From positions 155,741 to 219,740 of the forward strand of contig CAZRCI010000003.1 of the NCBI GenBank assembly GCA_964598535.1: a DNA stretch of 64,000 nt, in the 5' to 3' direction. Both the position numbers and the translations under genes were made by a program. The stretch comes from an uncultured Planctomycetaceae bacterium. Its GTDB lineage: Bacteria; Planctomycetota; Planctomycetia; Pirellulales; PALSA-1355. The notes under the pieces are model-generated. The model was given only the letters and a program-made list of their open reading frames with translations, made no database searches and was not told where the DNA came from. This document shows positions 1-64,000 of the stretch, in pieces. Each line of letters begins with the position of its first letter. Within the stretch, counting starts at the first letter, position 1.

Positions 1-197
1 TCAATCGGCGCCGCGCTCGCAGCGCTCCTTGCCAGCCGCTCGGCGGGTCCACTATGATCGGCGTCTGACCATGTCCGGCAGCGTGACAGGATGTCGCTTT
101 GCACCCGTGCCTTCCTCCTTCTCCGATCGCACCCCGCCTCGCTCCGGTCTCGCATTCCCGCTATCGATAACCCTGAAACCCGCCCGTAAGGATCCGC

Positions 198-1589
<1,392 letters not shown>

Positions 1590-1650
1590 CCCCGCCGGCG
1601 TGACCTCCGCGAACTAGTCACCCGATGTCCGCAACCGGAACTGCAGCCTG

Positions 1651-2736
1651 CTAGATCAGCAGCCCGCGCGCGTCGATCGGCAACTCAACCAGCGTGCCGT
1701 CCTCATCGCGCAGCCAGACCGCGTTTTGCAGATTGATGCAGGGGCATACGTGATTCGGAATCACGGTCACGCGTTCTCCCAGTTGAGGCCCCCGGCCACA
1801 ACCGCGAATATCGACTTGCCCGTGCTCTTCGGTGAGCTTCGTAATCACCGCCTCGGGATACTCGACGATATAACCGTGGCCGCTATCGGGCGCAGGACCA
1901 CAGCGATCGCTCGTGAGCGTCTTGGTGCCGGCATCGATCACGACTTGCCCCGGCACCGCGGTGCTGACGACGGTGCAAACAATCGTGGCGGCACAGTCTT
2001 CTAGACCACAAAAACCGCCACGGACGACGTTCATGTCGTTGTAGATATAAGTGCCGGGCCGGATCTCGGTCAGATCCGGAATCAGATGCGATTGCAACGC
2101 CGTGGGAGTCGAGCCCCCGGACACGATCCGAGCCTCTAGGCCATGCGCGGCCCAAAGTTCCAACGTCGTCGTCAGCTTGCGCGCGACTTCCTCCAGGGCT
2201 GGCCCCTGCTCCGCCGGCGAACATTGGATGTGTCCCGGATAACAGAACAGCCCGTCAAGCCGTAAACCTGGCGAACGATCGACGTGACTGGCTAGCCGGA
2301 GTGTCTCGCCGGACGTTTGCAGACCGGTGCGTCCCATTCCGACATCGAGATCGACGAGAATCCCGATCGTGGTTTTAGCCCGGTTGGCTGCCGTGGCCAG
2401 CCGCTTGGCGCCTTCGAGCGAATCGACCGCCACGCGCAGCGTGATATGCTTCGCCAGATGGGCTAACCTCGTGGTTCGGGCCGGATCGATCGCCGGATAG
2501 GCCACCAAAATATCTTCGCAGACCTCGGACATGACTTCGGCCTCGCCGACCTTGGCGACGGTCAGCCCAACGGCGGCCGCTCCAAGCTGCAGGTCCGCTA
2601 ACTGCAAGGACTTATGCGTCTTGGTATGCGGCCGCAGGTCCAAGTCGTGATGATCGGCATAATCCGCCATCCGATTCAGATTTCGAACGACGGTCGCGCC
2701 GTCAATAATAAGTGCCGGGGTGGCGGGAGGATCCAT
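1651..2736 (-). CDS. D-TA family PLP-dependent enzyme (alanine racemase N-terminal fold, D-serine dehydratase-like C-terminus)
   Basis: 361 aa. N-terminal PHTKTHK lysine context typical of fold-type III PLP enzymes. C-terminal IPNHVCPCINL motif of the D-serine dehydratase-like domain. Confidence 0.75.
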   Translation of the reverse strand: MDPPATPALIIDGATVVRNLNRMADYADHHDLDLRPHTKTHKSLQLADLQLGAAAVGLTVAKVGEAEVMSEVCEDILVAYPAIDPARTTRLAHLAKHITLRVAVDSLEGAKRLATAANRAKTTIGILVDLDVGMGRTGLQTSGETLRLASHVDRSPGLRLDGLFCYPGHIQCSPAEQGPALEEVARKLTTTLELWAAHGLEARIVSGGSTPTALQSHLIPDLTEIRPGTYIYNDMNVVRGGFCGLEDCAATIVCTVVSTAVPGQVVIDAGTKTLTSDRCGPAPDSGHGYIVEYPEAVITKLTEEHGQVDIRGCGRGPQLGERVTVIPNHVCPCINLQNAVWLRDEDGTLVELPIDARGLLI

Positions 2737-2971
2737 GTTTCAGTCGGTCCGGATGGGGGACTCTGCCAATCGATTCGCAAACGATTGTCTAGGTGTAAAC
2801 CCACATGCACGGCAATGCAACCGCCGAAGAATACCTAACCGGCGATCGAATCGGCACGCTTGGCGTTTTTGTCGCCAAAAGGCGGCAGATCTCCACGAGA
2901 TCGAGCAGAATCACTCTAGCAGTTGATCGCCCGGGTAAGATAGTCTGAAGAGAGAGAGGGAGGCCCTACTC

Positions 2972-4057
2972 ATGCTGAAACATGCCCGTGGAATCACCGT
3001 ACTGTTGATGCTGGCCCTGCTGGCCCTTCCGGCGGAGCTCCATCAGGCGCAATCGTCGGCCAACGAAAATGTGGCCCCCGAACGATCCGCGCAACCCATT
3101 GGCCGGATTACGCCGGCCACGAAACGCTCGATTGACCGCGGGACCAGTTGGCTGATTCAGGCGATGCGCATTGACGGCTCCTTGGGTACCGATCGAGGCC
3201 GGCCGCCAGACCTGAGCTGTACAGCCATGTTCGGACTGGTGTTGCTCTCGCAGGGCAACACGGTCCTGGCTGGCCCCAACCGCGACGAATTGCGGCAAGT
3301 GCTCGACGCCGTGCTGGACATGGTCGAGCGTGTAACCGCCAGTTCCTCCCACACGGGAAGCGTCACCCTGGTGCAGCGCAAGATCGGCCGCAATGCCGAT
3401 TTGTTCATCTCGGCCCTGTTTCTCAGCCAACTCCAAGGCGAAGCCGGCTACGCGGAAAAGGACGTCCGACATGCCCTCGAAAAACTGACCCAGGCCGTTT
3501 GCCTGGCACAACAGAAAGATGGCACCTGGGGCGAAGAAAGCTGGGCTCCCGTGCTGGGCACCGTGCTCGGCTGGGAATGCCTGCGGGCCGCAAGCTCCAG
3601 TGGGCTGAAGGTCGACGCGTCGGCAACCGCCGCTGGCGACGCACTGCTTAAACAGTTGAAATCGGCGCCCACGAATGGCGATAACTGGATGTTCGAGTTC
3701 TATAAAAACGCCTCGAGCATTCGCGTGCTGTATTCGATGAACTACCGGCACGACCCCGTTTTTGAATCCAGCGTGGAACGGATCATGAAGATCGCCCGCG
3801 AGGACGATCGGCCGTTCTTTCAGGCCGGCGGTGAAGAATTCCTGGCATTCTATTTGGTAACGGAATGCCTGCTCCAAGAACGCAACGAACGATGGCAATC
3901 CTGGTACCCATCGGTGCGCGACAAGATCGTTCGCGTGCAGAATTCCGACGGTAGCTGGACCGGCCATCACTGCATCACGGCCCGCACGTTCTGCACCGCC
4001 GCGGCACTTTTGACGCTCCAAGCGGCCAATCTGTACATGCCCGTGTCGGACCTTTAA
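2972..4057 (+). CDS. secreted prenyltransferase/squalene-oxidase-repeat (alpha/alpha toroid) protein
   Basis: Signal peptide (LLMLALLALPAELHQA). Repeated DGSxG/DGTWG/SDGSWTG motifs characteristic of terpenoid-cyclase/prenyltransferase repeats. Confidence 0.65.
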   Translation: MLKHARGITVLLMLALLALPAELHQAQSSANENVAPERSAQPIGRITPATKRSIDRGTSWLIQAMRIDGSLGTDRGRPPDLSCTAMFGLVLLSQGNTVLAGPNRDELRQVLDAVLDMVERVTASSSHTGSVTLVQRKIGRNADLFISALFLSQLQGEAGYAEKDVRHALEKLTQAVCLAQQKDGTWGEESWAPVLGTVLGWECLRAASSSGLKVDASATAAGDALLKQLKSAPTNGDNWMFEFYKNASSIRVLYSMNYRHDPVFESSVERIMKIAREDDRPFFQAGGEEFLAFYLVTECLLQERNERWQSWYPSVRDKIVRVQNSDGSWTGHHCITARTFCTAAALLTLQAANLYMPVSDL

Positions 4058-4300
4058 TCCTTCCCGATCGCGTTGCAATAGCGCGCCCCTCCCGCTCGCA
4101 GGCGTTTGCTCTCACTCGGAGAGCGTTGGTCCGCGCAAAGGGAGAGGCGGCGCGGACACGACTCCGGCGATAAAGCACGTGCGCAACCCAGCCCCGTTTC
4201 CACGGCAACCTTGCGTAGCAGCAACCGCCCGAACCGCCGGCCTGTCTCGGCCCGCTGGATGCCCGCCGCAAAAACGCTCCGCCTCCAAGAAAAACACTGC

Positions 4301-4328
4301 TTGACAGATCGTGATATTCCGATATGAT
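4301..4328 (+). promoter_or_regulatory. sigma70-like promoter candidate upstream of the ArsR gene, overlapping an ATAT-N4-ATAT motif
   Basis: TTGACA (4301-4306), 16-nt spacer, TATGAT (4323-4328), in an AT-rich patch. AGAGGGA RBS lies ahead of the ATG at 4348. Confidence 0.3.
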
Positions 4329-4347
4329 TGAATGTAAAGAGGGATTC

Positions 4348-4665
4348 ATGGCTACCGCGAAGCTAAAGCTCACAGATCTCGACGCCTTGGGTCAAGCGGC
4401 CGAATGCCTGCGTGCGCTCGCCCATCCGCATCGCCTGCGCATGGTGCAAATGCTCTTGCAGGGGGATTACACCGTTGGCGAGCTGGCCGAGGCTTGCGAT
4501 CTGCCCAGCGCAATGGCTTCGGAGCACTTACGGCTGATGCAGCGCTGCGGTTTCCTGGCCAGCGAGAAAGATGGCCGCAGGGTTTATTATCGCGTGGTCG
4601 AACCCCATTTGAAAAACATTCTGCGATGCGTCGAAGAACGCTTCGGTGTGAGCGCTACCCGGTGA
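4348..4665 (+). CDS. ArsR/SmtB family transcriptional regulator (YgaV/BigR/SqrR-like candidate persulfide sensor)
   Basis: LRALAHPHRLRMVQML plus wHTH TVGELAEACDLPSAMASEHLRLM. Cys residues near the N-terminal helix and in the C-terminal helix. Followed by a rhodanese gene. Start moved to 4348, which has an RBS, from the track start at 4324. Confidence 0.8.
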   Translation: MATAKLKLTDLDALGQAAECLRALAHPHRLRMVQMLLQGDYTVGELAEACDLPSAMASEHLRLMQRCGFLASEKDGRRVYYRVVEPHLKNILRCVEERFGVSATR

Positions 4666-4697
4666 ACCGCGCTTCCCGTGTCTTTTTTTGAATCAAC

Positions 4698-4719
4698 ATA
4701 TCGAATAATTCCGAGATAT
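4698..4719. promoter_or_regulatory. imperfect AT-rich palindrome ATATC-N12-GATAT (central AATT), candidate ArsR-type operator
   Basis: atatcgaataattccgagatat lies 50 bp upstream of the rhodanese start. Shares the ATTCCGA(N)ATAT core with 4314-4325 upstream of the ArsR gene. Confidence 0.3.
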
Positions 4720-4769
4720 CGACAATTACAACCGTAATCAATTTCCCTATTTGCGCGGAGAACGTCCCC

Positions 4770-5345
4770 ATGTCCATCACGACCATTGCCCCCCGCCAAC
4801 TCCACGATCAACTCGCCGCGGGCGAGCCGCTCGACCTCATCGACGTTCGTACGCCGGCCGAGTTCCGTGAAGCGCACGCCAGCATCGCACGCAACGTACC
4901 GCTCACCGAATTGGAACCCGCGCAATTCGCCGGCCGCGATGCGGCCCTCCCGCTGTATGTCATGTGCCGCTCGGGAAGCCGGGCCAACCAAGCCTGCCAA
5001 AAACTGCATGCCGCGGGCGTTGCCAACGTCGTCAACGTCGAGGGCGGCATACAAGCCTGGGAACACGCTGGACTGCCGGTCATTCGTGGCCAGAAAACGA
5101 TCTCGCTCGAACGGCAAGTCCGCATCGTGGCCGGCGCCCTGGTCGTGGCTGGTGCCGTCCTGGCGATCGCCGTGCATCCTCTGTGGGCCGCGCTGGCGGC
5201 GTTCGTTGGCGCCGGGCTGATGTTTGCCGGCCTGACGGATACCTGCGGCATGGCGATGTTGCTCGCCCGGATGCCGTGGAATCAGATTCCCAAGGCGTGC
5301 TCGGCGTCGTCCGCGCCAAGCAAAGCGCCGCGATGCTGCGGCTAA
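4770..5345 (+). CDS. rhodanese-domain sulfurtransferase with C-terminal DUF2892-like membrane anchor (YgaP-like)
   Basis: Rhodanese fold with active-site loop YVMCRSGSRANQA. C-terminal two hydrophobic helices (VAGALVVAGAVLAIAV..., AAFVGAGLMFAGLTDTCGMA). Confidence 0.8.
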   Translation: MSITTIAPRQLHDQLAAGEPLDLIDVRTPAEFREAHASIARNVPLTELEPAQFAGRDAALPLYVMCRSGSRANQACQKLHAAGVANVVNVEGGIQAWEHAGLPVIRGQKTISLERQVRIVAGALVVAGAVLAIAVHPLWAALAAFVGAGLMFAGLTDTCGMAMLLARMPWNQIPKACSASSAPSKAPRCCG

Positions 5346-5418
5346 GGCCCCGGCATTTCCTCCCTTGCTGTACTACCCGACTCGAACCAACTCGAACAAG
5401 CCCGAAACAGGTGCCGCC

Positions 5419-6840
5419 GTGTTACTCAAATACTTCTACGACAAGCAGCTCGCTCATGCCTCGTATCTCGTAGGATGCCACAAGAGCGGCGAGGCGCTCG
5501 TGATCGATCCTGGCCGCGATGTCAAACCCTATCTCGAAGCCGCCGCGGCCGAGGGAATGCGCATTGTCGGTGCCGCGGAAACGCACATTCATGCCGATTT
5601 CGTCTCCGGCTCGCGTGAGCTGGCGGACCGGGTCGGCGCGGTGCTCTATCTCTCCGACGAGGGCCCGGCCGACTGGAAATACCAATTCACCGATCGGCAC
5701 GACGTGCGGCTCGTGCGGCACGGCGACGAGTTTCGCGTCGGCAACGTAAAACTCGAAGTCGTACACACGCCCGGCCATACTCCCGAACACATTTCCTTTC
5801 TGCTCACCGACGAGGGCGGCGGCGCCACCGCCCCCCTGGGAATCTTCACCGGCGACTTTGTGTTCGTCGGATCGATTGGCCGTCCCGACCTTCTGGAAAC
5901 CGCGGCCGGCGTCGTGGGCAGCGCCGAGAAAGGCGCGCGGCAGCTCTTCCACTCGATGCGCAAGTTTCGCGAGTTGCCCGACCATTTACAGGTTTGGCCC
6001 GCGCATGGCGCCGGCAGCGCGTGCGGCAAAGGTCTGGGCGCCATCCCCTCCACCACCGTGGGCTACGAAAAGCGATTCAACCCGGCCTTGCAGTACGACG
6101 ACGAGCAAGCGTTCGTCGACTACATCCTGGCCAATCAGCCCGAGACGCCGTTCTACTTCGCGGTCATGAAACGCGTGAACAAGGAAGGGCCGGCGCTGCT
6201 GCGCGAGTTGCCGGCCGTAAATCGGCAAACCCCGCAACAAGTGACCGGCGTTGCCCGGCAACATCTGGTGATTGATACCGCGCCCGGCTCGGAATTCGCC
6301 GCCGGGCACGTGCCGGCAACGTTGAACGTTCCCGCCGCGTCGCTCGTGCAGTGGTCCGGCTTCCTGGTCGACTATACACAGCCGCTCTACCTGCTCACGC
6401 CCGCTGCGGAGCTCGCTGCGAATCTGCGCGGGCTGCGTTCGATCGGCATCGACGACATCGCCGGCTATTTCGACGCCGAACAAGTTCGCGAGCTCCGGCT
6501 GCGCACGGAGGCCTATGGCATGGAAACTCCGGCCGAGCTGCGCGAGGCGATTACGAGCGGCAGCCTGCAACTGCTCGATGTCCGTGCGGCGACGGAATTC
6601 AACGCCGAGCATATCGAAGGCGCCAAGCACCGCTTTCTAGGCACGTTGCCGCGTTCGCTCGATAGGCTCGCTTGCGATCGCCCCGTGGTGGTGCAATGCA
6701 AGGCCGGTGGCCGTTCGCCGATCGCCGCCAGCTTGCTCCAACGGGCGGGATTCAACGTGCTCGACATGCAAGGCGGCCTGGATGCCTGGAAGCGAGCAGG
6801 CTTGCCGGTGGTTCAAGCCCTCACGGTCGCCGCCGTATGA
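5419..6840 (+). CDS. MBL-fold persulfide dioxygenase-like enzyme fused to rhodanese domains (Blh/CstB-like)
   Basis: Metal motif ETHIHADFVSG, HTPGHTPEH. C-terminal rhodanese with VVVQCKAGGRSPIAA active-site loop. The track start (TTG 5365) is uncertain. GTG 5419 gives the conserved N-terminus LLKYFYDKQLAHASY. Confidence 0.8.
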   Translation: MLLKYFYDKQLAHASYLVGCHKSGEALVIDPGRDVKPYLEAAAAEGMRIVGAAETHIHADFVSGSRELADRVGAVLYLSDEGPADWKYQFTDRHDVRLVRHGDEFRVGNVKLEVVHTPGHTPEHISFLLTDEGGGATAPLGIFTGDFVFVGSIGRPDLLETAAGVVGSAEKGARQLFHSMRKFRELPDHLQVWPAHGAGSACGKGLGAIPSTTVGYEKRFNPALQYDDEQAFVDYILANQPETPFYFAVMKRVNKEGPALLRELPAVNRQTPQQVTGVARQHLVIDTAPGSEFAAGHVPATLNVPAASLVQWSGFLVDYTQPLYLLTPAAELAANLRGLRSIGIDDIAGYFDAEQVRELRLRTEAYGMETPAELREAITSGSLQLLDVRAATEFNAEHIEGAKHRFLGTLPRSLDRLACDRPVVVQCKAGGRSPIAASLLQRAGFNVLDMQGGLDAWKRAGLPVVQALTVAAV

Positions 6841-7703
6841 CGTGGCATTTGGCCGATGCAAATCAAAGCGCAAGCATGATGAACGAAGCGATCTCACTTC
6901 TGTCGCTCGCGCTGGCCAGCGGCGCCGTCGTCGGTCTATCGCTCGGATTGACCGGCGGCGGCGGCGCGATTTTTGCCGTGCCGCTGCTGGTGTACGGCCT
7001 GCGCGTGCCCGCGCCGCAGGCGGTGGGCATCTCGCTCGCGGCGGTCGGAGCCACGTCGCTCGCCGGCTTCTTGCACCGCTGGCGGTTGGGAGAAGTCGAA
7101 GTGCAAACCGGCCTGATCTTTGCCGTCGCCGGCATGCTTGGCGCGCCGCTGGGAAGCTGGCTCTCCAGACGGATGCCGCCCTCGCTGTTGCTGCTGGCGT
7201 TTGCCGGGATGATGCTGTATGTCGCCGCGCGGATGTGGCGTTCTCCGGCGAGTAATGTGGCACCCACGGATTGCAATCCCCGTCGCGCGGCCGCCTGCCA
7301 GCGTACCAGCGACGGCCGGCTCACGATCACGTCACGCTGTGCGTGGCTCTTGGCCGGCGTCGGGTTTGCGACGGGCGTTCTTTCCGGGCTGTTCGGCGTG
7401 GGCGGCGGCTTTGCAATCGTGCCAGCGCTCGTGCTGTTCAGCGGTATGTCGATGCACCATGCGGTCGGCACCTCGCTCTTGGTCATTGCGCTGGTCAGCG
7501 TGTCGGGCGTAGCGGCCCATCTTACCTCGGGCCACGCCATCGATCCGCTGACAACCGCGTTGTTTGCCGGGGGTGGCGTAGGCGGGTTGTTTGCCGGCCA
7601 GAGGCTTGGCCGCTGTCTGCCGGCACGCACGCTTGCCCGAACCTTCGCCATCGCGATGGTAGCCGTCGCAGTTTATGTCATCCTGAGAAATCTCTACTTC
7701 TGA
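6837..7703 (+). CDS. TauE/SafE family sulfite/anion exporter
   Basis: Polytopic membrane protein with duplicated GxGGG motifs (GLTGGGGAIFAVPLL, GLFGVGGGFAIVPAL). ATG 6837 overlaps the upstream TGA (ATGA coupling). Confidence 0.8.
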   Translation: MTWHLADANQSASMMNEAISLLSLALASGAVVGLSLGLTGGGGAIFAVPLLVYGLRVPAPQAVGISLAAVGATSLAGFLHRWRLGEVEVQTGLIFAVAGMLGAPLGSWLSRRMPPSLLLLAFAGMMLYVAARMWRSPASNVAPTDCNPRRAAACQRTSDGRLTITSRCAWLLAGVGFATGVLSGLFGVGGGFAIVPALVLFSGMSMHHAVGTSLLVIALVSVSGVAAHLTSGHAIDPLTTALFAGGGVGGLFAGQRLGRCLPARTLARTFAIAMVAVAVYVILRNLYF

Positions 7704-7739
7704 GCTCACCTTCTTTTCTCCACCGAACGAGATTGCCCC

Positions 7740-8209
7740 ATGCCCACCATCCATCATCAAATCGCAATCGTTGGCGGCGGCACGGCCGGCATCACGGTTG
7801 CCGCGCGGCTGGCGAAAGGCCGGCGCAAACGGCTCGATATCGCCGTGCTCGAACCTTCCGACAAGCACTACTACCAACCTTTCTGGACCTTGGTCGGAGC
7901 GGGCATCGCTTCCAAAACCTGCCGACGCCGAAAACCGGAGCGGCAATTCGCAAGCAAGCGCCGGTGCTGGTACGTAACCTGCACGTCGCGCTCGACGGCA
8001 AGGTTCCGGACGCTTACTACGATGGATACACCTCGTGCCCGGTCGTCACCGGATACGGTAAACTGGTTCTGGCCGAATTCGACTACGAGAAGCAGCCCCG
8101 AGAGACGTTTCCGATCGATCAATCGCGCGAGCGCTGGAGCATGTGGCTGCTCAAGCGATACCTGCTGCCGCTTTTGTATTGGCACGGCATGCTCAAGGGC
8201 CGAGCCTGA
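7740..8209 (+). pseudogene. sqr: sulfide:quinone oxidoreductase (type II SQR) remnant with large internal deletion and frameshift
   Basis: N-terminal about 58 codons ([17 protein letters not shown]...[13 protein letters not shown]) in one frame. C-terminal about 100 codons ([14 protein letters not shown]...[61 protein letters not shown]) in another frame. Junction near 7908-7914. 470 bp total against roughly 1.2-1.3 kb expected. Confidence 0.75.
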
Positions 8210-8253
8210 ATCGCATCTCCCAACTTTCAACCAGTCCCGATACGGTAAACACC

Positions 8254-8973
8254 ATGACGCATCGTTCTTGCGGTAATTCGATCGCTTTGCTCCTGACATG
8301 GACCTTCCTGCTGCCCCCGGTGCATGCCCAAGTGGCGAGCGTCAAACCAGGCATCAACGATGCCTTTCGCAATCCCCTTGCCCAGGAGTTCGTCGAGCGA
8401 TTCGAAGTCGAAAGCCGCGAGGTGTATGCTCAGCGCAACGAGATCGTCGCCGCCTGCGGCCTCAAGCCCGGCCAGACCGTGGCCGACGTGGGCGCCGGCA
8501 CCGGCCTTTTCACACGGCTCTTTGCGCAGGCGGTCGGTCCCGGCGGACGCGTCTTGGCCGTCGACATCGCGCAAAACTTTTTGGACCACATTGCCAAATT
8601 GGCCGACGACGAAGGCATGAAGAACATCGAAACGGTGCTCGCCGGCGCCGAGACGACCAACCTTGTGCCTGCGTCGGTCGATTTCGCTTTCATCTGCGAC
8701 ACGTACCACCACTTCGAATTTCCTCAAAAGACGCTGGCCTCGCTTCATAAGGCGATCAAGCCGGGGGGACGCCTCGTGCTCATCGACTTTCGACGCGAGC
8801 CGGGCAAAAGCTCCGATTGGGTTTTGGAGCATGTCCGCGCGGGCCAGCAGGTATTCGAGGCCGAGATCATCGCCGCCGGCTTCCGCAAAGTGGCCGAGAA
8901 GCCCGACCTGCTCGAAGAAAACTACTTCGTGGTCTTCGAGCGTCCAGAGGCGTCCTCGACAATGGCTCGCTAG
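8254..8973 (+). CDS. class I SAM-dependent methyltransferase with signal peptide
   Basis: Motif [13 protein letters not shown]. Signal-like N-terminus [16 protein letters not shown]. Start at ATG 8254 inside the longer track ORF. Confidence 0.8.
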
Positions 8974-9072
8974 CGCGGCCCGCCCATTCTCTGCACGGTG
9001 GATTTCGCGGTTTGGCGGTTTGTGGCAGGCAAATCAACTTGACCTTGGCCCCCAGCACTGGCACAATATCCT

Positions 9073-9094
9073 GGTAAGTAAACACTTACTTACC
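9073..9094. promoter_or_regulatory. perfect 9-4-9 inverted repeat, candidate TetR operator
   Basis: GGTAAGTAA-ACAC-TTACTTACC, AT-rich, ending 19 bp upstream of the TetR start codon. Confidence 0.45.
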
Positions 9095-9112
9095 AACTTC
9101 TGTGGCTTTCCC

Positions 9113-9847
9113 ATGGCGGCGTCCAATTCCAATCCCTCGCGTCGCATGTCGGCCGACGAACGCAAGCGGGATATTCTGCGCGCGGCCGCGCCGATCATTG
9201 CCCAAGGAGGCTTGCACGGCGTATCGGTTCGCGACATTGCCGATGCCGCCGGCGTTTCCGAGGCGCTTCTGTATAAGCATTTCCCTAGCAAGCAAGCGCT
9301 CTATGACGAAGCGCTCACGGCCGCTCGCGACTTCTCCAACTTCACCATCGCGCGATTTGCCACGCTCGAGCCGGGAACAAAATCGTTCGTGCTGCTCACC
9401 TACGCGACGATCGAATTCACGCTGTTTGGTTTTCCTGGCCGCCAAGACCACGAACAAGGCGCTGCCCGGCTTGTGCTTCAAAGTTTGCTCGCCGACGGGC
9501 AGCACGCGCGTACGATTCTGACCGACACGGCCGCCAGTTGGATGAACTATGTCACCGCGAGCTACGAGGCCGCGGTCGCCGCCGGCGACATCGCGCCGCT
9601 AGCGGTGGAACCCGCCGTGCGGTTTCGCTTCGTGCAACAGCTCGGCATGGCGCTGCGGCTGAGCCACTTGCCCGAGCGGCCAGCATTTGCCTATCGCGGC
9701 ACGACGCGCGAGCTGGCCGATCAGGCCGTGCTGTTCTCCTTGCGCGCCGTTGGCCTGACCGACGAAGCCATCGCCACACACTACGACGCTACCACGCTGC
9801 GCAATCAGCTTGCCGCGTTGTTTCCCCCACCCTCAGCGGCGGGTTGA
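9113..9847 (+). CDS. TetR/AcrR family transcriptional regulator
   Basis: N-terminal HTH RKRDILRAAAPIIAQGGLHGVSVRDIADAAGVSEALLYKHFPSKQALY. ATG 9113 lies within the long track ORF 8663-9847. Confidence 0.85.
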   Translation: MAASNSNPSRRMSADERKRDILRAAAPIIAQGGLHGVSVRDIADAAGVSEALLYKHFPSKQALYDEALTAARDFSNFTIARFATLEPGTKSFVLLTYATIEFTLFGFPGRQDHEQGAARLVLQSLLADGQHARTILTDTAASWMNYVTASYEAAVAAGDIAPLAVEPAVRFRFVQQLGMALRLSHLPERPAFAYRGTTRELADQAVLFSLRAVGLTDEAIATHYDATTLRNQLAALFPPPSAAG

Positions 9848-9973
9848 AACGCAACATGAAACGACCCTGGAAATCTGCGTGCCCAAAACTGGGTTACCTC
9901 GATTCACTCACCAGCGGCCGCCACCAGAATGTCACGGCCTCTTGGCGCCATCTTCAATAAGGAGATTCGCACG

Positions 9974-11797
9974 ATGCTCCCGCGTGTGCAAACATTCGCC
10001 GCCCGTTGGTTCGGCCAAGCCGCCATCGCGAGCATGGCTCTGACCTTGATCCATTCAGCCGTGTTACCCCCAGCAGCAGCCACGCCCGAAGCAGACAAGG
10101 ACTCGGGGGAACCGCGTATTGGCCGGAAGATCGAGAACTTCAGGCTCGAAGACTCTTACGGCACGGCCCGCGAGTTGAACGATCTGCGTGACAAGCCGGT
10201 TGTGGTCATCGCCTTCCTGGGCACCGAATGCCCGCTGGCGAACCTGTACATGCCGCGGCTCGCAGGGCTAGCCGCCAAGCTCGATGCCCAAGGCGTGAGC
10301 TTTTTCGGAATCAACTCGAATCAGCAAGATTCGATCACCGAAGTGAACGCGCATGCCAAGAAGCATAACCTGCCGTTCCCTGTGTTGAAGGACGCCGGCA
10401 ACAAGGTTGCCGACGCATTCGGCGCTGAACGCACTCCGGAACTGTTCGTCCTGGACGGCGACCGCGTCGTGCGTTACCGGGGACGAATCGACGACCAATA
10501 CGGTATCGGCTATCAAAAGCGGGAGCCATCGCGCCGGGATCTCGAGTTAGCGATCGAAGAGCTCTTGGCCGGCAACAACGTGAGCCTCGCGGAAACCGAG
10601 CCGCTAGGTTGCCTGATCGGTCGCGTCCATCGGCCCCAGCCGTCGGGCGACGTGACCTACTCGAACCAGATCGCGCGGATCATGAAAGAACGTTGCGTCG
10701 AGTGCCATCACGAAGGCCAGATCGCCCCCTTCTCGTTGACCAACTACGAGGAAGTGGTCGGCTGGGCCGAGATGATTCAAGAGGTCGCGCACGACCGGCG
10801 GATGCCGCCCTGGTTCGCGGCCCCCGAGCACGACGAATTCAAAAACAACCCTGCGCTGACCAAAGAGGAGTTGGCGACGATCGATGCCTGGATCGAAGGC
10901 GGCTGCCCCGAGGGCGATCCGGCGCAGTTGCCGGCGGCGGCCGAGTATGCCCAGGGTTGGGGGATCAGCCGGCCGGACGCCATCTTCTATCAAAGCGACA
11001 AGCCATTTAAAGTTCCGGCCGAAGGGGTCGTCGATTACCAATACTACACGGTTGATCCCGGCTGGACCGAGGACAAGTGGATCCAGCAAGCAGAGGTCAA
11101 GGCCGGCGCTCCGACGGTCGTCCATCACGTGATCGTGTTCATTCAGGAGCCCGGCGGCCAACCGTTCGGCGCGCCCCAAATGGCCTATGCTCCCGGCATG
11201 ACACCACGGCGTTTGCCCCCGGGCACGGCGATTCGCGCCCGAGCGGGTTCGAAGCTGGTGTTCCAAAACCACTACACTCCAAACGGCACGGCCACCGAAG
11301 ATCGCAGCTATGTCGGTTTCGTGTATGTCGATCCCCAAACCGTGACGCACGAAGTCCTCGGCGGAGCATGTGGGCAAATGCAGCTCGCAATTCCGCCGCA
11401 CGACGCAAACCACAAAGTCGTCGCCCGAAAGCTATTCCTCAAGGAAGCCCTATTGCTAGGCATGAACCCACACATGCACGTCCGGGGCAAGTCGTTCAAG
11501 TACGAGTTGCAGCTTCCGGACGGCACGACCGAGGTCCTGCTCGACGTGCCCCGCTACGACTTCAACTGGCAGTTGTGGTACATGCTCAAGGAACCCCGCG
11601 TTATCCCCAAAGGCGCCCGCATGGTATGCACGGCCTACTTCGATAACTCGGCCGACAATCCAGCCAATCCCGATCCGAGCAAGGAAGTGAACTGGGGCGA
11701 ACAAACCTTTGAAGAAATGATGTTCGGCTTCTACTCGACGCTCAAGGAACGCAGCGATCTCGAAGATCGCGAGACCAAAACGAGTGCGGCCGAATAA
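9974..11797 (+). CDS. secreted multidomain protein: redoxin (AhpC/TSA-like), PSCyt-type heme c site, copper monooxygenase-like C-terminal domain
   Basis: AAGGAG RBS 8 nt before ATG 9974. Signal peptide. VVIAFLGTECPLANLY redoxin motif. CVECHHEGQIAPF CxxCH. C-terminal His clusters HHVIVF and NPHMHVRGKSF. Confidence 0.75.
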   Translation: MLPRVQTFAARWFGQAAIASMALTLIHSAVLPPAAATPEADKDSGEPRIGRKIENFRLEDSYGTARELNDLRDKPVVVIAFLGTECPLANLYMPRLAGLAAKLDAQGVSFFGINSNQQDSITEVNAHAKKHNLPFPVLKDAGNKVADAFGAERTPELFVLDGDRVVRYRGRIDDQYGIGYQKREPSRRDLELAIEELLAGNNVSLAETEPLGCLIGRVHRPQPSGDVTYSNQIARIMKERCVECHHEGQIAPFSLTNYEEVVGWAEMIQEVAHDRRMPPWFAAPEHDEFKNNPALTKEELATIDAWIEGGCPEGDPAQLPAAAEYAQGWGISRPDAIFYQSDKPFKVPAEGVVDYQYYTVDPGWTEDKWIQQAEVKAGAPTVVHHVIVFIQEPGGQPFGAPQMAYAPGMTPRRLPPGTAIRARAGSKLVFQNHYTPNGTATEDRSYVGFVYVDPQTVTHEVLGGACGQMQLAIPPHDANHKVVARKLFLKEALLLGMNPHMHVRGKSFKYELQLPDGTTEVLLDVPRYDFNWQLWYMLKEPRVIPKGARMVCTAYFDNSADNPANPDPSKEVNWGEQTFEEMMFGFYSTLKERSDLEDRETKTSAAE

Positions 11798-11907
11798 CAC
11801 GAGAACCGCCGAACTTTGATCCCGCCACATTCGCGGCAGCGCGATTCACGATATCGCTCGCCGCGGATGCTTACCTGTTTCTTCATACTTCTCTCCACAT
11901 TCACCTC

Positions 11908-12156
11908 ATGCACGCCGCGGATCCGTCCGAAAACCAACCACCGCTGTGTCTCGATCAGTTCTTGAAACTGCACGGTCTGGCCGGCACCGGCGGACAGGCG
12001 AAAGTTATGATTCAAGGCGGTGAAGTCACCGTAAACGGGCAAGTGGAAACCCGCCGCCGCAAGAAGCTGTCGCACGGCGACGTGGTGGAGGCGGGCGGCG
12101 AGAAAGTCGTGGTCGGAACGCGGCGCCCTGGCGAGTCGTCACTCCCCCGGGAATAA
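11908..12156 (+). CDS. S4-domain RNA-binding protein (YbcJ-like)
   Basis: 82 aa. LDQFLKLHGLAGTGGQAKVMIQGGEVTVNGQVETRRRKKLSHGDVV matches the YbcJ/S4-like pattern. Confidence 0.75.
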   Translation: MHAADPSENQPPLCLDQFLKLHGLAGTGGQAKVMIQGGEVTVNGQVETRRRKKLSHGDVVEAGGEKVVVGTRRPGESSLPRE

Positions 12157-12186
12157 ACGCGCCCGCGCGAATGGCGCCCCGCCCGC

Positions 12187-13629
12187 TCAGCCCGTTTGCT
12201 TCCCACGCGCGAGAATATCCCAGACCACGTTGCCGTTGGCGTTGCCGAGCAGGCCGCCGACGCCACCGGGGCGAGGAAAAGATACCTGTTCGGGCGTAAC
12301 TCCCAGCAGGTGCAGCAGCGTGGCATGGTAATCGTGGTGCGTAACGACGTTCTCGACGGCCTTGTGGCCCAATTCGTCCGTAGCGCCGTAAACACAACCG
12401 GCCTTCACGCCGCCGCCGGCCAGCCACATGCTAAAGCCATAGGTGTTGTGGTCGCGGCCGATGTTCTTTTCGTTTTGAATCACGGGCAATCGGCCCATTT
12501 CACCGCCCCAATGCACGAGCGTCGCCTCGAGCATGCCGCGCTGCTTCAGGTCTTTAATCAGCGCCGCGGCCGGACGATCGGTTTGACGGCAAACGTTCGG
12601 CAACCCCTTTTCGATGCCGCCATGATGATCCCAGGTTTGGTTGCCCGTATGAAGCTGCACGAAGCGCACACCGCGTTCGACCAGCCGCCGCGCGATCAGG
12701 CAGCGCGTGCCATAATCGCGGGTTTCTTCCTGATCGATGCCATAGAGTTTGAGCGTGGCCTCGGTCTCGCGTGAAATATCCAGAGCCTCCTTGGCGGCGG
12801 TTTGCATTCGGGCGGCGAGTTCGTAGCTATGGATCCGCGCCGCTAGATCCTGCTCGCCGGGATGCCGTTCGAGATGTTCACGATTGAGCTTATCCAGGTA
12901 CGACAGAAACCGCCGCTGCGCCGGTCCTCGCATCGAACGCGGCGGATCGAGATTCAAAATTCGCGGCTCGTGTGGCCGCACCACCGTTCCTTGAAACAAC
13001 GACGGAAGCCAGCCGCTCGACCAATTGTCGACACCCAGTACCGGGAGCCCCGTCGGATCGCTAAGCACGACGAAGGCCGGCAGGTTCTGGCTCTCGCTGC
13101 CCAGCGCATACGTGATCCACGAGCCGAGCGACGGCAAACCGCTGATGAAGTTGCCGCAATTCATCGCGTTGATCGATTGGCCGTGATTGTTGACGCCGGT
13201 GTGCATCGAGCGAATCAGCGTGATGTCGTCAGCCACTTCGCCCAGATGTGGCACGAGCTCGCTCAGTTCCATGCCGCACTGGCCGTGAGGCGAGAATTTC
13301 CACGGACTGGCGAACAACTTTGCGCTGGCCTCGGCGGCATTGTCGTACTTGATGTCGCCGGCAAAGGTTTGCAGATGCCGCTTGGCCAACTCCGGCTTGG
13401 GATCGAACAGGTCGTGATGGCTGGGGCCGCCCTGCATGAACATCGAGATCATTGCCGTGGCCTGGGGCCGCTGGGCCGGCCGTCGTGGCTTGAGATCGTA
13501 CGTGCGTGGTTCGAGTTCCGGCTGGGCCGGCGCGGCCGCCGCGTCCTGGGCAAGCAACCACGTGAGCGCCAGCCCGCCAAGTCCAAACGCTTGTTGTTCA
13601 AGAAAATGCCGGCGTGTATGGGCGTGCAT
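12187..13629 (-). CDS. DUF1501 domain protein (sulfatase-like fold, TAT signal)
   Basis: TRRHFLEQQAFGLGGLAL twin-arginine signal. FMQGGPSHHDLFDPKP and RDHNTYGFSMWLAGGGVKAG motifs typical of DUF1501. Confidence 0.9.
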   Translation of the reverse strand: MHAHTRRHFLEQQAFGLGGLALTWLLAQDAAAAPAQPELEPRTYDLKPRRPAQRPQATAMISMFMQGGPSHHDLFDPKPELAKRHLQTFAGDIKYDNAAEASAKLFASPWKFSPHGQCGMELSELVPHLGEVADDITLIRSMHTGVNNHGQSINAMNCGNFISGLPSLGSWITYALGSESQNLPAFVVLSDPTGLPVLGVDNWSSGWLPSLFQGTVVRPHEPRILNLDPPRSMRGPAQRRFLSYLDKLNREHLERHPGEQDLAARIHSYELAARMQTAAKEALDISRETEATLKLYGIDQEETRDYGTRCLIARRLVERGVRFVQLHTGNQTWDHHGGIEKGLPNVCRQTDRPAAALIKDLKQRGMLEATLVHWGGEMGRLPVIQNEKNIGRDHNTYGFSMWLAGGGVKAGCVYGATDELGHKAVENVVTHHDYHATLLHLLGVTPEQVSFPRPGGVGGLLGNANGNVVWDILARGKQTG

Positions 13630-13645
13630 TGCGGATGACTCCCGC

Positions 13646-16264
13646 TTAATCGACGTACAGAAACTCGTTGGAGCTGACGACCGCGTGGCATAGCTGAGCC
13701 AGGGCCATCCGGGCCGGCGGCGCCGCTTTGTCCTCGATCTTCAACGCCGTGGCCTGCTCGACAAGTTCCGCGGTTTGCTCGGCAAGAAACTCCTGCGCCG
13801 CCTGAACATCCTGCTCGCTTGCCGGCCTGCCATAGGCCAGCAGCCACAGCCGCCGGACCTGCGCGGCGGGCTCGTCGCCAGCCTCGCGCACGATGCGTTC
13901 GGCAAGCGCTTCCGCCTGTGAAACCACAAAGTCGCTATTCATCATCAGCAGGGCCTGCGGAGCGACCGTCGAGCGATTTCGCTGTTCGCAATTTGGCGAC
14001 ATCACCGGCAAGTCGAACGGTTCCAACATTCCCAGCGGCATCGAACGCCGCACCTGCACATAGATGCTCCGGCGAAATTCGTTTTCGCCCAGCGGCACCA
14101 CCTTGCCCGACGGACGACCGGCCGAATCGCGTGTGTCGACCCCAACGACGATCTGTCCCACGTCGTCGGGCATGACCGGCACCGCTTCCCCCAGCATCTT
14201 CGCGCTCAGCTTGCCGCTCGCCGCCAGCAGCCAATCGCGAATGGTTTCGGCCTCGAGACGACGAACGTTCCCCCGCGCCAGCAGCCGGTTCTCTGGATCC
14301 ACCGCCTCCAGCTCTGAACGGTGCCGGCTAACCTGACGATAAACGCGGGACGTAACCAGCATTCTCAGATGCGTTTTGAGCCGCCATCCGCTTTGCATAA
14401 ACTCGGCGGCGAGCCAATCAAGTAACTCGGGATGCGAAGGCCGGGCGCCTTGCATTCCAAAATCGGCGGGCGTATCGACCAGCCCTTCTCCAAACGCGTG
14501 CAGCCAGATCCGGTTCACCAGCACGCGCGCCACCAAAGGATGTGCGCCATCGGTCAGATGCCGGGCATAGGCCAAGCGGCGCCCCGTCGTCGGCAACCCA
14601 GGTTCATCCGCCGGAATCGTCCCATCGCGGCCGTTCAAAATCGCCAGCTCGCCGGGTCCGATCTCGGCCTTGGGATTATTAAAATCGCCTCGGGCAAACA
14701 ACTGGGTCACCGATACATGACCGGGCACTTCCGTGAGGCATTGCACGAGATCGTCCGCCGGCCGGCGAGCCTGCGCCTCGGCGGTTCGTTGGTCCCACGT
14801 CTTGTTGAAACCGGTCAACCGATCCGGCAAGTAAAGATAGACCGACCCTCGATTGACGTTCAGAAACGGATACTCTTTGACGAGCTGTTGCTCCTCGGGC
14901 GTGCGATCCTGCTCAGGCTTCTCGCGAGCGGCGCGGGCAAGCGGTTGCACATCGGCCGGAAGCTTGGCCAGCTCCGCTTCGAACGTCTGCTGCACGAGCG
15001 CGTCGAGCTCCTCGGTCCGGCGGCGCGTAAGCTCCTTCAGTTCAGCATCGACGGCGGCCGCTTGCGCCCGCACGTCGTCCGACCACAAAGAAACCAGCCG
15101 TTCTTTGGGTTTGCGCCACTGCTTCCAATCGTACGCGGGTTCGAACAGCGCCCGAAAGCGGTGATAATCTTCGTGCGAAATCGGATCGTAACGATGCGCA
15201 TGACACTGGGCGCATCCGACCGACAGGCCCAATAGCGAGCTGGAGACGATCTTGATCGTCTCGGCCATCACATCGTTGCGAGCTTGGCTTTGATCTTCCG
15301 CCGATGTGGTGCCATCAGGCCCCATTCGCAAAAACCCCGTGGCGATCAGGCGGTCCGCCTCGTCGGACGAGAGATTGCGGTACGGTGGTACAAGCAACTC
15401 GTCACCGGCAAGTTGTTCAATAATGAACGTGTTCCAAGGCTTGTCCGCATTGAATGCGCGAATCACGTAGTCGCGATACTTGTAAGCCCAGGGCCGTTCC
15501 AAGTCTCGCAGATCGTATCCGTCGCTGTCCGCGTAGCCCGCCACGTCGAGCCAATGGCGTGCCCAGCGCTCGCCGAAAGCCGGAGAGGCAAGCAGCCGGT
15601 CGACGAGCTGCTCATAGGCGTCCGCGGACGCATCCGCCAGAAAGCGTTCAACCTCTTCCGGCGTTGGCGGCAGCCCCGTCAGGTCGTAATGCAATCGCCG
15701 CAACAGTGTCAGCCGATCCGCCTCGGGCAAGAATTCCAGCCCCTCGCGTTCCAGCCGCGCAAGCACAAAGGCGTCGATCGGTTGCCGTACGAGTTCGGAT
15801 CGTTGAATCGCTGGCAGCGCCGGCCGGCGAATCGGCTGGAACGCCCAATGCTCGCGTTCTTCGTCGCTGAAGGCATCGCCCGGCGGTGGTGCGTCCGGTT
15901 CTGCCCGAGCCGCGTGCGCGCCGGCGTCGATCCACCGGGCGATCGTGGCCAGAGCCTCGGCCGGCAAGGCCTTGCCCGCGGGCGGCATTTCGCCCGCGGC
16001 GATGCGTTGATAGAGAACACTCGCCGCGCTGTCACCGGGTACGATCGCCGGCCCCGAGTCACCACCGCGTGCAAGCAGCCGGACCAACCGGGTGTCGAGC
16101 CCGCCGGCCAGTTCCGGTTCTTCGCCGTGACAATGCCAGCAATGGGCCTTGAGAATCGGCCGCACGTCGGCCTCGAACGTACTTGGCCCTTGCGACTCGG
16201 GAGTCGCGGCGAACAGTTGGCTCGCAAGAGTCACCAGACAGCAGCTAAGCAGAATTCGACGCAT
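13646..16264 (-). CDS. PSCyt2/DUF1549/DUF1553 (PSD1) protein, partner of DUF1501
   Basis: Signal peptide from ATG 16264 (MRRILLSCCLVTLASQLFA). CWHCHGEE heme-like motif. CAQCHAHRYDPISHEDYH DUF1549/1553 hallmark. Immediately upstream of the DUF1501 gene. Confidence 0.9.
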   Translation of the reverse strand: MRRILLSCCLVTLASQLFAATPESQGPSTFEADVRPILKAHCWHCHGEEPELAGGLDTRLVRLLARGGDSGPAIVPGDSAASVLYQRIAAGEMPPAGKALPAEALATIARWIDAGAHAARAEPDAPPPGDAFSDEEREHWAFQPIRRPALPAIQRSELVRQPIDAFVLARLEREGLEFLPEADRLTLLRRLHYDLTGLPPTPEEVERFLADASADAYEQLVDRLLASPAFGERWARHWLDVAGYADSDGYDLRDLERPWAYKYRDYVIRAFNADKPWNTFIIEQLAGDELLVPPYRNLSSDEADRLIATGFLRMGPDGTTSAEDQSQARNDVMAETIKIVSSSLLGLSVGCAQCHAHRYDPISHEDYHRFRALFEPAYDWKQWRKPKERLVSLWSDDVRAQAAAVDAELKELTRRRTEELDALVQQTFEAELAKLPADVQPLARAAREKPEQDRTPEEQQLVKEYPFLNVNRGSVYLYLPDRLTGFNKTWDQRTAEAQARRPADDLVQCLTEVPGHVSVTQLFARGDFNNPKAEIGPGELAILNGRDGTIPADEPGLPTTGRRLAYARHLTDGAHPLVARVLVNRIWLHAFGEGLVDTPADFGMQGARPSHPELLDWLAAEFMQSGWRLKTHLRMLVTSRVYRQVSRHRSELEAVDPENRLLARGNVRRLEAETIRDWLLAASGKLSAKMLGEAVPVMPDDVGQIVVGVDTRDSAGRPSGKVVPLGENEFRRSIYVQVRRSMPLGMLEPFDLPVMSPNCEQRNRSTVAPQALLMMNSDFVVSQAEALAERIVREAGDEPAAQVRRLWLLAYGRPASEQDVQAAQEFLAEQTAELVEQATALKIEDKAAPPARMALAQLCHAVVSSNEFLYVD

Positions 16265-16572
16265 GGCGGTAGCCGCAAGGAAGGAAGCGGAGGGAGGGAC
16301 GCCAGTGCAGCGAAAATGATTGTACTGCGCCGCGATGCCCCGCTCAACCTCGCGAAACTCCCCCCGAGCGATCGCGACGCATCCCGCGCCGACCCTGATT
16401 CGCCGCCACCCCGTTGCTCCCACACACGGCTCACAACGACTCGGAGCATGGATTGCGAATTCCAGCGTCGCTCAGGATCTCCCCGGTCGCGTCCCAAGGC
16501 GCGGCCCTGCGGAGCAAGAGACGTTTCGTAACCCTCAGGCATCGCAACGAACGCTCGGAGCTGCCCGCTCCG

Positions 16573-18336
16573 CTATCGCGTACGCCGCCGGCTGGGCGAC
16601 GCTTCCGCAATGGCCGCTGGTGGCAACGCGTTCGCCGTTGTGGGTGGCAATTCTTCCGCCGGCGCGCTGCGCGCGTCGGGAACCGGCTGCGGACCAGCGG
16701 GCACAGGCTCCCCCGCCGCGCCATCGCCCTCGATTGCGGCCGGCGGTTGATCGCCTACGGGGGGAAGGGCCTCGCGAATGGGCTCGGCGACGGCTTCCGG
16801 ACGTGGAACTTCTTCTTGCTGGAAAGCGGGAATATTCACCACGGGCGGCAAGTTGCGGAACACGTTCACATTCTCGCCAAGGCGAATCTCCCAACCGCCC
16901 CCCAGTGCCCGATACGTTTGGATCAACCCTTGCCCAATCTGGCCTTGTGATTGAGCCCATTGGTCCTGCTGTGTGATGAGCGACTGCAAGATGACCGCGT
17001 ATCGGTTGAAGTCGCCCAACCCCTGCCCCGCGCCTTCTTCATACTGGGCCACAGTTACCGCCAAGGCGCGATAAGACGCGTTGACCGACTCACCCAACAG
17101 CCGGGCACGATCCTGGGCTCGCAAGAACGTCACGATGCCGCTTTCCGCCTCGGCGCTCGCGTTCACCACCGTATTCTGATAGAAGGTCACCAGTTGATTG
17201 AAGCGGGCATCCTGCAAGCGGATGTTGTTCAACAAGCGGCCATAATTCAGCAGGTTCCACTGGAATTGCGGACCAATCGCCCCGGTAAACGAGCCTGGCA
17301 TAATAAGCTGGTCGAGCTGCGCGTTTTGCCAGCCCAAAAAGCCCGTGATCGTAAAGGCGGGATACAAATCACTCGTGGCGACGCCGATCTGCTCGGCCTG
17401 GGCGGCCGCTTCGCGTTCGGCGCGGCGCACGTCGGGGCGACGCCGCAGCAAATCGGCCGGAACTCCCACCACGATATAGTCGGGCGGAATAGGAATCCCC
17501 TGCCGCGGACCGGCGTTCAGCCACGGCTCCAGGTCGACCGATGGCCGCCCCAGCAAGGCACACAGCCGGTTTTCCGTGGTGCGCAAATCGATCCGAAGCT
17601 GCGCGATCTGTGCCTGGCTTTGCCGCAGGTCGCTTTCGGCCTGAGCGCGGTCGAGCTCCGTGACCCCGGCGAAGCCTTCGCGCAGCCGCAAGTCGATAAA
17701 ATCAAACACGTCTTGCTGCACGACAATCACGTTTTCCAGCAACTCGATGCGGCGCTGCAACGTGCGGATCTGAACATAGGCACTCGCCACGTCGGCCAAC
17801 AGCGTGACCAAAATGTCGTCGTAGTTGAACACCGAGGCGTCCAACGTCGCCTCGGCGGAAATGATCGCACGGCGATAACGCCCCCAGAAGTCGAGTTCCC
17901 AGGCCAGATTGAACCCAAGATCCCAGGTTTCCGAGTAGATATTCTGCACGGCGCGGCGCACGTAGCCGGCGTCCATGTTCTGCTGCTGCGGAAAGAAGTT
18001 GCCCACCGCGATCCCGTACTGCGCGCGTGCCGCGAGGATGCGGAAACCGGCCTCGCGCAGGGTGAGGTTCTGCTGGTAGGCGTCGACCATGATGTTGTTC
18101 AACATCGGATCGTCGAACGCTGCCCACCATGCGGACAGATCGCCCTCCTCGGTGCGCAGCCGGATATCGTTCTCGTCGATCCAACGAGGAGCAACGGGCG
18201 CCGTCGGCGTCAGGTATTGCGGCCCAACCTTGAAGCCGTTGCTAACATAGTCGCGCAAGTTCGTGCAACCGCACGACGCGAGCGCGCACATGACTGTCAA
18301 CGCCTTAACGGCGGATCGTAGTCGCCAAAGGAACAT
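16573..18336 (-). CDS. efflux outer-membrane factor lipoprotein (NodT/TolC family) with Pro-rich C-terminal tail
   Basis: Lipobox LASCGC. Duplicated OEP repeats. Last about 100 aa are rich in P/A/E (PPVGDQPPAAIEGDGAAGEPVPAGPQPVP...). Confidence 0.85.
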   Translation of the reverse strand: MFLWRLRSAVKALTVMCALASCGCTNLRDYVSNGFKVGPQYLTPTAPVAPRWIDENDIRLRTEEGDLSAWWAAFDDPMLNNIMVDAYQQNLTLREAGFRILAARAQYGIAVGNFFPQQQNMDAGYVRRAVQNIYSETWDLGFNLAWELDFWGRYRRAIISAEATLDASVFNYDDILVTLLADVASAYVQIRTLQRRIELLENVIVVQQDVFDFIDLRLREGFAGVTELDRAQAESDLRQSQAQIAQLRIDLRTTENRLCALLGRPSVDLEPWLNAGPRQGIPIPPDYIVVGVPADLLRRRPDVRRAEREAAAQAEQIGVATSDLYPAFTITGFLGWQNAQLDQLIMPGSFTGAIGPQFQWNLLNYGRLLNNIRLQDARFNQLVTFYQNTVVNASAEAESGIVTFLRAQDRARLLGESVNASYRALAVTVAQYEEGAGQGLGDFNRYAVILQSLITQQDQWAQSQGQIGQGLIQTYRALGGGWEIRLGENVNVFRNLPPVVNIPAFQQEEVPRPEAVAEPIREALPPVGDQPPAAIEGDGAAGEPVPAGPQPVPDARSAPAEELPPTTANALPPAAIAEASPSRRRTR

Positions 18337-18693
18337 TCCGTTGATCCTGCGGACACGCGCGGCCTGGGCATTTGATGAACAAACGACGGCTCGGCTGGCG
18401 TCAATTCATGACGAAGGGAGAGTGGACACGACGTGATCGAAGAGAGGACGGGAGGATGGCGCAAGCCCCCTGCCGGGCGTGCCGCGCCAACCAGCACCGC
18501 TGGTGTTATCGTCGCGACCGCACCCTCGGAGTGCGTTTTAAACGCGCCGTACGGTACAACCGTTACGCGCGTTACAGATTAACGCCCCGGGAGGCCCGCG
18601 CCCGACTCAAATGGCCTGCCGCTAGCGGCACCTCCACGAGGCCGCAAAAGGCCACGACCGACCTGTTGCAGCAGGCCTGCTAGCGGCTCGCGA

Positions 18694-21192
18694 TTACTCG
18701 TAGCGCAGAGCATCGATCGGGTCCAGGCGCGAGGCTTTCCACGCCGGATAAAAACCGAACGCGATGCCCACCCCCGCCGAGACGACAAACGCCGCGACAA
18801 TGGCCGGAATCGACGCGGACACCGGCCAGCGCAAAAAGAACCACACCAGCAACGTGGCCCCGCGCCCCAGCAGGATTCCCAGCGCGCCGCCAAAGAGGCA
18901 CAAGACGACCGACTCGATCAAGAATTGCCGCAGAATATGCTTTGCGCGGGCACCCACCGCCATCCGCAGACCGATCTCCCGCGTTCGTTCGGTGACTGAG
19001 ACCAACATAATGTTCATGATGCCCACGCCGCCCACGGCCAGCGAGATCATGGCCACGATCATGAGCAGGCCGCCCATCATCTTGGTCATCGACGACATGG
19101 CGTTGATGATTTCGGCCATGTCCCGGATCGCGAAGTCATCATCCCCGCCGTTTTGAATCCGATGCCGCTCGCGCAATAGCTCGGATACTTCCTCGATCGC
19201 GTCCTTAGCCCGATCGGCCGAGGCGGCCTTCACCAGGATCATGTCGACATTCGTAAAGCGAATCGGCATGGGGGTATTCGCCTTTTGCGAGATCGACTGC
19301 TCGGGATATAGCTTGGTGGCTCCCGGATATAGTTGATTGAGGGAGTTCACCTTGTCATAGCCGGGAGTGCTGGACGCCGAAGACGCCAACGCCGCGGCCG
19401 CGGATCCGCCAGTGATCCGATACTTCATCGTGGTCCAGGGAGTGATCAGAATGTCGTCCTGATCCATGCCCATCATGCTGCCGCCCTTGCGGCCGAGCAC
19501 TCCCACGACGCGAAGCGAAACATTATTCACTCGAACGTCCTGGCCCACGGGCGACTCGCCTTGGAACAGTTCCTTGGCCAGCGTCAGCCCAATCACGCAG
19601 ACCTTGTTGCTGGCCAGCACGTCGCGTTCGGTGAACATCTCTCCCTCGTGCATCTCCGTCCAGTCGCGAACGACGAGATAGTCGGGAGCGGTGCCATTTA
19701 AATTGGCCGGAATCCAGTTGCGATTCTGAAATACAACCTGACCGCTCCCCTGCACGACCGGCGCCACGGCGACGACCGACGGACATTGTTCCGCGATCTG
19801 CTCGGCATCCTCAGGCGTCAGCGTTTTTTCGCTCCCCGTGCCCCAACTAACACCACCACTCGCGGCGGCGCCCGACTGCACGATCAGCATGTTGGCGCCC
19901 ATGCTGGACATGGTCTTGATCAATTGTTCCCGCGAACCGGAGCTGATCTCGAAGATGGCAATCACGGCCGAGACGCCGATGATGATGCCGAGCGTGGTCA
20001 GCGCCGAACGCATTTTGTTGCGGCGCAGCGCGCCAAACGACGTACGAATCGAGGCCGGTATCAATGCCGCCGCCCATCCCGCGGCCATCCGCCGCCGGGC
20101 GAGCGGATGCACCGCCGCGAGCGAACCAGGATCCTCCTCGGCCGGCGCGTCGACTGCCTGGGCCATCGGTGCGGTAGCCCCGGCCAACCGCCGAGCACGC
20201 GATCGGGCCGGCGCTGCCACGCTGGTAGCAACGGCTTCGTCCCCTCCGTCCGTAGCCGGCCGGTCAGTCCACATGACCGTATGACTACCGGCCGGTGTTC
20301 CAACGTCATCGGCGCCGAGCTCATCGTCCGATGCAAGCGGTTCGCGTGTTTCGTGACTGCTTGCGGCATGGACGTTGCCCTTCGTATGCCCACTGCCCTT
20401 CGTATGCCCACTGCCCTTCGTATGCCCATTGCTGCCTTGCGAATGGACGCCGCCCGATCCTAGAACGGGCACATGCGGCGCGGGCAAAATCACATGCTTG
20501 CCGAGCGGACGCGTTTCGTCCTCCTCGATCAAACCGTCTTTGACGTGGATCACCCGATGCGCATAATCTGCCACCTTCGGATCGTGAGTAACAATGATGA
20601 CGGTCAATCCCTGGGCGTTCAGTTCCTGGAACATCTCTAGGATCTCGACGCTCGTCTTCGAGTCGAGATTTCCCGTTGGCTCGTCTCCCAAAAGCACGGC
20701 CGGATCATTGATCAGCGCGCGGGCGATCGCCACGCGTTGCTGTTGCCCACCCGACATCTGCGCCGGCACATGATCCAATCGGTCCTCCAGGCCAACGCGT
20801 TCGAGTAGCATCAGCGAACGAGCCGTGGCCTGGCTCGGAGTGCGCCGTTTCGTGGAATAGTCGAGTGGCATGAGCACATTGCTGACCGCGGTAGTTCGGG
20901 CGAGCAGGTTGAAGCTTTGAAACACGAACCCCAGCTTCGCCGTCCGCACCAAGGCGCGCGCGTCCGATCCGAGGCGGCTGATCTCTTGGCCATCGAGCCA
21001 ATACTCTCCGGAGGTAGGGCGATCGAGGCAGCCCAGAATGTTCATCAGCGTCGTCTTGCCGGAACCGGACGCCCCCATCAGAGCGACCAGTTCCCCGCGT
21101 CGAATCGAAAGCGAAACTCCGCGCAAGACCGGCACGTCGATCTCTCCGACGTGATAGGTCTTTGTGATGTTTTCGCAGCGGATTAGTTCCAT
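18694..21192 (-). CDS. macB: MacB-type fused ABC ATPase/FtsX-like permease with long low-complexity linker
   Basis: Walker [10 protein letters not shown], signature [15 protein letters not shown], Walker [13 protein letters not shown]-terminal MacB periplasmic domain and FtsX TM helices. 832 aa, longer than usual because of an inserted linker. Confidence 0.9.
20376..20429. repeat. 3 x 18 bp in-frame tandem repeat inside the MacB linker
   Basis: tgcccttcgtatgcccac repeated three times (last copy ends in t). Encodes [18 protein letters not shown] on the minus strand. Confidence 0.9.
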
Positions 21193-21217
21193 GCTCGCGA
21201 CGCTCTCGGGGAAAAGT

Positions 21218-22690
21218 TTAGATCTTCTTCTTGGACTTACCGCGGAGGCGCGGAGGCGCGAGCGGATTGTTCGTTTCCGAGGAAACCTCGGCGACCTCCT
21301 CGCCCAGCACCACTTCCATGCCGGGTTCGAGATCCCCCGAAACCACCTCGGACACCAATCCGTCCGTCAAGCCGATGGTCACATCGACCGGATAAACCTT
21401 GTTACCGGTTCGCACCCATACGCGCCGCAGCGAGGTTTTGGCCTTAGCCGCGTCCGCGACGCTTTTCGCCACGCCATCTCTCTCCCCCGCTGCGTCGGCA
21501 TCGGCCGTCAGCACATCCGAGGTCTCGGTGTCCTCCGCGCCGTCTTCTCCGCCCACCGCGTCGGCGGTCTCCAAACTGGGGGTGTCTTCGGGCTGCTGTC
21601 CCGAGGGCGAAGTGATAAGCTCCGGCCGCGGCTTGTAGCGCAGAGCCGAATTCGGCACCAAAATCGCGTCCGGACGACGCTTGATTTCGAACTCGACGCG
21701 TGCCGAAAGGTACGGCAGCAACTTCAGGTCTTCGTTCGGCGTCGTCACGATCACGCGATAGACCACGACGTGATTCTGCATCTCGGCATTCAGCCGAACC
21801 TCGGAAATCTCGCCGTGAAACGTATCGCCCGGAAAAGCATCCACCGTGAAGCGTACCGGCTGACCAACGCGTAGTTGCCCGATGTCCGCTTCATTGACGG
21901 CGGTCCAGATTTCCATCCGCCGCAGATCCTGCGCGATCAGGAACAAGCTGGGGGCGTTCAAACTAGCCACGACCGTTTGCCCGATGTTCACCCGACGGTC
22001 GATGATCGTGCCGTCCACGGGCGAAGTGATCGTCGTGTAGTCGAGATTCGTTTTGGCCGAGAAAACGGTCGCCTTGGCTTGCTCGACCGAAGCCTTGTTA
22101 ACGTTCACGTTGGCTTCGGCGATCTCGTAGTTCGCCTTGGCAAGAATATAGTCGGCGTCCGAAATTCCCTTGATGGTCGTCGGCGTGGGCATCTGATTTC
22201 CAACTCGATTGAGCGACGCCAGCGAAGATCCGGACTGAAGCTTGACGTCACGCAACCGCTGCGCGCGTTCCCATTCCGCCTTGGTTTGCGTAAGCCGAGC
22301 TTCGGCCTGCATCAAGTCCGCTTCCGCGCGTGCCTGCGAAGCCAAGGCCTGATCGTAGGTGGCCTGGAACAAGGCCGGGTCGATCTGCGCCAACAGGTCC
22401 CCCTGCTTCACTATGCTGTTATAGTCAACGTGCTTGCCCTGGTACTTGGGGTCCGTCGCGCCGCGCGGGTCAAGGCCGAGCTCTTTGATGCGTCCCATGA
22501 CCTGAGCGCCGACGTCGACAACCTCCTCCGGTTCGAGCGTCCCGGTGGCGCTGATCGTCACCGTCAGTTCGCCGCGTTCAACCTCCGCGGTGCGCAAGTT
22601 GGGAGGCGCCTCGGCGCGCAGGTACTTCGTATAGTAGAAAGCCCCGCCGCCAATGGCCGCGAGAAGCAAAATGACAATCGTGGTGCGCAT
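21218..22690 (-). CDS. efflux periplasmic adaptor (MacA/HlyD family)
   Basis: N-terminal TM anchor, coiled-coil hairpin region (QARAEADLMQAEARLTQTKAEWERAQRL), beta-barrel region. Adjacent to the MacB gene. Confidence 0.85.
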   Translation of the reverse strand: MRTTIVILLLAAIGGGAFYYTKYLRAEAPPNLRTAEVERGELTVTISATGTLEPEEVVDVGAQVMGRIKELGLDPRGATDPKYQGKHVDYNSIVKQGDLLAQIDPALFQATYDQALASQARAEADLMQAEARLTQTKAEWERAQRLRDVKLQSGSSLASLNRVGNQMPTPTTIKGISDADYILAKANYEIAEANVNVNKASVEQAKATVFSAKTNLDYTTITSPVDGTIIDRRVNIGQTVVASLNAPSLFLIAQDLRRMEIWTAVNEADIGQLRVGQPVRFTVDAFPGDTFHGEISEVRLNAEMQNHVVVYRVIVTTPNEDLKLLPYLSARVEFEIKRRPDAILVPNSALRYKPRPELITSPSGQQPEDTPSLETADAVGGEDGAEDTETSDVLTADADAAGERDGVAKSVADAAKAKTSLRRVWVRTGNKVYPVDVTIGLTDGLVSEVVSGDLEPGMEVVLGEEVAEVSSETNNPLAPPRLRGKSKKKI

Positions 22691-22718
22691 CGTTATAAGC
22701 GTCTACGTAGCTAGGTTG

Positions 22719-23222
22719 TTACTCGTTCGCGCCGCCCAGTTCTTGAGCTGCGGCGCCGAACAACTTCAGGGCCTCAAGCACCACCAGGCGGTCCGCCGTT
22801 GAAAGCTGATCGAGAATCTCCTGCACGCGCTCGATCCGCCGCTCCTCGCGCTCGCGAAGCAGCTTACGTGCCCGGGCCGTAAGCTCCAGACTTCGCACCC
22901 GTCGGTCCTCACCCACCGCGCCGCGCGTTACCATTCCCGCCGCTTCCAGCCGATCGGCGATCTGCGTAATCGCGCTCTGCGACACGCCCAATTCGATGCT
23001 CAACTCCTTCATCGATCGCGGACTTTCGAAGAGTGCCGCGCAAACCCGAAATTGACGAAGCGGCATATCCGACGCCGCGTCATCATGGACCAAAATGCGC
23101 CGCCCGATGATCTTGAAGATCCCATCAATCGCACAAGCCTGGCCGCGCGTCGATGGCTCTGACGATTTCGTGAAGTCTGGCGTCACGCCAGCACGGCGAC
23201 GGATCTGGGCAGTTTGATTCAT
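22719..23222 (-). CDS. MarR family transcriptional regulator
   Basis: wHTH SMKELSIELGVSQSAITQIADRLEAAGMVTRGAVGEDRRVRSLELT. First gene of the efflux operon. Confidence 0.85.
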   Translation of the reverse strand: MNQTAQIRRRAGVTPDFTKSSEPSTRGQACAIDGIFKIIGRRILVHDDAASDMPLRQFRVCAALFESPRSMKELSIELGVSQSAITQIADRLEAAGMVTRGAVGEDRRVRSLELTARARKLLREREERRIERVQEILDQLSTADRLVVLEALKLFGAAAQELGGANE

Positions 23223-23241
23223 GCCCCTATATTATTAATCC

Positions 23242-23255
23242 GTCTTAATTAAGAC
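23242..23255. promoter_or_regulatory. perfect 14-bp palindrome, candidate MarR operator
   Basis: GTCTTAATTAAGAC, 20 bp upstream of the MarR start, in an AT-rich patch. Confidence 0.45.
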
Positions 23256-23310
23256 AAGATGAAGCAAGCTCCCCGTGGCCCAAGATCTCTTCCAAATGGC
23301 CGCACACCAA

Positions 23311-23349
23311 TAAAAAACCCACTCGGCGCGGGGCAGCAACGCGAGTGGG
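23311..23349 (-). terminator. Rho-independent terminator candidate
   Basis: Minus-strand RNA reads CCCACUCG-16 nt loop-CGAGUGGG followed by UUUUUUAUU. Lies between the upstream hypothetical gene and the MarR promoter region. Confidence 0.5.
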
Positions 23350-23595
23350 CCTGGGTTAGCGAACCCTCACGGGCTCATTCCCAGACAACACTATCGGCGA
23401 TTCGAGCCGCCATCTTCTACCCGAGTGATATACGAAAAAATAGCATCCACGTCCGCGAACACACTGTCACGCAGGCGCGCGCCAGGCGTGCAATAACGCA
23501 CATGAAGGCAATGTTCACGGCTGCCCAAAGGTCGCAATGTCGCCTCCGGCCCGCGTTCCGGGCGCTGGTTTCCATGCACCAGGAAATTGCACTGT

Positions 23596-25248
23596 TTACT
23601 CAATAAAACGGTGATAACGCCCCATCCAGTAAGGCAACAAAAGCGCGTGCCCGTCGTCTCGCTCGCGGCCCCCGGTACCGCCGTCGAGCGTATAGGGGTC
23701 GCCATTCCACCGCATCACGCGACGCTCGCTGACCGGCAAAACCGCTTGCGACCGCGCACGCCGTTCACGATTGTCGCCCAGGATCGTAATATCCCGCCGA
23801 TGCGAATTTTTCACCGTCCAGACTGTCGTGTCCGCAGGCACGTCGCGCAGCCACTCGAGCGACTCGGCTCCGTCGTATTCGTTCGGCTCGACCAATGCTC
23901 TCTCGGGCCGTTTCGAGGGATCGGTCCAAACGTTGGCCTGCAACGCCGCGCCATAGATGTAGTTGAACAGCGGGCTATGCTCCGGACGTTCGATATGCCA
24001 CGAACGGTAGATGCTAGCTAGATACACCTTGCGCAAATGCACGTCGCGTTCGAGCACCACCAGGGGATAGTAAGACAAGAACGCCAACTCGTCATCGCTA
24101 TGATTCACCAAATACGCCGGCCAAATCTGCTTCTGCATGACCGTATTGGTCGCGTAACTGTGATCGGCAATCAACTCCTTGAGCTTCGCTGTGTAACGCG
24201 GCTTGCCGACGATCTGCTCGGCCACCTTGAGGTGCGAGAGAATCTCCAGCGAGTTCAACCCGCGATCGCCGATCCGGCGCAAATCGTGATTCAATCCTTC
24301 CGGTGACCAGACGCCCCAGGTGGTCGGTTTGCCGGGCGGTCCGACGTAATGGAGCCCATGATCAAGAATATGATCGGTGATCCGTTCGACGTAACCGCGA
24401 ATCTCCTCTCGTTCGGCCGCGTCCGCGGCGATGTTGTAGTACACGTGATAGGCAAAGTAATGCCCCACGACTTCGTCGCTCGAGGTGTCTGCCTTCCACC
24501 ACCACTTGCCATCGGCCGAGGGATGCCATTCGCCGCCGTGCCGCTTCGGATCGCTCTCCTTGGGAATCACGCTACGGGCCACGAAGCCCGGGATCGTGGA
24601 GATTCGCTCCAGGAACATCAGCGCGTCGAGCGAACGCCGCGCGTTCTGTTTCGCAACGGGGTCGCCCGTCGCGCCATAGCGAAACGCCTCGGCCGCCAGA
24701 TACATGGCCGTCCACAACCCATCGTTGTCGTTCGACTCCTGCATGCGCGCGGTCGAGAGGTCGCCGGGCGTGGTCAACGTGACCTCCGAGACGAAGCCAT
24801 TCCGAACATGGTGCTTTTGAAGCGTTTCGTCGACCGCCAGCATCTTGGCTTCCAACGAAGCGGCCTGCTGCCGCAAGCGCACAGTGCCCTCCGAGGTGCG
24901 CACGTACAGCCAGCCGTCAGCGGCCAATGAAAGCTGCTGCACGTCATCGCTAGGAAGCCAACGCCGTGAATGAAACACGCGCCATCGTGCGCCACTGCGT
25001 GCGAGCCACTGCAAGCCATGCGGTGAACCAACCCAGGTGTCTCCCTCCGCGCTGCGCACGCCGATCGTCGCGTCGGCAAAGGGCAATGTCGGCGAGCCCT
25101 CGGTGAGCGACGTGAGCTCGACATCCGAAAGCTTGGCGCCAGCGGAGGCCGGCAAGACCTCGACGGTGGAAGGTTCCACGACCCAGGCCAGATACGAATC
25201 GTCCGTCGTGGATGCTGCTAGCGCAATGGCAGCCAAGAGTGCGAGCAT
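23596..25248 (-). CDS. secreted hypothetical protein (function unknown)
   Basis: 550-aa ORF with signal-like N-terminus (MLALLAAIALAAS) and GC3-rich codons. No motif I can name with confidence. Confidence 0.6.
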   Translation of the reverse strand: MLALLAAIALAASTTDDSYLAWVVEPSTVEVLPASAGAKLSDVELTSLTEGSPTLPFADATIGVRSAEGDTWVGSPHGLQWLARSGARWRVFHSRRWLPSDDVQQLSLAADGWLYVRTSEGTVRLRQQAASLEAKMLAVDETLQKHHVRNGFVSEVTLTTPGDLSTARMQESNDNDGLWTAMYLAAEAFRYGATGDPVAKQNARRSLDALMFLERISTIPGFVARSVIPKESDPKRHGGEWHPSADGKWWWKADTSSDEVVGHYFAYHVYYNIAADAAEREEIRGYVERITDHILDHGLHYVGPPGKPTTWGVWSPEGLNHDLRRIGDRGLNSLEILSHLKVAEQIVGKPRYTAKLKELIADHSYATNTVMQKQIWPAYLVNHSDDELAFLSYYPLVVLERDVHLRKVYLASIYRSWHIERPEHSPLFNYIYGAALQANVWTDPSKRPERALVEPNEYDGAESLEWLRDVPADTTVWTVKNSHRRDITILGDNRERRARSQAVLPVSERRVMRWNGDPYTLDGGTGGRERDDGHALLLPYWMGRYHRFIE

Positions 25249-25400
25249 GGAAAAATCTCCGAAGAATCAAACGCCGCGGCGGGAGGTCCAGGCAGGAAGC
25301 CTCCCTATAAGTAGTCGCACGCTGAGCCCGATGCAAGTGCCTGGATTGCGCCCGGGGGGATATCATGGCCACCGCGCCGACCGCATCGGCCCCCGGGCCG

Positions 25401-27032
25401 CTACCGTAGCGTGACGGACTCGACGACGTCGACATTGCCGCCAAACGAGGCGCCGCCGATCAGCAGGATCTGATCTTCGAAGGAAATCAGCCGATGCACG
25501 ATCCTCGGCTTCGTCTTGCCGGCGGTTTGCCAGACGCCAGAAGCGTCCTCCAACCGCAGTAACGAACCGTCGGCCACGCTGGCGATAAGCCGCCCCTTGT
25601 GGATGCAAGCCGCCGGCGCGAACCCGTTTCGTTCTTTTCCGGGCAGGGCCGGCCCCTTTGTCCATGCGCCGGACTGAGGATCGTAGATATCCACTTCGAG
25701 ACTTGGCACCGAGCTCTCCTGAAAGCCTCCGATTACATACACTTTTCCTTGATAGACGGACGCAATCAGCGCGCGACGCTCGAACGGCTGGCCCTCGGTT
25801 TTCCATGTCGGCTTTTCTTCCGAGAGATCCAAAATCTCCATCGTGTCATGCCACACTTCGCCTTCTTCGCCGCGCATGTCCCAACCGCCAACGACAATGA
25901 GTTTATTTCCCGCCGCCACGATATCGTGCGACGAACGCGGCTTGGGCAGCGCCGGAAATTCGGTCCACGCGCCACGCTCAGGATCGTACATCGCGCATTC
26001 AGCCACCGAGCGGTTATCCGTGGGGGTGCCCTTCTGGTTCACCGGGTGCATGCCGCCAATGCGATAGATCTTGCCGTCGGCTTCCACCAGGTTGAGTCCC
26101 TGGAGCGGCGTTCCTCCAGGAAGCTTTTCCCACGCCTGTGGATCAGCCAGGTTCAAGCGATGGAAGTCTCCCGTGACAGCCTCGGTGTGATAAAGATGTG
26201 GGCGAACGACGTGCCCGCCATAGATGTACGCCCAACCGTTGGCCGCGGCGCCCCCCAGGCTCGACGCCGCCCGCGGTAATCGCGGAAACCTGTCGGACGT
26301 TGATTCGGCCGACGTGGCCTCGGCGGTTTTCGTGGTGGAAACGGGCTGCGCTTCCGCCGGAACGTCGAACACCAACGTGGCATAGTGGCGCAGTTGTTCG
26401 TACTTCTTGCCGTCAATTTCGCCGGGCAGATCCTCCCAATAGCGTGCCCATGCGCCAAACCGCCCGCGCTGATCAAATGCCGGAGTCAGCCCTGACTCGT
26501 CGGTTTCGACTTCTTCCTGGTCGCCATTAGGTAAAAGCACCGTAAGCGCGGCCTTGGCCGCGGGCTGGCCGTTTACAAGCATTTTCAACCTGGTCGCGCC
26601 GGGCTCACCCACCGGGACAAGCTCCACCACGCGGCCGCCCCCCAACACGGTGCGTTCGTCAAAAGGGCTTCCAACAATCGCCTTGGGATAGTAACGCAGG
26701 ACATGAGGCTTACTGCCGAAGCGCGCATTCACGCCGAGATCGAGCACACCATGCACGACCCGCGATCCATCGCCCGGAAGCTGCGTGACGAAGGCGTTCT
26801 CACGCACCTCCGTAAGCTCGATCGGCAAGTCAGCCCCCCCCGCACCTCGCACGACGAGCTTCACGCCACGTATGATCGCGACGGGAACATCTCCATCGGC
26901 TTCGAGTGTTTCGCTCAACAAAACCCGCGCCGAGCCTCCATCGACCGCGGGCACAATGAACAGAAAGTGCGCCTGGACCGTCGCGGCCATCGCCGCCAGA
27001 AGACTCGCCGCCAATGGGACCCTACGAATCAT
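25401..27032 (-). CDS. Kelch-repeat beta-propeller protein with N-terminal DUF4198-like domain
   Basis: Signal peptide. Repeated Kelch signatures (IYRIGGMHP, LIVVGGWD, VYVIGGF, ILLIGGAS). The N-terminal domain assignment is tentative. Confidence 0.7.
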   Translation of the reverse strand: MIRRVPLAASLLAAMAATVQAHFLFIVPAVDGGSARVLLSETLEADGDVPVAIIRGVKLVVRGAGGADLPIELTEVRENAFVTQLPGDGSRVVHGVLDLGVNARFGSKPHVLRYYPKAIVGSPFDERTVLGGGRVVELVPVGEPGATRLKMLVNGQPAAKAALTVLLPNGDQEEVETDESGLTPAFDQRGRFGAWARYWEDLPGEIDGKKYEQLRHYATLVFDVPAEAQPVSTTKTAEATSAESTSDRFPRLPRAASSLGGAAANGWAYIYGGHVVRPHLYHTEAVTGDFHRLNLADPQAWEKLPGGTPLQGLNLVEADGKIYRIGGMHPVNQKGTPTDNRSVAECAMYDPERGAWTEFPALPKPRSSHDIVAAGNKLIVVGGWDMRGEEGEVWHDTMEILDLSEEKPTWKTEGQPFERRALIASVYQGKVYVIGGFQESSVPSLEVDIYDPQSGAWTKGPALPGKERNGFAPAACIHKGRLIASVADGSLLRLEDASGVWQTAGKTKPRIVHRLISFEDQILLIGGASFGGNVDVVESVTLR

Positions 27033-27306
27033 GGCCGAACCTCGATGTAAAAAACGGGAGCGCGCGCAGCGCCGTCAGGATCGCATCGCCAAAGGCACGC
27101 AATACCTGACGATTTCTACCGGCGCAGCGACAAATGCTCGAAATAAATCGCAATCCGTAAGAGCGGTTGGCGAGCGAGCGACCGCGATGAAAACGCGGCT
27201 GATGGGCGAGCGGGCGAATCGCAATTGAGACACAGTCTCAAGATATCGCGATTGTAGACGAGCGCTAAACCATGTCAAGCGTGACGCCGAACTTGTCCCC
27301 ATCGAA

Positions 27307-27333
27307 GCGGAGTGACGCCAGGCGTCACTCCGC
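27307..27333 (-). terminator. 27-nt perfect palindrome overlapping the sulfatase stop codon (hairpin, possible terminator)
   Basis: gcggagtgacgcc-a-ggcgtcactccgc. No clear U-tract follows on the minus strand. Confidence 0.3.
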
Positions 27334-29565
27334 CGGAGACGCCTCGACGCTCAATCCGTTCGATTCATCCGCCACGACAACGTTCAGCGACGCGCCGTAG
27401 CGATTGCCCGGCAATCGCTTGCCGGTTGCCACCAAGAGTTTGCCATCGTGGATGCCTACGACTCCGAGCGAAGCGTCAAAAGGCCATTTGCCCACGAGGT
27501 TCAAGTGGGCGTCGGTCTTGAGCAGAATTTTGGGCGTCCCATAGCAGCCGAACCAGAAGTGCCCGTCCGCATAGACGGCGGTTTGGATGCCGAGAAACGT
27601 GTAACCACTGGCGAGGACGTGCCGCTTTTGAAAAGCGAAGCCTTCATCGTACTCGTACACGTAGTTTTCGTTCGCGCCGACCGGTAGTCCGCCAACCACC
27701 CAGAACTTGCCGGCATGATGAGCAATGCCGCCGGCCCCGTGAACGGCCTCTGGTACTGGATGACGCGACAGCTCCGCCAGCGTGTCGGCGTCATAAACAT
27801 ACACCCAAGAATCCGCCTTGCCCTCGGGCTGGTTGAACTGCCCGAGGTTTACAGCGACATACAACTTCCCTTGGTGAAAGCACAAGTCGCCGTGGTGCGA
27901 CACGACATCCGTTTGCCGTTGAACTTGGCCCGTTGGATCCGTCTTGACCAGCACGGTGGTGAAGGACCAATACAGGGCGTCTTGCTGGTTCGTGCAGACG
28001 CCCTGCAAGTGTCCGGGATAGTCGCCCTCGCAAGTCACGGAGTGGAAGCCGCCGCTTGCTTCAACCGCGGATGTTTTCGTCTCGCTGACGCTCCGCTGGC
28101 GGTTTTTACCGCGTTTCTTGGCGCGAGCCGGCCGCTCGGCGTCCTCGGCATTCGGCTCGTTTGGTGTTGGCATGGGTGCGGCGATTGCTTTGCGCCAGGC
28201 GATCAGCTTGGCGTGCAGCTCCTCGGCCTTATCCGGCACGGATTCGGCCAGGTTCTTGATCTCTCCCAAATCATTTTTGAGATTGTAAAGCTCTAGACGT
28301 CCTTCCTCGAAGAACTCGATCAACTTCCAATCGCCGGCGCGGATTGCACCGCCAGGCGTCGTTCGCCAGGTGTTGTCTCCCGAGCCGAGGTAGCCCGGAA
28401 AATGCCAGTACAACGCATCGCGGTCGAGCGACTCCCGGCCGCCGCTCTTGAGCACACCCAGATAGCTTCGGCCATCGAGGGTTTGCGGGGGAGCGGCTGC
28501 TCCGGTTACTTCCAACAGTGTCGGATAGAGATCCACGCTATTGATCGGCTCAGTGCTCGTCGCTCCGGCCGGAATCACGCCGGGCCAACGAAAGACATAG
28601 GGCACTCGAATTCCGCCTTCGTAGAGCATGCCCTTGCCGCCGTGCAGCGGAGCGTTGTCGGTGATCGAGTTCCCTTGAATGCCCCAGCGTTCGTAGCCGC
28701 CTACGCCGCCGTTATCGCTGGAAAAGATGACCAGCGTATTCTTGGACAATCCCAATTCGTCAAGCGTGGCAATCACGCGGCCCACACTCTCGTCGACGCT
28801 GGCGATCATCGCGGCATATACCGGATCGTGATGCCCTCCCTGTTCGCGTGATCCCTGCTTGGGTTTGTCGCGAAATCGGGCAATTAATTCGTCCTTTGCC
28901 TCGCGCGGCGCATGGACCCCGAAGTGCGGCAAGTACAGAAAGAACGGCTCGGCCTTGTGCCGTCGAATGAAGTCAACCGCACGGTCCGTCAGGAAGTCGG
29001 CCAGGTATTCGCCCTCGTCATGATTGACCGGCGGGTTCGTCTGAAAATTGAAGTGCTTGCCGGCCGAGACGAGCGCTTCGTCGAAACCTCGTTTGGACGG
29101 ATGGTTTAGCGCGTCGTTGCCCAAGTGCCACTTGCCGAACATCCCCGTCGCATAGCCGGCTTTCTTGAGCGTTGCGCCAAGCGTCTGGCAGTTTGCCGGC
29201 AGGTTGTCCCCGTTGTCCACTGGCCGTAGCCTGCGGCTCCGCCAGTTGAAACGATCGATGTTGCCAACCGTATAAATGCCCGTGCGCGGACCATATTGCC
29301 CCGACATCAGCGCCGCACGCGTCGGCTGACAATTCGGTCCGCAGGTATATCCGTTCGTAAAGCGTACGCCCCCCGCCGCCAGGCGGTCAATGTTCGGAGA
29401 CTCGTAATATCTCGAACCTTGACATCCCAGGTCGGTCCACCCGAGATCATCGGCCAGGATGAAAACAACGTTGGGCTTCTCCGCGGCACACGCCACCGTC
29501 GCAGCGCACAACAACCATCCACTCAGCACAAACGCGAAACGAAATCTGAACATGCAACGGACCAT
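27325..29565 (-). CDS. Cys-type sulfatase fused to a C-terminal beta-propeller-like domain
   Basis: NVVFILADDLGWTD. CxPxR maturation motif in CQPTRAALMSG. GKWHLG. About 250 extra C-terminal residues. Start uncertain: 29565 or 29598. Confidence 0.85.
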   Translation of the reverse strand: MVRCMFRFRFAFVLSGWLLCAATVACAAEKPNVVFILADDLGWTDLGCQGSRYYESPNIDRLAAGGVRFTNGYTCGPNCQPTRAALMSGQYGPRTGIYTVGNIDRFNWRSRRLRPVDNGDNLPANCQTLGATLKKAGYATGMFGKWHLGNDALNHPSKRGFDEALVSAGKHFNFQTNPPVNHDEGEYLADFLTDRAVDFIRRHKAEPFFLYLPHFGVHAPREAKDELIARFRDKPKQGSREQGGHHDPVYAAMIASVDESVGRVIATLDELGLSKNTLVIFSSDNGGVGGYERWGIQGNSITDNAPLHGGKGMLYEGGIRVPYVFRWPGVIPAGATSTEPINSVDLYPTLLEVTGAAAPPQTLDGRSYLGVLKSGGRESLDRDALYWHFPGYLGSGDNTWRTTPGGAIRAGDWKLIEFFEEGRLELYNLKNDLGEIKNLAESVPDKAEELHAKLIAWRKAIAAPMPTPNEPNAEDAERPARAKKRGKNRQRSVSETKTSAVEASGGFHSVTCEGDYPGHLQGVCTNQQDALYWSFTTVLVKTDPTGQVQRQTDVVSHHGDLCFHQGKLYVAVNLGQFNQPEGKADSWVYVYDADTLAELSRHPVPEAVHGAGGIAHHAGKFWVVGGLPVGANENYVYEYDEGFAFQKRHVLASGYTFLGIQTAVYADGHFWFGCYGTPKILLKTDAHLNLVGKWPFDASLGVVGIHDGKLLVATGKRLPGNRYGASLNVVVADESNGLSVEASPAE

Positions 29566-29841
29566 GTGTGCGGTCTCCTCGTTGATCCAAATATCCAAGA
29601 GCCTGGGAGCACAAAAGGGCGCAGAGCGTACCCCCCTGCCGCGCGGGCACGCGGCACGAGACGTTCTCCGCGATCAACGCGTTTGTCCCCAGGCTCAATG
29701 GCTAGGACATGCGCGGTTGAGGGAGTGGAGTGGACTGCTATTTATACTCGATTTCCGGCGCCGTGTGTGCCGATTCCCTCCTCGGTAGTATAAAAGGAGG
29801 GGATCCTTGGCACCGTCATTGCCCCCCCTGGGCCGATTGTC

Positions 29842-30945
29842 ATGCCCCGGCGACAAATTCTGCTATTCACGCTCGTCCTCGCGCTCAGCGGCCCGGCGCT
29901 CGCCGCGGAGTTCGAAGCGGTGCGCGTCGCGCCGGACGGCAAAGGCTTCGCGCTCCGCGAATCTGGGCGTCCGTTTCGCATCTGGGGCGTCAACTACGAT
30001 CACGATCCCTCTGGCCGGCTGCTCGAAGACTATTGGCTCGATCAGTGGGCTACGGTCGCGGCCGACTTTGCGGAAATCAAGGCCCTCGGCGCGAATGTGG
30101 TGCGGATCCATCTGCAATTCGGCCGCTTCATGCAATCGCCGACCAAGCCAAACGAGACGTCGCTCGCACAACTAAAACGCCTCGTCGAGCTCGCCGAGCA
30201 GACGGGCTTGTATCTCGACCTGACCGGACTCGGATGCTACCACAAGGCCGAAACGCCTTCGTGGTACGATGCGCTCTCGGAAGTCGAACGCTGGCGAGCG
30301 CAAGCGATTTTCTGGGAGGCGATCGCCCGGAGTTGCGCCGACAGTCCGGCGATCTTCTGCTACGACTTGATGAACGAGCCGGTCGTGCCGGGAGCCGGGC
30401 GGCGAGACGACTGGCTGGGGCCTGCGTTTGCCGGCAAACACTTCGTGCAGTTCATCACGCTCGATCTGGCTGGCCGCGAGCGAACGGAAGTCGCTCGTCA
30501 GTGGATTGCCACGCTGGTCGCGGCCATTCGCCGTCACGATCCGCGGCACTTGATCACGGTAGGCCTGGTGCACTGGAGCCTGGAGCGACCGGGGCTAACG
30601 TCCGGCTTCGTGCCAGGGGCCATCGCCGAGCAGCTCGACTTTATCGCCGTGCATCTTTATCCTGAGCGAGACAAGCTGCGTGAAGCAAGCCAAACGCTCG
30701 CCGGTTTTCAGGTTGGAAAGCCGGTCGTTGTCGAAGAGATCTTCCCGCTCAAATGTTCCGCCGAGGAGTTGACGCGTTTTCTCCGCGAACAACCCGACGT
30801 CGCAGGCTGGATCAGCTTCTATTGGGGACAAACGCCTGAAGAATGTCGCAAGGCGAATACGATCGCGGGTTCGATCACGGCCGATTGGCTGGAGCGATTC
30901 AGCCAATCGGCAGAAGAACAGAAGCGAAGCCCAGCAGAGCCCTAG
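29842..30945 (+). CDS. glycoside hydrolase family 5-like (TIM-barrel cellulase/mannanase superfamily)
   Basis: Signal peptide. GANVVRIHL and catalytic-acid context YDLMNEP. Later FIAVHLYPE. Confidence 0.75.
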   Translation: MPRRQILLFTLVLALSGPALAAEFEAVRVAPDGKGFALRESGRPFRIWGVNYDHDPSGRLLEDYWLDQWATVAADFAEIKALGANVVRIHLQFGRFMQSPTKPNETSLAQLKRLVELAEQTGLYLDLTGLGCYHKAETPSWYDALSEVERWRAQAIFWEAIARSCADSPAIFCYDLMNEPVVPGAGRRDDWLGPAFAGKHFVQFITLDLAGRERTEVARQWIATLVAAIRRHDPRHLITVGLVHWSLERPGLTSGFVPGAIAEQLDFIAVHLYPERDKLREASQTLAGFQVGKPVVVEEIFPLKCSAEELTRFLREQPDVAGWISFYWGQTPEECRKANTIAGSITADWLERFSQSAEEQKRSPAEP

Positions 30946-31047
30946 CCGCCCGACACGAGTGCCGCTAGGGACGTGACGAACGCGGCGCGAGGGTCGCGAG
31001 CAACGGACATCGTACTGGCTCAGGAACACGCGGCCAGAGAACAAGGT

Positions 31048-32001
31048 TCAACGGCTGGCATTGAGCTCGGTCGTGGCGTTGCTGGCCGCGGCCTCCAGGT
31101 CTACGTCTCCTTCGTGAACCACGACTGCGAACCGCAGGCGAAACGTATCGCCCGGAGCGACCGCCACGCGACTCGGTTCGGGCGACCGCGTGAATGCTTG
31201 CAGGCCGAAAGGATTGGCAACCACCAACCCATAGTCGCGGGCATGAAACCACGACTTACGGAAGTTGAGCGGATCGGGCACCACGAGCACTCCAACCTTG
31301 CGGCCCTCGATCGTGCCGCTGGCATCGCACCACGCGGCCACGCGACCCCAGATCTCTTTCTCGCCGTTACGGCCCTCGCTGCTGGTGAGCGTTCCGCCGT
31401 TGTTCACGGCCAACGGGGTGGCCACGCGCACGCCCACGCCCATCTCCTCTTGATCACCGAAGTAGAACTCGGTCGGCGCCGTGAACCGCGAATCCCACAC
31501 GAACACCACCTCTTTGTCCAGGGCCCAGACCGAGATCTTGCAGGTTTCGTTGCAGATCAGCCGTTCGCCAGACAGATAGCGGTTCCGCACGCTAAACTGT
31601 CCGCCATCGAGGTCGCCCGTAGGCTCTTCGGCAAAGTCGACATGCGCGACTCGCCCCCGATTGCGCCAGAAATCGTCGCCAGCCAGATCGCCAAACGCCA
31701 GCCACACGCCCGGGTGCATCGTGGCATGATCCGTGGCATCGACGCCTTCGACGGGAGGCAAGCTGCGCGTCACCTGAATGCCGTTTCTCGTACGCAGGTC
31801 TTTGAGATACGGCCGTAGAATCCGCGTATCGTGATAGACATACACGGCGACCGGCTGATCGTCGACAAAAATCTTGACGGCGCTGTCGGCCTTGCCGAAC
31901 GAAACGCGGGGATGCTCCGCCGCTGCCCGCGTCTGGGAGAACATCGACCAGCCGCAGATAAGATGCAGGCAGCATCCGAACAGAGAGCACCGGCGAAACA
32001 T
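31048..32001 (-). CDS. PmoA-like / DUF6807 family secreted protein
   Basis: Start at MFRRCSLFGCCLHL, with a signal peptide. HPGVWLAFGDLAGDDFWRN motif typical of this family in planctomycetes. Assigned from memory. Confidence 0.65.
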   Translation of the reverse strand: MFRRCSLFGCCLHLICGWSMFSQTRAAAEHPRVSFGKADSAVKIFVDDQPVAVYVYHDTRILRPYLKDLRTRNGIQVTRSLPPVEGVDATDHATMHPGVWLAFGDLAGDDFWRNRGRVAHVDFAEEPTGDLDGGQFSVRNRYLSGERLICNETCKISVWALDKEVVFVWDSRFTAPTEFYFGDQEEMGVGVRVATPLAVNNGGTLTSSEGRNGEKEIWGRVAAWCDASGTIEGRKVGVLVVPDPLNFRKSWFHARDYGLVVANPFGLQAFTRSPEPSRVAVAPGDTFRLRFAVVVHEGDVDLEAAASNATTELNASR

Positions 32002-32006
32002 GGCAG

Positions 32007-32774
32007 CTACCCTTTGCGACCAATATTCTGTTCGATGAACGACCGCATACGTTGGGCCACCTCGGGCGAGGTCCAAGCGTTGACCACCGCGGAGTCGTTG
32101 GCCATGCTCGCGGCCACGGCTTCGAACAGCGGGCGACGGACGGCGAGCTTGGTGGCCGCGAATGTCTCGGGCAGTAACGCCCCCAATTCTTCGGCGACGC
32201 TGAGGGCGCGTGTTTCAAGCTGCTCGGCGTCGACCACCTCGTCCACGAGTCCGCGCATGAGCGCTTCGTCCGCGCCCCAGGTCCGGCCCGTGAGAATCAA
32301 CGTTTGGAAATGTTCCGGCGGCGTGGCGAACCGCGCAATTTCCAGGGCCCATGCCGGGAATGGGACTCCGACCAGTACCTCGGTCAGGCCGATGCGCGCT
32401 TTGCCGCGAGCCACGATCCGCTGATCGCAGGCCAGCGCGAGAATGCAGCCGCCGGCAATGGCATGTCCATTGACCGCGGCGACTATCGGCTTGGGAAACT
32501 TCGCCAGCCGCTCGAAAACCTCGGAGAGCAACGGGACGAACTTGCGGACGTACGCTTCACCGCCGCCTACCAACTCCGGCAGATCGACGCCGGCGCCAAA
32601 GACGCTTCCCTGGCCGGTGACAACGACCGCGCGGGCGGCGCTCGCCTCGAGCGTCCGCAAACTCCGGTCGAATGCTTCTAGCAGCTCCAGATTTAGAGCA
32701 TTACCTTTACCACGCACCACGCGGGCGATTGCCACGTTGCCGCGATGTTCGATTTCAATCATGGGTCGCCTCAA
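32007..32774 (-). CDS. enoyl-CoA hydratase/isomerase family protein
   Basis: Crotonase fold motifs: NALNLELL, VVVTGQGSVFGAGVDL, VAAVNGHAIAGGCILALACD. Confidence 0.85.
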   Translation of the reverse strand: MRRPMIEIEHRGNVAIARVVRGKGNALNLELLEAFDRSLRTLEASAARAVVVTGQGSVFGAGVDLPELVGGGEAYVRKFVPLLSEVFERLAKFPKPIVAAVNGHAIAGGCILALACDQRIVARGKARIGLTEVLVGVPFPAWALEIARFATPPEHFQTLILTGRTWGADEALMRGLVDEVVDAEQLETRALSVAEELGALLPETFAATKLAVRRPLFEAVAASMANDSAVVNAWTSPEVAQRMRSFIEQNIGRKG

Positions 32775-32858
32775 TCAGCTTGCATCCTGGTTCGCCAGCG
32801 ACGACATTATAACCGTAGCTCACCGTTTTTAGTCCCTCCGGAAGCTTCGATAACCATC

Positions 32859-34106
32859 ATGACCCAAACGATCTGCCTGTTCGCCGGTCTGTTTTTTTGC
32901 CTTGCATTCTCGATGGCCGGCGAGCCCGCCGCGGCCGAAGAGAAAATCAACTACGACGAGGCGAAGGTTCCGCAATACACGCTGCCCGATCCCCTAAAAA
33001 TGGCCGATGGCCGGGCTGTAACAAGCGCCGCCATGTGGCATAACGAGCGGCGCCCAGAACTCCTCGAGCTTTTCCGCGCCCAAGTCTACGGGCAGCGTCC
33101 GCCGAAGCCGGAAGGCATCACCTACGAGGTGCGTGAGTCGACGCCCGAAGCATTAAATGGCAAGGGGGTGCGGAAGGATGTGCGCATCTTGGCGCCGGGC
33201 AAATCCGGGCCGGTCGAATTGTTGCATTTTGTTTTGATCGCGCCTGCCGGGGCGAAACAGCCGGTTCCGGCGTTCGCAGGCATTCTGCTGATCGAGCCAA
33301 CGCTCAAGGACTTGAATCCTGGAAGACCGCTGCCAGAGGACGTCGGCGTGGAGTTGCCCGGCATGAAATTGCTGGAGACGATCCTCGATCGCGGTTATGC
33401 GATCGCCTCGCTCGACCCGGCGAACTTTTGCCCGGACGACAAGGACAACCATCGCCAGGGCGTGCTCGAGTTCTTATATCCCGACCGTAGCGGCCATCCC
33501 GGCCCGGATGAATCCGGCGCCATTGCCACCTGGGCCTGGGGCCTCAGCCGTGCGCTCGATTATCTGGAGACCGATCCCACCATCGACGCCAAGCGTGTCG
33601 CGGTCATCGGGCATTCACGCCGCGGCAAAACGGCCCTTTGGGCGGGCGCCGAGGACGAACGTTTCGCCGCGGTGATCTCGAACAACTCGGGCTGTGGCGG
33701 CGCGGCCCTGTCTCGACGAGACTTCGGCGAGACCGTGGCCCGCATCAATCGCGTGTTCCCGCATTGGTTCTGCGGCAATTTCAAAAACTACAACGATCAC
33801 GAAGACCACTTGCCGGTCGATCAGCACGAGCTGGTGGCGCTTAGTGCGCCGCGACCCGTTTACATTGCCAGCGCAGTCGAAGACCGTTGGGCCGATCCGA
33901 AAGGCGAATTCCTGGCGGCGCTGCATGCCGAGCCGGTGTACCAATTGTTCGGCCTGACGGGCCTGGGCGTCCACGAGCAACCGCCCTTGAATAAGTCCGC
34001 CGGTGACTTCGTAAGCTACCACATCCGCGCCGGAAAGCATGCCCTCACCGATTACGATTGGCTGTTGTATCTGGATTTTGCGGACAAGCATCTCCAGCGG
34101 AACTAA
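32859..34106 (+). CDS. carbohydrate esterase family 15-like (glucuronoyl esterase)
   Basis: Signal peptide from ATG 32859. Nucleophile motif VIGHSRRGKTALWAGAEDERFA. Later FPHWFC and HIRAGKHALT. Confidence 0.7.
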   Translation: MTQTICLFAGLFFCLAFSMAGEPAAAEEKINYDEAKVPQYTLPDPLKMADGRAVTSAAMWHNERRPELLELFRAQVYGQRPPKPEGITYEVRESTPEALNGKGVRKDVRILAPGKSGPVELLHFVLIAPAGAKQPVPAFAGILLIEPTLKDLNPGRPLPEDVGVELPGMKLLETILDRGYAIASLDPANFCPDDKDNHRQGVLEFLYPDRSGHPGPDESGAIATWAWGLSRALDYLETDPTIDAKRVAVIGHSRRGKTALWAGAEDERFAAVISNNSGCGGAALSRRDFGETVARINRVFPHWFCGNFKNYNDHEDHLPVDQHELVALSAPRPVYIASAVEDRWADPKGEFLAALHAEPVYQLFGLTGLGVHEQPPLNKSAGDFVSYHIRAGKHALTDYDWLLYLDFADKHLQRN

Positions 34107-34181
34107 CCATCTTCCGGCCCAGCAGTTCGCCGCGCACAATCACCGAAATCATCCTGGACCATTCCACGCCCCTCACGCGCC

Positions 34182-34958
34182 ATGCAGTATCTCGATTTCT
34201 CCGATGTCGAGCGAATGATCCGCCTGGTTACGGACGCGAGCGACCCGACGGTTGCGATGCCGCTCGCGGACCGCAAACGCACGCTCATGCAGGGCACGGC
34301 GGAACTCGTGGGCGCGGACGCTTGGATCTGGAGCACCGCGACGCTCAATCCCACCGTCGACCGCGATGTCATGTCGTTTGGCTTTGTCGATGGCGGCTGG
34401 CAGGACGAACAGCAGCGTGTCGCCGTGCTTCGCGAATTGAGTAACCCCAGGATAAACGAGCTCATCACCGCGCCCGTTTTCAACTGCGTGGAACGTCAGC
34501 GTTTCACGACTTTTATCGAAAAGGAAATGGTGCCAGCCGAGCACTGGCGCCGCTTCCAAGAGCTGTGGCGTGTCACCGGGCTCGCGTACTGTGTGATCTC
34601 CGTCTATCCGTTGAGCACAACCACCTATAGTGCGGCGGGCTTTCACCGCCGGCTGGGGCAGCCTCCTTTCACCGAACGCGAGCGTTTGATCCTGCATGCC
34701 ATTTTCCAACAAGTCGACTGGCTCCATCGCGAGGGGACCAACGTCAAGGCACACGATCGCGTGGTCCATCTCTCACCTCGCGAGCGTCATGTGCTGTGCT
34801 TCTTGCTGATGGGCGACTCGCGCAAAGCGATCGCCATGAAGCTCAATCTCAGTGAGCACACGGTTGGAGACTACCTGAAGCAGATTTACAAGCGGTTCTG
34901 CGTCAACAGCCGGTCAGAACTCCTGGCTCAGTTCATTGCCGGTGGACAGTCGCTCTGA
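34182..34958 (+). CDS. LuxR-family transcriptional regulator
   Basis: C-terminal HTH LSPRERHVLCFLLMGDSRKAIAMKLNLSEHTVGDYLKQIYKRF. Confidence 0.75.
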   Translation: MQYLDFSDVERMIRLVTDASDPTVAMPLADRKRTLMQGTAELVGADAWIWSTATLNPTVDRDVMSFGFVDGGWQDEQQRVAVLRELSNPRINELITAPVFNCVERQRFTTFIEKEMVPAEHWRRFQELWRVTGLAYCVISVYPLSTTTYSAAGFHRRLGQPPFTERERLILHAIFQQVDWLHREGTNVKAHDRVVHLSPRERHVLCFLLMGDSRKAIAMKLNLSEHTVGDYLKQIYKRFCVNSRSELLAQFIAGGQSL

Positions 34959-35209
34959 AGCAGACGACCGTCCGCGACCGAACGACTCGCAGCTCGGCCA
35001 TGAAGTGCCTCGGGCTGCAACGCTTACTGCCTGCCCATCAGGGGGGCGATTCGCGGCCTCTCGCCCCGCCATCTTAAACCGCGGGCCCCCCGCGTTTGCG
35101 GGAATTGGCAGTTCTTTGCCAGCTCTCAGAATAGACGGCGTGGCGACGCCCATCCGTACTGGGAGGGCGTTAGAGGCGTGCCTGACCATCAACGAGGTAC
35201 TACGCTCTG

Positions 35210-35845
35210 ATGCTATCCGTTGCTTCCACCGGCTCTCATCCCGCCCGCCTTGCGACTTTTGCAGGCTGCCCAACGAAGAATCTTGTATTGTCCGCCCGTT
35301 CCGGCTGCCCAGACGCCCTGGGACGTCTTTGCGAGAGTTTTCGGCCATTTCTGACCAAGCTTGCCTCACGATTAACTCCTGCCCGGCTGCGCACCAAGGC
35401 CGATGCCGATGACTTGGTGCAGGAAGTCCTCATGGACTTGCACCGAAATATCCGCAACTTTCAAGGCAACAGCCAAGCGGAACTGCGCTGCTGGCTGTTT
35501 CGTGCGATGTGTAACCGCAGCCGTGACCTGCGACGCAGATATGGCCCTGGCACCAAGCGCGACATCCATCGCGAGCAATCCGTCGAACAGTTGGCCCGGA
35601 CGCGGCAAACCATTGTGGCCGCCACTCCCTGCCCCATGAGCCAAATGATTCACGCGGAACAAAGTATCGCCGCGGACCACAGCTTGGATCGGCTGGCCGC
35701 CGATCACCGTCAGATGCTCGAGTTTTGGGCTGAGGGTCAACTCACATATGCTCAGATCGGCCTGCGCATGGGACGTAGCGGCGACGCCATTCGCAAGCAG
35801 TGCGAGCGTACGAAGCGCAGGCTGCGCCACGCCGTCACCTGCTAA
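35210..35845 (+). CDS. ECF-type RNA polymerase sigma-70 family factor
   Basis: Region 2 DADDLVQEVLMDLHRNIRNFQG. Region 4 LTYAQIGLRMGRSGDAIRKQCERTKRRL. Start uncertain. Confidence 0.7.
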   Translation: MLSVASTGSHPARLATFAGCPTKNLVLSARSGCPDALGRLCESFRPFLTKLASRLTPARLRTKADADDLVQEVLMDLHRNIRNFQGNSQAELRCWLFRAMCNRSRDLRRRYGPGTKRDIHREQSVEQLARTRQTIVAATPCPMSQMIHAEQSIAADHSLDRLAADHRQMLEFWAEGQLTYAQIGLRMGRSGDAIRKQCERTKRRLRHAVTC

Positions 35846-35971
35846 GGCCGCTGATAACAAAACGAGCGCGGGCGGTCCCTCACGTTGTCGTGCCCGTAGC
35901 GCATCATGAAACGGCCACTTCTCTAGGTGCTTCTCGGTAACTTCTCTAGCATGTCGATCCCTGACGCGCGA

Positions 35972-36505
35972 TTATTCGGGCCAGTTCGCGTTGGGATCGA
36001 CGCTGATAATCGCGCTCGACGGCGGCACCGGAAAGCGGGGCCGCAGATAATCCATGCCGGCCACTTTGTGGCAATTGAAACAACCTTGCAAGACATTGCG
36101 GTATGCCTCGCCAAAGGCCCGCAAATCTTTCCTTTCAATAGCCTTGTCGATGTTCATCACCGGCGAGCGGTCGATGGCTGCGATAATCGCCTCGAGATCG
36201 GCCTTCCGCGTGGAATCAACCGCGGCCGAGCTCCGCATGTGCAGCATCACTTTCTCCCAGTAGTAAGCCGCCAGAGGCCAGTTTTCCGACCGGGCCGCGA
36301 ACCACAGGTTCGACGTATGGTAATCGGCCATGAACATCGCCATCTCCGCGCGAATCTCGTCGATTTCCGAATTGACAGCGGGCGCGGGCTCGTCCGCCGC
36401 CAGCGCCGTCCGCGGCCCCTGCTCCGTCAGCAGCCCCCAAAATGCCGCCCCACACAACAGTCCACATACAAAAGTCAGGACTAACGCTCGTCGGGATCGG
36501 AACAT
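35972..36505 (-). CDS. class II (cytochrome c-prime/c556-like) four-helix cytochrome c
   Basis: N-terminal signal/TM from ATG 36505. Single CFNCH heme site near the C-terminus. The track ORF extends spuriously to 36802. Confidence 0.55.
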   Translation of the reverse strand: MFRSRRALVLTFVCGLLCGAAFWGLLTEQGPRTALAADEPAPAVNSEIDEIRAEMAMFMADYHTSNLWFAARSENWPLAAYYWEKVMLHMRSSAAVDSTRKADLEAIIAAIDRSPVMNIDKAIERKDLRAFGEAYRNVLQGCFNCHKVAGMDYLRPRFPVPPSSAIISVDPNANWPE

Positions 36506-36895
36506 GAAAGTGACTCCTAATTTAGTGCGGGTTCGCATTCGACAGGGCGGCCAATCGCAATGTTCTTGATCATCGCGACGAATTGGCGACACGGCAACTG
36601 TGTTTTGCGACGATTTGCGGACATCGAGGAATGCCAAAAAAGCGAGGAGCCCGGCCCGCCTCTTTCGTCGATCGCAGCAGTCCTGCCCCACGATAGGACA
36701 GCCGCCGCGATCGGCAAAAAGTGCGAACCGGGCCGCCGTCGCCAAGAGGTCTTGCTGAACCCGGCCGGGCGTCCCATCCACTGCGAATTTTAGGTTATGC
36801 AAAAGATATCCGTAAAAATTCGTGAGCCGCCTCCGGCCGCTCGTGAACGTTGGGGGCGGACGCCAAATGCATCGGCCCCCTGGCTCTCGACGCCC

Positions 36896-37267
36896 TTACC
36901 GTCCGATCGAGGCGATGCCCACGAAACGCCCGCCGCTAATGTACCAACCTTCGCCGCAAGCCTGGCACCACACGACTCGGGTGCGAACGCGGATCGAATA
37001 GCCGCAGTCGCTCCGAATGCTGATCTCGATCTCGCCCTCGGGAAGGTCCATATTATGAATCAAGCCAATCCCAGTTTCGGAGATTTCTCGCGTGAACGCG
37101 GAGTAACGATGTCCGTCGTCCAATTCGATTGAAACCGGCCGGAAAAACGCATACCGCACCTCCGCCCGGCGGTCTAATTTCAAAGCCGCCTTGGCCTCGA
37201 CGATCAATTGAAAGATCGCCTTGCCGGGCGAAATGAGAGTCGGCTTGTCTTCGGTCCGCATCGCCAT
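36896..37267 (-). CDS. PilZ domain protein
   Basis: c-di-GMP motifs RRAEVR and EISETGIG. Start taken at MAMRTEDK. Confidence 0.65.
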   Translation of the reverse strand: MAMRTEDKPTLISPGKAIFQLIVEAKAALKLDRRAEVRYAFFRPVSIELDDGHRYSAFTREISETGIGLIHNMDLPEGEIEISIRSDCGYSIRVRTRVVWCQACGEGWYISGGRFVGIASIGR

Positions 37268-37690
37268 TTTCCACCTGCGTAAATTGAGGAACTCAACTTG
37301 TCCGAGGCGTCTGCCCCCAGGGAAACATAGGCCATGCTGGCCAGCGCAAGATGGAACATGGCGCAACGTTTTCGTCGAACTGCGAGCCCCGTCAAGCCTC
37401 ACCGTCGTTACAACCCCACGCGAACCACCCGGGCCGGGGGCAACGATTGGCGACCAGCCCCGGGAGTCGTAGTGCCAGGGGCAAAGCGTCACTTTGAGTT
37501 CGAGAACCAATCGCCCCGGGCCAGCCAGCTCGTACGAACGGCCTGGCTTGAATGCTCGCGATTATGAATTGCGTGCAAAAAAAATCCTGAGTGTGTATAC
37601 TTCGTCCTGCCCTGGACAGCGCGAACTCTGGCGGATTCGCGCCGGCTCATCCTTGGCCGACTTCGGATCCGTCTTTGCAGCCCGCGCATC

Positions 37691-38347
37691 ATGACCGCCA
37701 CGCCGCTCGACATTGCCAGCCTTCGCACCGTGCTCTACACGGCTGTGGTCACCGACGTGCTCGATGGGCTAGGGCTGCGCAATCAGGCCTTTGGCGTCTC
37801 GCTGCCGCGCCAGAGCGGCATGGGCGTGCTCCTCGGCCGGGCGAAAACCACCCTCTGGGAAGATGTCGAGCACGACGAGCGCCCCTACGAGCTAGAACTC
37901 GTGGCGGTCGACCAATGCCAACGCGATGAAGTCATCGTCGCGGCCGCTTCCGGCTCCATGCGGTCGGGCATCTGGGGCGAACTGCTATCAACCGCGGCTC
38001 GCAATCGAGGTTGCGCCGGCGCGCTGATCGACGGCGCCGTGCGCGACATCGCGGCCATGCACTCCATGGGGTTCTTGGTTTTTGCGCGTGGAACCTCACC
38101 GCTCGATAGCCTGCACCGGCAGCGAGTCATTGCCGTGGACGTGACGGTCGAAATTGGCGGAGTTTCGATCCATCCCGGCGATCTCATCATCGCGGATAGC
38201 GACGGCGCGGCGGTTATTCCCCAGGCGGTCGAAAGCGAGACGCTGGCCAAAGCCTGGGAAAAAGTCACGGCCGAAAACGTTGTTCGTAACGAAATCCGCG
38301 CCGGCGCCAAAGCCGCCGACGTCTTCAAGAAATACGGAGTCCTCTGA
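37691..38347 (+). CDS. RraA family protein (RNase E regulator / HMG-aldolase fold)
   Basis: 218 aa. VIVAAASGSMRSGIWGELLSTAARNRGCAGALIDGAVRD typical of RraA/dimethylmenaquinone methyltransferase-like proteins. Confidence 0.85.
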   Translation: MTATPLDIASLRTVLYTAVVTDVLDGLGLRNQAFGVSLPRQSGMGVLLGRAKTTLWEDVEHDERPYELELVAVDQCQRDEVIVAAASGSMRSGIWGELLSTAARNRGCAGALIDGAVRDIAAMHSMGFLVFARGTSPLDSLHRQRVIAVDVTVEIGGVSIHPGDLIIADSDGAAVIPQAVESETLAKAWEKVTAENVVRNEIRAGAKAADVFKKYGVL

Positions 38348-38349
38348 CC

Positions 38350-39816
38350 ATGCGGGTCGGCATCATCGCCTTGCAGCATGAATCCAACACCTTCTCCCCC
38401 GAGCCGACCACGCTAGAAAATTTTGAACGAGGAGCCCTGCTCGGCGGATCCGCGATTCGAGACGCTTATGCCGACTCGCACCACGAAGTCGGAGGGTTCT
38501 TTGCGGGCCTGGCCGAAGAAAAAATCGACGCCGTGCCGATCTTTCTGGCCTGGGCCTTGCCGAGCGGCGTCGTCACCGGCCGAACGCTCGAAAAGCTTCT
38601 GGCGCGCATGCTCGACGAGCTCAAAGCCGCCGGCGATCTCGATGGCTTGCTCGTCGCGCCCCATGGCGCTGGCGTCGCCGAAAATGCTTCGGACATGGAC
38701 GGGGCCTGGCTCCGCGAATTGCGCTCGCGTGTGAGTCCACGTTTGCCGATTGTCGGAACACTCGACCTTCATGCCAACCTGACCGAAACCATGCTCCGGG
38801 CGACGAACGCGCTCGTGGCCTATCGCACCAATCCGCATCTCGACCAGCGCGAGCGAGGTCTCGAAGCCGCGCGACTGATGGCCCGCATGCTCAAAGGCCA
38901 ATGCCGGCCCACCCAGGCCGCGGCGTACCCGCCCCTGGCGATCAATATCGAACGCCAAAACACGAGCCAGTCGCCCTGTCGCGAAAGCTATGAAGCGCTG
39001 GACGATCTGCTGGCCGACCGCCGCGTGCTCTCGGCCAGCCTGCTGCTCGGCTTCCCCTATGCCGACGTGCGCGAGATGGGCACCAGCGTCCTTGTCATTA
39101 CCGACGACGATCCTGATCTGGCCCGTGCTCTGGCAGACGACTTTGCCGAGTATCTACGTCACCGTCGAAGCGCGTTCGTGGGACAATTGATCGAGGTCGA
39201 AGCCGCCGTGGCTCAAGCCGCGCGCAGCTCGACACCCGTATGCTTGCTGGACATGGGCGATAACATCGGCGGCGGATCGCCGGGCGATGGCACCGTGTTA
39301 CTTCGCGCACTCGTTGACGCCGGAGTGAAATCGGCCTTCGTTTGCTTGCACGACCCACTCGCCGTCAGAGCCGCCGAAGAGGCCGGCAAAGGCAAAACCG
39401 TTTCGCTTGCGATCGGCGGCAAGGGCCCCCAGGAAGGCGGCGCGCCGGTCGAAACCAAGGCGAAAGTCGTTGGCTTGTTCGACGGGAAATTCACGGAAAC
39501 CGAAGCCCGACACGGCGGCCGCACCGAATACGACATGGGACTTACCGCCATCGTCCAATTGCCGGGCGGACAAACCGTGATGCTCACCTCGCAGCGCGTC
39601 GCGCCGTTCAGCCTGGGGCAGCTTACAAGCTGCGGGCTCGATCCTAAAAGCTTCCAGGCGATTGTCGCCAAGGGCGTGCATGCCCCGGTCGCCGCCTATG
39701 CGCCGATATGTCCGACCATGATTCGCGTCAACACGCCCGGCATCACGACCGCCGACCTGACCAAGCTCGAATATCAGCGTCGGCGAAAGCCGCTGTATCC
39801 TCTCGAAGCTATCTAA
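38350..39816 (+). CDS. M81 family metallopeptidase (MlrC-like)
   Basis: N-terminus MRVGIIALQHESNTFSP and overall length match MlrC N- and C-terminal domain proteins. Confidence 0.8.
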   Translation: MRVGIIALQHESNTFSPEPTTLENFERGALLGGSAIRDAYADSHHEVGGFFAGLAEEKIDAVPIFLAWALPSGVVTGRTLEKLLARMLDELKAAGDLDGLLVAPHGAGVAENASDMDGAWLRELRSRVSPRLPIVGTLDLHANLTETMLRATNALVAYRTNPHLDQRERGLEAARLMARMLKGQCRPTQAAAYPPLAINIERQNTSQSPCRESYEALDDLLADRRVLSASLLLGFPYADVREMGTSVLVITDDDPDLARALADDFAEYLRHRRSAFVGQLIEVEAAVAQAARSSTPVCLLDMGDNIGGGSPGDGTVLLRALVDAGVKSAFVCLHDPLAVRAAEEAGKGKTVSLAIGGKGPQEGGAPVETKAKVVGLFDGKFTETEARHGGRTEYDMGLTAIVQLPGGQTVMLTSQRVAPFSLGQLTSCGLDPKSFQAIVAKGVHAPVAAYAPICPTMIRVNTPGITTADLTKLEYQRRRKPLYPLEAI

Positions 39817-39836
39817 CAGCGTGTGGCTTGACGAGG

Positions 39837-40565
39837 CTATTTTGTTCTCGAGTATGCAATGGCTCGTGCGACTAATCCGCTGGCGAATGTTGCGAAACTC
39901 AGTTCATCCGTCGGAGATGTAAAACGTCCGGTCCGAGCATCCGCCTGCTTCGTCAACAACAAACATGCCCCATCATAGAGCCGCTCTCGCAACAGCTTGG
40001 TCAAAAACAACTCATATCTCTTCGCGTAAGAAGCTGCCTTGAACTCCGGAAAGACCGGATAGTGCGGCTCTTGAGTCTTTACCGGCGTGCGCGACTTGGA
40101 GCAGTCTTCCAAAATAAAAACATATCCTAACCAAGGCTTCTGCGATGACTTGAAAGCGCCTTCACGGTAGGCGGCCCAAAGATCCGTGGCATTTCCCAGG
40201 GCCTCTTCCGTCCGGTTATTGAAATTGTTACCAAATGAAGGACCGACCTGTGCCTTGAATTCGACCAATGCAAGCAGATTTTCATTGGCAACAACAACCA
40301 AGTCCCATTTCTTTTCAGCTCGATAATAGCCGGGCAGTTCCTTCTTGTCTCGCCAATAGACGTGCGCCTCCGGGACTCCGTTATCGATGAACAGGTCTCG
40401 GCATATTTCCGTAAACCCATCGAGATGTTTACCTCCGGTTACGGCTGCTCGCAAACCAGCATCCTTCAATCCTGTTGCGCTCCCCTGCCGTTCACTCTGC
40501 CTGTCTCGCATTGTCCAAAACAATTTGATCGCTTGCTGGACGCGCTTCTCGATTGGCTTCTGCAT
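39837..40565 (-). CDS. type II restriction endonuclease (PD-(D/E)XK; XhoI/PaeR7I-like by recollection)
   Basis: WDLVVVANENLLALVEFKAQVGPSFGNNFNNRTEEALG contains a D...E-x-K catalytic pattern. Adjacent to a DNA methyltransferase. Lower GC than flanks. Confidence 0.6.
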   Translation of the reverse strand: MQKPIEKRVQQAIKLFWTMRDRQSERQGSATGLKDAGLRAAVTGGKHLDGFTEICRDLFIDNGVPEAHVYWRDKKELPGYYRAEKKWDLVVVANENLLALVEFKAQVGPSFGNNFNNRTEEALGNATDLWAAYREGAFKSSQKPWLGYVFILEDCSKSRTPVKTQEPHYPVFPEFKAASYAKRYELFLTKLLRERLYDGACLLLTKQADARTGRFTSPTDELSFATFASGLVARAIAYSRTK

Positions 40566-41551
40566 TGAACAGTGACCTTGGCTGGCATGAAAATGTCTTG
40601 CTGTTCGGCAATCCTCTTTTCCGCATATTTTGCATAGGCAGGCTCGATCTCGCAGCCCACAGAATTCCGCGCGTTTCGCATCGCGGCAATGGTTGTTGTT
40701 CCCGTCCCTAAAAATGGATCGTAAACGGTATCCCCAACAAAACTGAACATACGAATCAGCCGCTCTGCTAGCTCAATGGGATAAGGCGCGGGATGCTTCT
40801 TCGTGGATGCGCCGGTAACCCCAGTCCAAATTTGTTGAAACCACTGCCTATGGTGTGGCTCGGAAATCAAACTGAGTACACGCGCGGCAATTGAAGGAGT
40901 ACGATAGCCACCGGGTTTGCGCTGCATGAGAATGTACTCGATGTCATTCTTGATCACCGCGTTTGGCTCGTACGGCTTCCCCAAAAAACCACCGCCACTT
41001 CCATCGACTTCGTAAACCGCATTGGCTATTTTGTGCCAAATGATCGGAGCAAGATTGTCGAAACCAATGTTCCGGCAGCGTTCCTGAATCGATGCATGCA
41101 AGGGAACGACGGTATGGCGGCCATTGTTGCGTCTGCGGGACAAACAAACATCTCCAACAACGCATACTAACCGACCGCCCGGCACTAGCGCCGAATGGCA
41201 CCGACGCCAAACGTGGTCGAGCTCATCCAAAAACCTGTCGTACTCAGAAATATGGCCAAGCTGCCCCGCCGAATCGCGATATTCCTTGAGAGTCCAATAG
41301 GGAGGCGACGTCAGCACGAGATGAACGCTCTCGTCATCCAACTGAACCTCGCGTGAATCGCCAACGAAAATCGCATGTCGCGTTGGGATCTCCCGCGTGG
41401 CTGCGGCGATGATCGCCATGAGTTTCGGATCCTTGGCAATCCGCGGCAACTCTGTTTGCGCATCGGAGAGCGAGTGAAACTCAGCCGGCAAATAGGCCTC
41501 CAAATCGCAGTTTCCGGCACGTGGCACGTTGGGTGCTTCCTTTTCCTTCAA
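40466..41551 (-). CDS. beta-class DNA methyltransferase (N4-cytosine or N6-adenine)
   Basis: Motif IV LVLTSPPYW precedes motif I VYDPFLGTGTTTIAA (beta-class order). The last 33 codons overlap the REase start in another frame. Confidence 0.85.
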   Translation of the reverse strand: MKEKEAPNVPRAGNCDLEAYLPAEFHSLSDAQTELPRIAKDPKLMAIIAAATREIPTRHAIFVGDSREVQLDDESVHLVLTSPPYWTLKEYRDSAGQLGHISEYDRFLDELDHVWRRCHSALVPGGRLVCVVGDVCLSRRRNNGRHTVVPLHASIQERCRNIGFDNLAPIIWHKIANAVYEVDGSGGGFLGKPYEPNAVIKNDIEYILMQRKPGGYRTPSIAARVLSLISEPHHRQWFQQIWTGVTGASTKKHPAPYPIELAERLIRMFSFVGDTVYDPFLGTGTTTIAAMRNARNSVGCEIEPAYAKYAEKRIAEQQDIFMPAKVTVQCRSQSRSASSKRSNCFGQCETGRVNGRGAQQD

Positions 41552-41671
41552 TGGCTCGAATCTTGCCCCGCGAATCCATTCTTACCCGGCATATTCTAAT
41601 TTGGACGCCGCACATTGTATCATTCAGATGAACACCTGGACAGATCCTCTCCTCCTGCCACGAATGAACGG

Positions 41672-43126
41672 ATGATGCGAAACTCCATTCAATGGTTGCG
41701 TACGTGCGGCTGCGCGGCGATCTTGCTGTTCCCAAATTACTGCCTGGCTGATGCCCCCCCGATTCGCACCGTGCGCGATTTCGGCGCCGTTGGCGATGGC
41801 GTGACGGACGATACGTCGGCCCTCCAAAAAGCCGTTGACGCCAAGCAGGGCACGATCGTAATTCCGCCCGGACGCTATCGCTTGACCAAGCCCGTGGTGA
41901 TCGAGCTCGATCGCGTGGGATTCACGGCAATCGCCGGGAGTCCGGCGGCGCAACTCATCATGGATGGAGCCGGACCAGCGTTGCGGTTCCTCGGCACCCA
42001 CGAGGGAACCGCCGCCCCGCGCACGATCAAACCCAATGTCTGGCAGCGGCAACGAACGCCCAGCGTGGATGGACTCGAAATCATCGGCGCGCACGCCGAA
42101 GCGTGCGGTGTCGAAGCGGCGGGCACGATGCAACTCACGCTCACCCGGCTCGTCGTGCGCGATGCGCTGCACGCCGTCCAGTTGATAACGCGCAACCGCA
42201 ACGTTACGCTCTCGGAGTGCAACTTCTACAACAATCGCGGCATCGGCGTCTTTCTCGATGGCGTGAACCTGCACCAGATCAATATTGCAAACTGCCACAT
42301 CAGCTATAACCACGGTGGCGGTATCGTCGTGCGCCGAAGTGAACTTCGGAACTTGCAGATCGGCACGTGTGATATCGAAGCCAATATGGGCGGCCCCGAT
42401 TCACCCCCAACGGCCAACGTCCTTCTCGATTCGACCGATGGCTCGATTGCCGAGGTCGCGATCGTGGGCTGCTCGATCCAGCATGCCCACGACGCGCCCA
42501 ACTCCGCGAACATTCGCATTCTGGGACGCAGCAAGAAGGTCAAGTACACCGACGAATTGCGTTGGGGGCACATCACCATCGCAAACAATGTGCTTTCGGA
42601 TGTTCACGTGAACCTCGACCTAGCCCATGTCCGCGGAGCCACGATCACCGGCAATACCATGTGGCAAGGTTATACGCATAACCTGACGGCGACAGACTGC
42701 CGGAATCTGGTCGTCGCCAATAATCTCCTGGAACGAAACCCCCGCTATCATAGCGGCGACGCGGCATCGGCCGGCCTGGGCGTCGTGTTCGCCGGCTGCA
42801 CCGACTGCACGCTCAGCGGCAATCATCTGCAAGGCGTCGACAGCCAGCCGGCCGCGCTGGTGCTCAAAGATTGCCGCCGCATGAATCTCACCGGCGGCGT
42901 CATTCTCGACTACGGAACCTGTGGGCTGCTGCTGGACAATGTCACCGATAGCCGCGTTTCCAACCTGCTCATTCGCGACGGCCGCGACCAAGCCGCGGCA
43001 GCGCCGCTGCATCTGACGTCAGGCCGCGGCAACTTCATCACCGGCAACTCGTTCGATCGAACGCCCTCGCTGGCCGCCGACAGCGCAACGGCGACCAACA
43101 ACCATATTGCCTCGGACGATGAATAG
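41672..43126 (+). CDS. secreted right-handed parallel beta-helix protein (pectate-lyase-3/GH28-like)
   Basis: Signal peptide. VRDFGAVGDGVTDDTSALQKAVD N-terminal motif. Repeated NN/GN beta-helix turns. Confidence 0.75.
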   Translation: MMRNSIQWLRTCGCAAILLFPNYCLADAPPIRTVRDFGAVGDGVTDDTSALQKAVDAKQGTIVIPPGRYRLTKPVVIELDRVGFTAIAGSPAAQLIMDGAGPALRFLGTHEGTAAPRTIKPNVWQRQRTPSVDGLEIIGAHAEACGVEAAGTMQLTLTRLVVRDALHAVQLITRNRNVTLSECNFYNNRGIGVFLDGVNLHQINIANCHISYNHGGGIVVRRSELRNLQIGTCDIEANMGGPDSPPTANVLLDSTDGSIAEVAIVGCSIQHAHDAPNSANIRILGRSKKVKYTDELRWGHITIANNVLSDVHVNLDLAHVRGATITGNTMWQGYTHNLTATDCRNLVVANNLLERNPRYHSGDAASAGLGVVFAGCTDCTLSGNHLQGVDSQPAALVLKDCRRMNLTGGVILDYGTCGLLLDNVTDSRVSNLLIRDGRDQAAAAPLHLTSGRGNFITGNSFDRTPSLAADSATATNNHIASDDE

Positions 43127-43201
43127 GCCTTGATCGCGACCCAGCCTCGGGCCTCACGACGTCGCAAGGTTTCCGGCAACGCGATTCATCGTGCGCTCGC
43201 G

Positions 43202-44719
43202 CTACCCCAGCGCCGCCCGCGTGCGCTCGACTAGCTTGTTGTCTTGCGCGCCGCTTCCTCGCAGATTGAACACGCTCGAAGCCAGAAAACGTCCCCGATA
43301 CTGCGGCGAAACGTGTTGATAATCCTCCAACACGGCACTACTGAACTTGTAATCGTGCGAGTTGGTCCCTTTCAGGAAGATCAGCATGCGCGCCGCGTTA
43401 ATGAACTCGTGCGGAGCAGGATGCGAATCGACGTAGGAAAGCGTCTTCTCCGCGGCGGTCATCGGATCGCGGCTCACGTCGGCAAAGATCTCTTCCACGG
43501 CCGTTGGCCCTTCAGCAACTGTCGCCGGCGCAAGCTGGTCGAGCTTCTTCTCCGGCACATTGTCGCCCATCGCGTCACGAAACATCGTCAAAAACGCCGC
43601 GTTCTGCAGGAGCAGCAACTTGCGAGTCTCTTCGCTGGCCGCCGTGTCCCACGCGTAGCGGAGCGCGTTGGTCGTCGTGACCGCGTGCAGCGGAACGATC
43701 CCCGGCTTGCGCATCAACAGTTCTCCCGCGCCCAGGAATAGCGCATCCCAGACCGACTGCGGGGCCACGCCGCGATTCACTAGTTCGATCACCTTATCGC
43801 TGGCTTCGTTCTCGTTGGCTTGCCTGAGCGCGGCCAGCAACTCCGCCGTGGCGCCCTCATCCGGTTTCCCGGCGAGCCAATCGGGGTTGATCGCTTGCGC
43901 GCGTTCCAAGTTGCGCCGCCAAGGGCGATCCGCCCGTTCATCGCTCTGGGCCGGATTCTTACCGTCGTGTTGCAAAAGCGCGTAGGTCAGCGAGCGCAGC
44001 ACTGGTTCGGTGTGCTGGTGGCCGATGCAATTGAGGGTTCGCAGACTATTGGCTACGTAGATCGCCTTGTGACCGATATCGCGAAAGTCGCGCATCCCAT
44101 AACGAAACATCAGTTCGAAGATCTCCTGCGTGCCGGCCGAGCGAGCGAGCGCCGCGGCCGCCGCGTCGGTAGCGGCTTCGTCCCAACGGTCCATCGCTTT
44201 GCTCAGTGCCGCCCGGGCCTTGGCCGCGTTGGGCACAGCCGCTTCGTCCACGCGTTGCATCGTCCAATTGCCTTCGCGCTCGTCGCGGGCCTGCGAATCC
44301 TTGAAGTAGTCGAGCGCCCAAAATATCGGCAACCAGCGATGTTCATCCGGAGACGCCATGCTCGCCAGGTGCGCGGAATTCACCACCAGCACAGCGTGAA
44401 ATTTAAAGCCTACATGCGGCCGCGGTTGCACGTTGCGAACGCCTGCCAGCAGCAGCGCGGTCAGCAGTTCTTGATAGCTCAAGCCGCCACGAATACGCTG
44501 AGCAACCTCTTCCAGCAGGCGGTCGCGGGGCGTGTCTTCGAGCAATCGGACGATTGGCTCGATCTCGGGCTGAAATTGCACGCGATCGGGCGACAGCGCC
44601 GCGTCATCCGCCCGAACCGGCGTCAGCCTTCCCAAAAAACCAAGATCGCCAAATCCGGCGAGAGCTCCGGCCGAAGCCGCGGTTCGCAAGAAGGTCCGCC
44701 TTGAGTTCCCTTGCGCCAT
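43202..44719 (-). CDS. TAT-exported hypothetical protein
   Basis: SRRTFLRTAASAGALAGF twin-arginine signal. 505 aa, largely helical. No motif recognised. Confidence 0.6.
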   Translation of the reverse strand: MAQGNSRRTFLRTAASAGALAGFGDLGFLGRLTPVRADDAALSPDRVQFQPEIEPIVRLLEDTPRDRLLEEVAQRIRGGLSYQELLTALLLAGVRNVQPRPHVGFKFHAVLVVNSAHLASMASPDEHRWLPIFWALDYFKDSQARDEREGNWTMQRVDEAAVPNAAKARAALSKAMDRWDEAATDAAAAALARSAGTQEIFELMFRYGMRDFRDIGHKAIYVANSLRTLNCIGHQHTEPVLRSLTYALLQHDGKNPAQSDERADRPWRRNLERAQAINPDWLAGKPDEGATAELLAALRQANENEASDKVIELVNRGVAPQSVWDALFLGAGELLMRKPGIVPLHAVTTTNALRYAWDTAASEETRKLLLLQNAAFLTMFRDAMGDNVPEKKLDQLAPATVAEGPTAVEEIFADVSRDPMTAAEKTLSYVDSHPAPHEFINAARMLIFLKGTNSHDYKFSSAVLEDYQHVSPQYRGRFLASSVFNLRGSGAQDNKLVERTRAALG

Positions 44720-44966
44720 GACGCCGCCCTCCCTTGGATCACCAGGCCGTGAACAGATAGCCGCCGTTAGGAATTATACCGGCTTTGCCTCGGGTGTTCC
44801 CTCGGCAATTTGGCGTATCCGCCGAACACTCTGGAGCTTTGTCGGTTGTGCTGGACTCGGTTTCGTTTAGGGGCGACAATAGAGGACCGTCCTCTCCGCT
44901 TTGCGCGAGCCCCCGCACCACGCGGTATTTTTTTATTTACGATCTTCTTGTTTCGCCTGGCAACGT

Positions 44967-46079
44967 ATGTCTCGCACCACCTCGACACGCAAGCCGCATC
45001 CCCTGGCTCTCTCCCCTTCCCTAAAAGGCTGGCTCCTTGCCGCCGGCGGCGTCGCACTGGTGGTGGCGGTCTTCGCGCCACACTTCTTCCACACCACTCC
45101 GCCTGCCGGCGGCGCGGCGAACGCTACCCGTGTGAGCAATGCCCCGGCAATCAACCAGGCTCCGCCACCGGGACCAGCGCCCGCCGACATGGTCTGGATC
45201 CCGGGCGGCAAGTTCTGGATGGGAGACAATACGTTTCCCGATGCTCAGCCGGAACACCTGGTCGCGCTCGACGGTTTCTGGCTCGACCAGCACGAAGTAA
45301 CCAATGCCGAGTTTGCCAGGTTCGTCGAGGCGACCGGCTATGTCACCTTTGCGGAATTGCCTCCCAAGGCCGAAGACTATCCCAGCGCGCCTCCCGAAAT
45401 GCTTGTCCCAGGCTCCATCGTCTTCACGCCGCCCGACGCGGCCGTGCCGCTCGATAACCATCTCGTCTGGTGGCGTTACGTGCCCGGCGCGTGCTGGAAA
45501 CACCCCGAGGGGCCCGACAGCACCATCGAAGGCCGCGATAATCACCCCGCCGTCCACATCGCCTGGGTCGATGCCAAGGCCTACGCCGACTGGGCCGGCA
45601 AACGCCTGCCCACCGAAGCCGAATGGGAATTCGCCGCGCGCGGTGGTCTCGATCGCCAGCCGTTCTGCTGGGGCGGCGAGCTGCTCCTGGACGGCAAGTG
45701 GCAAGCCAACATCTGGCAGGGCAACTTCCCTCACCAAAACGCCCAGGAAGACGGCTTCGTGCGCACCGCGCCGGTCGGAACCTTTCCGGTCAATGGCTTC
45801 GGACTGTTCGACATGAGCGGCAACGTCTGGGAATGGTGTGCCGACTGGTATCGCCCTGACACCTACATGTACCCGACCGCAAAGAATCCCACGGGGCCCG
45901 CCGACAGCTACGACCCCCAGGAACCGGGCATTCCCAAACGCGTGCAGCGCGGCGGATCGTTTCTCTGCAGCGACATGTACTGCGTTCGCTACTTACCGGG
46001 CGGCCGCGGCAAGGGCGAGCCCACCAGCGCCGCCAGCCACATCGGGTTTCGCTGCGCCAAATCGGCCGGTGGTGAATAA
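44967..46079 (+). CDS. formylglycine-generating enzyme (SUMF1/FGE family)
   Basis: MVWIPGGKFWMGD, HPAVHIAWVDAKAYADWAGKRLPTEAEWEFAARGG, GNVWEWCADWY, RGGSFLC. Confidence 0.9.
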   Translation: MSRTTSTRKPHPLALSPSLKGWLLAAGGVALVVAVFAPHFFHTTPPAGGAANATRVSNAPAINQAPPPGPAPADMVWIPGGKFWMGDNTFPDAQPEHLVALDGFWLDQHEVTNAEFARFVEATGYVTFAELPPKAEDYPSAPPEMLVPGSIVFTPPDAAVPLDNHLVWWRYVPGACWKHPEGPDSTIEGRDNHPAVHIAWVDAKAYADWAGKRLPTEAEWEFAARGGLDRQPFCWGGELLLDGKWQANIWQGNFPHQNAQEDGFVRTAPVGTFPVNGFGLFDMSGNVWEWCADWYRPDTYMYPTAKNPTGPADSYDPQEPGIPKRVQRGGSFLCSDMYCVRYLPGGRGKGEPTSAASHIGFRCAKSAGGE

Positions 46080-46525
46080 CCATCCCTCGTGTCGAGCACG
46101 GCATCGCCCTGCCCGGGCAGGCTGTCGCTGCACGCCGCCGGTGACTCGGTCGCGGGCTCCGGCCAGCCGCCCTGTTTTTTTACCTGCTCTTCGGCATACA
46201 GCAAAATGCCGAACCACACGACCAAGATCACAACCCAAGCGATGATCACAGCCGCGCACCGGTATAGGAGGCGCCGCGCTTCAGGCCCAAACTCGCCGGA
46301 CTGCACGCGGCGCCAGATCTCGGCGGCATTGGACAAATTGCCGGCCACGTTACCATGCCTGGGAGCCAGCTCTCGCTGGACGCCGCGCAAACGTTTCCCA
46401 CCAGTCAACAAACGAACGCGGCTGTGATAGTACCAGGAGAGTACGGCCGGCACGGTGACCATGAATGCGAACGCCGCGTTCATCGTCCACAGCCAGTGCT
46501 CGCGAACCATCAAGAGTTCGATCAT
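45989..46525 (-). CDS. hypothetical two-TM membrane protein (weak call)
   Basis: GC3-rich frame with two hydrophobic segments. The 3' end overlaps the convergent FGE gene by about 90 nt. Start uncertain. Confidence 0.35.
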   Translation of the reverse strand: MIELLMVREHWLWTMNAAFAFMVTVPAVLSWYYHSRVRLLTGGKRLRGVQRELAPRHGNVAGNLSNAAEIWRRVQSGEFGPEARRLLYRCAAVIIAWVVILVVWFGILLYAEEQVKKQGGWPEPATESPAACSDSLPGQGDAVLDTRDGYSPPADLAQRNPMWLAALVGSPLPRPPGK

Positions 46526-46598
46526 CGCACTTTCGGCAAGAGCGTTTGGCCCAGAGGTAACCTGTCGCAACCCGTGGCGTTCCAGGAAAGAACACGGA

Positions 46599-47534
46599 TC
46601 AATCGGCAAACGCCAACGCGGCATACTGCGGTACGTGGTCGCTCAGCGCGAACGATTGCGCATCGGCCGGATTCGTGCGAAACGCGCCCACCCACAGCGG
46701 CCGCGACGCGATGATTCGCTGGGCCAGCGGACCGGCCGCCCAGACATAGTCGATGCGAACGCGCGGCGTATCGGCCGGAACCGTCCGGCCACCGGCGTTC
46801 GTGGCCGCATGCGGGTCTCCAACCGCGGCCCAGGTGTCGACGAAGCCGGCTTCTTGCCACAGGGCATACTCGCGCGACTCGGGAACGTGATTCAAATCGC
46901 CCATCAGAATCATGTCTCGCCCGGCGTCGAGGTCGCTCCGCATGGAAGCCAGCATCGCGGCGACCTCACGCAAGCGAATCGCTGGATCCTTCCCCGGATA
47001 AAGATGCGCCGAGTGGACGACCAGCAACTGACCCGAGGGCAACCGCAGCACGGCGCGTCCCCAGTGGCGCGTAAAAAGATCGTCTGGCCGGGCTCCGGTA
47101 ACCACGGGCGCGTTTTGCGACTCGGCAATCTCGAACTTCGAAAGCAATGTCCCCGGCCACGCTTCACCGCTTGGAAAACGCACATGGTGCATCCCTAGCT
47201 GCTCGGCGATCTCTTGCGTCAGCTTCTCGTCAGGCGACTCGGAAAAGTTCACGATGTGCGGATCGTAGAGCGCCAGTTCGAGCGCAATACGGCGAGCGAC
47301 TTGCCCCTGCTCCGCGGCGTGCTTCGCTAAATCGCGATCCGCCGGCCAGCCCGTACATTTCAGAATGTTGTACGCAATCACGCGAAGCTGTCCTGCCTGG
47401 CCTTCGCTCGCTGGCTGGGGCGCGACAGCCAGGACTCCCGGGCCGCTAGCGAGCCCCGCGCCGGCGACGCCGGCCACGGCCCATTGGCAAAAGCTGCGCC
47501 GCGAGACGCGAGAAATCGACTGTCTATCCCGCAT
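46599..47534 (-). CDS. endonuclease/exonuclease/phosphatase (EEP) family protein, TAT signal
   Basis: SRRSFCQWAVAGVAGAGLA. VIAYNILKC, LMGDLNH and SDHVP motifs of the EEP fold. Confidence 0.8.
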   Translation of the reverse strand: MRDRQSISRVSRRSFCQWAVAGVAGAGLASGPGVLAVAPQPASEGQAGQLRVIAYNILKCTGWPADRDLAKHAAEQGQVARRIALELALYDPHIVNFSESPDEKLTQEIAEQLGMHHVRFPSGEAWPGTLLSKFEIAESQNAPVVTGARPDDLFTRHWGRAVLRLPSGQLLVVHSAHLYPGKDPAIRLREVAAMLASMRSDLDAGRDMILMGDLNHVPESREYALWQEAGFVDTWAAVGDPHAATNAGGRTVPADTPRVRIDYVWAAGPLAQRIIASRPLWVGAFRTNPADAQSFALSDHVPQYAALAFAD

Positions 47535-47729
47535 TCCAACATCCCCCTCTCACGAATTCCTGATTCACTGGGCCCCAAACGGGGGCGGTCGAAAGGCCCC
47601 CCTGCGCGAAGTCCCGACACGCGCCACGGATTATAGTCGTTCTCGAGACGCGAGCGTTGCCTTTTTCGCGACAGCCGGATAGCTTAAACTTGTGGATTCG
47701 CGCCAGGTTCGTATACCGGACAGACCGTC

Positions 47730-48335
47730 ATGGAACTTCGTGAAGCGCTCGTGCAGATCGCCGAGATTCGGCGGCAGATGGCGAAGAGCGATGTGTTTCG
47801 CGGCTACCGGTCGGCGCCGGTTGCCGTGTCCGGGGCGTTGGCCGTGGCCGGCGCGGTCGTACAGCCGTTTCTCGTGTCCGATCCGGCCGTCAACATCATG
47901 CCGTATTTGACGCTCTGGTTTGGCATGGCGTTGTTCAGCGTTGCGGCGGTGGCCGTGGAGATGGGCGTCCGCATGTATTGGACCGACGACTGGGCCTACC
48001 TCGAGCCTACCCGACTGGCGGTGGAGCAGTTCGTGCCTCCCATGATTGCCGGAATCCTGCTCACGGTCGTGCTGGTGCGCAACTCGCCCGACAGCGTTCC
48101 CCTGCTGCCGGGCCTGTGGCAAATTCTGTTCAGCTTGGGGATTTTTGCCTCGGCTCGCTTGTTACCTCGCCCCATTTTTGCCGTGGCGGGTTTCTACCTG
48201 TTTACCGGGACCCTCGTGCTGATCTTCGCGCGAGATAACCTGGCGCTCGAGCCCTGGTGCATGGGGATACCGTTCGCGGTTGGCCAATTTTCGGCGGCCT
48301 CGATACTCTATTGGACATTGGAACGACGCAAATGA
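47730..48335 (+). CDS. hypothetical polytopic membrane protein
   Basis: 201 aa with 5-6 hydrophobic helices. Stop overlaps the next start (ATGA). Confidence 0.6.
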   Translation: MELREALVQIAEIRRQMAKSDVFRGYRSAPVAVSGALAVAGAVVQPFLVSDPAVNIMPYLTLWFGMALFSVAAVAVEMGVRMYWTDDWAYLEPTRLAVEQFVPPMIAGILLTVVLVRNSPDSVPLLPGLWQILFSLGIFASARLLPRPIFAVAGFYLFTGTLVLIFARDNLALEPWCMGIPFAVGQFSAASILYWTLERRK

Positions 48336-48730
48336 CCGAATCACTCGACAGCACGCCAAAGCCCACCGCCCCGTTTGCCTACGAGGGACTTGAGCGAGTG
48401 ATTCACGAGAAGGCCCGTCTGGGAATTCTCTCCTCGCTGGTCGCGCACGGCGAGTGGCTGGCCTTCTCGGAACTCAAACGGCTCTGCGCCCTGACCGATG
48501 GCAACCTCAATCGCCACTTGCAGGTGCTCCAAGACGCGGGCCTGGTCGATGTCCGCAAGGAAGTCGCCAACAAACGGCCCCAGACGCTCTGCCGGCTAAC
48601 CGGGGAAGGACGCCGGCGGTTCGTCGAATACCTCGGTGTTCTAGAACGCATCGTGGGCGACGCCTTTCACGCCCGGCTCAGAGAGTCGATCGCAACGCGC
48701 GGACTTGGCCAGGGCCTGTCGCCCGCTTAG
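48332..48730 (+). CDS. winged-helix transcriptional regulator
   Basis: IHEKARLGILSSLVAHGEWLAFSELKRLCALTDGNLNRHLQVLQDAGLVDVRK. Translationally coupled to the upstream membrane protein. Confidence 0.75.
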   Translation: MTESLDSTPKPTAPFAYEGLERVIHEKARLGILSSLVAHGEWLAFSELKRLCALTDGNLNRHLQVLQDAGLVDVRKEVANKRPQTLCRLTGEGRRRFVEYLGVLERIVGDAFHARLRESIATRGLGQGLSPA

Positions 48731-48806
48731 CCTCGCTCGGCCTCCTCGGGTTACTTACACCGCGTGTTTTTAGCTTCACAAACTTTGCAATACAAAGCAC
48801 AAGCCC

Positions 48807-49973
48807 ATGCAACTTTACGACGCAATCGTAGTCGGCGCCGGACTGGCCGGCCTCCAGTGCACGCGCCTGCTCGCCGGGCATGGTCTCGAGGTGGCCCTCG
48901 TCGATCGCAAGCACTCGCTGGCCGAGGGCGTGCACACAACGGGCATCTTCGTGCGCCGTTCGCTCGAAGACTTCGCCTTGCCGGCCGCACACCTAGGCCC
49001 TCCCATCCGAAATGTCACGATTTACGCTCCCAGCCGACGCTCGTTCGACTTCAGCAGCACGCGCGATGAGTTTCGCATCGGGCGCATGGGCCCACTCTAC
49101 GAGCGGTTGCTTAAAGACTGCCGCGCCGCGGGAGCCCAGTGGCTGCCGGCAACCAGTTTCATCGGCGCAACACCAACGCCCTTCGGATCGATCGTTCGGC
49201 TACGCGACTCCACGGGCGAACACGCGTTGCAAACGCGGATGCTCATCGGCGCCGACGGCACAAACTCGCGTGTCGCTCGCGAACTAAAACTCAGCGAAAA
49301 CCACCGCTGGATCGTCGGATACGAAGAAGTTTATCACCGCGACTCGCCAAGCGGCGAACCGCGCTTGCACTGCTTTTTCGATCGCCGCTATGCGCCTGGC
49401 TATATTGCCTGGGTGGCCGACGATGGCCAAGGCCTGCACATCGGCGTCGGCGGATACGGACATAAGTTCCAACCGCCCGCCGCGCTCGACCGATTCCGCG
49501 AGAGTCTTGCCGGCCTGATCTCGCTCGACGGAGCCCGCCTCATAGAGCGACGCGGCGGACGAATCCCGGTAGGCAGCGTGCTCCCCAAACTCGCCAGCTC
49601 TCGAGGATTGCTCCTGGGCGATGCGGCCGGAGCGGTGTCGCCGCTGACCGCCGGAGGATTGGACCCTTGCTTGCGCCTTTCCGAGTTGGCCGCCAAAACC
49701 GTGCATGCCTTTTTGCAGAACGGGAGCGACACCGCCCAACTTAACGCTTACGACGGTCGCCAGTTTCGGAGAAGGTATCGTGCCCGCCGGGCATTGCGAT
49801 GGATCTACGATCTGGCTGGCACGAATGCCGTACTAGAGCTCGGTATTCGGGCGCTACAGTCGAGGTTCGGCCGGTCAGTCGCTCGAAAAATCTTCTTCGG
49901 CAACGGTTCTTTTCCGACGCTACCGGCACAGGCCGACGCTCTGCGGACGCGAGCCACGCGCCCTTCCTCCTGA
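48807..49973 (+). CDS. FAD-dependent oxidoreductase (geranylgeranyl reductase-like)
   Basis: Dinucleotide fold YDAIVVGAGLAGLQCTRLLA. GADG and GDAAG motifs. Confidence 0.8.
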   Translation: MQLYDAIVVGAGLAGLQCTRLLAGHGLEVALVDRKHSLAEGVHTTGIFVRRSLEDFALPAAHLGPPIRNVTIYAPSRRSFDFSSTRDEFRIGRMGPLYERLLKDCRAAGAQWLPATSFIGATPTPFGSIVRLRDSTGEHALQTRMLIGADGTNSRVARELKLSENHRWIVGYEEVYHRDSPSGEPRLHCFFDRRYAPGYIAWVADDGQGLHIGVGGYGHKFQPPAALDRFRESLAGLISLDGARLIERRGGRIPVGSVLPKLASSRGLLLGDAAGAVSPLTAGGLDPCLRLSELAAKTVHAFLQNGSDTAQLNAYDGRQFRRRYRARRALRWIYDLAGTNAVLELGIRALQSRFGRSVARKIFFGNGSFPTLPAQADALRTRATRPSS

Positions 49974-50026
49974 ATCTTCGGTCGCCCCCGTCGAACGATA
50001 ACCACCAATCAACCCAAGGCTGGGCG

Positions 50027-50073
50027 CAAAAAATTACCCCGGCGCGGGGCGGTGTCAAACCCGCGCGCCGGGG
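50027..50073 (-). terminator. strong GC hairpin plus U-tract on the minus strand (orphan intrinsic terminator candidate)
   Basis: ccccggcgcgggg / cccgcgcgccgggg (10 bp, 1-nt bulge, 3 bp). On the minus strand it is followed by UAAUUUUUUG. No annotated minus-strand gene feeds into it. Confidence 0.45.
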
Positions 50074-50504
50074 CGTCCCTGGTAGTCGCCGTGTATTTTG
50101 CGAGCAGTGCGGAGTTCACCTCCGCACTTCGCGAGGCTGAAAAAGTTCACGACGGACTTTTTCAGCAGCCTGCCAGATATTCGCCACTCGACCAGCGAGC
50201 TTGGAATTCATTGCGATTGCTTGTGGAACGAAACCGTACAGAAAGGCCGCCAACGAATGGGTTACCCGCCCTTTGGCCCGAAAGATTCACGGTCGGCAAA
50301 AAAATTTTCTGTGAAAAACATCCCCGCTCGGCAGCGAAGCTCGCTCACAACCAGCGTCCGCTCCGGAACTACGGTCCTTCGGAAAGAATAGCGGCTGCAT
50401 AAACGAGTCAACCTACAAAAAATAACAAAAGCCGCTCATCAAAAGCGGTTCCTCCCCAGAAGCAATCGATTGCGCTTCGCTGCCGAGTGGCTATAATTGC
50501 CGCT

Positions 50505-51914
50505 ATGCACAAGCCCGCGATTCACTTACCGCATCGCCGCGATCTGCTTCGCGCGGGCGGTCTGGGGCTATTCGGCCTCGGCCTGCCAGACTTAATGCGC
50601 AGTCGTGCGCTGGCAGATAGCTCGGGCACCGCGTCCCCTGCGGGCGGCGCCTTTGGCCGCGCCAAGGCCTGCATCCTTCTCTTCATGTGGGGAGGTCCCG
50701 CCCAACACGATACCTGGGATCTCAAACCGCTTGCGCCGGCCGAGATCCGTGGCGAATTCAACCCAATAGCCACCCAGGTGCCGGGGATTCACATCTGTGA
50801 ACACTTTCCGCAACTCGCTCAGCGCACCGACAAATTATGCATCGTGCGTTCCGTAACCCACGGCGACGTGAACCACACGACCGCGACCAGCTACCTGCTT
50901 ACCGGGCAACCACCCGCGCCCACCGACCTGCGTAGTGACTGGCCGCACATCGGCGCGGTCCTGGCGCGGCTTGGCCGGGGGCGCAATCCACTACCGCCGT
51001 TTGTCTCGATGCGGCCCAAGCTGGAAAACGACGTCCCCCGCTTCGTCGAAGAGAGCCACGGCCAGTCCGCCGGTTGGTTAGGTCAAGCGCTGGATCCACT
51101 TTCGATCGATGCCAACCCCGCCGCCGCCGACTATCGCGTCGGCGATTTCCACCTTCCAGCCGAGATTTCCCTCGAACGGTTGGACGATCGCCGCAAGCTG
51201 CTGGCCGACGTCAACCGCCAACTCGAAACACAGATCCGATCGGCCGCCCTGGGTGCCATGGACCACCACGTCGAACGGGCTTTCGACATCCTCAACTCCG
51301 CGACCGCGGGCGGAGCTTTCGACCTCTCGCAAGAACCGACCCCGATCCGCGAGCGTTACGGACTGAACCCGCACGGTCAGTCCGTGCTGCAAGCTCGCCG
51401 GCTCGTCGAGCGCGGCGTACCGCTGGTGACGGTGTTCTGGCCCAGCGACGGAATCAAGAACGTCAGCGTCTATTGGGACACGCACAGCCGGAACTTCATC
51501 GACCTGAAAGAACGGTTGATGCCCCCGGCGGACCAGGCGTTCTCGGCACTGCTCGATGACCTTGCCGAGCGAGGCATGCTCGACGAGACGCTCATCGTTT
51601 GGACGGGCGAGTTTGGCCGCACGCCGCGCGTGGGGCAACGCAACAGCGACGCCGGCGCCGGCCGCGATGGCCGCGACCATTGGCCCGGCTGCTTCACCAG
51701 CGTGCTCGCCGGCGGAGGCGTGCGCGGCGGCCACGTCCATGGCGCGTCCGACCGCCATGCGGCCTACCCTGCGGCCAATCCCGTCGCGCCGGTCGACTTG
51801 GTGGCCACGGCCTACCACCTGCTCGGCGTCGACCAGCACCTGACGCTGCCCGATGCCCAGGGCCGTCCGCTCACGATCTGCCCCGGGGCGCCCATTCGCG
51901 ATCTGTTGGTGTGA
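50505..51914 (+). CDS. DUF1501 domain protein (TAT signal)
   Basis: HRRDLLRAGGLGLFGLG. LFMWGGPAQHDTWDLKP and GRDHWPGCFTSVLAGGGVRGG. TATAAT lies 7 nt upstream of ATG 50505. Confidence 0.9.
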   Translation: MHKPAIHLPHRRDLLRAGGLGLFGLGLPDLMRSRALADSSGTASPAGGAFGRAKACILLFMWGGPAQHDTWDLKPLAPAEIRGEFNPIATQVPGIHICEHFPQLAQRTDKLCIVRSVTHGDVNHTTATSYLLTGQPPAPTDLRSDWPHIGAVLARLGRGRNPLPPFVSMRPKLENDVPRFVEESHGQSAGWLGQALDPLSIDANPAAADYRVGDFHLPAEISLERLDDRRKLLADVNRQLETQIRSAALGAMDHHVERAFDILNSATAGGAFDLSQEPTPIRERYGLNPHGQSVLQARRLVERGVPLVTVFWPSDGIKNVSVYWDTHSRNFIDLKERLMPPADQAFSALLDDLAERGMLDETLIVWTGEFGRTPRVGQRNSDAGAGRDGRDHWPGCFTSVLAGGGVRGGHVHGASDRHAAYPAANPVAPVDLVATAYHLLGVDQHLTLPDAQGRPLTICPGAPIRDLLV

Positions 51915-51957
51915 TGGGCTTTCCATGGAAGCGAGTCGCGCTTTCCTGCCCGCAATC

Positions 51958-52019
51958 ACTCCCCACAGGGGGGTTCTGGGGTGGGAGAGCCAAAGAGGAA
52001 GAAATCGTCCTGTTCCGTC
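51958..52019 (+). repeat. hairpin-containing repeat, copy L1
   Basis: CTCCCC-ACA-GGGGGG hairpin, then gggagagcc...gaaatcgt...ttccgtc. By-eye alignment to 53832-53879. Confidence 0.45.
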
Positions 52020-52035
52020 ATTAAATTCTGGGGCC

Positions 52036-52153
52036 CCTTGCCGCGATCAATCACGACCTCTCCACGATCGAACAGAGCGTAATTCTCACTTGCCTTGCTG
52101 ACTCCCCCTTGTGGGGAGGTCCGGGGAGGAGGATGATAACCCTGCAAGGCAAG
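52036..52153 (-). repeat. hairpin-containing repeat, copy L2 (inverted relative to R), nested in a 10-bp outer stem
   Basis: CTCCCC-cttgt-GGGGAG (52102-52118). Outer stem cttgccttgc (52089-52098) / gcaaggcaag (52144-52153). The reverse complement aligns by eye to 53832-53952 in blocks cctccccRcaaggggg, agtgaga, atcgtggaRaggtcgYgat. Confidence 0.5.
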
Positions 52154-52180
52154 CGATCACAAACAAATACTCAGCTTCGT

Positions 52181-52351
52181 GGTCGCAGAGTACCCTAAGC
52201 CGGTTGAGATCGGACGCTGATGCGTTCGACTTTGCCTCTCTGGGGATACCCCGGGGGATCGTGAAAGGTTCGGATTTCGTCGCGTGAGCGCCGATGCGCT
52301 GCGTGCATAACTGCTCACGCCAGACCAGACTCGTTAGGGTACTCTGCGGCC
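52181..52351 (+). ncRNA. retron non-coding RNA (msr-msd) candidate
   Basis: a1 52181-52198 pairs with a2 52334-52351 (18 bp, one G-U). AGC follows a1 directly (candidate branching G at 52199). msr-side hairpins at 52200-52213, 52212-52227 and 52238-52256. msd-side 8-bp stem gcgtgagc/gctcacgc at 52282-52320. a2 ends 10 nt before the RT ATG. Confidence 0.7.
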
Positions 52352-52361
52352 CAACTTTTCC

Positions 52362-53684
52362 ATGCACTCGAATGCCGTCATCGCCCGGGCGCTCGCCGCG
52401 GTCTTTCTGGCCGACACGCTCGACGTGAACGGACTCGTCGAGCGAGGCGCCCACCTGCTGGGCAAGCGGTGGCGGTGGCTTCACCCGCTGGTCCGTCGCG
52501 TTTGTGAATCGTTCGGCAATCGGACACGTCCTCGACAACGTGAACTGGCCGGGTTCATCCTTGGCGACCACGGCTTCCGGGAAGCTGCGGGCAAGTACCG
52601 CCTCAGACTCGTCGATCGCTTGAGCGCGCCGCCCGCGATGACTCCGGTCGCGGCGGCTCGCGCGTGGGAAGTTCCGGCGATCCGCACGCCCGGTGAGCTC
52701 TGCGACTGGCTACAAATCAGCGCCGGCGAATTGGATTGGTTCGCCGACCTGAGAGCCTTCGAATACAAGCGAAATCAAGGCCGGCTCAGACATTACCATT
52801 ACCGCACGTTGGCAAAGCGATCCGGACAAGCGCGGCTGCTCGAAGCCCCCAAGCCGCGGCTCAAGGCGATCCAGCGCCGTATCTTGACAGGCATCATCGA
52901 CCACATTCCCGCGCATACCGCGGCGCATGGCTTTATGCGAGGTCGTTCGATCAAAACGTTCGCTGTGCCGCATATCGGCAAACAAGTCGTTCTGCGTCTC
53001 GACCTGCAAAACTTCTTCCCGTCGATTTCGGCGGCTCGAATCAGGGCCTTGTTTCGTACGGCCGGCTACCCCGAACGCGTCGCCGATCTGCTCGCCGGCC
53101 TGTGCACGAACGCGGCGCCCGAGGACGTCTGGAACGAGCTGACCGTGTCGATGCCAAGCTCGCAATTGCGCGGAGCGCGCGAGCTGCACGCCAGACCGCA
53201 TTTGCCGCAAGGAGCACCGACGTCGCCCGCGCTGGCGAACCTGTGCGCCTATCGCCTGGATTGCCGGCTGGCCGCAATGGCAACCTCGGCCGGCGCAGTC
53301 TATACGCGATACGCGGACGATCTGGCGTTCTCGGGCGACCAGCAGTTCGAGCGCATCGCCAAACGTTTTCAGCTCCACGTGTCTGCCGTTGCAATCAAGG
53401 AAGGATTTTCGGTGCATCACCGCAAGACGCGCGTCATGCGCCGTGGCGTTCGCCAGCATCTGGCAGGTGTCGTCGTGAACGATCACCCAAACGTGACTCG
53501 CGCGGACTTCGATCGCCTCAAGGCCACGCTGACGAACTGCATTCGCCACGGCGCAGCGAGTCAGAACCGAGCGGGCCACGACGACTTCCGCGCCCATCTT
53601 CTCGGGCGAGTTTCATTCGTCGCGATGATCAATCCTGCTCGCGGCCAGCGCTTGCAAGCACTGTTCGAGCGGATTGAGTGGTAG
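52362..53684 (+). CDS. retron-type reverse transcriptase with N-terminal extension of about 105 aa
   Basis: RT motifs LEAPKPRLKAIQRRIL, AAHGFMRGRSI, LRLDLQNFFPSI, LPQGAPTSPALANL, YTRYADDLAFS, RQHLAGVVVN (position of the retron VTG motif). GC3-rich throughout, including the N-terminal extension. Confidence 0.9.
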   Translation: MHSNAVIARALAAVFLADTLDVNGLVERGAHLLGKRWRWLHPLVRRVCESFGNRTRPRQRELAGFILGDHGFREAAGKYRLRLVDRLSAPPAMTPVAAARAWEVPAIRTPGELCDWLQISAGELDWFADLRAFEYKRNQGRLRHYHYRTLAKRSGQARLLEAPKPRLKAIQRRILTGIIDHIPAHTAAHGFMRGRSIKTFAVPHIGKQVVLRLDLQNFFPSISAARIRALFRTAGYPERVADLLAGLCTNAAPEDVWNELTVSMPSSQLRGARELHARPHLPQGAPTSPALANLCAYRLDCRLAAMATSAGAVYTRYADDLAFSGDQQFERIAKRFQLHVSAVAIKEGFSVHHRKTRVMRRGVRQHLAGVVVNDHPNVTRADFDRLKATLTNCIRHGAASQNRAGHDDFRAHLLGRVSFVAMINPARGQRLQALFERIEW

Positions 53685-53831
53685 CCAACTCGAGATAACT
53701 GAAAGGATTCGCTCAGCAGGCGAAATCCGAGATGTCCGATATCTCCGGATGCAATTCCGTGAGATCCTCACGCAGGTAGCTCGGCGGCACGATCGCCAGG
53801 ACGTGGTAAACGCGACGCTGCGGTCCTGCAT

Positions 53832-53952
53832 CCCCCTCCCCGCAAGGGGGCGGGAGCCGAGTGAGAGAATCGTTCCGCCAACCAGGGCTCAAGACGTATT
53901 GAGAATCGCAGTCCGTCCAATCGTGGAAAGGTCGCGATCGTCGCAGCAACGG
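53832..53952 (+). repeat. hairpin-containing repeat, copy R
   Basis: tCCCC-gcaa-GGGGg hairpin (53837-53850), then gggagccgagtgagagaatcgttccgcc and aatcgtggaaaggtcgcgatcgtcgcagcaacgg. Related by eye to L1 (direct) and L2 (inverted). Confidence 0.5.
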
Positions 53953-53974
53953 ACCTTCGCGCGCCGTTGCTGCT
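53944..53974. terminator. perfect 10-bp stem hairpin between the convergent RT and glgC genes
   Basis: gcagcaacgg-11 nt-ccgttgctgc. On the plus strand it is followed by a partly T-rich stretch (ttggcgactttgcgttttctct). Confidence 0.35.
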
Positions 53975-54040
53975 TGGCGACTTTGCGTTTTCTCTGCCCT
54001 GCTCAACAGATCCGCGTCTCCGCTCCTCTACGACGAACGC

Positions 54041-55339
54041 TCAAATCGCCCAGCCGTCGGGCACGATCGCGCCGCGCTGGACACAAACGATGCCATCGCG
54101 AATCACGGCCTGCTCGGTCTCGTCCTGCGTGTTCTCGGTCGAATCCAGCTCGCGCTCGTTGACAATCCTAACGCCGCGGCCGATACGGCAATTCTTGTCG
54201 ATGATTGCTCGGCGAATGGTCGTCCCCGCGCCGATGCCCTGGCGCGGCGTCCCCGCCGTTTCAGCCTGGTTCGCGTCGGCGGCGGTTTCATATTCATCGT
54301 TGCCCATCAACACCGAATCGCGAATCGTGACGTTCTTTCCGATCCGGCAGCGCAAACCGATGACGCTATTCTCAATGATCGTGCCTTCTTCGATCTCGCA
54401 ACCGTCGGCGATCAAGCTGTTGCGAATCGTCACGCCGTCGAGCCGCGACGGCGCCAAGAACCGTGCGCGGGTATAAATCGGCGCCACGGCCGACGCCAGA
54501 TCGAATGGACGCTCGATCGTGGCGAGTTGCAGGTTCGCCTCGTAAAAGGAACGGATCGTGCCGATGTCTTCCCAGTAACCGTCGAACAGATCGACCTGCA
54601 CGCGATGCGAGCGCGTGGCCGCGGGAAAAATCTCTCGGCCAAAGTCGTGATAGTCCGTCATCGTGAGCAGCTTCACCAGCGTTTGCCGGTTGAAAAGATA
54701 AATGCCCATGCTCGCCAGGCAATCGCGCCCGCGACTGGCGATTCCCCGCGCGTCGATCCAGGCCGGCTCCATCCGCACCATATCGATCTCTTTGTCCGTT
54801 TGCGGCTTTTCGAGAAAGCCCGCCACGCGCCCGCTGTCGTCGACGCGCATGAGCCCCATCGACCGGGCCGTCTGCCTATCGACGGGAATCCCCGCGATAG
54901 TGACATCCGCGGCGCTCTCCTTGTGGGCCGCCAACATCCGCCGAAAATCCATCCGGTAAAGCTGATCGCCCGAGAGCACCAGCACATAGTCATACTCCGG
55001 CTGATCGATGTACCGCAGATTTTGCCGTACCGCGTCGGCGGTGCCTTGATACCAGCTTTCGGCGCCGAGCGTCTGCTGTGCGGCCAGGATCTCGACAAAT
55101 CCCGCGCTGAAGGCGTCGAACGCATAGGTGCGGCGAATGTGCCGGTGCAAGCTCACCGAATTGAACTGCGTCAGCACGTACATGCGGTTCAAACCGCTAT
55201 TGATGCAATTCGACAGGGGAATGTCGATCAGGCGATATTTGCCCGCAAGCGGCACGGCCGGCTTCGAGCGATAGTGCGTAAGCGGGTAAAGTCGTGTGCC
55301 CCGTCCGCCACCGAGAACCAACGTCAATACGTTCCGCAT
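54041..55339 (-). CDS. glgC: glucose-1-phosphate adenylyltransferase
   Basis: LVLGGGRGTRLYPLTHYRSKPAVPLAGKYRLIDIPLSNCINSG and C-terminal left-handed beta-helix repeats. Confidence 0.95.
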   Translation of the reverse strand: MRNVLTLVLGGGRGTRLYPLTHYRSKPAVPLAGKYRLIDIPLSNCINSGLNRMYVLTQFNSVSLHRHIRRTYAFDAFSAGFVEILAAQQTLGAESWYQGTADAVRQNLRYIDQPEYDYVLVLSGDQLYRMDFRRMLAAHKESAADVTIAGIPVDRQTARSMGLMRVDDSGRVAGFLEKPQTDKEIDMVRMEPAWIDARGIASRGRDCLASMGIYLFNRQTLVKLLTMTDYHDFGREIFPAATRSHRVQVDLFDGYWEDIGTIRSFYEANLQLATIERPFDLASAVAPIYTRARFLAPSRLDGVTIRNSLIADGCEIEEGTIIENSVIGLRCRIGKNVTIRDSVLMGNDEYETAADANQAETAGTPRQGIGAGTTIRRAIIDKNCRIGRGVRIVNERELDSTENTQDETEQAVIRDGIVCVQRGAIVPDGWAI

Positions 55340-55422
55340 TGAGAATCCCTGTCGCTAGAAACCTTCGACAACCAATGCCGGCCGGCCACCGCCGCCCGAG
55401 AATGCCTGGGCCACTCGAAAAC

Positions 55423-58287
55423 TTATTTGATCACAAAATTAACCATCCGGCCGGGAACGACCACGCACTTCACGACCGTCTTGTCCGTCAGCAATTCCGC
55501 GATTCGATCGTCCTCGCGTGCCGCACGCTCCATCGTCGCCGCATCGGCCCCGTTGGGTACTTGCACGCGCGCCCGCAGCTTCCCGTTGATCTGCACGGGA
55601 ATTTCCACCGAGTCTTCGTGAACGGCCTCGGGATCGAACGTCGGCCACGGCTCGTAGGCCAGCGTCTTCTCGTGACCGAGCAAGTGCCACAGTTCTTCCG
55701 CCACGTGCGGAGCCAGCGGCGCCAGCAACAGCACGAACTGCTCTAGCGCGGCCTTCGCGCGCCGCTCGCACTTGAGAAAGTAATTGGTGAACTCCATCAA
55801 CTTGGAGATCGACGTATTGAACGCCAGCCGTTCAAGATCCTGCGTCACGCCTTGAATCGTCTTATGCACTACGCGGTTCTGCTCGGCCGTCGGAGCCTCG
55901 TCGACCACGGCCGGGTTAAGCTCCAAATCCTCGGCCCGTTCGTTCACGATCATCCGCCACGCACGATCGAGGAACCCGCGCACGCCGTTCACCCCCTCCA
56001 TGCTCCAGGGCTTCGTGGCTTCGAGCGGCCCCATGAACATCTCGTACAGCCGCAATGAATCCGCGCCGTACTCGCGCACCACCTGGTCGGGATTCACCAC
56101 ATTGCCGCGGCTCTTGGACATCTTGAATGCCCGGCTTTCGAGCCGCACGTCCGGTTGCTCCTTGAGCACGAAGCTCTCGCCCGACTTCGTGGCCTGATCG
56201 AACGGCACGCGGACCGCGATCACTTCCGCGCCGCCTTGCTTGAGTCGCGGCTTGCCGTCCTCGGCATTGGTATCGACCGCCGCCGCGCTCACCCAATCTC
56301 CGGCTGCGGTCTGGTAGCCTGTCAGCTCGACTTCGCCCAGAATCATGCCCTGGTTGACGAGCTTATGAAACGGCTCGATCGTGCTTACGTGCCCACGGTC
56401 GTAAAGCACCTTATGCCAGAATCGGGCATACAGCAGATGCAGCACCGCATGCTCGGCGCCACCAATATAAACGTCCACCGGCATCCAGGCCTTTTCCACC
56501 TCAGGGTCGACCATCGCCTGACCGTTCTTCGGATCGAGATACCGCAAGTAGTACCAGCAAGAGCCGGCCCATTGCGGCATCGTATTCGTTTCCCGCTTGT
56601 AGCGCCGCCCATCCATCGTCACATACAGCCAACTCTCGGGCGCCTCATCGAGCGGTGGCTCGGGGCTGCCATGCGACTCGAACTTTTCCAACTCGGGCAG
56701 ATTTACCGGTAGTTCGTCCGGCGCTACGGTGCGCATGAGCCCCGTAAACCGCCCCTCGGCGTCGAGCTCGTGGAGGATCGGAAACGGTTCGCCCCAAAAA
56801 TGCTGGCGGCTGAACAGCCAATCGCGAAGCTTATAGTTCACGGCTTCGCGCCCCTGCCCGCGCTCGGCCAGATCGGTGGTGATGCGCTGTTTGAATTCGG
56901 CGGTGGCCAAACCGTCGTAGCTGCTAGAATTGACGCTCGTGCCTTCACCGGCAAACACCACTTCGCCGGCCAGCACCTGCTCGCGGTCCGGCGCCCCGGC
57001 CCCCGGATCAACCACCGGCTGAACCGGCAGGTTGAACTGCCGGGCAAACTCGAAGTCGCGTGTGTCGTGCGCCGGTACGGCCATGATTGCGCCCGTGCCG
57101 TAGCTGGCGAGCACGTAGTCGGCAATCCAAATTGGCACCGGGCGCGAGTTCACCGGATTGGCCGCGAACGAGCCCGTAAACACGCCCGTCTTTACCTTGG
57201 CCAGGTCGGTTCGATCGAGATCGCTCTTGCGCGCCGCCTGCTCGCAGTAGGCCTTCACGGCCTCGGCCTGACCGGCCTGCGTGAGCCGGGCGACAAACGG
57301 ATGCTCGGGCGCAAGCACCATGTACGTCGCGCCAAACAGCGTGTCGGGACGCGTCGTGTAGATCCGAATCACATCGTCGCCGGGCTTCTCCGGAAAGCCG
57401 CCCGCGGCGCGCTGATTGCGCCATTCTTTGAACTCCGCCGGCGCCGGTTTGCCGCCGGGGCCTTGTTCGTGGCCAATATAAAAATCGACTTCCGCGCCCA
57501 TGCTGCGGCCGATCCAATTGCGTTGCAGCGCCTTGATGCTCTCCGACCAATCGAGCCCATCCAGATCTTTTTCCAGCCGGTCGGCATAGGCCGTGATCCG
57601 CAGCATCCACTGTCGCAGCGGAAGCCGCACCACCGGATGACCGCCACGCTCGCTCACCCCGCCAATCACCTCCTCATTGGCCAACACCGTCCCCAGCGCG
57701 GGGCACCAATTTACCGGGGCTTCCGACTGGTAGGCCAACCGCTGCTCATCCTGATAACGCCGCACGGCCTCTTCCCCCGCCTGGCGCACCGCGTCGGGAA
57801 TGGGCAACTCGGCAATCGGACGACCACGCTGTTGGTCGCGATCGAACCAGGTATCGAACAGTTGCAGAAAGATCCACTGCGTCCAGCGGAAATAGTCAGG
57901 GTCCGTGGTCGCCAGTTCCCGGTCCCAGTCGTAACTGAAGCCAAGCATCTGAAGCTGCCGCCGGAACGTGGCGATGTTCTTCTCGGTGGTCACGCGAGGC
58001 GGCGTGCCCGTCCGCTTGGCGTGCTGCTCCGCCGGCAGCCCAAAGGCGTCCCAACCCATCGGGTGCATCACGCTGTAGCCACACATCCGGCGATAACGGC
58101 AAAGGATGTCCGTCGCGGTATACCCTTCGGGATGCCCCACATGCAGGCCATCCCCACTCGGATAGGGAAACATATCGAGCACATAGCACTTGGGCCCCTG
58201 CGGCAGGCGCGGAGCGGCGAACGTACGCTGTTCGGACCAATAGCGTTGCCATTTGGGTTCGACGACAGCGGGGTTATAGCGCGGCAT
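55423..58287 (-). CDS. leuS: leucine--tRNA ligase
   Basis: [16 protein letters not shown] (HIGH), KMSKSRGN (KMSKS), CP1 editing domain. 954 aa. Confidence 0.97.
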
Positions 58288-58594
58288 AGGACGTCATGAA
58301 GCCAGAATGAGAAAGGCGAGCCCCCAAGCGATGGCGCGGGCCCGGCCGTGGTTGCGGAAACCGGCGATTTTAGTCGGTTGCGCGTCGCTCGGCAAACGCA
58401 ACCTGTTGTGGCCAGGGTGCTTCGAATCCGCACAGCGAGCCGCGACGGCGATCCGTTTGTTTGACCAGCGGGAGGACGGCATTAAAATTGCCCCGCGACT
58501 ATCCCGCAAGGCGAGTCCAGCCCCCCCTGAGCTTGCCGCTTGCTCCGCGAGCGCCGCCAGGCGAACATCTCCACCGCGAGGCCAAGGAAACGCA

Positions 58595-60487
58595 ATGCCA
58601 CGCCCCAAGACGCAGTCGGACGCCGCCAAGCTCTACACGCTCGTCCTGATCATCACATCCGTGGCAATACTCTACCTGGCACGCGAGATCCTGATTCCGC
58701 TTGCGCTGGCCACGTTGCTGGCTTTCATTCTGGCGCCGTCGGTCGCTCGGCTTCAGCGTCTCAAACTAGGCCGCATTCCCTCGGTGTTGATCGTCGTCGG
58801 CGCGGTGTTCGTGCTGATCGTGGCGCTCGGTTGGATTGTTACCAACCAACTGGCAACGCTGGCCGGCGACCTGCCACGTTACGAATCCAATCTCGTCAGC
58901 CGCATCGAAGCGCTGAAGCAGCATCAGGATTCGGTCTTCTCACGCATCGAGGGCGTCTTCAAACGGCTCGACCGCGAAATCCGCAAGGTGGAAAAGAAAT
59001 CGAACGCCTCGAAAACCGGCAATGCCCAGGGCCCTGATAGCGCAGTGCCGGCGGCGACTGGCGAAGCCACTGAAGTTCGCCCCCTCCCCGTGCAAATCGT
59101 CAATAACACGCCCACGGGCCTCGGCATCGTCACGAGCCTGCTGCCCGAGGCGTTCGGAGCCCTTGCCACGCTCGGCATCGTGATCGTGTTCTTGATCTTC
59201 ATGCTGCTGGCGCGCGACGATCTGCGCAATCGCTTGATCCAACTGATCGGCCCGCACCAACTCACCGTGACCACCCGCGCCCTCGACGACGCCGCCAGTC
59301 GTGTCAGTCGCTACCTGCGGGCACAACTGATCATCAATGCCAGCTACGGCGTGATGATGGCCGGCGGTCTGTATTTGGTTGGCCTGCCCAATGCCCTGAT
59401 GCTGGGTCTGCTGGGCGGCATTCTGCGTTACGTGCCCTATGTTGGCCCGTGGCTGGGCGCCGGACTTGGCATCCTGCTCTCGGTGGCCGAGTCGCCTCCC
59501 GGCGACTGGTCGCAACCGCTTATCGTGCTCGGCTTGTATCTGGCCGCCGAGTTGCTGGTGAACAACGTCATGGAACCGCTCCTGTACCAATCCAGCACCG
59601 GGGTCTCGACCATGGGCATCATCGTGGCGGCAATGTTCTGGACCTGGCTGTGGGGGGCGACCGGTCTCGTGCTCAGCATGCCGCTGACCGTTTGCATCGT
59701 CGTGTTGGGGCGTTATGTCCCGCAGCTTGAATTTCTGCACGTGATGCTTTCAGACACCGAAGTCCTGTCCTCGGGGGCCCAACTGTACCAACGGTTGCTC
59801 GTCAACGACGAAGACGAGCCTCGCGAAATCGTCGAACAATATCTGGCGGAACACTCTCCGGACGATCTCTACGAGCATGTCCTGTTGCCCGCCCTGGAAT
59901 ATGCCGAAGCGGACGCCCGGCGCGGAACGATCGAGGAAGAACGCCGGCAGTATATTCTCGAAAACATCCTGGATCTGCTGGACGACATTCCCACGCTTGC
60001 CGGTACGGCTGTGCCCGCAGCGGATGCTCCCGTCGCTCAAGCCGCCCCGCGCGACATCATCATCGTTCCCTCGCGCGACCTGGCGGACGAAATTGCCGGT
60101 GAAATGCTCCGGGCCAGCCTGGCTTCGCAAGCGATCACCGCGATTCTGCTTTCTCCAAAGCTGCTCTTCAGTGAGATCGTCGGCCAGATCGCCCAGGCCC
60201 GATCGCCGCTCGTAATCGTCTCCGCGGTTCCACCGTCGGCCGTGCGTCACGCGCGCAACCTCACCAAACGCCTGCGTCACCACTTGGAAGACATTCCCCT
60301 TGTCGTGGGAGTCTGGGCTCCGCACGAGCCGGGCGAACGCACCAAGGCACGATTTGCCGCCGCCGGCTGCGATCAACTCGTACATCAACTCGCACAGGCG
60401 GCCGAAATCGCCGAGAAGCATCTTCCGCCGCGTTCGAAGCCCGCTCCCAGCGGCGATGGTGTTGCGGCAGAGGCAGCGCGCAAATAG
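58595..60487 (+). CDS. AI-2E (PerM/YhhT) family transporter with long C-terminal cytoplasmic extension
   Basis: Start at ATG 58595 (MPRPKTQ...). Polytopic core with LARDDLRNRL and NVMEPLLYQSSTG motifs. About 290 aa of soluble C-terminal extension. Confidence 0.8.
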   Translation: MPRPKTQSDAAKLYTLVLIITSVAILYLAREILIPLALATLLAFILAPSVARLQRLKLGRIPSVLIVVGAVFVLIVALGWIVTNQLATLAGDLPRYESNLVSRIEALKQHQDSVFSRIEGVFKRLDREIRKVEKKSNASKTGNAQGPDSAVPAATGEATEVRPLPVQIVNNTPTGLGIVTSLLPEAFGALATLGIVIVFLIFMLLARDDLRNRLIQLIGPHQLTVTTRALDDAASRVSRYLRAQLIINASYGVMMAGGLYLVGLPNALMLGLLGGILRYVPYVGPWLGAGLGILLSVAESPPGDWSQPLIVLGLYLAAELLVNNVMEPLLYQSSTGVSTMGIIVAAMFWTWLWGATGLVLSMPLTVCIVVLGRYVPQLEFLHVMLSDTEVLSSGAQLYQRLLVNDEDEPREIVEQYLAEHSPDDLYEHVLLPALEYAEADARRGTIEEERRQYILENILDLLDDIPTLAGTAVPAADAPVAQAAPRDIIIVPSRDLADEIAGEMLRASLASQAITAILLSPKLLFSEIVGQIAQARSPLVIVSAVPPSAVRHARNLTKRLRHHLEDIPLVVGVWAPHEPGERTKARFAAAGCDQLVHQLAQAAEIAEKHLPPRSKPAPSGDGVAAEAARK

Positions 60488-60506
60488 CGAACCCGTGCGG
60501 TGGCGC

Positions 60507-62201
60507 TCATGCCAGCGGCTCGCTCCAAGGATCGGTCGGCCCTCCAGAGCGCAAGGCCGTCGCGGCTTGCTCGCGGTCTTCTTGAACGACGCGTTCTGGC
60601 AGCGCCGCCCGGCGCGCGCTCAATTGCCGCGCGATGCTTGGCAAGTTGATCGCCAAAACGAGCGCCCCGGCCAAAGGCAGCACGAGCACCAGCACGCCGC
60701 CCACACCCGCCGGTGGGCCGTTGTAGATACAATATTCTGCGAGTGTCCAAACGGGGTTCGTAATCTGCAAAAGCGTGTAATTCAGATTGCGCGTTTGGGG
60801 ATTCGTGATCTGGATAACCCAGGGACCGCCGCCAAAAATCATCACCAGCAACACGCCCGTCAACAGCCGAACGGCCAGCCGTACCTCGTCGTAGCGTCGG
60901 ATAGCCAGCAAGATCAACCGTGCCACCCCCAGGTAAATCGCCAAATAGCTCGTGGCCACGATCGAGGCTTCCAAAATACGGGCAGACGCGTTGAAACTGC
61001 CCACGATGCGCATGATGCCTCCAGCCTTCTGCGCCAGTTCGCCCAGAAAGTAAGACGCCATAAGCGGCGCCACGACGCACAGCACCAGCATGTGCCCCAG
61101 CACAAACATGTAGCCGGTTCCCGAACCCGGCATGTACCAGCCGAACACGCCGCGGCCCAACATCGATCGGGGCAATCCGCGGCGCACCCGTTGCGACAGT
61201 TGGTCCGACTCTCCGACCATGCTCAGCCCGCACACGTACCACACGATCATGCTGAAGAAAATTAGCGCGTAGACCACGTCCTCGTCGCGCAGCGCAGCCC
61301 AAGTGAACCAGCCGACTGCCGACAGAAAAGCGACCGTCAGCGCCGCGCGAATCGCCGAAGACCGATTTTGCGAGGGGGCCATCAGTTGCGCCCGCGCGCA
61401 CAGAAACACGATCGCCACCGCGTTGCCATAGAAAATGGCCAGCGATACGTTTGCCGCCCAAAACTCGGGATCGTCGAGCAGGATGCCCCGCCCAACCAGC
61501 CCCCCCAGATTGAAAATAGTAATAAAAAAGGCGAAGACCAACGCCACGGCGAATAGGACGCCGACGATCACGTATCGTTGCCGTGGCGGCGAAAGTGTCG
61601 CCAGGAGCAGGCCGCACAGCGACAGGCAGGTCGACAACAGGCACGTGTAGAGCACAACCAGCAACACGGAGAAGATATCCAGCCCGCGCAAAAGATAGGT
61701 AAAGGCCAGGCACGGCAGCAGCGCCGACAGATACACGATCATCTGTATGCCGATGCCGCCCAACTTGCCGAATAAAATCCCGCTGGCCTCGAGCCCGGCG
61801 ATGGACACCAGCTCGTGCGTGCGGTCCTGGCGCTCGGCGGCGAGCGAGCTATACGCCGTGTAAGGAATCACGACGATCAGCGGCGCTGCCAGAATGATGT
61901 AATACACATAAAACATCGAGGGCCCCGTGGCGTTGTAATATGCCGAAGGCCCCAGCATCGCTAGTCCCAAGATCGACCAGGTCCACCCCGCTGCCAACAT
62001 CAAGAAGAACGTAATCGTGAATTGCCGGCTCCGCAGGGCCTGGCGAGCCTCTTTCACCAGAATCGGATTCAAGCCGTCGGACGCGTTGCTAAGCCAAGCT
62101 TCCACGTCCTGCCAGCGCCGCGCGGCAGGCGGCAGCGGCACGGCGTCGGCCATGATCGCCGGTTCGTTTGCGTCGGGCCGCGGTTCGTGGGGCAGCGTCA
62201 T
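60507..62201 (-). CDS. polytopic ABC-2-like permease (partner of the upstream ATPase)
   Basis: 564 aa with more than 10 hydrophobic helices. Start overlaps the stop of the ABC ATPase gene. Confidence 0.65.
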   Translation of the reverse strand: MTLPHEPRPDANEPAIMADAVPLPPAARRWQDVEAWLSNASDGLNPILVKEARQALRSRQFTITFFLMLAAGWTWSILGLAMLGPSAYYNATGPSMFYVYYIILAAPLIVVIPYTAYSSLAAERQDRTHELVSIAGLEASGILFGKLGGIGIQMIVYLSALLPCLAFTYLLRGLDIFSVLLVVLYTCLLSTCLSLCGLLLATLSPPRQRYVIVGVLFAVALVFAFFITIFNLGGLVGRGILLDDPEFWAANVSLAIFYGNAVAIVFLCARAQLMAPSQNRSSAIRAALTVAFLSAVGWFTWAALRDEDVVYALIFFSMIVWYVCGLSMVGESDQLSQRVRRGLPRSMLGRGVFGWYMPGSGTGYMFVLGHMLVLCVVAPLMASYFLGELAQKAGGIMRIVGSFNASARILEASIVATSYLAIYLGVARLILLAIRRYDEVRLAVRLLTGVLLVMIFGGGPWVIQITNPQTRNLNYTLLQITNPVWTLAEYCIYNGPPAGVGGVLVLVLPLAGALVLAINLPSIARQLSARRAALPERVVQEDREQAATALRSGGPTDPWSEPLA

Positions 62202-63145
62202 TGGACCAGCCCCTCGGTAACGCGCATAAAGACGTCTTCCAGGCTTTCGCTCCGACTGCCAAAAGCCACCACGCGAACTCCGGCCAGAACCAACTCTCGT
62301 AATAAATCGGCCTCGAACTGCTGCGTCTGCTCGTGAGTGAATTCAATCTGCTCGCCGTCGCGGCGCAGGTTGTGAAGATCCGTCCGCGCGGCGAGGCGCT
62401 GGCACGCCCCCTCGGCGTCGTCGAGCACCCGAAACCGCACCGTGCGGTGCGCTTGTCGGGCTCGATGAATCTCGTCGACGGTGCCGACGGCCAGCAGCCG
62501 CCCCTGTTCGATGATGGCCACCGTGTCGCACATCTCGGCCAACTCGGTGAGAATGTGCGAGCTGACGAGAATCGACTTTCCGCCGGCTGCCAGCTCGCCG
62601 ATCATCTCGCGCAACTGTATGCGCGCTCGCGGATCGAGCCCCGCGGCGGGCTCATCCATCACCAATACCGAGGGATCGTGAATGATGGCCCGTCCCAAGC
62701 ACAGCCGCTGCTTCATCCCCTTGCTCAACGAATCGATGTTCTTGGCACGCAGACTGTCGAGCTTCGTAAAGCTCATCACCTGACGCACGGCTCGCTGCCG
62801 CTCGGGTCCCATCAAGCCATACGCCCGGGCGAAGAAATCCAGATATTCCTCGACCAGGATGCTCGGCTGCGTGTCGAAGTAGTCGGGCATGAAGCCTAAT
62901 CGCCTGCGCACTCGCTCGGGATCTTGCGTGACCGAAAAACCGTCGACCATCGCGTCGCCCTCGGTGGGCATGTCCAGCGTGGCCAAGATACGCATGCTGG
63001 TGGTCTTGCCCGCGCCGTTAGGGCCGATGTAACCGAAAACCTGTCCGCGCTGCACCTGAAACGACACATTGTCGACGGCCCGAACCGGGCCAAAACGCCG
63101 GCCGAGATTCACCAGCTCAATTTGTGGCTGCGAGCAAACCATCAT
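62198..63145 (-). CDS. ABC transporter ATP-binding protein
   Basis: Walker A GPNGAGKTT, signature LSKGMKQRLCLGRAI, Walker B LVMDEPAAGLD. Confidence 0.9.
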   Translation of the reverse strand: MMVCSQPQIELVNLGRRFGPVRAVDNVSFQVQRGQVFGYIGPNGAGKTTSMRILATLDMPTEGDAMVDGFSVTQDPERVRRRLGFMPDYFDTQPSILVEEYLDFFARAYGLMGPERQRAVRQVMSFTKLDSLRAKNIDSLSKGMKQRLCLGRAIIHDPSVLVMDEPAAGLDPRARIQLREMIGELAAGGKSILVSSHILTELAEMCDTVAIIEQGRLLAVGTVDEIHRARQAHRTVRFRVLDDAEGACQRLAARTDLHNLRRDGEQIEFTHEQTQQFEADLLRELVLAGVRVVAFGSRSESLEDVFMRVTEGLVQ

Positions 63146-63163
63146 GACGCTCTCGTCCGGTTC

Positions 63164-64000
63164 TTACCACTGTCCCAAAATCACGTGCGTGCTTTGCGAC
63201 TCGAGGAGCTCGTCCAACCCAACGACCACTTCGGCCGGACGATCGACGATCGCTACATAGGTCCGCGGCTCCAGCGCCAGCGAGGAAATTGTGGTGCGTA
63301 GCTCTTTCAGCCGCAACTCCACTCCCCCCGCGGAACCGCCGAATTGCTTTTGCCCGCCAAGCACGGCCGGCCGCATGCCGAACCACCGCAGGGCGCCCTG
63401 GGAAGCATACGGATCCATCGCGGGCGGTAGCGCCGGAGCGTGCTTGTCGAACACCTTCAGAAACTCGACAACCGCCGCCGCTCGCTGATCTTCAGAGTCG
63501 CGTTCGGCCAGCGAGCCCTGCTGCCCCGCGTCGATCGCGCCGCCGACCAAGAGCCGGCCCCGTTCGTCACAAACCAACAACTGCCGCATGCGCACCCCCA
63601 GGTTGTTCGTTACCTGGCGTTGGCCGTCGGCGCGCGGACTGGCAAACACCAGCGAATGCGTACAGCGATATGCCCGCTGAGTGACAAGCTGCGTCGGGGT
63701 TCGCGATGTGATCCAGCCTCGCGTCAAACGTTGCGCGTCGTCCCACGCAACACGGCGGCGAGCGTTGCCGCTCAGATAATACGCCGGCTCGAGTTCCAAC
63801 GGGGTCACCTGCGTATCGCGAGGAAAGGTGAAGCCCGCCGCGGGCGTCATTCCCACATAATACGAAAGCCGCGCGGAAGTCGCGGCCTGTTGCACACGTT
63901 GGTCGAGCACCGTGAAACTGAGCGTGCGCAGGCGCGATTGCAAACCGTCGGACAGCAGCGCATACCCCAGCAAGCCGCCGGTCGTCACCAACGCGGCCAG
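63164..64000 (-). CDS. hypothetical protein, 5' end beyond the window
   Basis: Open frame runs to the window edge. Same strand as, and 18 nt upstream of, the ABC ATPase gene. No motif recognised. Confidence 0.5.
   Translation of the reverse strand: MAALVTTGGLLGYALLSDGLQSRLRTLSFTVLDQRVQQAATSARLSYYVGMTPAAGFTFPRDTQVTPLELEPAYYLSGNARRRVAWDDAQRLTRGWITSRTPTQLVTQRAYRCTHSLVFASPRADGQRQVTNNLGVRMRQLLVCDERGRLLVGGAIDAGQQGSLAERDSEDQRAAAVVEFLKVFDKHAPALPPAMDPYASQGALRWFGMRPAVLGGQKQFGGSAGGVELRLKELRTTISSLALEPRTYVAIVDRPAEVVVGLDELLESQSTHVILGQW

What the first reader, a model, noticed from the sequence alone, without database searches (positions are those of the whole stretch)
52181..53684. Complete-looking retron (msr-msd ncRNA plus retron-type RT) in a planctomycete-like genome
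Seen directly:
- An 18-bp inverted repeat pair, ggtcgcagagtaccctaa (52181-52198) and ttagggtactctgcggcc (52334-52351), with one G-U wobble. It brackets 135 nt of hairpin-rich sequence and ends 10 nt before the ATG of a 440-aa ORF.
- That ORF carries RT motifs of retron flavour: AAHGF, LDLQNFFPSI, LPQGAPTSP, RYADDLAFS, and LAGVVVN in place of VTG.
- The left repeat is followed at once by AGC.

In characterised retrons the branching guanosine sits at the 3' end of a1 in an AGC-like context. From my recollection of Ec86, its msr begins ...CACCCUUAGCGAG; here the sequence is ...GUACCCUAAGCCGG. The a1-msr-msd-a2-RT order and spacing match classical retron architecture. I know of no experimentally characterised retron from this phylum, but I have not checked that.
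Basis: partly seen in the sequence, partly recalled or inferred. Interest (0 to 1): 0.8.

Follow-up and report, generated by a model that had tools for sequence, protein, structure and literature searches.

The report
Stand-alone clade-11 retron in a planctomycete

Summary
The 18-nt inverted repeat (52181-52198 / 52334-52351) brackets a structured 135-nt RNA that ends 10 nt before a 440-aa ORF.

- **Reverse transcriptase (RT).** The ORF's best sequence and fold matches are all retron RTs.
- **RNA.** The same RNA lies directly upstream of the homologous RT in 77 of 81 sources searched (80 fetched loci plus the window), across at least six phyla. Of its 42 base pairs, 35 show compensatory changes. 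An invariant G follows a1 and faces an invariant G before a2.
- **No partner gene.** No flanking gene is conserved. Here the neighbours are DUF1501, GlgC and LeuRS.
- **Lineage.** RT profile ranking, RNA similarity and lack of an effector place it in Mestre et al. (2020) RT clade 11. [quoted passage not shown] Khan et al. found that several clade-11 members make RT-DNA in E. coli, mostly weakly.

It is therefore a new member of a known kind, possibly the first look at a planctomycete example. Two things remain open. One is the function of an effector-less retron. The other is its conserved N-terminal helical domain, which has no detectable relative outside this RT family. msDNA production by this particular locus is inferred, not shown.

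The parts
52181..52198 (+). a1, the 5' arm of the closing stem of the retron ncRNA
   Evidence: Pairs with 52334-52351. 16 of the 17 modelled pairs show compensatory changes across 30 loci. Covariance-model (CM) alignment.
52199..52199 (+). Predicted branching guanosine, whose 2'-OH would prime cDNA synthesis
   Evidence: Invariant G directly 3' of a1 in all 30 aligned loci, within the near-invariant motif AAGC. It faces the invariant G52333. The role is inferred from established retron biochemistry and from census data on branching G.
52199..52261 (+). msr, the RNA part that stays unconverted (3' limit approximate)
   Evidence: Limit inferred from the RT-DNA 3' ends of clade-11 relatives, which stop 3-12 nt 3' of the conserved hairpin.
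52210..52229 (+). msr stem-loop 1, variable in sequence
   Evidence: Present in the minimum-free-energy fold. The four modelled pairs are 52211-14 with 52225-28 and vary with partial compensation, 79% paired.
52238..52256 (+). Conserved msr hairpin CUCUGGGG-AUA-CCCCGGGG, the family signature and likely RT recognition element
   Evidence: 99% paired. Four pairs are invariant and three show compensatory changes. The same hairpin is in the published clade-11 ncRNAs. RT recognition is an inference.
52262..52333 (+). msd, the predicted template for about 65-75 nt of single-stranded DNA (5' limit approximate). G52333 is the first templated base
   Evidence: G52333 is invariant. In relatives the RT-DNA begins with the complement of the G just 5' of a2.
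52282..52320 (+). msd stem-loop: outer helix 52282-89 with 52313-20, inner helix 52294-98 with 52304-08
   Evidence: 13 pairs, 12 with compensatory changes, 93-99% paired.
52334..52351 (+). a2, the 3' arm of the closing stem
52362..53684 (+). Retron-type reverse transcriptase gene, 440 aa, stop codon included
   Evidence: PADLOC RT_other 3e-158 and RT_outgroup 2e-151, both full length. Pfam RVT_1. PDB and Foldseek hits are retron RTs.
52362..52751 (+). N-terminal extension of the RT (aa 1-130): a five-helix bundle plus two helices, family-specific, function unknown
   Evidence: Conserved across the family. AlphaFold pLDDT 80-94 for aa 1-80. No match in PDB by fold or sequence, or in Pfam. Every hit I inspected had it at the N-terminus of this RT.
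53310..53321 (+). Codons for the catalytic YADD motif (Y317-D320)
   Evidence: Invariant in the 23-sequence alignment, together with D214 of motif A.

Best explanation
This is a functional stand-alone retron of the lineage Mestre et al. (2020) called RT clade 11. It is a 1.5-kb cassette made only of an msr-msd non-coding RNA (52181-52351) and its reverse transcriptase (52362-53684).

Proposed mechanism, by analogy with characterised retrons:
1. The RNA and the RT are transcribed together.
2. a1 and a2 pair. This places the invariant G52199 opposite the invariant G52333.
3. The RT binds the msr, probably at the conserved CUCUGGGGAUACCCCGGGG hairpin.
4. The RT uses the 2'-OH of G52199 as primer. 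It copies the RNA leftwards from G52333 to about 52262-52270.
5. The product is a branched msDNA: about 65-75 nt of single-stranded DNA joined 2'-5' to the msr RNA.

Shown here: the RT's retron affinity, the conserved covarying RNA, the two invariant Gs, the RNA-RT linkage across phyla, and the absence of a linked effector.

Inferred: msDNA synthesis at this locus, the msd boundaries, and RT recognition of the hairpin.

The biological output is unknown. My best guess is a phage-sensing ribonucleoprotein that acts through the family-specific N-terminal domain or through an unlinked partner. That guess rests only on what other retrons do, and I give it about 0.4. The confidence figure below refers to identity and to the mechanism of DNA synthesis.
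For: RT:
- Full-length best matches to PADLOC retron RT profiles: RT_other 526 bits, RT_outgroup 503 bits, then RT_XIII 347 bits.
- All 14 PDB sequence hits are retron RTs. The Foldseek top 18 are all retron RTs.
- Catalytic D214 and YADD, H280 of region X and G369 of region Y are invariant.

RNA:
- z = -6.8 for the fold.
- The 30-locus alignment has 42 pairs, 35 with double changes. 93.9% of cells are paired against 40-47% when partners are slid. There are 155 double-change cells against 37 +/- 6 in shuffles, 0 of 500 reaching the observed value.
- The covariance model finds the RNA on the + strand directly upstream of the RT in 77 of 81 sources. L080 gives a 5'-truncated hit and the other three lack upstream DNA. 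There is one plus-strand hit in the window.

Lineage:
- Census clade-11 ncRNAs share the signature hairpin.
- 8 of 12 clade-11 ncRNAs match a sequence profile of my alignment, against 0 of 4 clade-10 ncRNAs.
- The a1 of census terminal 1875 (Myxococcus xanthus DZ2) is contained in the a1 arm found in L052.

Activity in relatives:
- RT-DNA by PAGE reached up to 2.5x Eco1 (terminal 1928).
- RT-DNA sequences are reported for six clade-11 retrons. The four I checked against their ncRNAs (1840, 1894, 1913, 1928) run from the a2-proximal end of the msd to at or just 3' of the conserved hairpin. In 1894 and 1928 the first base is the complement of the G 5' of a2.

Stand-alone status:
- No conserved flanking ORF of 80 aa or more within 4.5 kb.
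- No conserved coding signal in 600-nt flanks.
- Neighbours are housekeeping genes with no relevant defence-profile hits; the only PADLOC match was a weak generic Csa3-type winged-helix hit to the 157-aa wHTH ORF (48257-48730).
Against: - No experiment on this locus or on any planctomycete.
- Most clade-11 retrons tested in E. coli gave little or no RT-DNA by PAGE: 0 for terminals 1840, 1856, 1912 and 1914, and 0.02-0.16x Eco1 for four others.
- No sigma-70-like promoter was found upstream on the + strand. The scan does not cover planctomycete promoter types.
- The predicted msd DNA does not fold better than shuffles (z = 0.06).
- Assignment to clade 11 rests on profile names, ncRNA similarity and shared taxa. 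I did not build a tree with Mestre's reference sequences because they were not available.
- Loci for the covariation alignment were picked partly because a stem had been found there. The covariance-model search over all loci lessens this concern but does not remove it.
Confidence: 0.85

Rival explanations
1. It is an ordinary tripartite defence retron whose toxin or effector is encoded elsewhere in the genome and acts in trans.
For: Characterised retrons are tripartite toxin-antitoxin-like defence systems (abstracts listed). Mestre et al. raise trans-acting effectors as one option for orphan retrons.
Against: No partner gene co-occurs within 4.5 kb in any of 81 loci across six or more phyla. 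Mestre et al. report that most genomes with orphan retrons lack homologues of known retron-associated proteins. Nothing in the window resembles a known effector. Genome-wide co-occurrence could not be tested here.
Confidence: 0.25
2. It is a domesticated retron with a non-defence cellular role. The msDNA-RT complex, through the N-terminal domain, would serve some housekeeping or regulatory function.
For: - Housekeeping neighbourhood and host-like G+C.
- Strong conservation of the whole protein, 59-73% identity across the 23 aligned sequences, which by the source names available are largely Pirellulales/Planctomycetes.
- The rough tree clusters largely by phylum.
- Mestre et al. suggest domestication for vertically inherited retrons, and name clade 11 as taxonomically restricted.
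Against: - Flanks differ even between moderately related genomes.
- The window's planctomycete subclade nests inside Acidobacteriota sequences, which points to transfer between phyla.
- No function is known for any retron outside defence.
Confidence: 0.25
3. It is a type XIII retron of the Mx162/Mx65 kind, as a typed classifier might label it.
For: RT_XIII is the best typed PADLOC profile (4e-104). A 2026 survey assigned 26 Planctomycetota retrons to type XIII, and 56% of Planctomycetota candidates were low-confidence.
Against: - RT_other and RT_outgroup score about 160-180 bits higher and cover the full length. RT_XIII aligns only from residue 99.
- No SWIM zinc-finger or HEAT/ARM neighbour.
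- A profile of this ncRNA hits none of four clade-10 ncRNAs.
Confidence: 0.04
4. It is an RT gene with a structured 5' leader, a cis-regulatory RNA that is never reverse transcribed. Alternatively it is an inactive relic.
For: Several clade-11 constructs gave no detectable RT-DNA by PAGE in E. coli. Rfam has no model that matches the RNA.
Against: - Six clade-11 relatives gave sequenced RT-DNA that maps to the homologous msd.
- The ORF is intact and the catalytic residues are invariant.
- Both Gs at the priming site are invariant, which a mere leader would not require.
Confidence: 0.06

Closest known systems
Mestre et al. 2020 RT clade 11 stand-alone retrons, for example census terminals 1823 (Arthrobacter), 1840/1841 (Nakamurella), 1875 (Myxococcus xanthus DZ2) and 1928
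   Same: - Layout: msr-msd directly upstream of a roughly 440-aa RT, with no accessory gene.
- The same signature msr hairpin, CUC(C/U)GGGG-NNA-CCCC(G/A)GGG.
- a1/a2 closing stem with a G on each side.
- The N-terminal extension is conserved as far as Actinomycetota and Myxococcus homologues, which align from residues 1-7.
   Different: - Host phylum. Mestre described clade 11 as essentially Actinobacteria. Here the family also covers Planctomycetota, Acidobacteriota, Verrucomicrobiota and Pseudomonadota.
- RT identity to the Actinomycetota and Myxococcus homologues in my set is only 43-48%.
- This locus is untested.
Type XIII retrons (clade 10: Mx162, Mx65, Sa163, Ne144)
   Same: Closest typed RT family (RT_XIII 4e-104). 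These RTs are also long, judging by the 469-position RT_XIII profile, of which the first ~105 positions lie upstream of the aligned region. Inheritance is partly vertical.
   Different: Type XIII has a linked SWIM zinc-finger protein and HEAT/ARM proteins, and a different, longer ncRNA. None of these is found here. The N-terminal roughly 100 residues do not align.
Retron-Eco1 (Ec86), type II-A3, the best solved structure
   Same: RT fold and motifs. Ec86 is the best PDB hit by sequence (1.5e-30) and by fold (1.2e-13). The msr-msd logic of a1/a2 plus a priming G is shared.
   Different: Ec86 RT is 320 aa with no N-terminal domain. It has a nucleoside deoxyribosyltransferase-like effector. RT identity is about 25%, and region Y reads VTG rather than LAG.

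Membership tests
Retron (msr-msd ncRNA plus retron RT) | RT more similar to retron RTs than to group II intron, DGR, Abi/UG or CRISPR-associated RTs | tested here: met
   All of the best 25 PADLOC hits shown are retron RT models. All 14 PDB sequence hits and the Foldseek top 18 are retron RTs, with G2L4, group II, DRT and DGR below them.
Retron (msr-msd ncRNA plus retron RT) | Intact polymerase active site: motif A Asp and YxDD | tested here: met
   D214 and Y317-A-D-D320 are invariant in 23 sequences.
Retron (msr-msd ncRNA plus retron RT) | Region X (NAxxH, H most conserved) between RT2 and RT3, and region Y (VTG, G most conserved) in RT7, as defined in Mestre 2020 | tested here: met
   The conserved residues are present: H280 (HARPH; family consensus Y-S/A-x-P-H) and G369 (LAG) are invariant. 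The N of NAxxH and the V-T of VTG are replaced, so the match covers the most conserved residue of each motif only.
Retron (msr-msd ncRNA plus retron RT) | Adjacent ncRNA closed by a1/a2 inverted repeats, with structure conserved by covariation | tested here: met
   There are 17 a1/a2 pairs, 16 with compensatory changes. The RNA was found upstream of the RT in 77 of 81 sources.
Retron (msr-msd ncRNA plus retron RT) | Conserved priming G at the 3' end of a1, opposite a G at the start of the msd template | tested here: met
   G52199 and G52333 are invariant in 30 loci. In the relatives checked (1894, 1928) the RT-DNA starts with the complement of the corresponding G. The 2'-5' bond itself cannot be tested here.
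Retron (msr-msd ncRNA plus retron RT) | RT-dependent production of branched msDNA | not testable with these tools
   Only indirect evidence: six clade-11 relatives gave sequenced RT-DNA in E. coli.
Tripartite retron defence system | Linked effector gene, or an effector domain fused to the RT | tested here: not met
   No conserved neighbour. No relevant defence-profile hits in flanking genes (only a weak generic Csa3-type wHTH match to the 157-aa ORF) and no C-terminal fusion. The N-terminal domain has no recognisable fold, so an effector role is neither supported nor excluded.
Mestre RT clade 11 (stand-alone retrons) | RT groups with clade-11 references rather than with typed clades | tested here: inconclusive
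   - Best profiles are the untyped PADLOC RT_other and RT_outgroup.
- My homologue set includes the same genera as the census clade-11 entries: Nakamurella, Arthrobacter, Myxococcus.
- No tree with the reference proteins was possible, because the supplements are not held.
Mestre RT clade 11 (stand-alone retrons) | ncRNA of the clade-11 structural family | tested here: met
   An nhmmer profile of my alignment hits 8 of 12 published clade-11 ncRNAs (E from 6e-8 to 3e-3) and 0 of 4 clade-10 ncRNAs. The signature hairpin is shared. Which sub-family (A or B) was not determined.
Mestre RT clade 11 (stand-alone retrons) | No associated protein | tested here: met
   The census table lists an empty subtype for clade 11.
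Type XIII retron | Linked SWIM zinc-finger (cluster 114) and/or HEAT/ARM proteins, and the type XIII ncRNA | tested here: not met
Group II intron RT | Intron RNA domains around the ORF and a maturase (X) domain | tested here: not met
   No Rfam intron hit in 51000-55000. Pfam finds only RVT_1. Group II RTs rank below all retron RTs in the fold search.

The most novel reading that the evidence does not exclude
Clade-11 retrons could be a widespread class of self-sufficient retrons. In this reading the conserved N-terminal helical domain, which has no detectable relative outside this RT family, is the built-in output or sensor module. Alternatively the msDNA-RT particle has been domesticated for a role other than abortive infection. 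Supporting facts: at least 590 species-representative genomes across six or more phyla, and 947 half-identity clusters for the N-terminal domain. The planctomycete copy, sitting between housekeeping genes with host-like composition, would be an example.
Probability: 0.2. Interest if true: 0.6.

Novelty: new member of a known kind. Interest (0 to 1): 0.3.

Why it matters
The locus adds a well-supported planctomycete member to a retron lineage that was described as essentially actinobacterial. The lineage turns out to be common in Acidobacteriota, Planctomycetota, Verrucomicrobiota and Pseudomonadota. The covariation data give a firm RNA model for it: a1/a2, a signature hairpin, the msd stem and the two priming Gs.

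The broader question is not specific to this window. It asks what a retron does without an effector, and what the family-specific N-terminal domain is for. Clade 11 is a good place to ask, because Myxococcus xanthus DZ2 carries a member and is genetically tractable. For genome-editing work the family looks a poor producer in E. coli, with one exception (terminal 1928).

Tried and rejected
- **Rfam scan of 51000-55000 at E <= 10:** only chance hits, no retron or intron family.
- **Conserved partner gene:** I clustered all ORFs of 80 aa or more within 4.5 kb in 81 loci. Only the RT and shadow ORFs overlapping it recur. tblastx of 600-nt flanks finds only near-identical genome pairs.
- **PADLOC and Pfam on ten flanking ORFs:** housekeeping genes and no relevant defence hits; the only PADLOC match was a weak generic Csa3-type winged-helix hit to the 157-aa wHTH ORF.
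- **N-terminal domain:** Pfam gave only a chance HTH_20 hit (E = 0.45). A PDB profile search found nothing below E = 0.03. A separate AlphaFold model with Foldseek against PDB found nothing below E = 4. A profile search of 1.8 billion representatives returned 947 hits. Those I inspected were this RT or truncated or frameshifted fragments of it, not free-standing domains.
- **Sigma-70 promoter scan:** nothing on the + strand upstream.
- **Composition profile:** no island signal.
- **DNA-parameter fold of the predicted msd:** not better than shuffles.
- **Source organism:** the exact protein is in the collection (NCBI, 226.5-kb contig) but carries no name, and its contig is not retrievable.
- **Mestre supplementary sequences:** not held, so there is no reference tree.
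- **Rejected readings:** group II intron, DGR and UG/Abi, because those RTs rank lower and their RNA or accessory features are absent. Type XIII, for the reasons given under rival explanations.
Full report
**1. The observation**

The sequence is as described.
- GGTCGCAGAGTACCCTAA (52181-52198) and TTAGGGTACTCTGCGGCC (52334-52351) form an 18-pair stem with one G-U, separated by 135 nt.
- The second arm ends 10 nt before the ATG of a 440-aa ORF, 52362-53684.
- The quoted peptide motifs are all in the translation.
- The RNA 52175-52361 folds at -95.6 kcal/mol, against -66.3 +/- 4.3 for dinucleotide shuffles (z = -6.8, 0 of 200 as good).

**2. The protein**

- PADLOC's best profiles are RT_other (3e-158) and RT_outgroup (2e-151, labelled 'retron'). 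Both cover the whole protein. RT_XIII follows (4e-104, from residue 99 only), and then other retron types.
- Pfam sees only RVT_1.
- All 14 PDB sequence matches are retron RTs, with Ec86 best at 1.5e-30.
- An AlphaFold model (pLDDT 74) finds retron RTs as its top 18 Foldseek hits. G2L4, group II intron, DRT and DGR enzymes rank below them.
- In a 23-sequence alignment the following are invariant: the catalytic D214 and YADD, H280 (the conserved His of region X) and G369 (the conserved Gly of region Y, here LAG rather than VTG).

**3. The family and its RNA**

Full-length proteins of about 440 aa reach 60-73% identity, and those that carry a source name are from Pirellulales or Planctomycetes.

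A scan of species-representative genomes found at least 590 loci. I kept 80. They come from Planctomycetota, Acidobacteriota, Verrucomicrobiota, Pseudomonadota, Myxococcus and Actinomycetota.

A simple search for long-range inverted repeats upstream of each RT recovered the same architecture in about 50 loci. The arms have different sequences, the spacing is about 125-137 nt, and a1 almost always ends ...(C/U)AA followed by GC.

A 30-locus alignment (A2) gave these results:
- An RNAalifold consensus of 42 pairs, 35 of which have compensatory double changes.
- On that structure 93.9% of cells are paired, against 40-47% when the partners are slid by 1-3 columns.
- There are 155 double-change cells against 37 +/- 6 in shuffles, and none of 500 shuffles reached the observed value.

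A covariance model built from A2 finds the RNA on the + strand directly upstream of the RT in 77 of 81 sources. L080 gives a 5'-truncated hit and the other three lack upstream sequence. The model gives one plus-strand hit in the window, 52178-52354 at 151 bits.

Two positions that flank the closing stem are invariant. One is G52199, right after a1. The other is G52333, right before a2. This is the 'two opposing G' arrangement of retron ncRNAs described by Mestre et al..

One caveat: loci for A2 were chosen partly because a stem had already been seen there. The model search over all loci is the less biased result.

**4. No partner gene**

- I clustered every ORF of 80 aa or more within 4.5 kb of the RT in 81 loci. 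Only the RT and shadow ORFs overlapping it recur.
- A tblastx comparison of 600-nt flanks shows that only near-identical genome pairs share flanks. None shares flanks with the window.
- In the window the neighbours are FGE-sulfatase, an Exo_endo_phos protein, a winged-helix regulator, an FAD protein and DUF1501 on one side. On the other side are GlgC, LeuRS and an AI-2E transporter. They give no relevant PADLOC hits; the only match is a weak generic Csa3-type winged-helix hit to the wHTH ORF.
- G+C is flat at 0.60-0.65 across the region.

The conserved unit is therefore just the 1.5-kb RNA-RT cassette.

**5. Comparison with what is known**

Mestre et al. (PMC7736814) grouped retron RTs into 11 clades. 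[quoted passage not shown] They describe clade 11 as essentially restricted to Actinobacteria. They also suggest that some vertically inherited retrons may have been domesticated.

The Khan et al. census (PMC10849725) lists terminals 1807-1928 as clade 11 with no subtype. These include Arthrobacter, Nakamurella and Myxococcus xanthus DZ2. Evidence that the window's element belongs with them:
- Their published ncRNAs carry the same signature hairpin as window 52238-52256.
- The a1 of terminal 1875 is contained in the a1 arm I found in L052, from Myxococcus qinghaiensis.
- A sequence profile of my alignment hits 8 of 12 clade-11 ncRNAs and none of four clade-10 (type XIII) ncRNAs.

In E. coli these retrons gave the following RT-DNA relative to Eco1 (by PAGE):

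| Census terminal | RT-DNA relative to Eco1 |
|---|---|
| 1928 | 2.5x |
| 1894 | 0.16x |
| 1925 | 0.06x |
| 1875 | 0.02x |
| 1913 | 0.02x |
| 1840, 1856, 1912, 1914 | none |

RT-DNA sequences are reported for six of them. In the four I checked against their ncRNAs (1840, 1894, 1913, 1928) the DNA runs from the a2-proximal end of the msd to at or just 3' of the signature hairpin. In 1894 and 1928 the first base is the complement of the G 5' of a2. Mapped onto the window, this predicts a DNA of about 65-75 nt templated by about 52262-52333.

A 2026 survey (10.64898/2026.05.14.725207) already reports clade 11-A in Pseudomonadota, Actinomycetota and Acidobacteriota. It assigns Planctomycetota retrons mostly to type XIII, and notes that 56% of Planctomycetota candidates overall were low-confidence. 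The present RT shows why such calls can be shaky. RT_XIII is its best typed profile, but it scores about 160-180 bits below the untyped ones.

I found no planctomycete retron among the census entries or in the searchable literature.

**6. The N-terminal domain**

Residues 1 to about 130 are conserved across the family, including the Actinomycetota and Myxococcus homologues. They are predicted with confidence as a five-helix bundle followed by two helices.

- They match nothing in Pfam, nothing in PDB sequences and nothing in PDB folds.
- A profile search of 1.8 billion representatives gives 947 hits. Those I inspected were this RT or truncated or frameshifted fragments of it.
- The function is unknown. 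This domain is the only candidate for a built-in output module.

**7. Evolution**

A rough neighbour-joining tree, without support values, clusters the RTs largely by phylum. The window's subclade (window, L001, L002, L005) nests inside the Acidobacteriota sequences, away from the other Planctomycetota. That pattern suggests inheritance mostly within phyla, with at least one transfer between phyla.

**8. Verdict**

The element is a retron of a catalogued, effector-less lineage, so it is a new member of a known kind. Production of msDNA by this copy is likely but inferred. The biological role of the lineage is open.

Noticed in passing
window 51959-51973 / 52104-52118, and about 53833-53856: G+C-rich palindromic motifs flank the cassette. 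CTCCCCACAGGGGGG and CCCCCTTGTGGGGAG form a 15-nt inverted repeat 130 nt apart, just upstream of a1 (I2). A similar CCCCTCCCCGCAAGGGGGCGGGAG lies downstream of the RT (seen). The exact pattern CTCCCC-N3-8-GGGGAG occurs only once in the window. They could be terminators, REP-like elements or insertion scars.
   Followed up: partly
L052 5811-5983 (Myxococcus qinghaiensis); census terminal 1875 (M. xanthus DZ2): Myxococcus carries a clade-11 stand-alone retron in addition to the classical type XIII retrons Mx162 and Mx65. This gives a genetically tractable host for studying the lineage.
   Followed up: partly
L001, L002, L005 and the window versus L032, L043, L047, L048, L068: Planctomycete RTs of this family fall into at least two separate groups. 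The window's group nests within the Acidobacteriota sequences in a rough NJ tree, which suggests transfer between phyla.
   Followed up: partly
L037 (contig CALQCC020000047.1): A MAG labelled 'Bordetella parapertussis' carries an RT and ncRNA that group with Acidobacteriota sequences. This is probably a mis-binned or mislabelled contig.
   Followed up: no
window 43202-44719 (-) and 47730-48335 (+): Two sizeable ORFs (505 aa and 201 aa) have no Pfam or PADLOC match at E <= 1e-5. The 201-aa ORF looks hydrophobic in its translation.
   Followed up: no
census terminals 1894-1928 versus 1823-1884 (PMC10849725, supplement 3): The published clade-11 ncRNAs split into two flavours. One has CUCAGGGGUAACCCCUGGG with GAGAG after a1. 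The other has CUCCGGGG(A/C)(U/A)ACCCCGGGG. Only the second group matched my sequence profile. This probably corresponds to Mestre's clade11-A and clade11-B structural families.
   Followed up: no

Follow-up and report, generated by a model that had tools for sequence, protein, structure and literature searches.

The window analyzed here, a 64,000-nucleotide stretch of DNA, carries at 52362-53684 on the plus strand an open reading frame (ORF) that encodes a 440-residue retron reverse transcriptase (RT). As an earlier note on this DNA had reported, a DUF1501 gene (identified by Pfam) lies upstream, two convergent ORFs of 432 and 954 residues (called glgC and leuS in that note, names that we use as putative ones) lie downstream, and no defense-type gene is seen near the RT at the locus. 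The small flanking ORFs at 53674-54162 (plus strand), 53713-54006 (minus strand), and 51956-52147 (minus strand) have no Pfam match, and a promoter scan of the plus strand found no sigma-70-like site upstream of the noncoding RNA (ncRNA) described below. Inverted repeats of ∼100 nt surround the retron, and we considered whether they might be the ends of a mobile element. This was rejected as a general feature: the repeats have no further copies elsewhere in the genome and are missing from the retron flanks in three other genomes (G002, G022, and G004), and in the congener G002 homology extends over 52176-53820, ending just inside them.

The RT Core and Its ncRNA

Residues 110-440, together with the stop codon (52689-53684, plus strand), make up the retron RT core, as recognized by Pfam (RVT_1, residues 152-361), PADLOC, Foldseek, and a set of invariant motifs. 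The YADD motif (residues 317-320) is invariant in RT homologs, as is QGxxxSP (Q283, G284, S288, and P289). Region X reads FAVPH (residues 200-204), with H204 invariant and its Ala aligned with that of the Ec86 motif NATPH, and region Y reads LAG (residues 367-369), with G369 invariant; these His and Gly residues are the most conserved ones of the region X and region Y motifs (PMC7736814). The RT carries no C-terminal extension, and an insertion at residues 251-279 is spanned by the alignment to the Myxococcus type XIII RT.

Directly upstream lies an ncRNA of ∼170 nt (52181-52351) that comprises a closing stem formed by the a1 and a2 arms, two msr hairpins, and an msd stem-loop. The a1 arm (52181-52198, plus strand) is an 18-nt inverted repeat, 94% complementary to the a2 arm (52334-52351, plus strand), and in the minimum-free-energy (MFE) fold the two arms pair as the closing stem; a2 ends 10 nt before the ATG of the RT. 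A corresponding stem is found at about −175/−5 in most homologous loci, with compensatory changes, and in most homologs with an a1/a2 pair at this canonical position the distance from the end of a2 to the ATG is 4-35 nt. The putative branching G, G52199 (plus strand), sits directly 3′ of a1 in an AAG motif and is invariant in 20 aligned ncRNAs; it faces another invariant residue, G52333, just 5′ of a2, in the “two opposing G” layout that is typical of retron ncRNAs (PMC7736814, Figure 2 legend). From this layout, we infer that the 2′-OH of G52199 would be the primer for the multicopy single-stranded DNA (msDNA).

The first msr hairpin (52202-52236, plus strand) is present in the MFE fold, is variable in sequence, and is only partly retained in the consensus structure. 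The second one (52238-52256, plus strand), CUCUGGGG-AUA-CCCCGGGG, is almost invariant across the 20 ncRNAs. A relaxed version of its motif (at most two substitutions) is found in 57 of 61 loci, in all sampled phyla, 107-201 nt upstream of the RT start, and 80 of 106 loci have the exact core GGGGNTACCCC a single time each; the type XIII loci L100-L104 lack it. By these alignments and motif counts, the near-invariant hairpin is a hallmark of the RT lineage. The msd stem-loop (52271-52333, plus strand), the putative template of the msDNA, has in the MFE fold a core stem at 52282-52290/52312-52320 that is conserved with compensatory pairs. The fold of the whole ncRNA has a free energy of −95.6 kcal/mol (z = −6.8), compensatory changes are seen in 26 of the 42 consensus pairs of the 20 sequences, and our own alignment defines one conserved ncRNA family across loci, although a scan of 49900-54200 against Rfam gave no match at E values up to 1. 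Judged from its sequence, then, the locus is a retron in which the RT motifs and the adjacent structured ncRNA are both intact.

A Conserved, Coding N-Terminal Domain

The earlier note had drawn attention to an N-terminal extension of the RT that appeared to be truly coding and to be helical, and the analysis bears this out on all three counts. Some 100-105 N-terminal residues precede everything that the protein has in common with other retron RTs: similarity to Ec86 starts at residue 145 (aligned to Ec86 residue 46), similarity to the Myxococcus type XIII RT begins at residue 99, and Foldseek aligns ∼340 columns to solved retron RTs. The extension has a GC content of 0.75/0.52/0.75 at the three codon positions (i.e., the third position is GC-rich), aligns as protein in 20 close and 48 distant homologs, is conserved in homologs of at least six phyla, and has dN/dS values of 0.20-0.34 (versus 0.16-0.18 for the core); in addition, because the ncRNA ends 10 nt before ATG 52362, there is no room for another element in front of the gene. 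A start at an internal Met with non-coding sequence upstream, which the note had named as a possible objection, was looked for among the homologs and not found. Together, these data show that the extension is not a spurious upstream reading frame.

In AlphaFold2 models, residues 4-78 form a confidently predicted five-helix bundle (domain at residues 1-80; 52362-52601, plus strand), with helices at residues 4-15, 22-33, 40-51, 59-68, and 70-78; whether the full-length protein (pTM = 0.89) or the domain alone is modeled, pLDDT exceeds 90 over most of the bundle. An extended linker without regular secondary structure follows (from about residue 79/81 to residue 109; 52602-52688, plus strand), with conserved residues P90, M93, P95, W102, and P105. 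Because the pLDDT of the linker is higher in the full-length model (78-96) than in the domain-alone model (72-83), modeling suggests that it is ordered through packing on the RT core.

Foldseek searches with the model of the N-terminal domain gave best E values of 3.9 (PDB) and 2.2 (BFVD, viral structures), with no match below E = 2, and searches of residues 1-112 against Pfam and NCBIfam likewise gave no match. The domain is basic (median net charge +7, median pI 11.4); its conserved residues are hydrophobic ones plus R28, R46, R56, R58, and R60, with no conserved Asp, Glu, His, Cys, or Ser. A basic domain in which no acidic, His, Cys, or Ser residue is conserved does not look like an enzyme, and this one is not recognizable as a toxin. 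The earlier suggestion of a novel fused accessory or effector module is thus upheld in its first half, the domain being a conserved accessory module; the effector half finds no backing in a domain with no catalytic-type residue and no fold or family match.

Searching with a profile built on residues 1-112 yielded 1,054 representative clusters. RVT_1 was matched by seven of those examined, among them the three longest (565-627 aa); Pfam gave nothing for three others of 242-381 aa, and the four shortest look like N-terminal fragments broken off from RTs of this kind. One lineage member, P0250, has two tandem copies of the domain. As far as profile matches tell, the domain is, among the clusters examined, seen only fused to RTs of this lineage.

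Lineage Assignment and Search for a Partner Gene

The two best PADLOC models for the RT, RT_other (PDLC02949; E = 3.3e-158) and RT_outgroup (PDLC03740; E = 2.3e-151; profile positions 4-407 of 407), match it over its full length, N terminus included, whereas the next-best model, RT_XIII (4e-104), matches from residue 99 only and is ∼50 orders of magnitude behind. We take RT_outgroup and RT_other to represent clade 11 in Mestre et al. 2020 (PMC7736814), a link that is made through the model names and the “Outgroup” labels of ncRNAs in the SPIRE survey (PMC13712802), not through placement in the published tree. That survey, from 2026, describes clade11-A, clade11-B, and “OutgroupA/B” ncRNA models with no accessory module, and reports many low-confidence clade11-B members in Planctomycetota (PMC13712802); the effector-less state of the lineage had already been noted in print (PMC7736814). 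The locus is probably an intact two-part retron of this already known stand-alone lineage. PMC7736814 does not use the term “N-terminal extension,” and “N-terminal” is absent from PMC13712802.

A partner gene was sought by all-against-all clustering of the ORFs within 5 kb of the RT. Among ORFs of at least 70 aa in 81 loci, only the RT itself and ORFs overlapping it recur, and for 30-200-aa ORFs located within 900-1100 bp, the largest cluster spans three loci. A DUF188/YaiI-like gene was tried as a partner and rejected; it adjoins the RT in 3 of the 81 loci, two of which are close relatives. The scenario, also raised in the earlier note, of a conserved effector that accompanies the homologs and has simply been deleted here was thereby put to the test in 81 loci, and no such effector came to light. 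Neither an effector gene next to the RT nor an effector domain fused to it, of the kind that marks the three-part defensive retrons (types I-XIII), was identified, which shows that the RT has no effector encoded alongside it, either at this locus or at any other sampled locus of the lineage. A genome search with a single sequence of the type XIII SWIM partner as query, a weak test, found no homolog.

Inheritance, Selection, and Loss

The congener G002 has the same gene order, DUF1501-retron-glgC, and synonymous divergence from it is similar for the RT (dS = 0.90), glgC (0.86), and the DUF1501 gene (1.02). The flanking genes have an omega of 0.06 and the RT one of 0.20, and between the two congeners the ncRNA retains 87% identity at a synonymous-site divergence of ∼50% (dS ∼0.9). 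This shows that the retron has stood between the DUF1501 gene and the putative glgC since before the species of the genus split. Other genomes have an empty site (G001, with a 279-bp intergenic region) or a 1.1-kb internal deletion that joins the ncRNA to the 3′ end of the RT gene (G003); of two further copies, one has no single reading frame (L033) and one has an in-frame stop (L059) over the range of the tblastn match. Within the genus, the retron is thus shown to be vertically inherited at this site under purifying selection and to have been lost in some relatives. When the earlier note proposed an effector-less or decayed retron, it was right about the first, which applies lineage-wide with no partner in 81 loci, and wrong about the second, the motifs and the ncRNA being intact in this copy.

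Discussion

By analogy with characterized retrons, the RT would bind the msr part of the ncRNA, prime from the 2′-OH of G52199, and copy the msd stem-loop into msDNA. Because there is no partner in cis, the resulting RT-ncRNA-msDNA particle would either be the whole functional unit or act with an unlinked partner. Our best guess, a tentative one, is that the N-terminal domain provides the RT with an additional surface for nucleic-acid binding or assembly; the nucleic-acid-binding part of this idea draws on three things, namely the charge of the domain, its conserved arginines, and its lack of catalytic residues. A possible target could be the lineage's own ncRNA or msDNA, for example the hairpin at 52238-52256.

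Two other readings place the function of an effector outside the locus or inside the RT itself. An effector or toxin encoded elsewhere and controlled in trans by the RT-msDNA particle, with the N-terminal domain perhaps serving as its docking site, would make this a three-part system, as most retrons are (PMC7736814), and Mestre et al. explicitly allow for unlinked partners of orphan retrons (PMC7736814). A conserved, surface-rich helical domain would fit a protein-protein interface, as would the faster evolution of the RT protein (omega 0.20 versus 0.06). Such an arrangement is nonetheless unlikely, given that most genomes that host orphan retrons have no homologs of known retron partners (Mestre et al., PMC7736814), that the weak single-sequence search found no type XIII SWIM homolog in this genome, and that defense toxin-antitoxin pairs are almost always linked, with no linkage seen in 81 loci. 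We likewise doubt, and somewhat more strongly, that the domain is what frees these retrons from the need for a separate effector, whether it acts as a built-in effector or sensor that is non-enzymatic and under msDNA control, or directs a domesticated, vertically inherited RT-ncRNA particle to a host nucleic acid or protein in a cellular, non-defense role. A specific proposal would be that the effector is the domain itself, acting as a toxin or sensor without enzymatic activity (e.g., nucleic-acid-binding or membrane-active) that is fused to the RT and restrained by the msDNA; its analogy lies in the RT-fused effectors of types I-C, VII, XI, and XII, here placed at the N terminus. This proposal could draw on the fact that the domain is present in every examined member of the lineage and was seen in no other kind of protein, on the lack of any other effector of the lineage in the sampled loci, and on the two tandem copies in P0250. 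We consider it very improbable: the domain has only ∼80 residues with no conserved Asp, Glu, His, Cys, or Ser, it has no fold or family match, the full-length pTM of 0.89 suggests that it is integral to the RT body, the known effectors fused to retron RTs are enzymatic and sit at the C terminus, and an abortive-infection toxin would not usually be inherited vertically at a housekeeping site.

Two further readings would make the retron, or its extension, something other than a functional whole. That this is a decaying or inert remnant of a three-part retron that lost its effector may be suggested by the decay of copies in relatives (the deletion in G003 and the frame defects in L033 and L059), but it deserves very little weight, since the present copy has all the catalytic motifs, its RT has an omega of 0.20, and its ncRNA is 87% identical to that of the congener at dS ∼0.9; moreover, because the effector-less layout is common to 81 loci in at least six phyla, it is ancestral and not the result of a local loss. 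Finally, the extension could be taken for an annotation artefact, with translation starting at the conserved Met93 and the preceding 92 codons being a non-coding leader: M93 is invariant among close homologs, and some database gene calls begin at Met81 or Met93 (P0068, 381 aa; P0055, 348 aa). We give this almost no credence, as residues 1-92 align as protein across phyla with dN/dS of 0.20-0.34, AlphaFold2 folds them at pLDDT above 90, and the ncRNA, ending 10 nt before ATG 52362, leaves no space for a further element.

Effector-less retrons are a recognized problem in the field, and the locus sharpens the question that they pose without answering it. The N-terminal domain is a structural mark of the stand-alone lineage, and the near-invariant hairpin at 52238-52256 is a candidate ligand for it. 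The genus offers a natural comparison, with intact, internally deleted, and empty alleles at one housekeeping site, and the synonymous divergence of the retron equals that of the flanking genes. Compact units of RT and ncRNA that carry no toxin also hold practical interest for DNA writing.

Comparison with Known Retrons

The solved retron RTs (Ec86/Eco1, Eco2, Eco7/Ec78, Ec83, and Eco8) have the same RT-core fold as the present one, with HMM E values that reach 6e-41, and share with it the catalytic YADD motif and counterparts of regions X and Y. Foldseek TM scores, normalized to the target, are 0.72-0.82 for Ec86, Eco7/Ec78, and Ec83, ∼0.6 for Eco8, and ∼0.43 for the longer Eco2 fusion protein; for matches to the RTs of Ec86, Eco7, and Eco2, TM is 0.78-0.82 when normalized to the single-domain targets. 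In contrast, the start of the solved RTs corresponds to about residue 100 of the present protein; they have no helical bundle, and each of them acts together with an effector that is linked or fused.

The type XIII retrons (RT clade 10: Mx162, Mx65, Sa163, and Ne144) are represented by the Myxococcus RT, with 36% identity over residues 99-439. Both groups have N-terminally extended RTs and a tendency to vertical inheritance, and the earlier note's remark that myxobacterial retron RTs are extended proved accurate (the ORFs of L101 and L102 have 514 and 468 residues). Homology between the two kinds of N terminus was considered and rejected (hhalign probability 0.15-0.2%; no detectable similarity). 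Type XIII has SWIM/winged-helix (cluster 114) and HEAT/ARM partners, whereas no such neighbors are present here, and the type XIII loci L100-L104 do not have the hallmark msr hairpin; the combination of these partners with a type XIII ncRNA that would define the type is not found at the locus.

The other effector-less group, the Retron-Eco5 (Ec107) branch of clade 2, has the same stand-alone ncRNA-RT layout but belongs to a different RT clade: the PADLOC model RT_Ec107-like matches the present RT at 5e-59 in two stretches, the best at residues 279-428, and with 307 positions the profile is too short for an equivalent N-terminal domain.

The closest likeness is to clade 11, and nothing sets this retron outside that group. 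The ncRNA lies directly upstream of the RT with no associated gene, the sampled phyla overlap the Actinomycetota, Acidobacteriota, Pseudomonadota, and Planctomycetota given for clade11-A/-B in the SPIRE survey (PMC13712802), and there are signs of vertical inheritance, as the authors who described clade 11 suggested for some retrons. The present sample also includes Verrucomicrobiota and myxobacteria. What is added to the knowledge of clade 11 is a folded basic N-terminal domain, a hallmark msr hairpin, and the presence of intact, deleted, and empty alleles in one genus.

The extension is coding and forms a helical domain

The 5' quarter (52362-52690) of the 440-codon open reading frame at 52362..53684 (+) encodes an N-terminal extension of the retron reverse transcriptase (RT), which an earlier note on this DNA had described as about 105 extra residues before a canonical core that starts around residue 110. 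This delineation is borne out by several alignments: the Pfam RVT_1 match covers RT residues 152-361, a profile of close homologues matches solved retron RTs with Ec86 residue 46 opposite RT residue 145, and the alignment with a Myxococcus type XIII RT begins at residue 99. Among PADLOC models, RT_other scores best (3.3e-158, residues 3-440), together with RT_outgroup (2.3e-151, residues 4-440 against positions 4-407 of 407); RT_XIII is next (4.1e-104) and matches only from residue 99. The RT motifs are kept (YADD at 317-320, QGxxxSP, H204 as the region X equivalent, and G369 as the region Y equivalent), and the RT model superposes on the Ec86, Eco7, and Eco2 RTs. Between the two segments that align with Ec86 lies an insertion of ∼29 residues (251-279; window 53112-53198) with modelled helices at 254-260 and 266-277, poorly conserved (mean column identity 0.36) and partly common to type XIII RTs. 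The source genome also holds a second reverse transcriptase (G000:C6:15640-16086 (-), a 661-aa open frame, RVT_1 1.9e-17).

That the extension is truly coding, as the same note had proposed, follows from four independent grounds, namely protein conservation, purifying selection, the proximity of the retron ncRNA (which leaves no room), and a confident fold. Residues 1-105 align without frame problems in 20 close homologues (59-75% identical), in which L11, R28, G34, W39, P42, R46, P57, R58, F65, D69, G71, F72, A75, M93, P95, V96, W102, and P105 are among the near-invariant positions, and the helical pattern is also kept in 47 more distant homologues from Acidobacteriota, Planctomycetota, Pseudomonadota, Myxococcota, Actinomycetota, and Verrucomicrobiota. 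In comparisons with three relatives, residues 1-80 have a dN/dS of 0.20-0.34, residues 81-109 one of 0.31-0.45, and the core one of 0.16-0.18; GC by codon position in the extension is 0.75/0.52/0.75. The ncRNA ends 10 nt before the ATG at 52362, and in most homologous loci with a canonically placed pair of closing-stem strands (a1/a2), 4-35 nt separate a2 from the predicted start. A mis-called start, with the upstream stretch a non-coding leader, is hence scarcely credible: some database gene calls do begin at Met81 or Met93 (homologues P0068 and P0055), but given the conservation, dN/dS, ncRNA position, and AlphaFold2 fold we judge these to be short calls.

Full-length AlphaFold2 modelling with a 48-sequence alignment (mean pLDDT 93.5, pTM 0.89) agrees with the helical look of the extension, placing helices at residues 4-15, 22-33, 40-51, 59-68, and 70-78 ahead of an extended linker at 79-109. 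When the domain is modelled alone, the pLDDT of the bundle stays >90 while that of the linker falls to 72-83, so the linker is probably ordered through contact with the RT body. The 48 sequences show a basic domain (median net charge +7, median pI 11.4) in which conservation falls on residues of the hydrophobic core and on R28, R46, R56, R58, and R60, but on no Asp, Glu, His, Cys, or Ser.

Residues 1-112 have no match in Pfam or NCBIfam, and the best Foldseek E values for the domain are 3.9 (PDB) and 2.2 (viral structure library). As a profile searched against 1.84 billion representative proteins (E ≤0.001), the same residues matched 1,054 clusters. RVT_1 is present in 7 of 10 clusters scanned with Pfam, including the three longest (565-627 aa, with the domain further inward); the other three (242-381 aa) have no Pfam match. 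The four shortest matches examined (106-127 aa) stop inside or just past the domain, so we take them as probable N-terminal fragments of RTs of this kind. Among the ten scanned clusters and the four shortest matches, the domain was not seen in any other kind of protein. One metagenomic RT (P0250, 565 aa) carries two tandem copies.

A conserved ncRNA precedes the RT gene

Upstream of the RT, an 18-nt inverted repeat (52181-52198 with 52334-52351) forms the closing stem a1/a2 of the ncRNA fold (-95.6 kcal/mol, z = -6.8), which encloses a variable hairpin (52202-52236), a short GC hairpin, CUCUGGGG-AUA-CCCCGGGG (52238-52256), and a long stem-loop (52271-52333). Compensatory changes occur at 26 of the 42 pairs in the consensus structure of 20 aligned ncRNA regions; G52199, just after a1, and G52333, just before a2, are invariant in these regions and match the "two opposing G" layout described for retron ncRNAs (PMC7736814). 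In 57 of 61 loci, drawn from all phyla sampled, the short-hairpin motif (up to two substitutions allowed) lies 107-201 nt ahead of the RT start; 80 of 106 loci contain a single copy of its exact core, which is absent from all five type XIII loci. Judged by sequence, the retron element looks functional. Acidobacterial loci have a conserved, -10-like CTGnTAYnATG box ∼10 nt upstream of a1 (alignment A6 columns 30-40; 7800-7812 in locus L003), a possible promoter of the retron; on the plus strand of the window, no sigma-70-like match corresponds to it.

Intact, deleted, and empty alleles in one genus

Matches are patchy, occurring in 10 of 40 relatives. In the congener G002, the order DUF1501-retron-glgC is that of the window (glgC being the earlier note's name). 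In the congener G001 (L094, G001:C5 ∼1480-1760), the flanking DUF1501 and glgC genes are 279 bp apart, with no retron similarity between them. In a third, G003 (L096, G003:C18 1791-2274), the ncRNA without a2 (52176-52340) is joined to the RT 3' end (53484-53820), so that a2 and codons 1-374 (∼1.14 kb) are deleted and the last ∼67 RT codons are left. This contig ends 160 nt past the remnant; because GTCTGTTCGGCACGC lies near the ends of both it and the contig starting beside the DUF1501 gene, the assembly may have broken at a repeat or insertion.

Relative to G002, the window RT has a synonymous divergence of 0.90 and the flanking genes have values of 0.86 and 1.02; the likeness of these values indicates that the cassette has been at this site since the two genomes split. 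Omega is 0.20 for the RT and 0.06 for the flanks, and the ncRNA is 87% identical while about half of the synonymous sites have changed. With the states of G001 and G003, these values argue that the window copy is selectively maintained and faster-evolving than housekeeping genes, yet dispensable in some relatives.

An imperfect inverted repeat of ∼100 nt brackets the retron (52034-52135 versus 53829-53950, ∼78% identical, one 34-nt indel) just outside the segment conserved in G002 (52176-53820). The 5.4-Mb genome contains only three copies of the hairpin motif CTCCCCRCARGGGGG, at 51959, 52104 (-), and 53836. The bracketing repeat, which the retron flanks of G002, G022, and G004 lack, has the appearance of a local duplication or inversion specific to this lineage. 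In G022, of a related genus (L099, 47-8824), the retron lies between alcohol-dehydrogenase-like and P-II-like genes, with DUF1553/DUF1501 genes upstream and an isoamylase-like gene downstream; a neighbourhood of DUF1501 ... retron ... glycogen genes may thus be partly conserved. Over their tblastn match ranges, three RT genes are interrupted: L033, read in one frame, contains ten stops, suggestive of a frameshift, and L059 and L074 have one each, and all three are possibly pseudogenes or assembly errors.

No recurrent partner gene

The window neighbours are a DUF1501 gene and convergent ORFs that the earlier note named glgC and leuS. The idea that a conserved effector sits beside homologues found no backing: when ORFs of at least 70 aa lying no more than 5 kb from the RT were gathered from 81 loci and clustered all against all, clusters present in more than nine loci contained only the RT and other-frame ORFs overlapping it. 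Among ORFs of 30-200 aa within 900-1100 bp, the largest cluster spans three loci. Its member, a DUF188/YaiI-like protein of ∼150 aa (MHIWVDADACP...VTADIPLAA), directly adjoins the RT 41-50 nt downstream in L058 and L069 (Duganella-group) and 229 nt upstream in L033 (planctomycete); at 3 of 81 loci, two of them closely related, it is too rare to count as a partner.

The locus has an intact ncRNA and RT and a lineage-specific, folded, basic N-terminal domain, with no partner in cis. By analogy with characterised retrons, the RT would bind the msr part, prime from G52199, and copy the msd stem-loop into msDNA. Our tentative reading is that the N-terminal domain gives the RT a further surface for nucleic-acid binding or assembly, perhaps to engage the near-invariant short hairpin at 52238-52256. 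Of the "fused accessory or effector module" proposed earlier, the accessory half stands; a built-in effector is improbable for a basic helical domain that conserves no catalytic-type residue (Asp, Glu, His, Cys, Ser). Likewise, "effector-less" fits the 81 loci, whereas a decayed retron is highly improbable with motifs and ncRNA kept and an omega of 0.20. An unlinked effector is rather unlikely. For orphan retrons, Mestre et al. allow both for an effector acting in trans and for "a different mechanistic function", and they report that "orphan retron" hosts are mostly without homologues of known partners (PMC7736814); the type XIII SWIM partner as query, a weak test, had no match in the source genome.

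Relation to known retrons

The partnerless state of this lineage is already in the literature (PMC7736814, PMC13712802): the 2026 SPIRE survey gives clade11-A and clade11-B "OutgroupA/B" ncRNA models, lists no accessory module for them, and assigns many low-confidence clade11-B members to Planctomycetota (PMC13712802). The earlier note's statement that myxobacterial retron RTs are N-terminally extended is factually right for type XIII (ORFs of 514 aa in L101 and 468 aa in L102), yet it gives no sign of a common module: type XIII N-termini match the domain with a probability of 0.15-0.2% in profile-sequence comparison. The locus is a fresh member of a known, catalogued retron lineage, to which it adds three modest points: an N-terminal domain delineated as a hallmark without known relatives, an msr hairpin that is lineage-wide, and an intact, deleted, and empty allele series within one genus.
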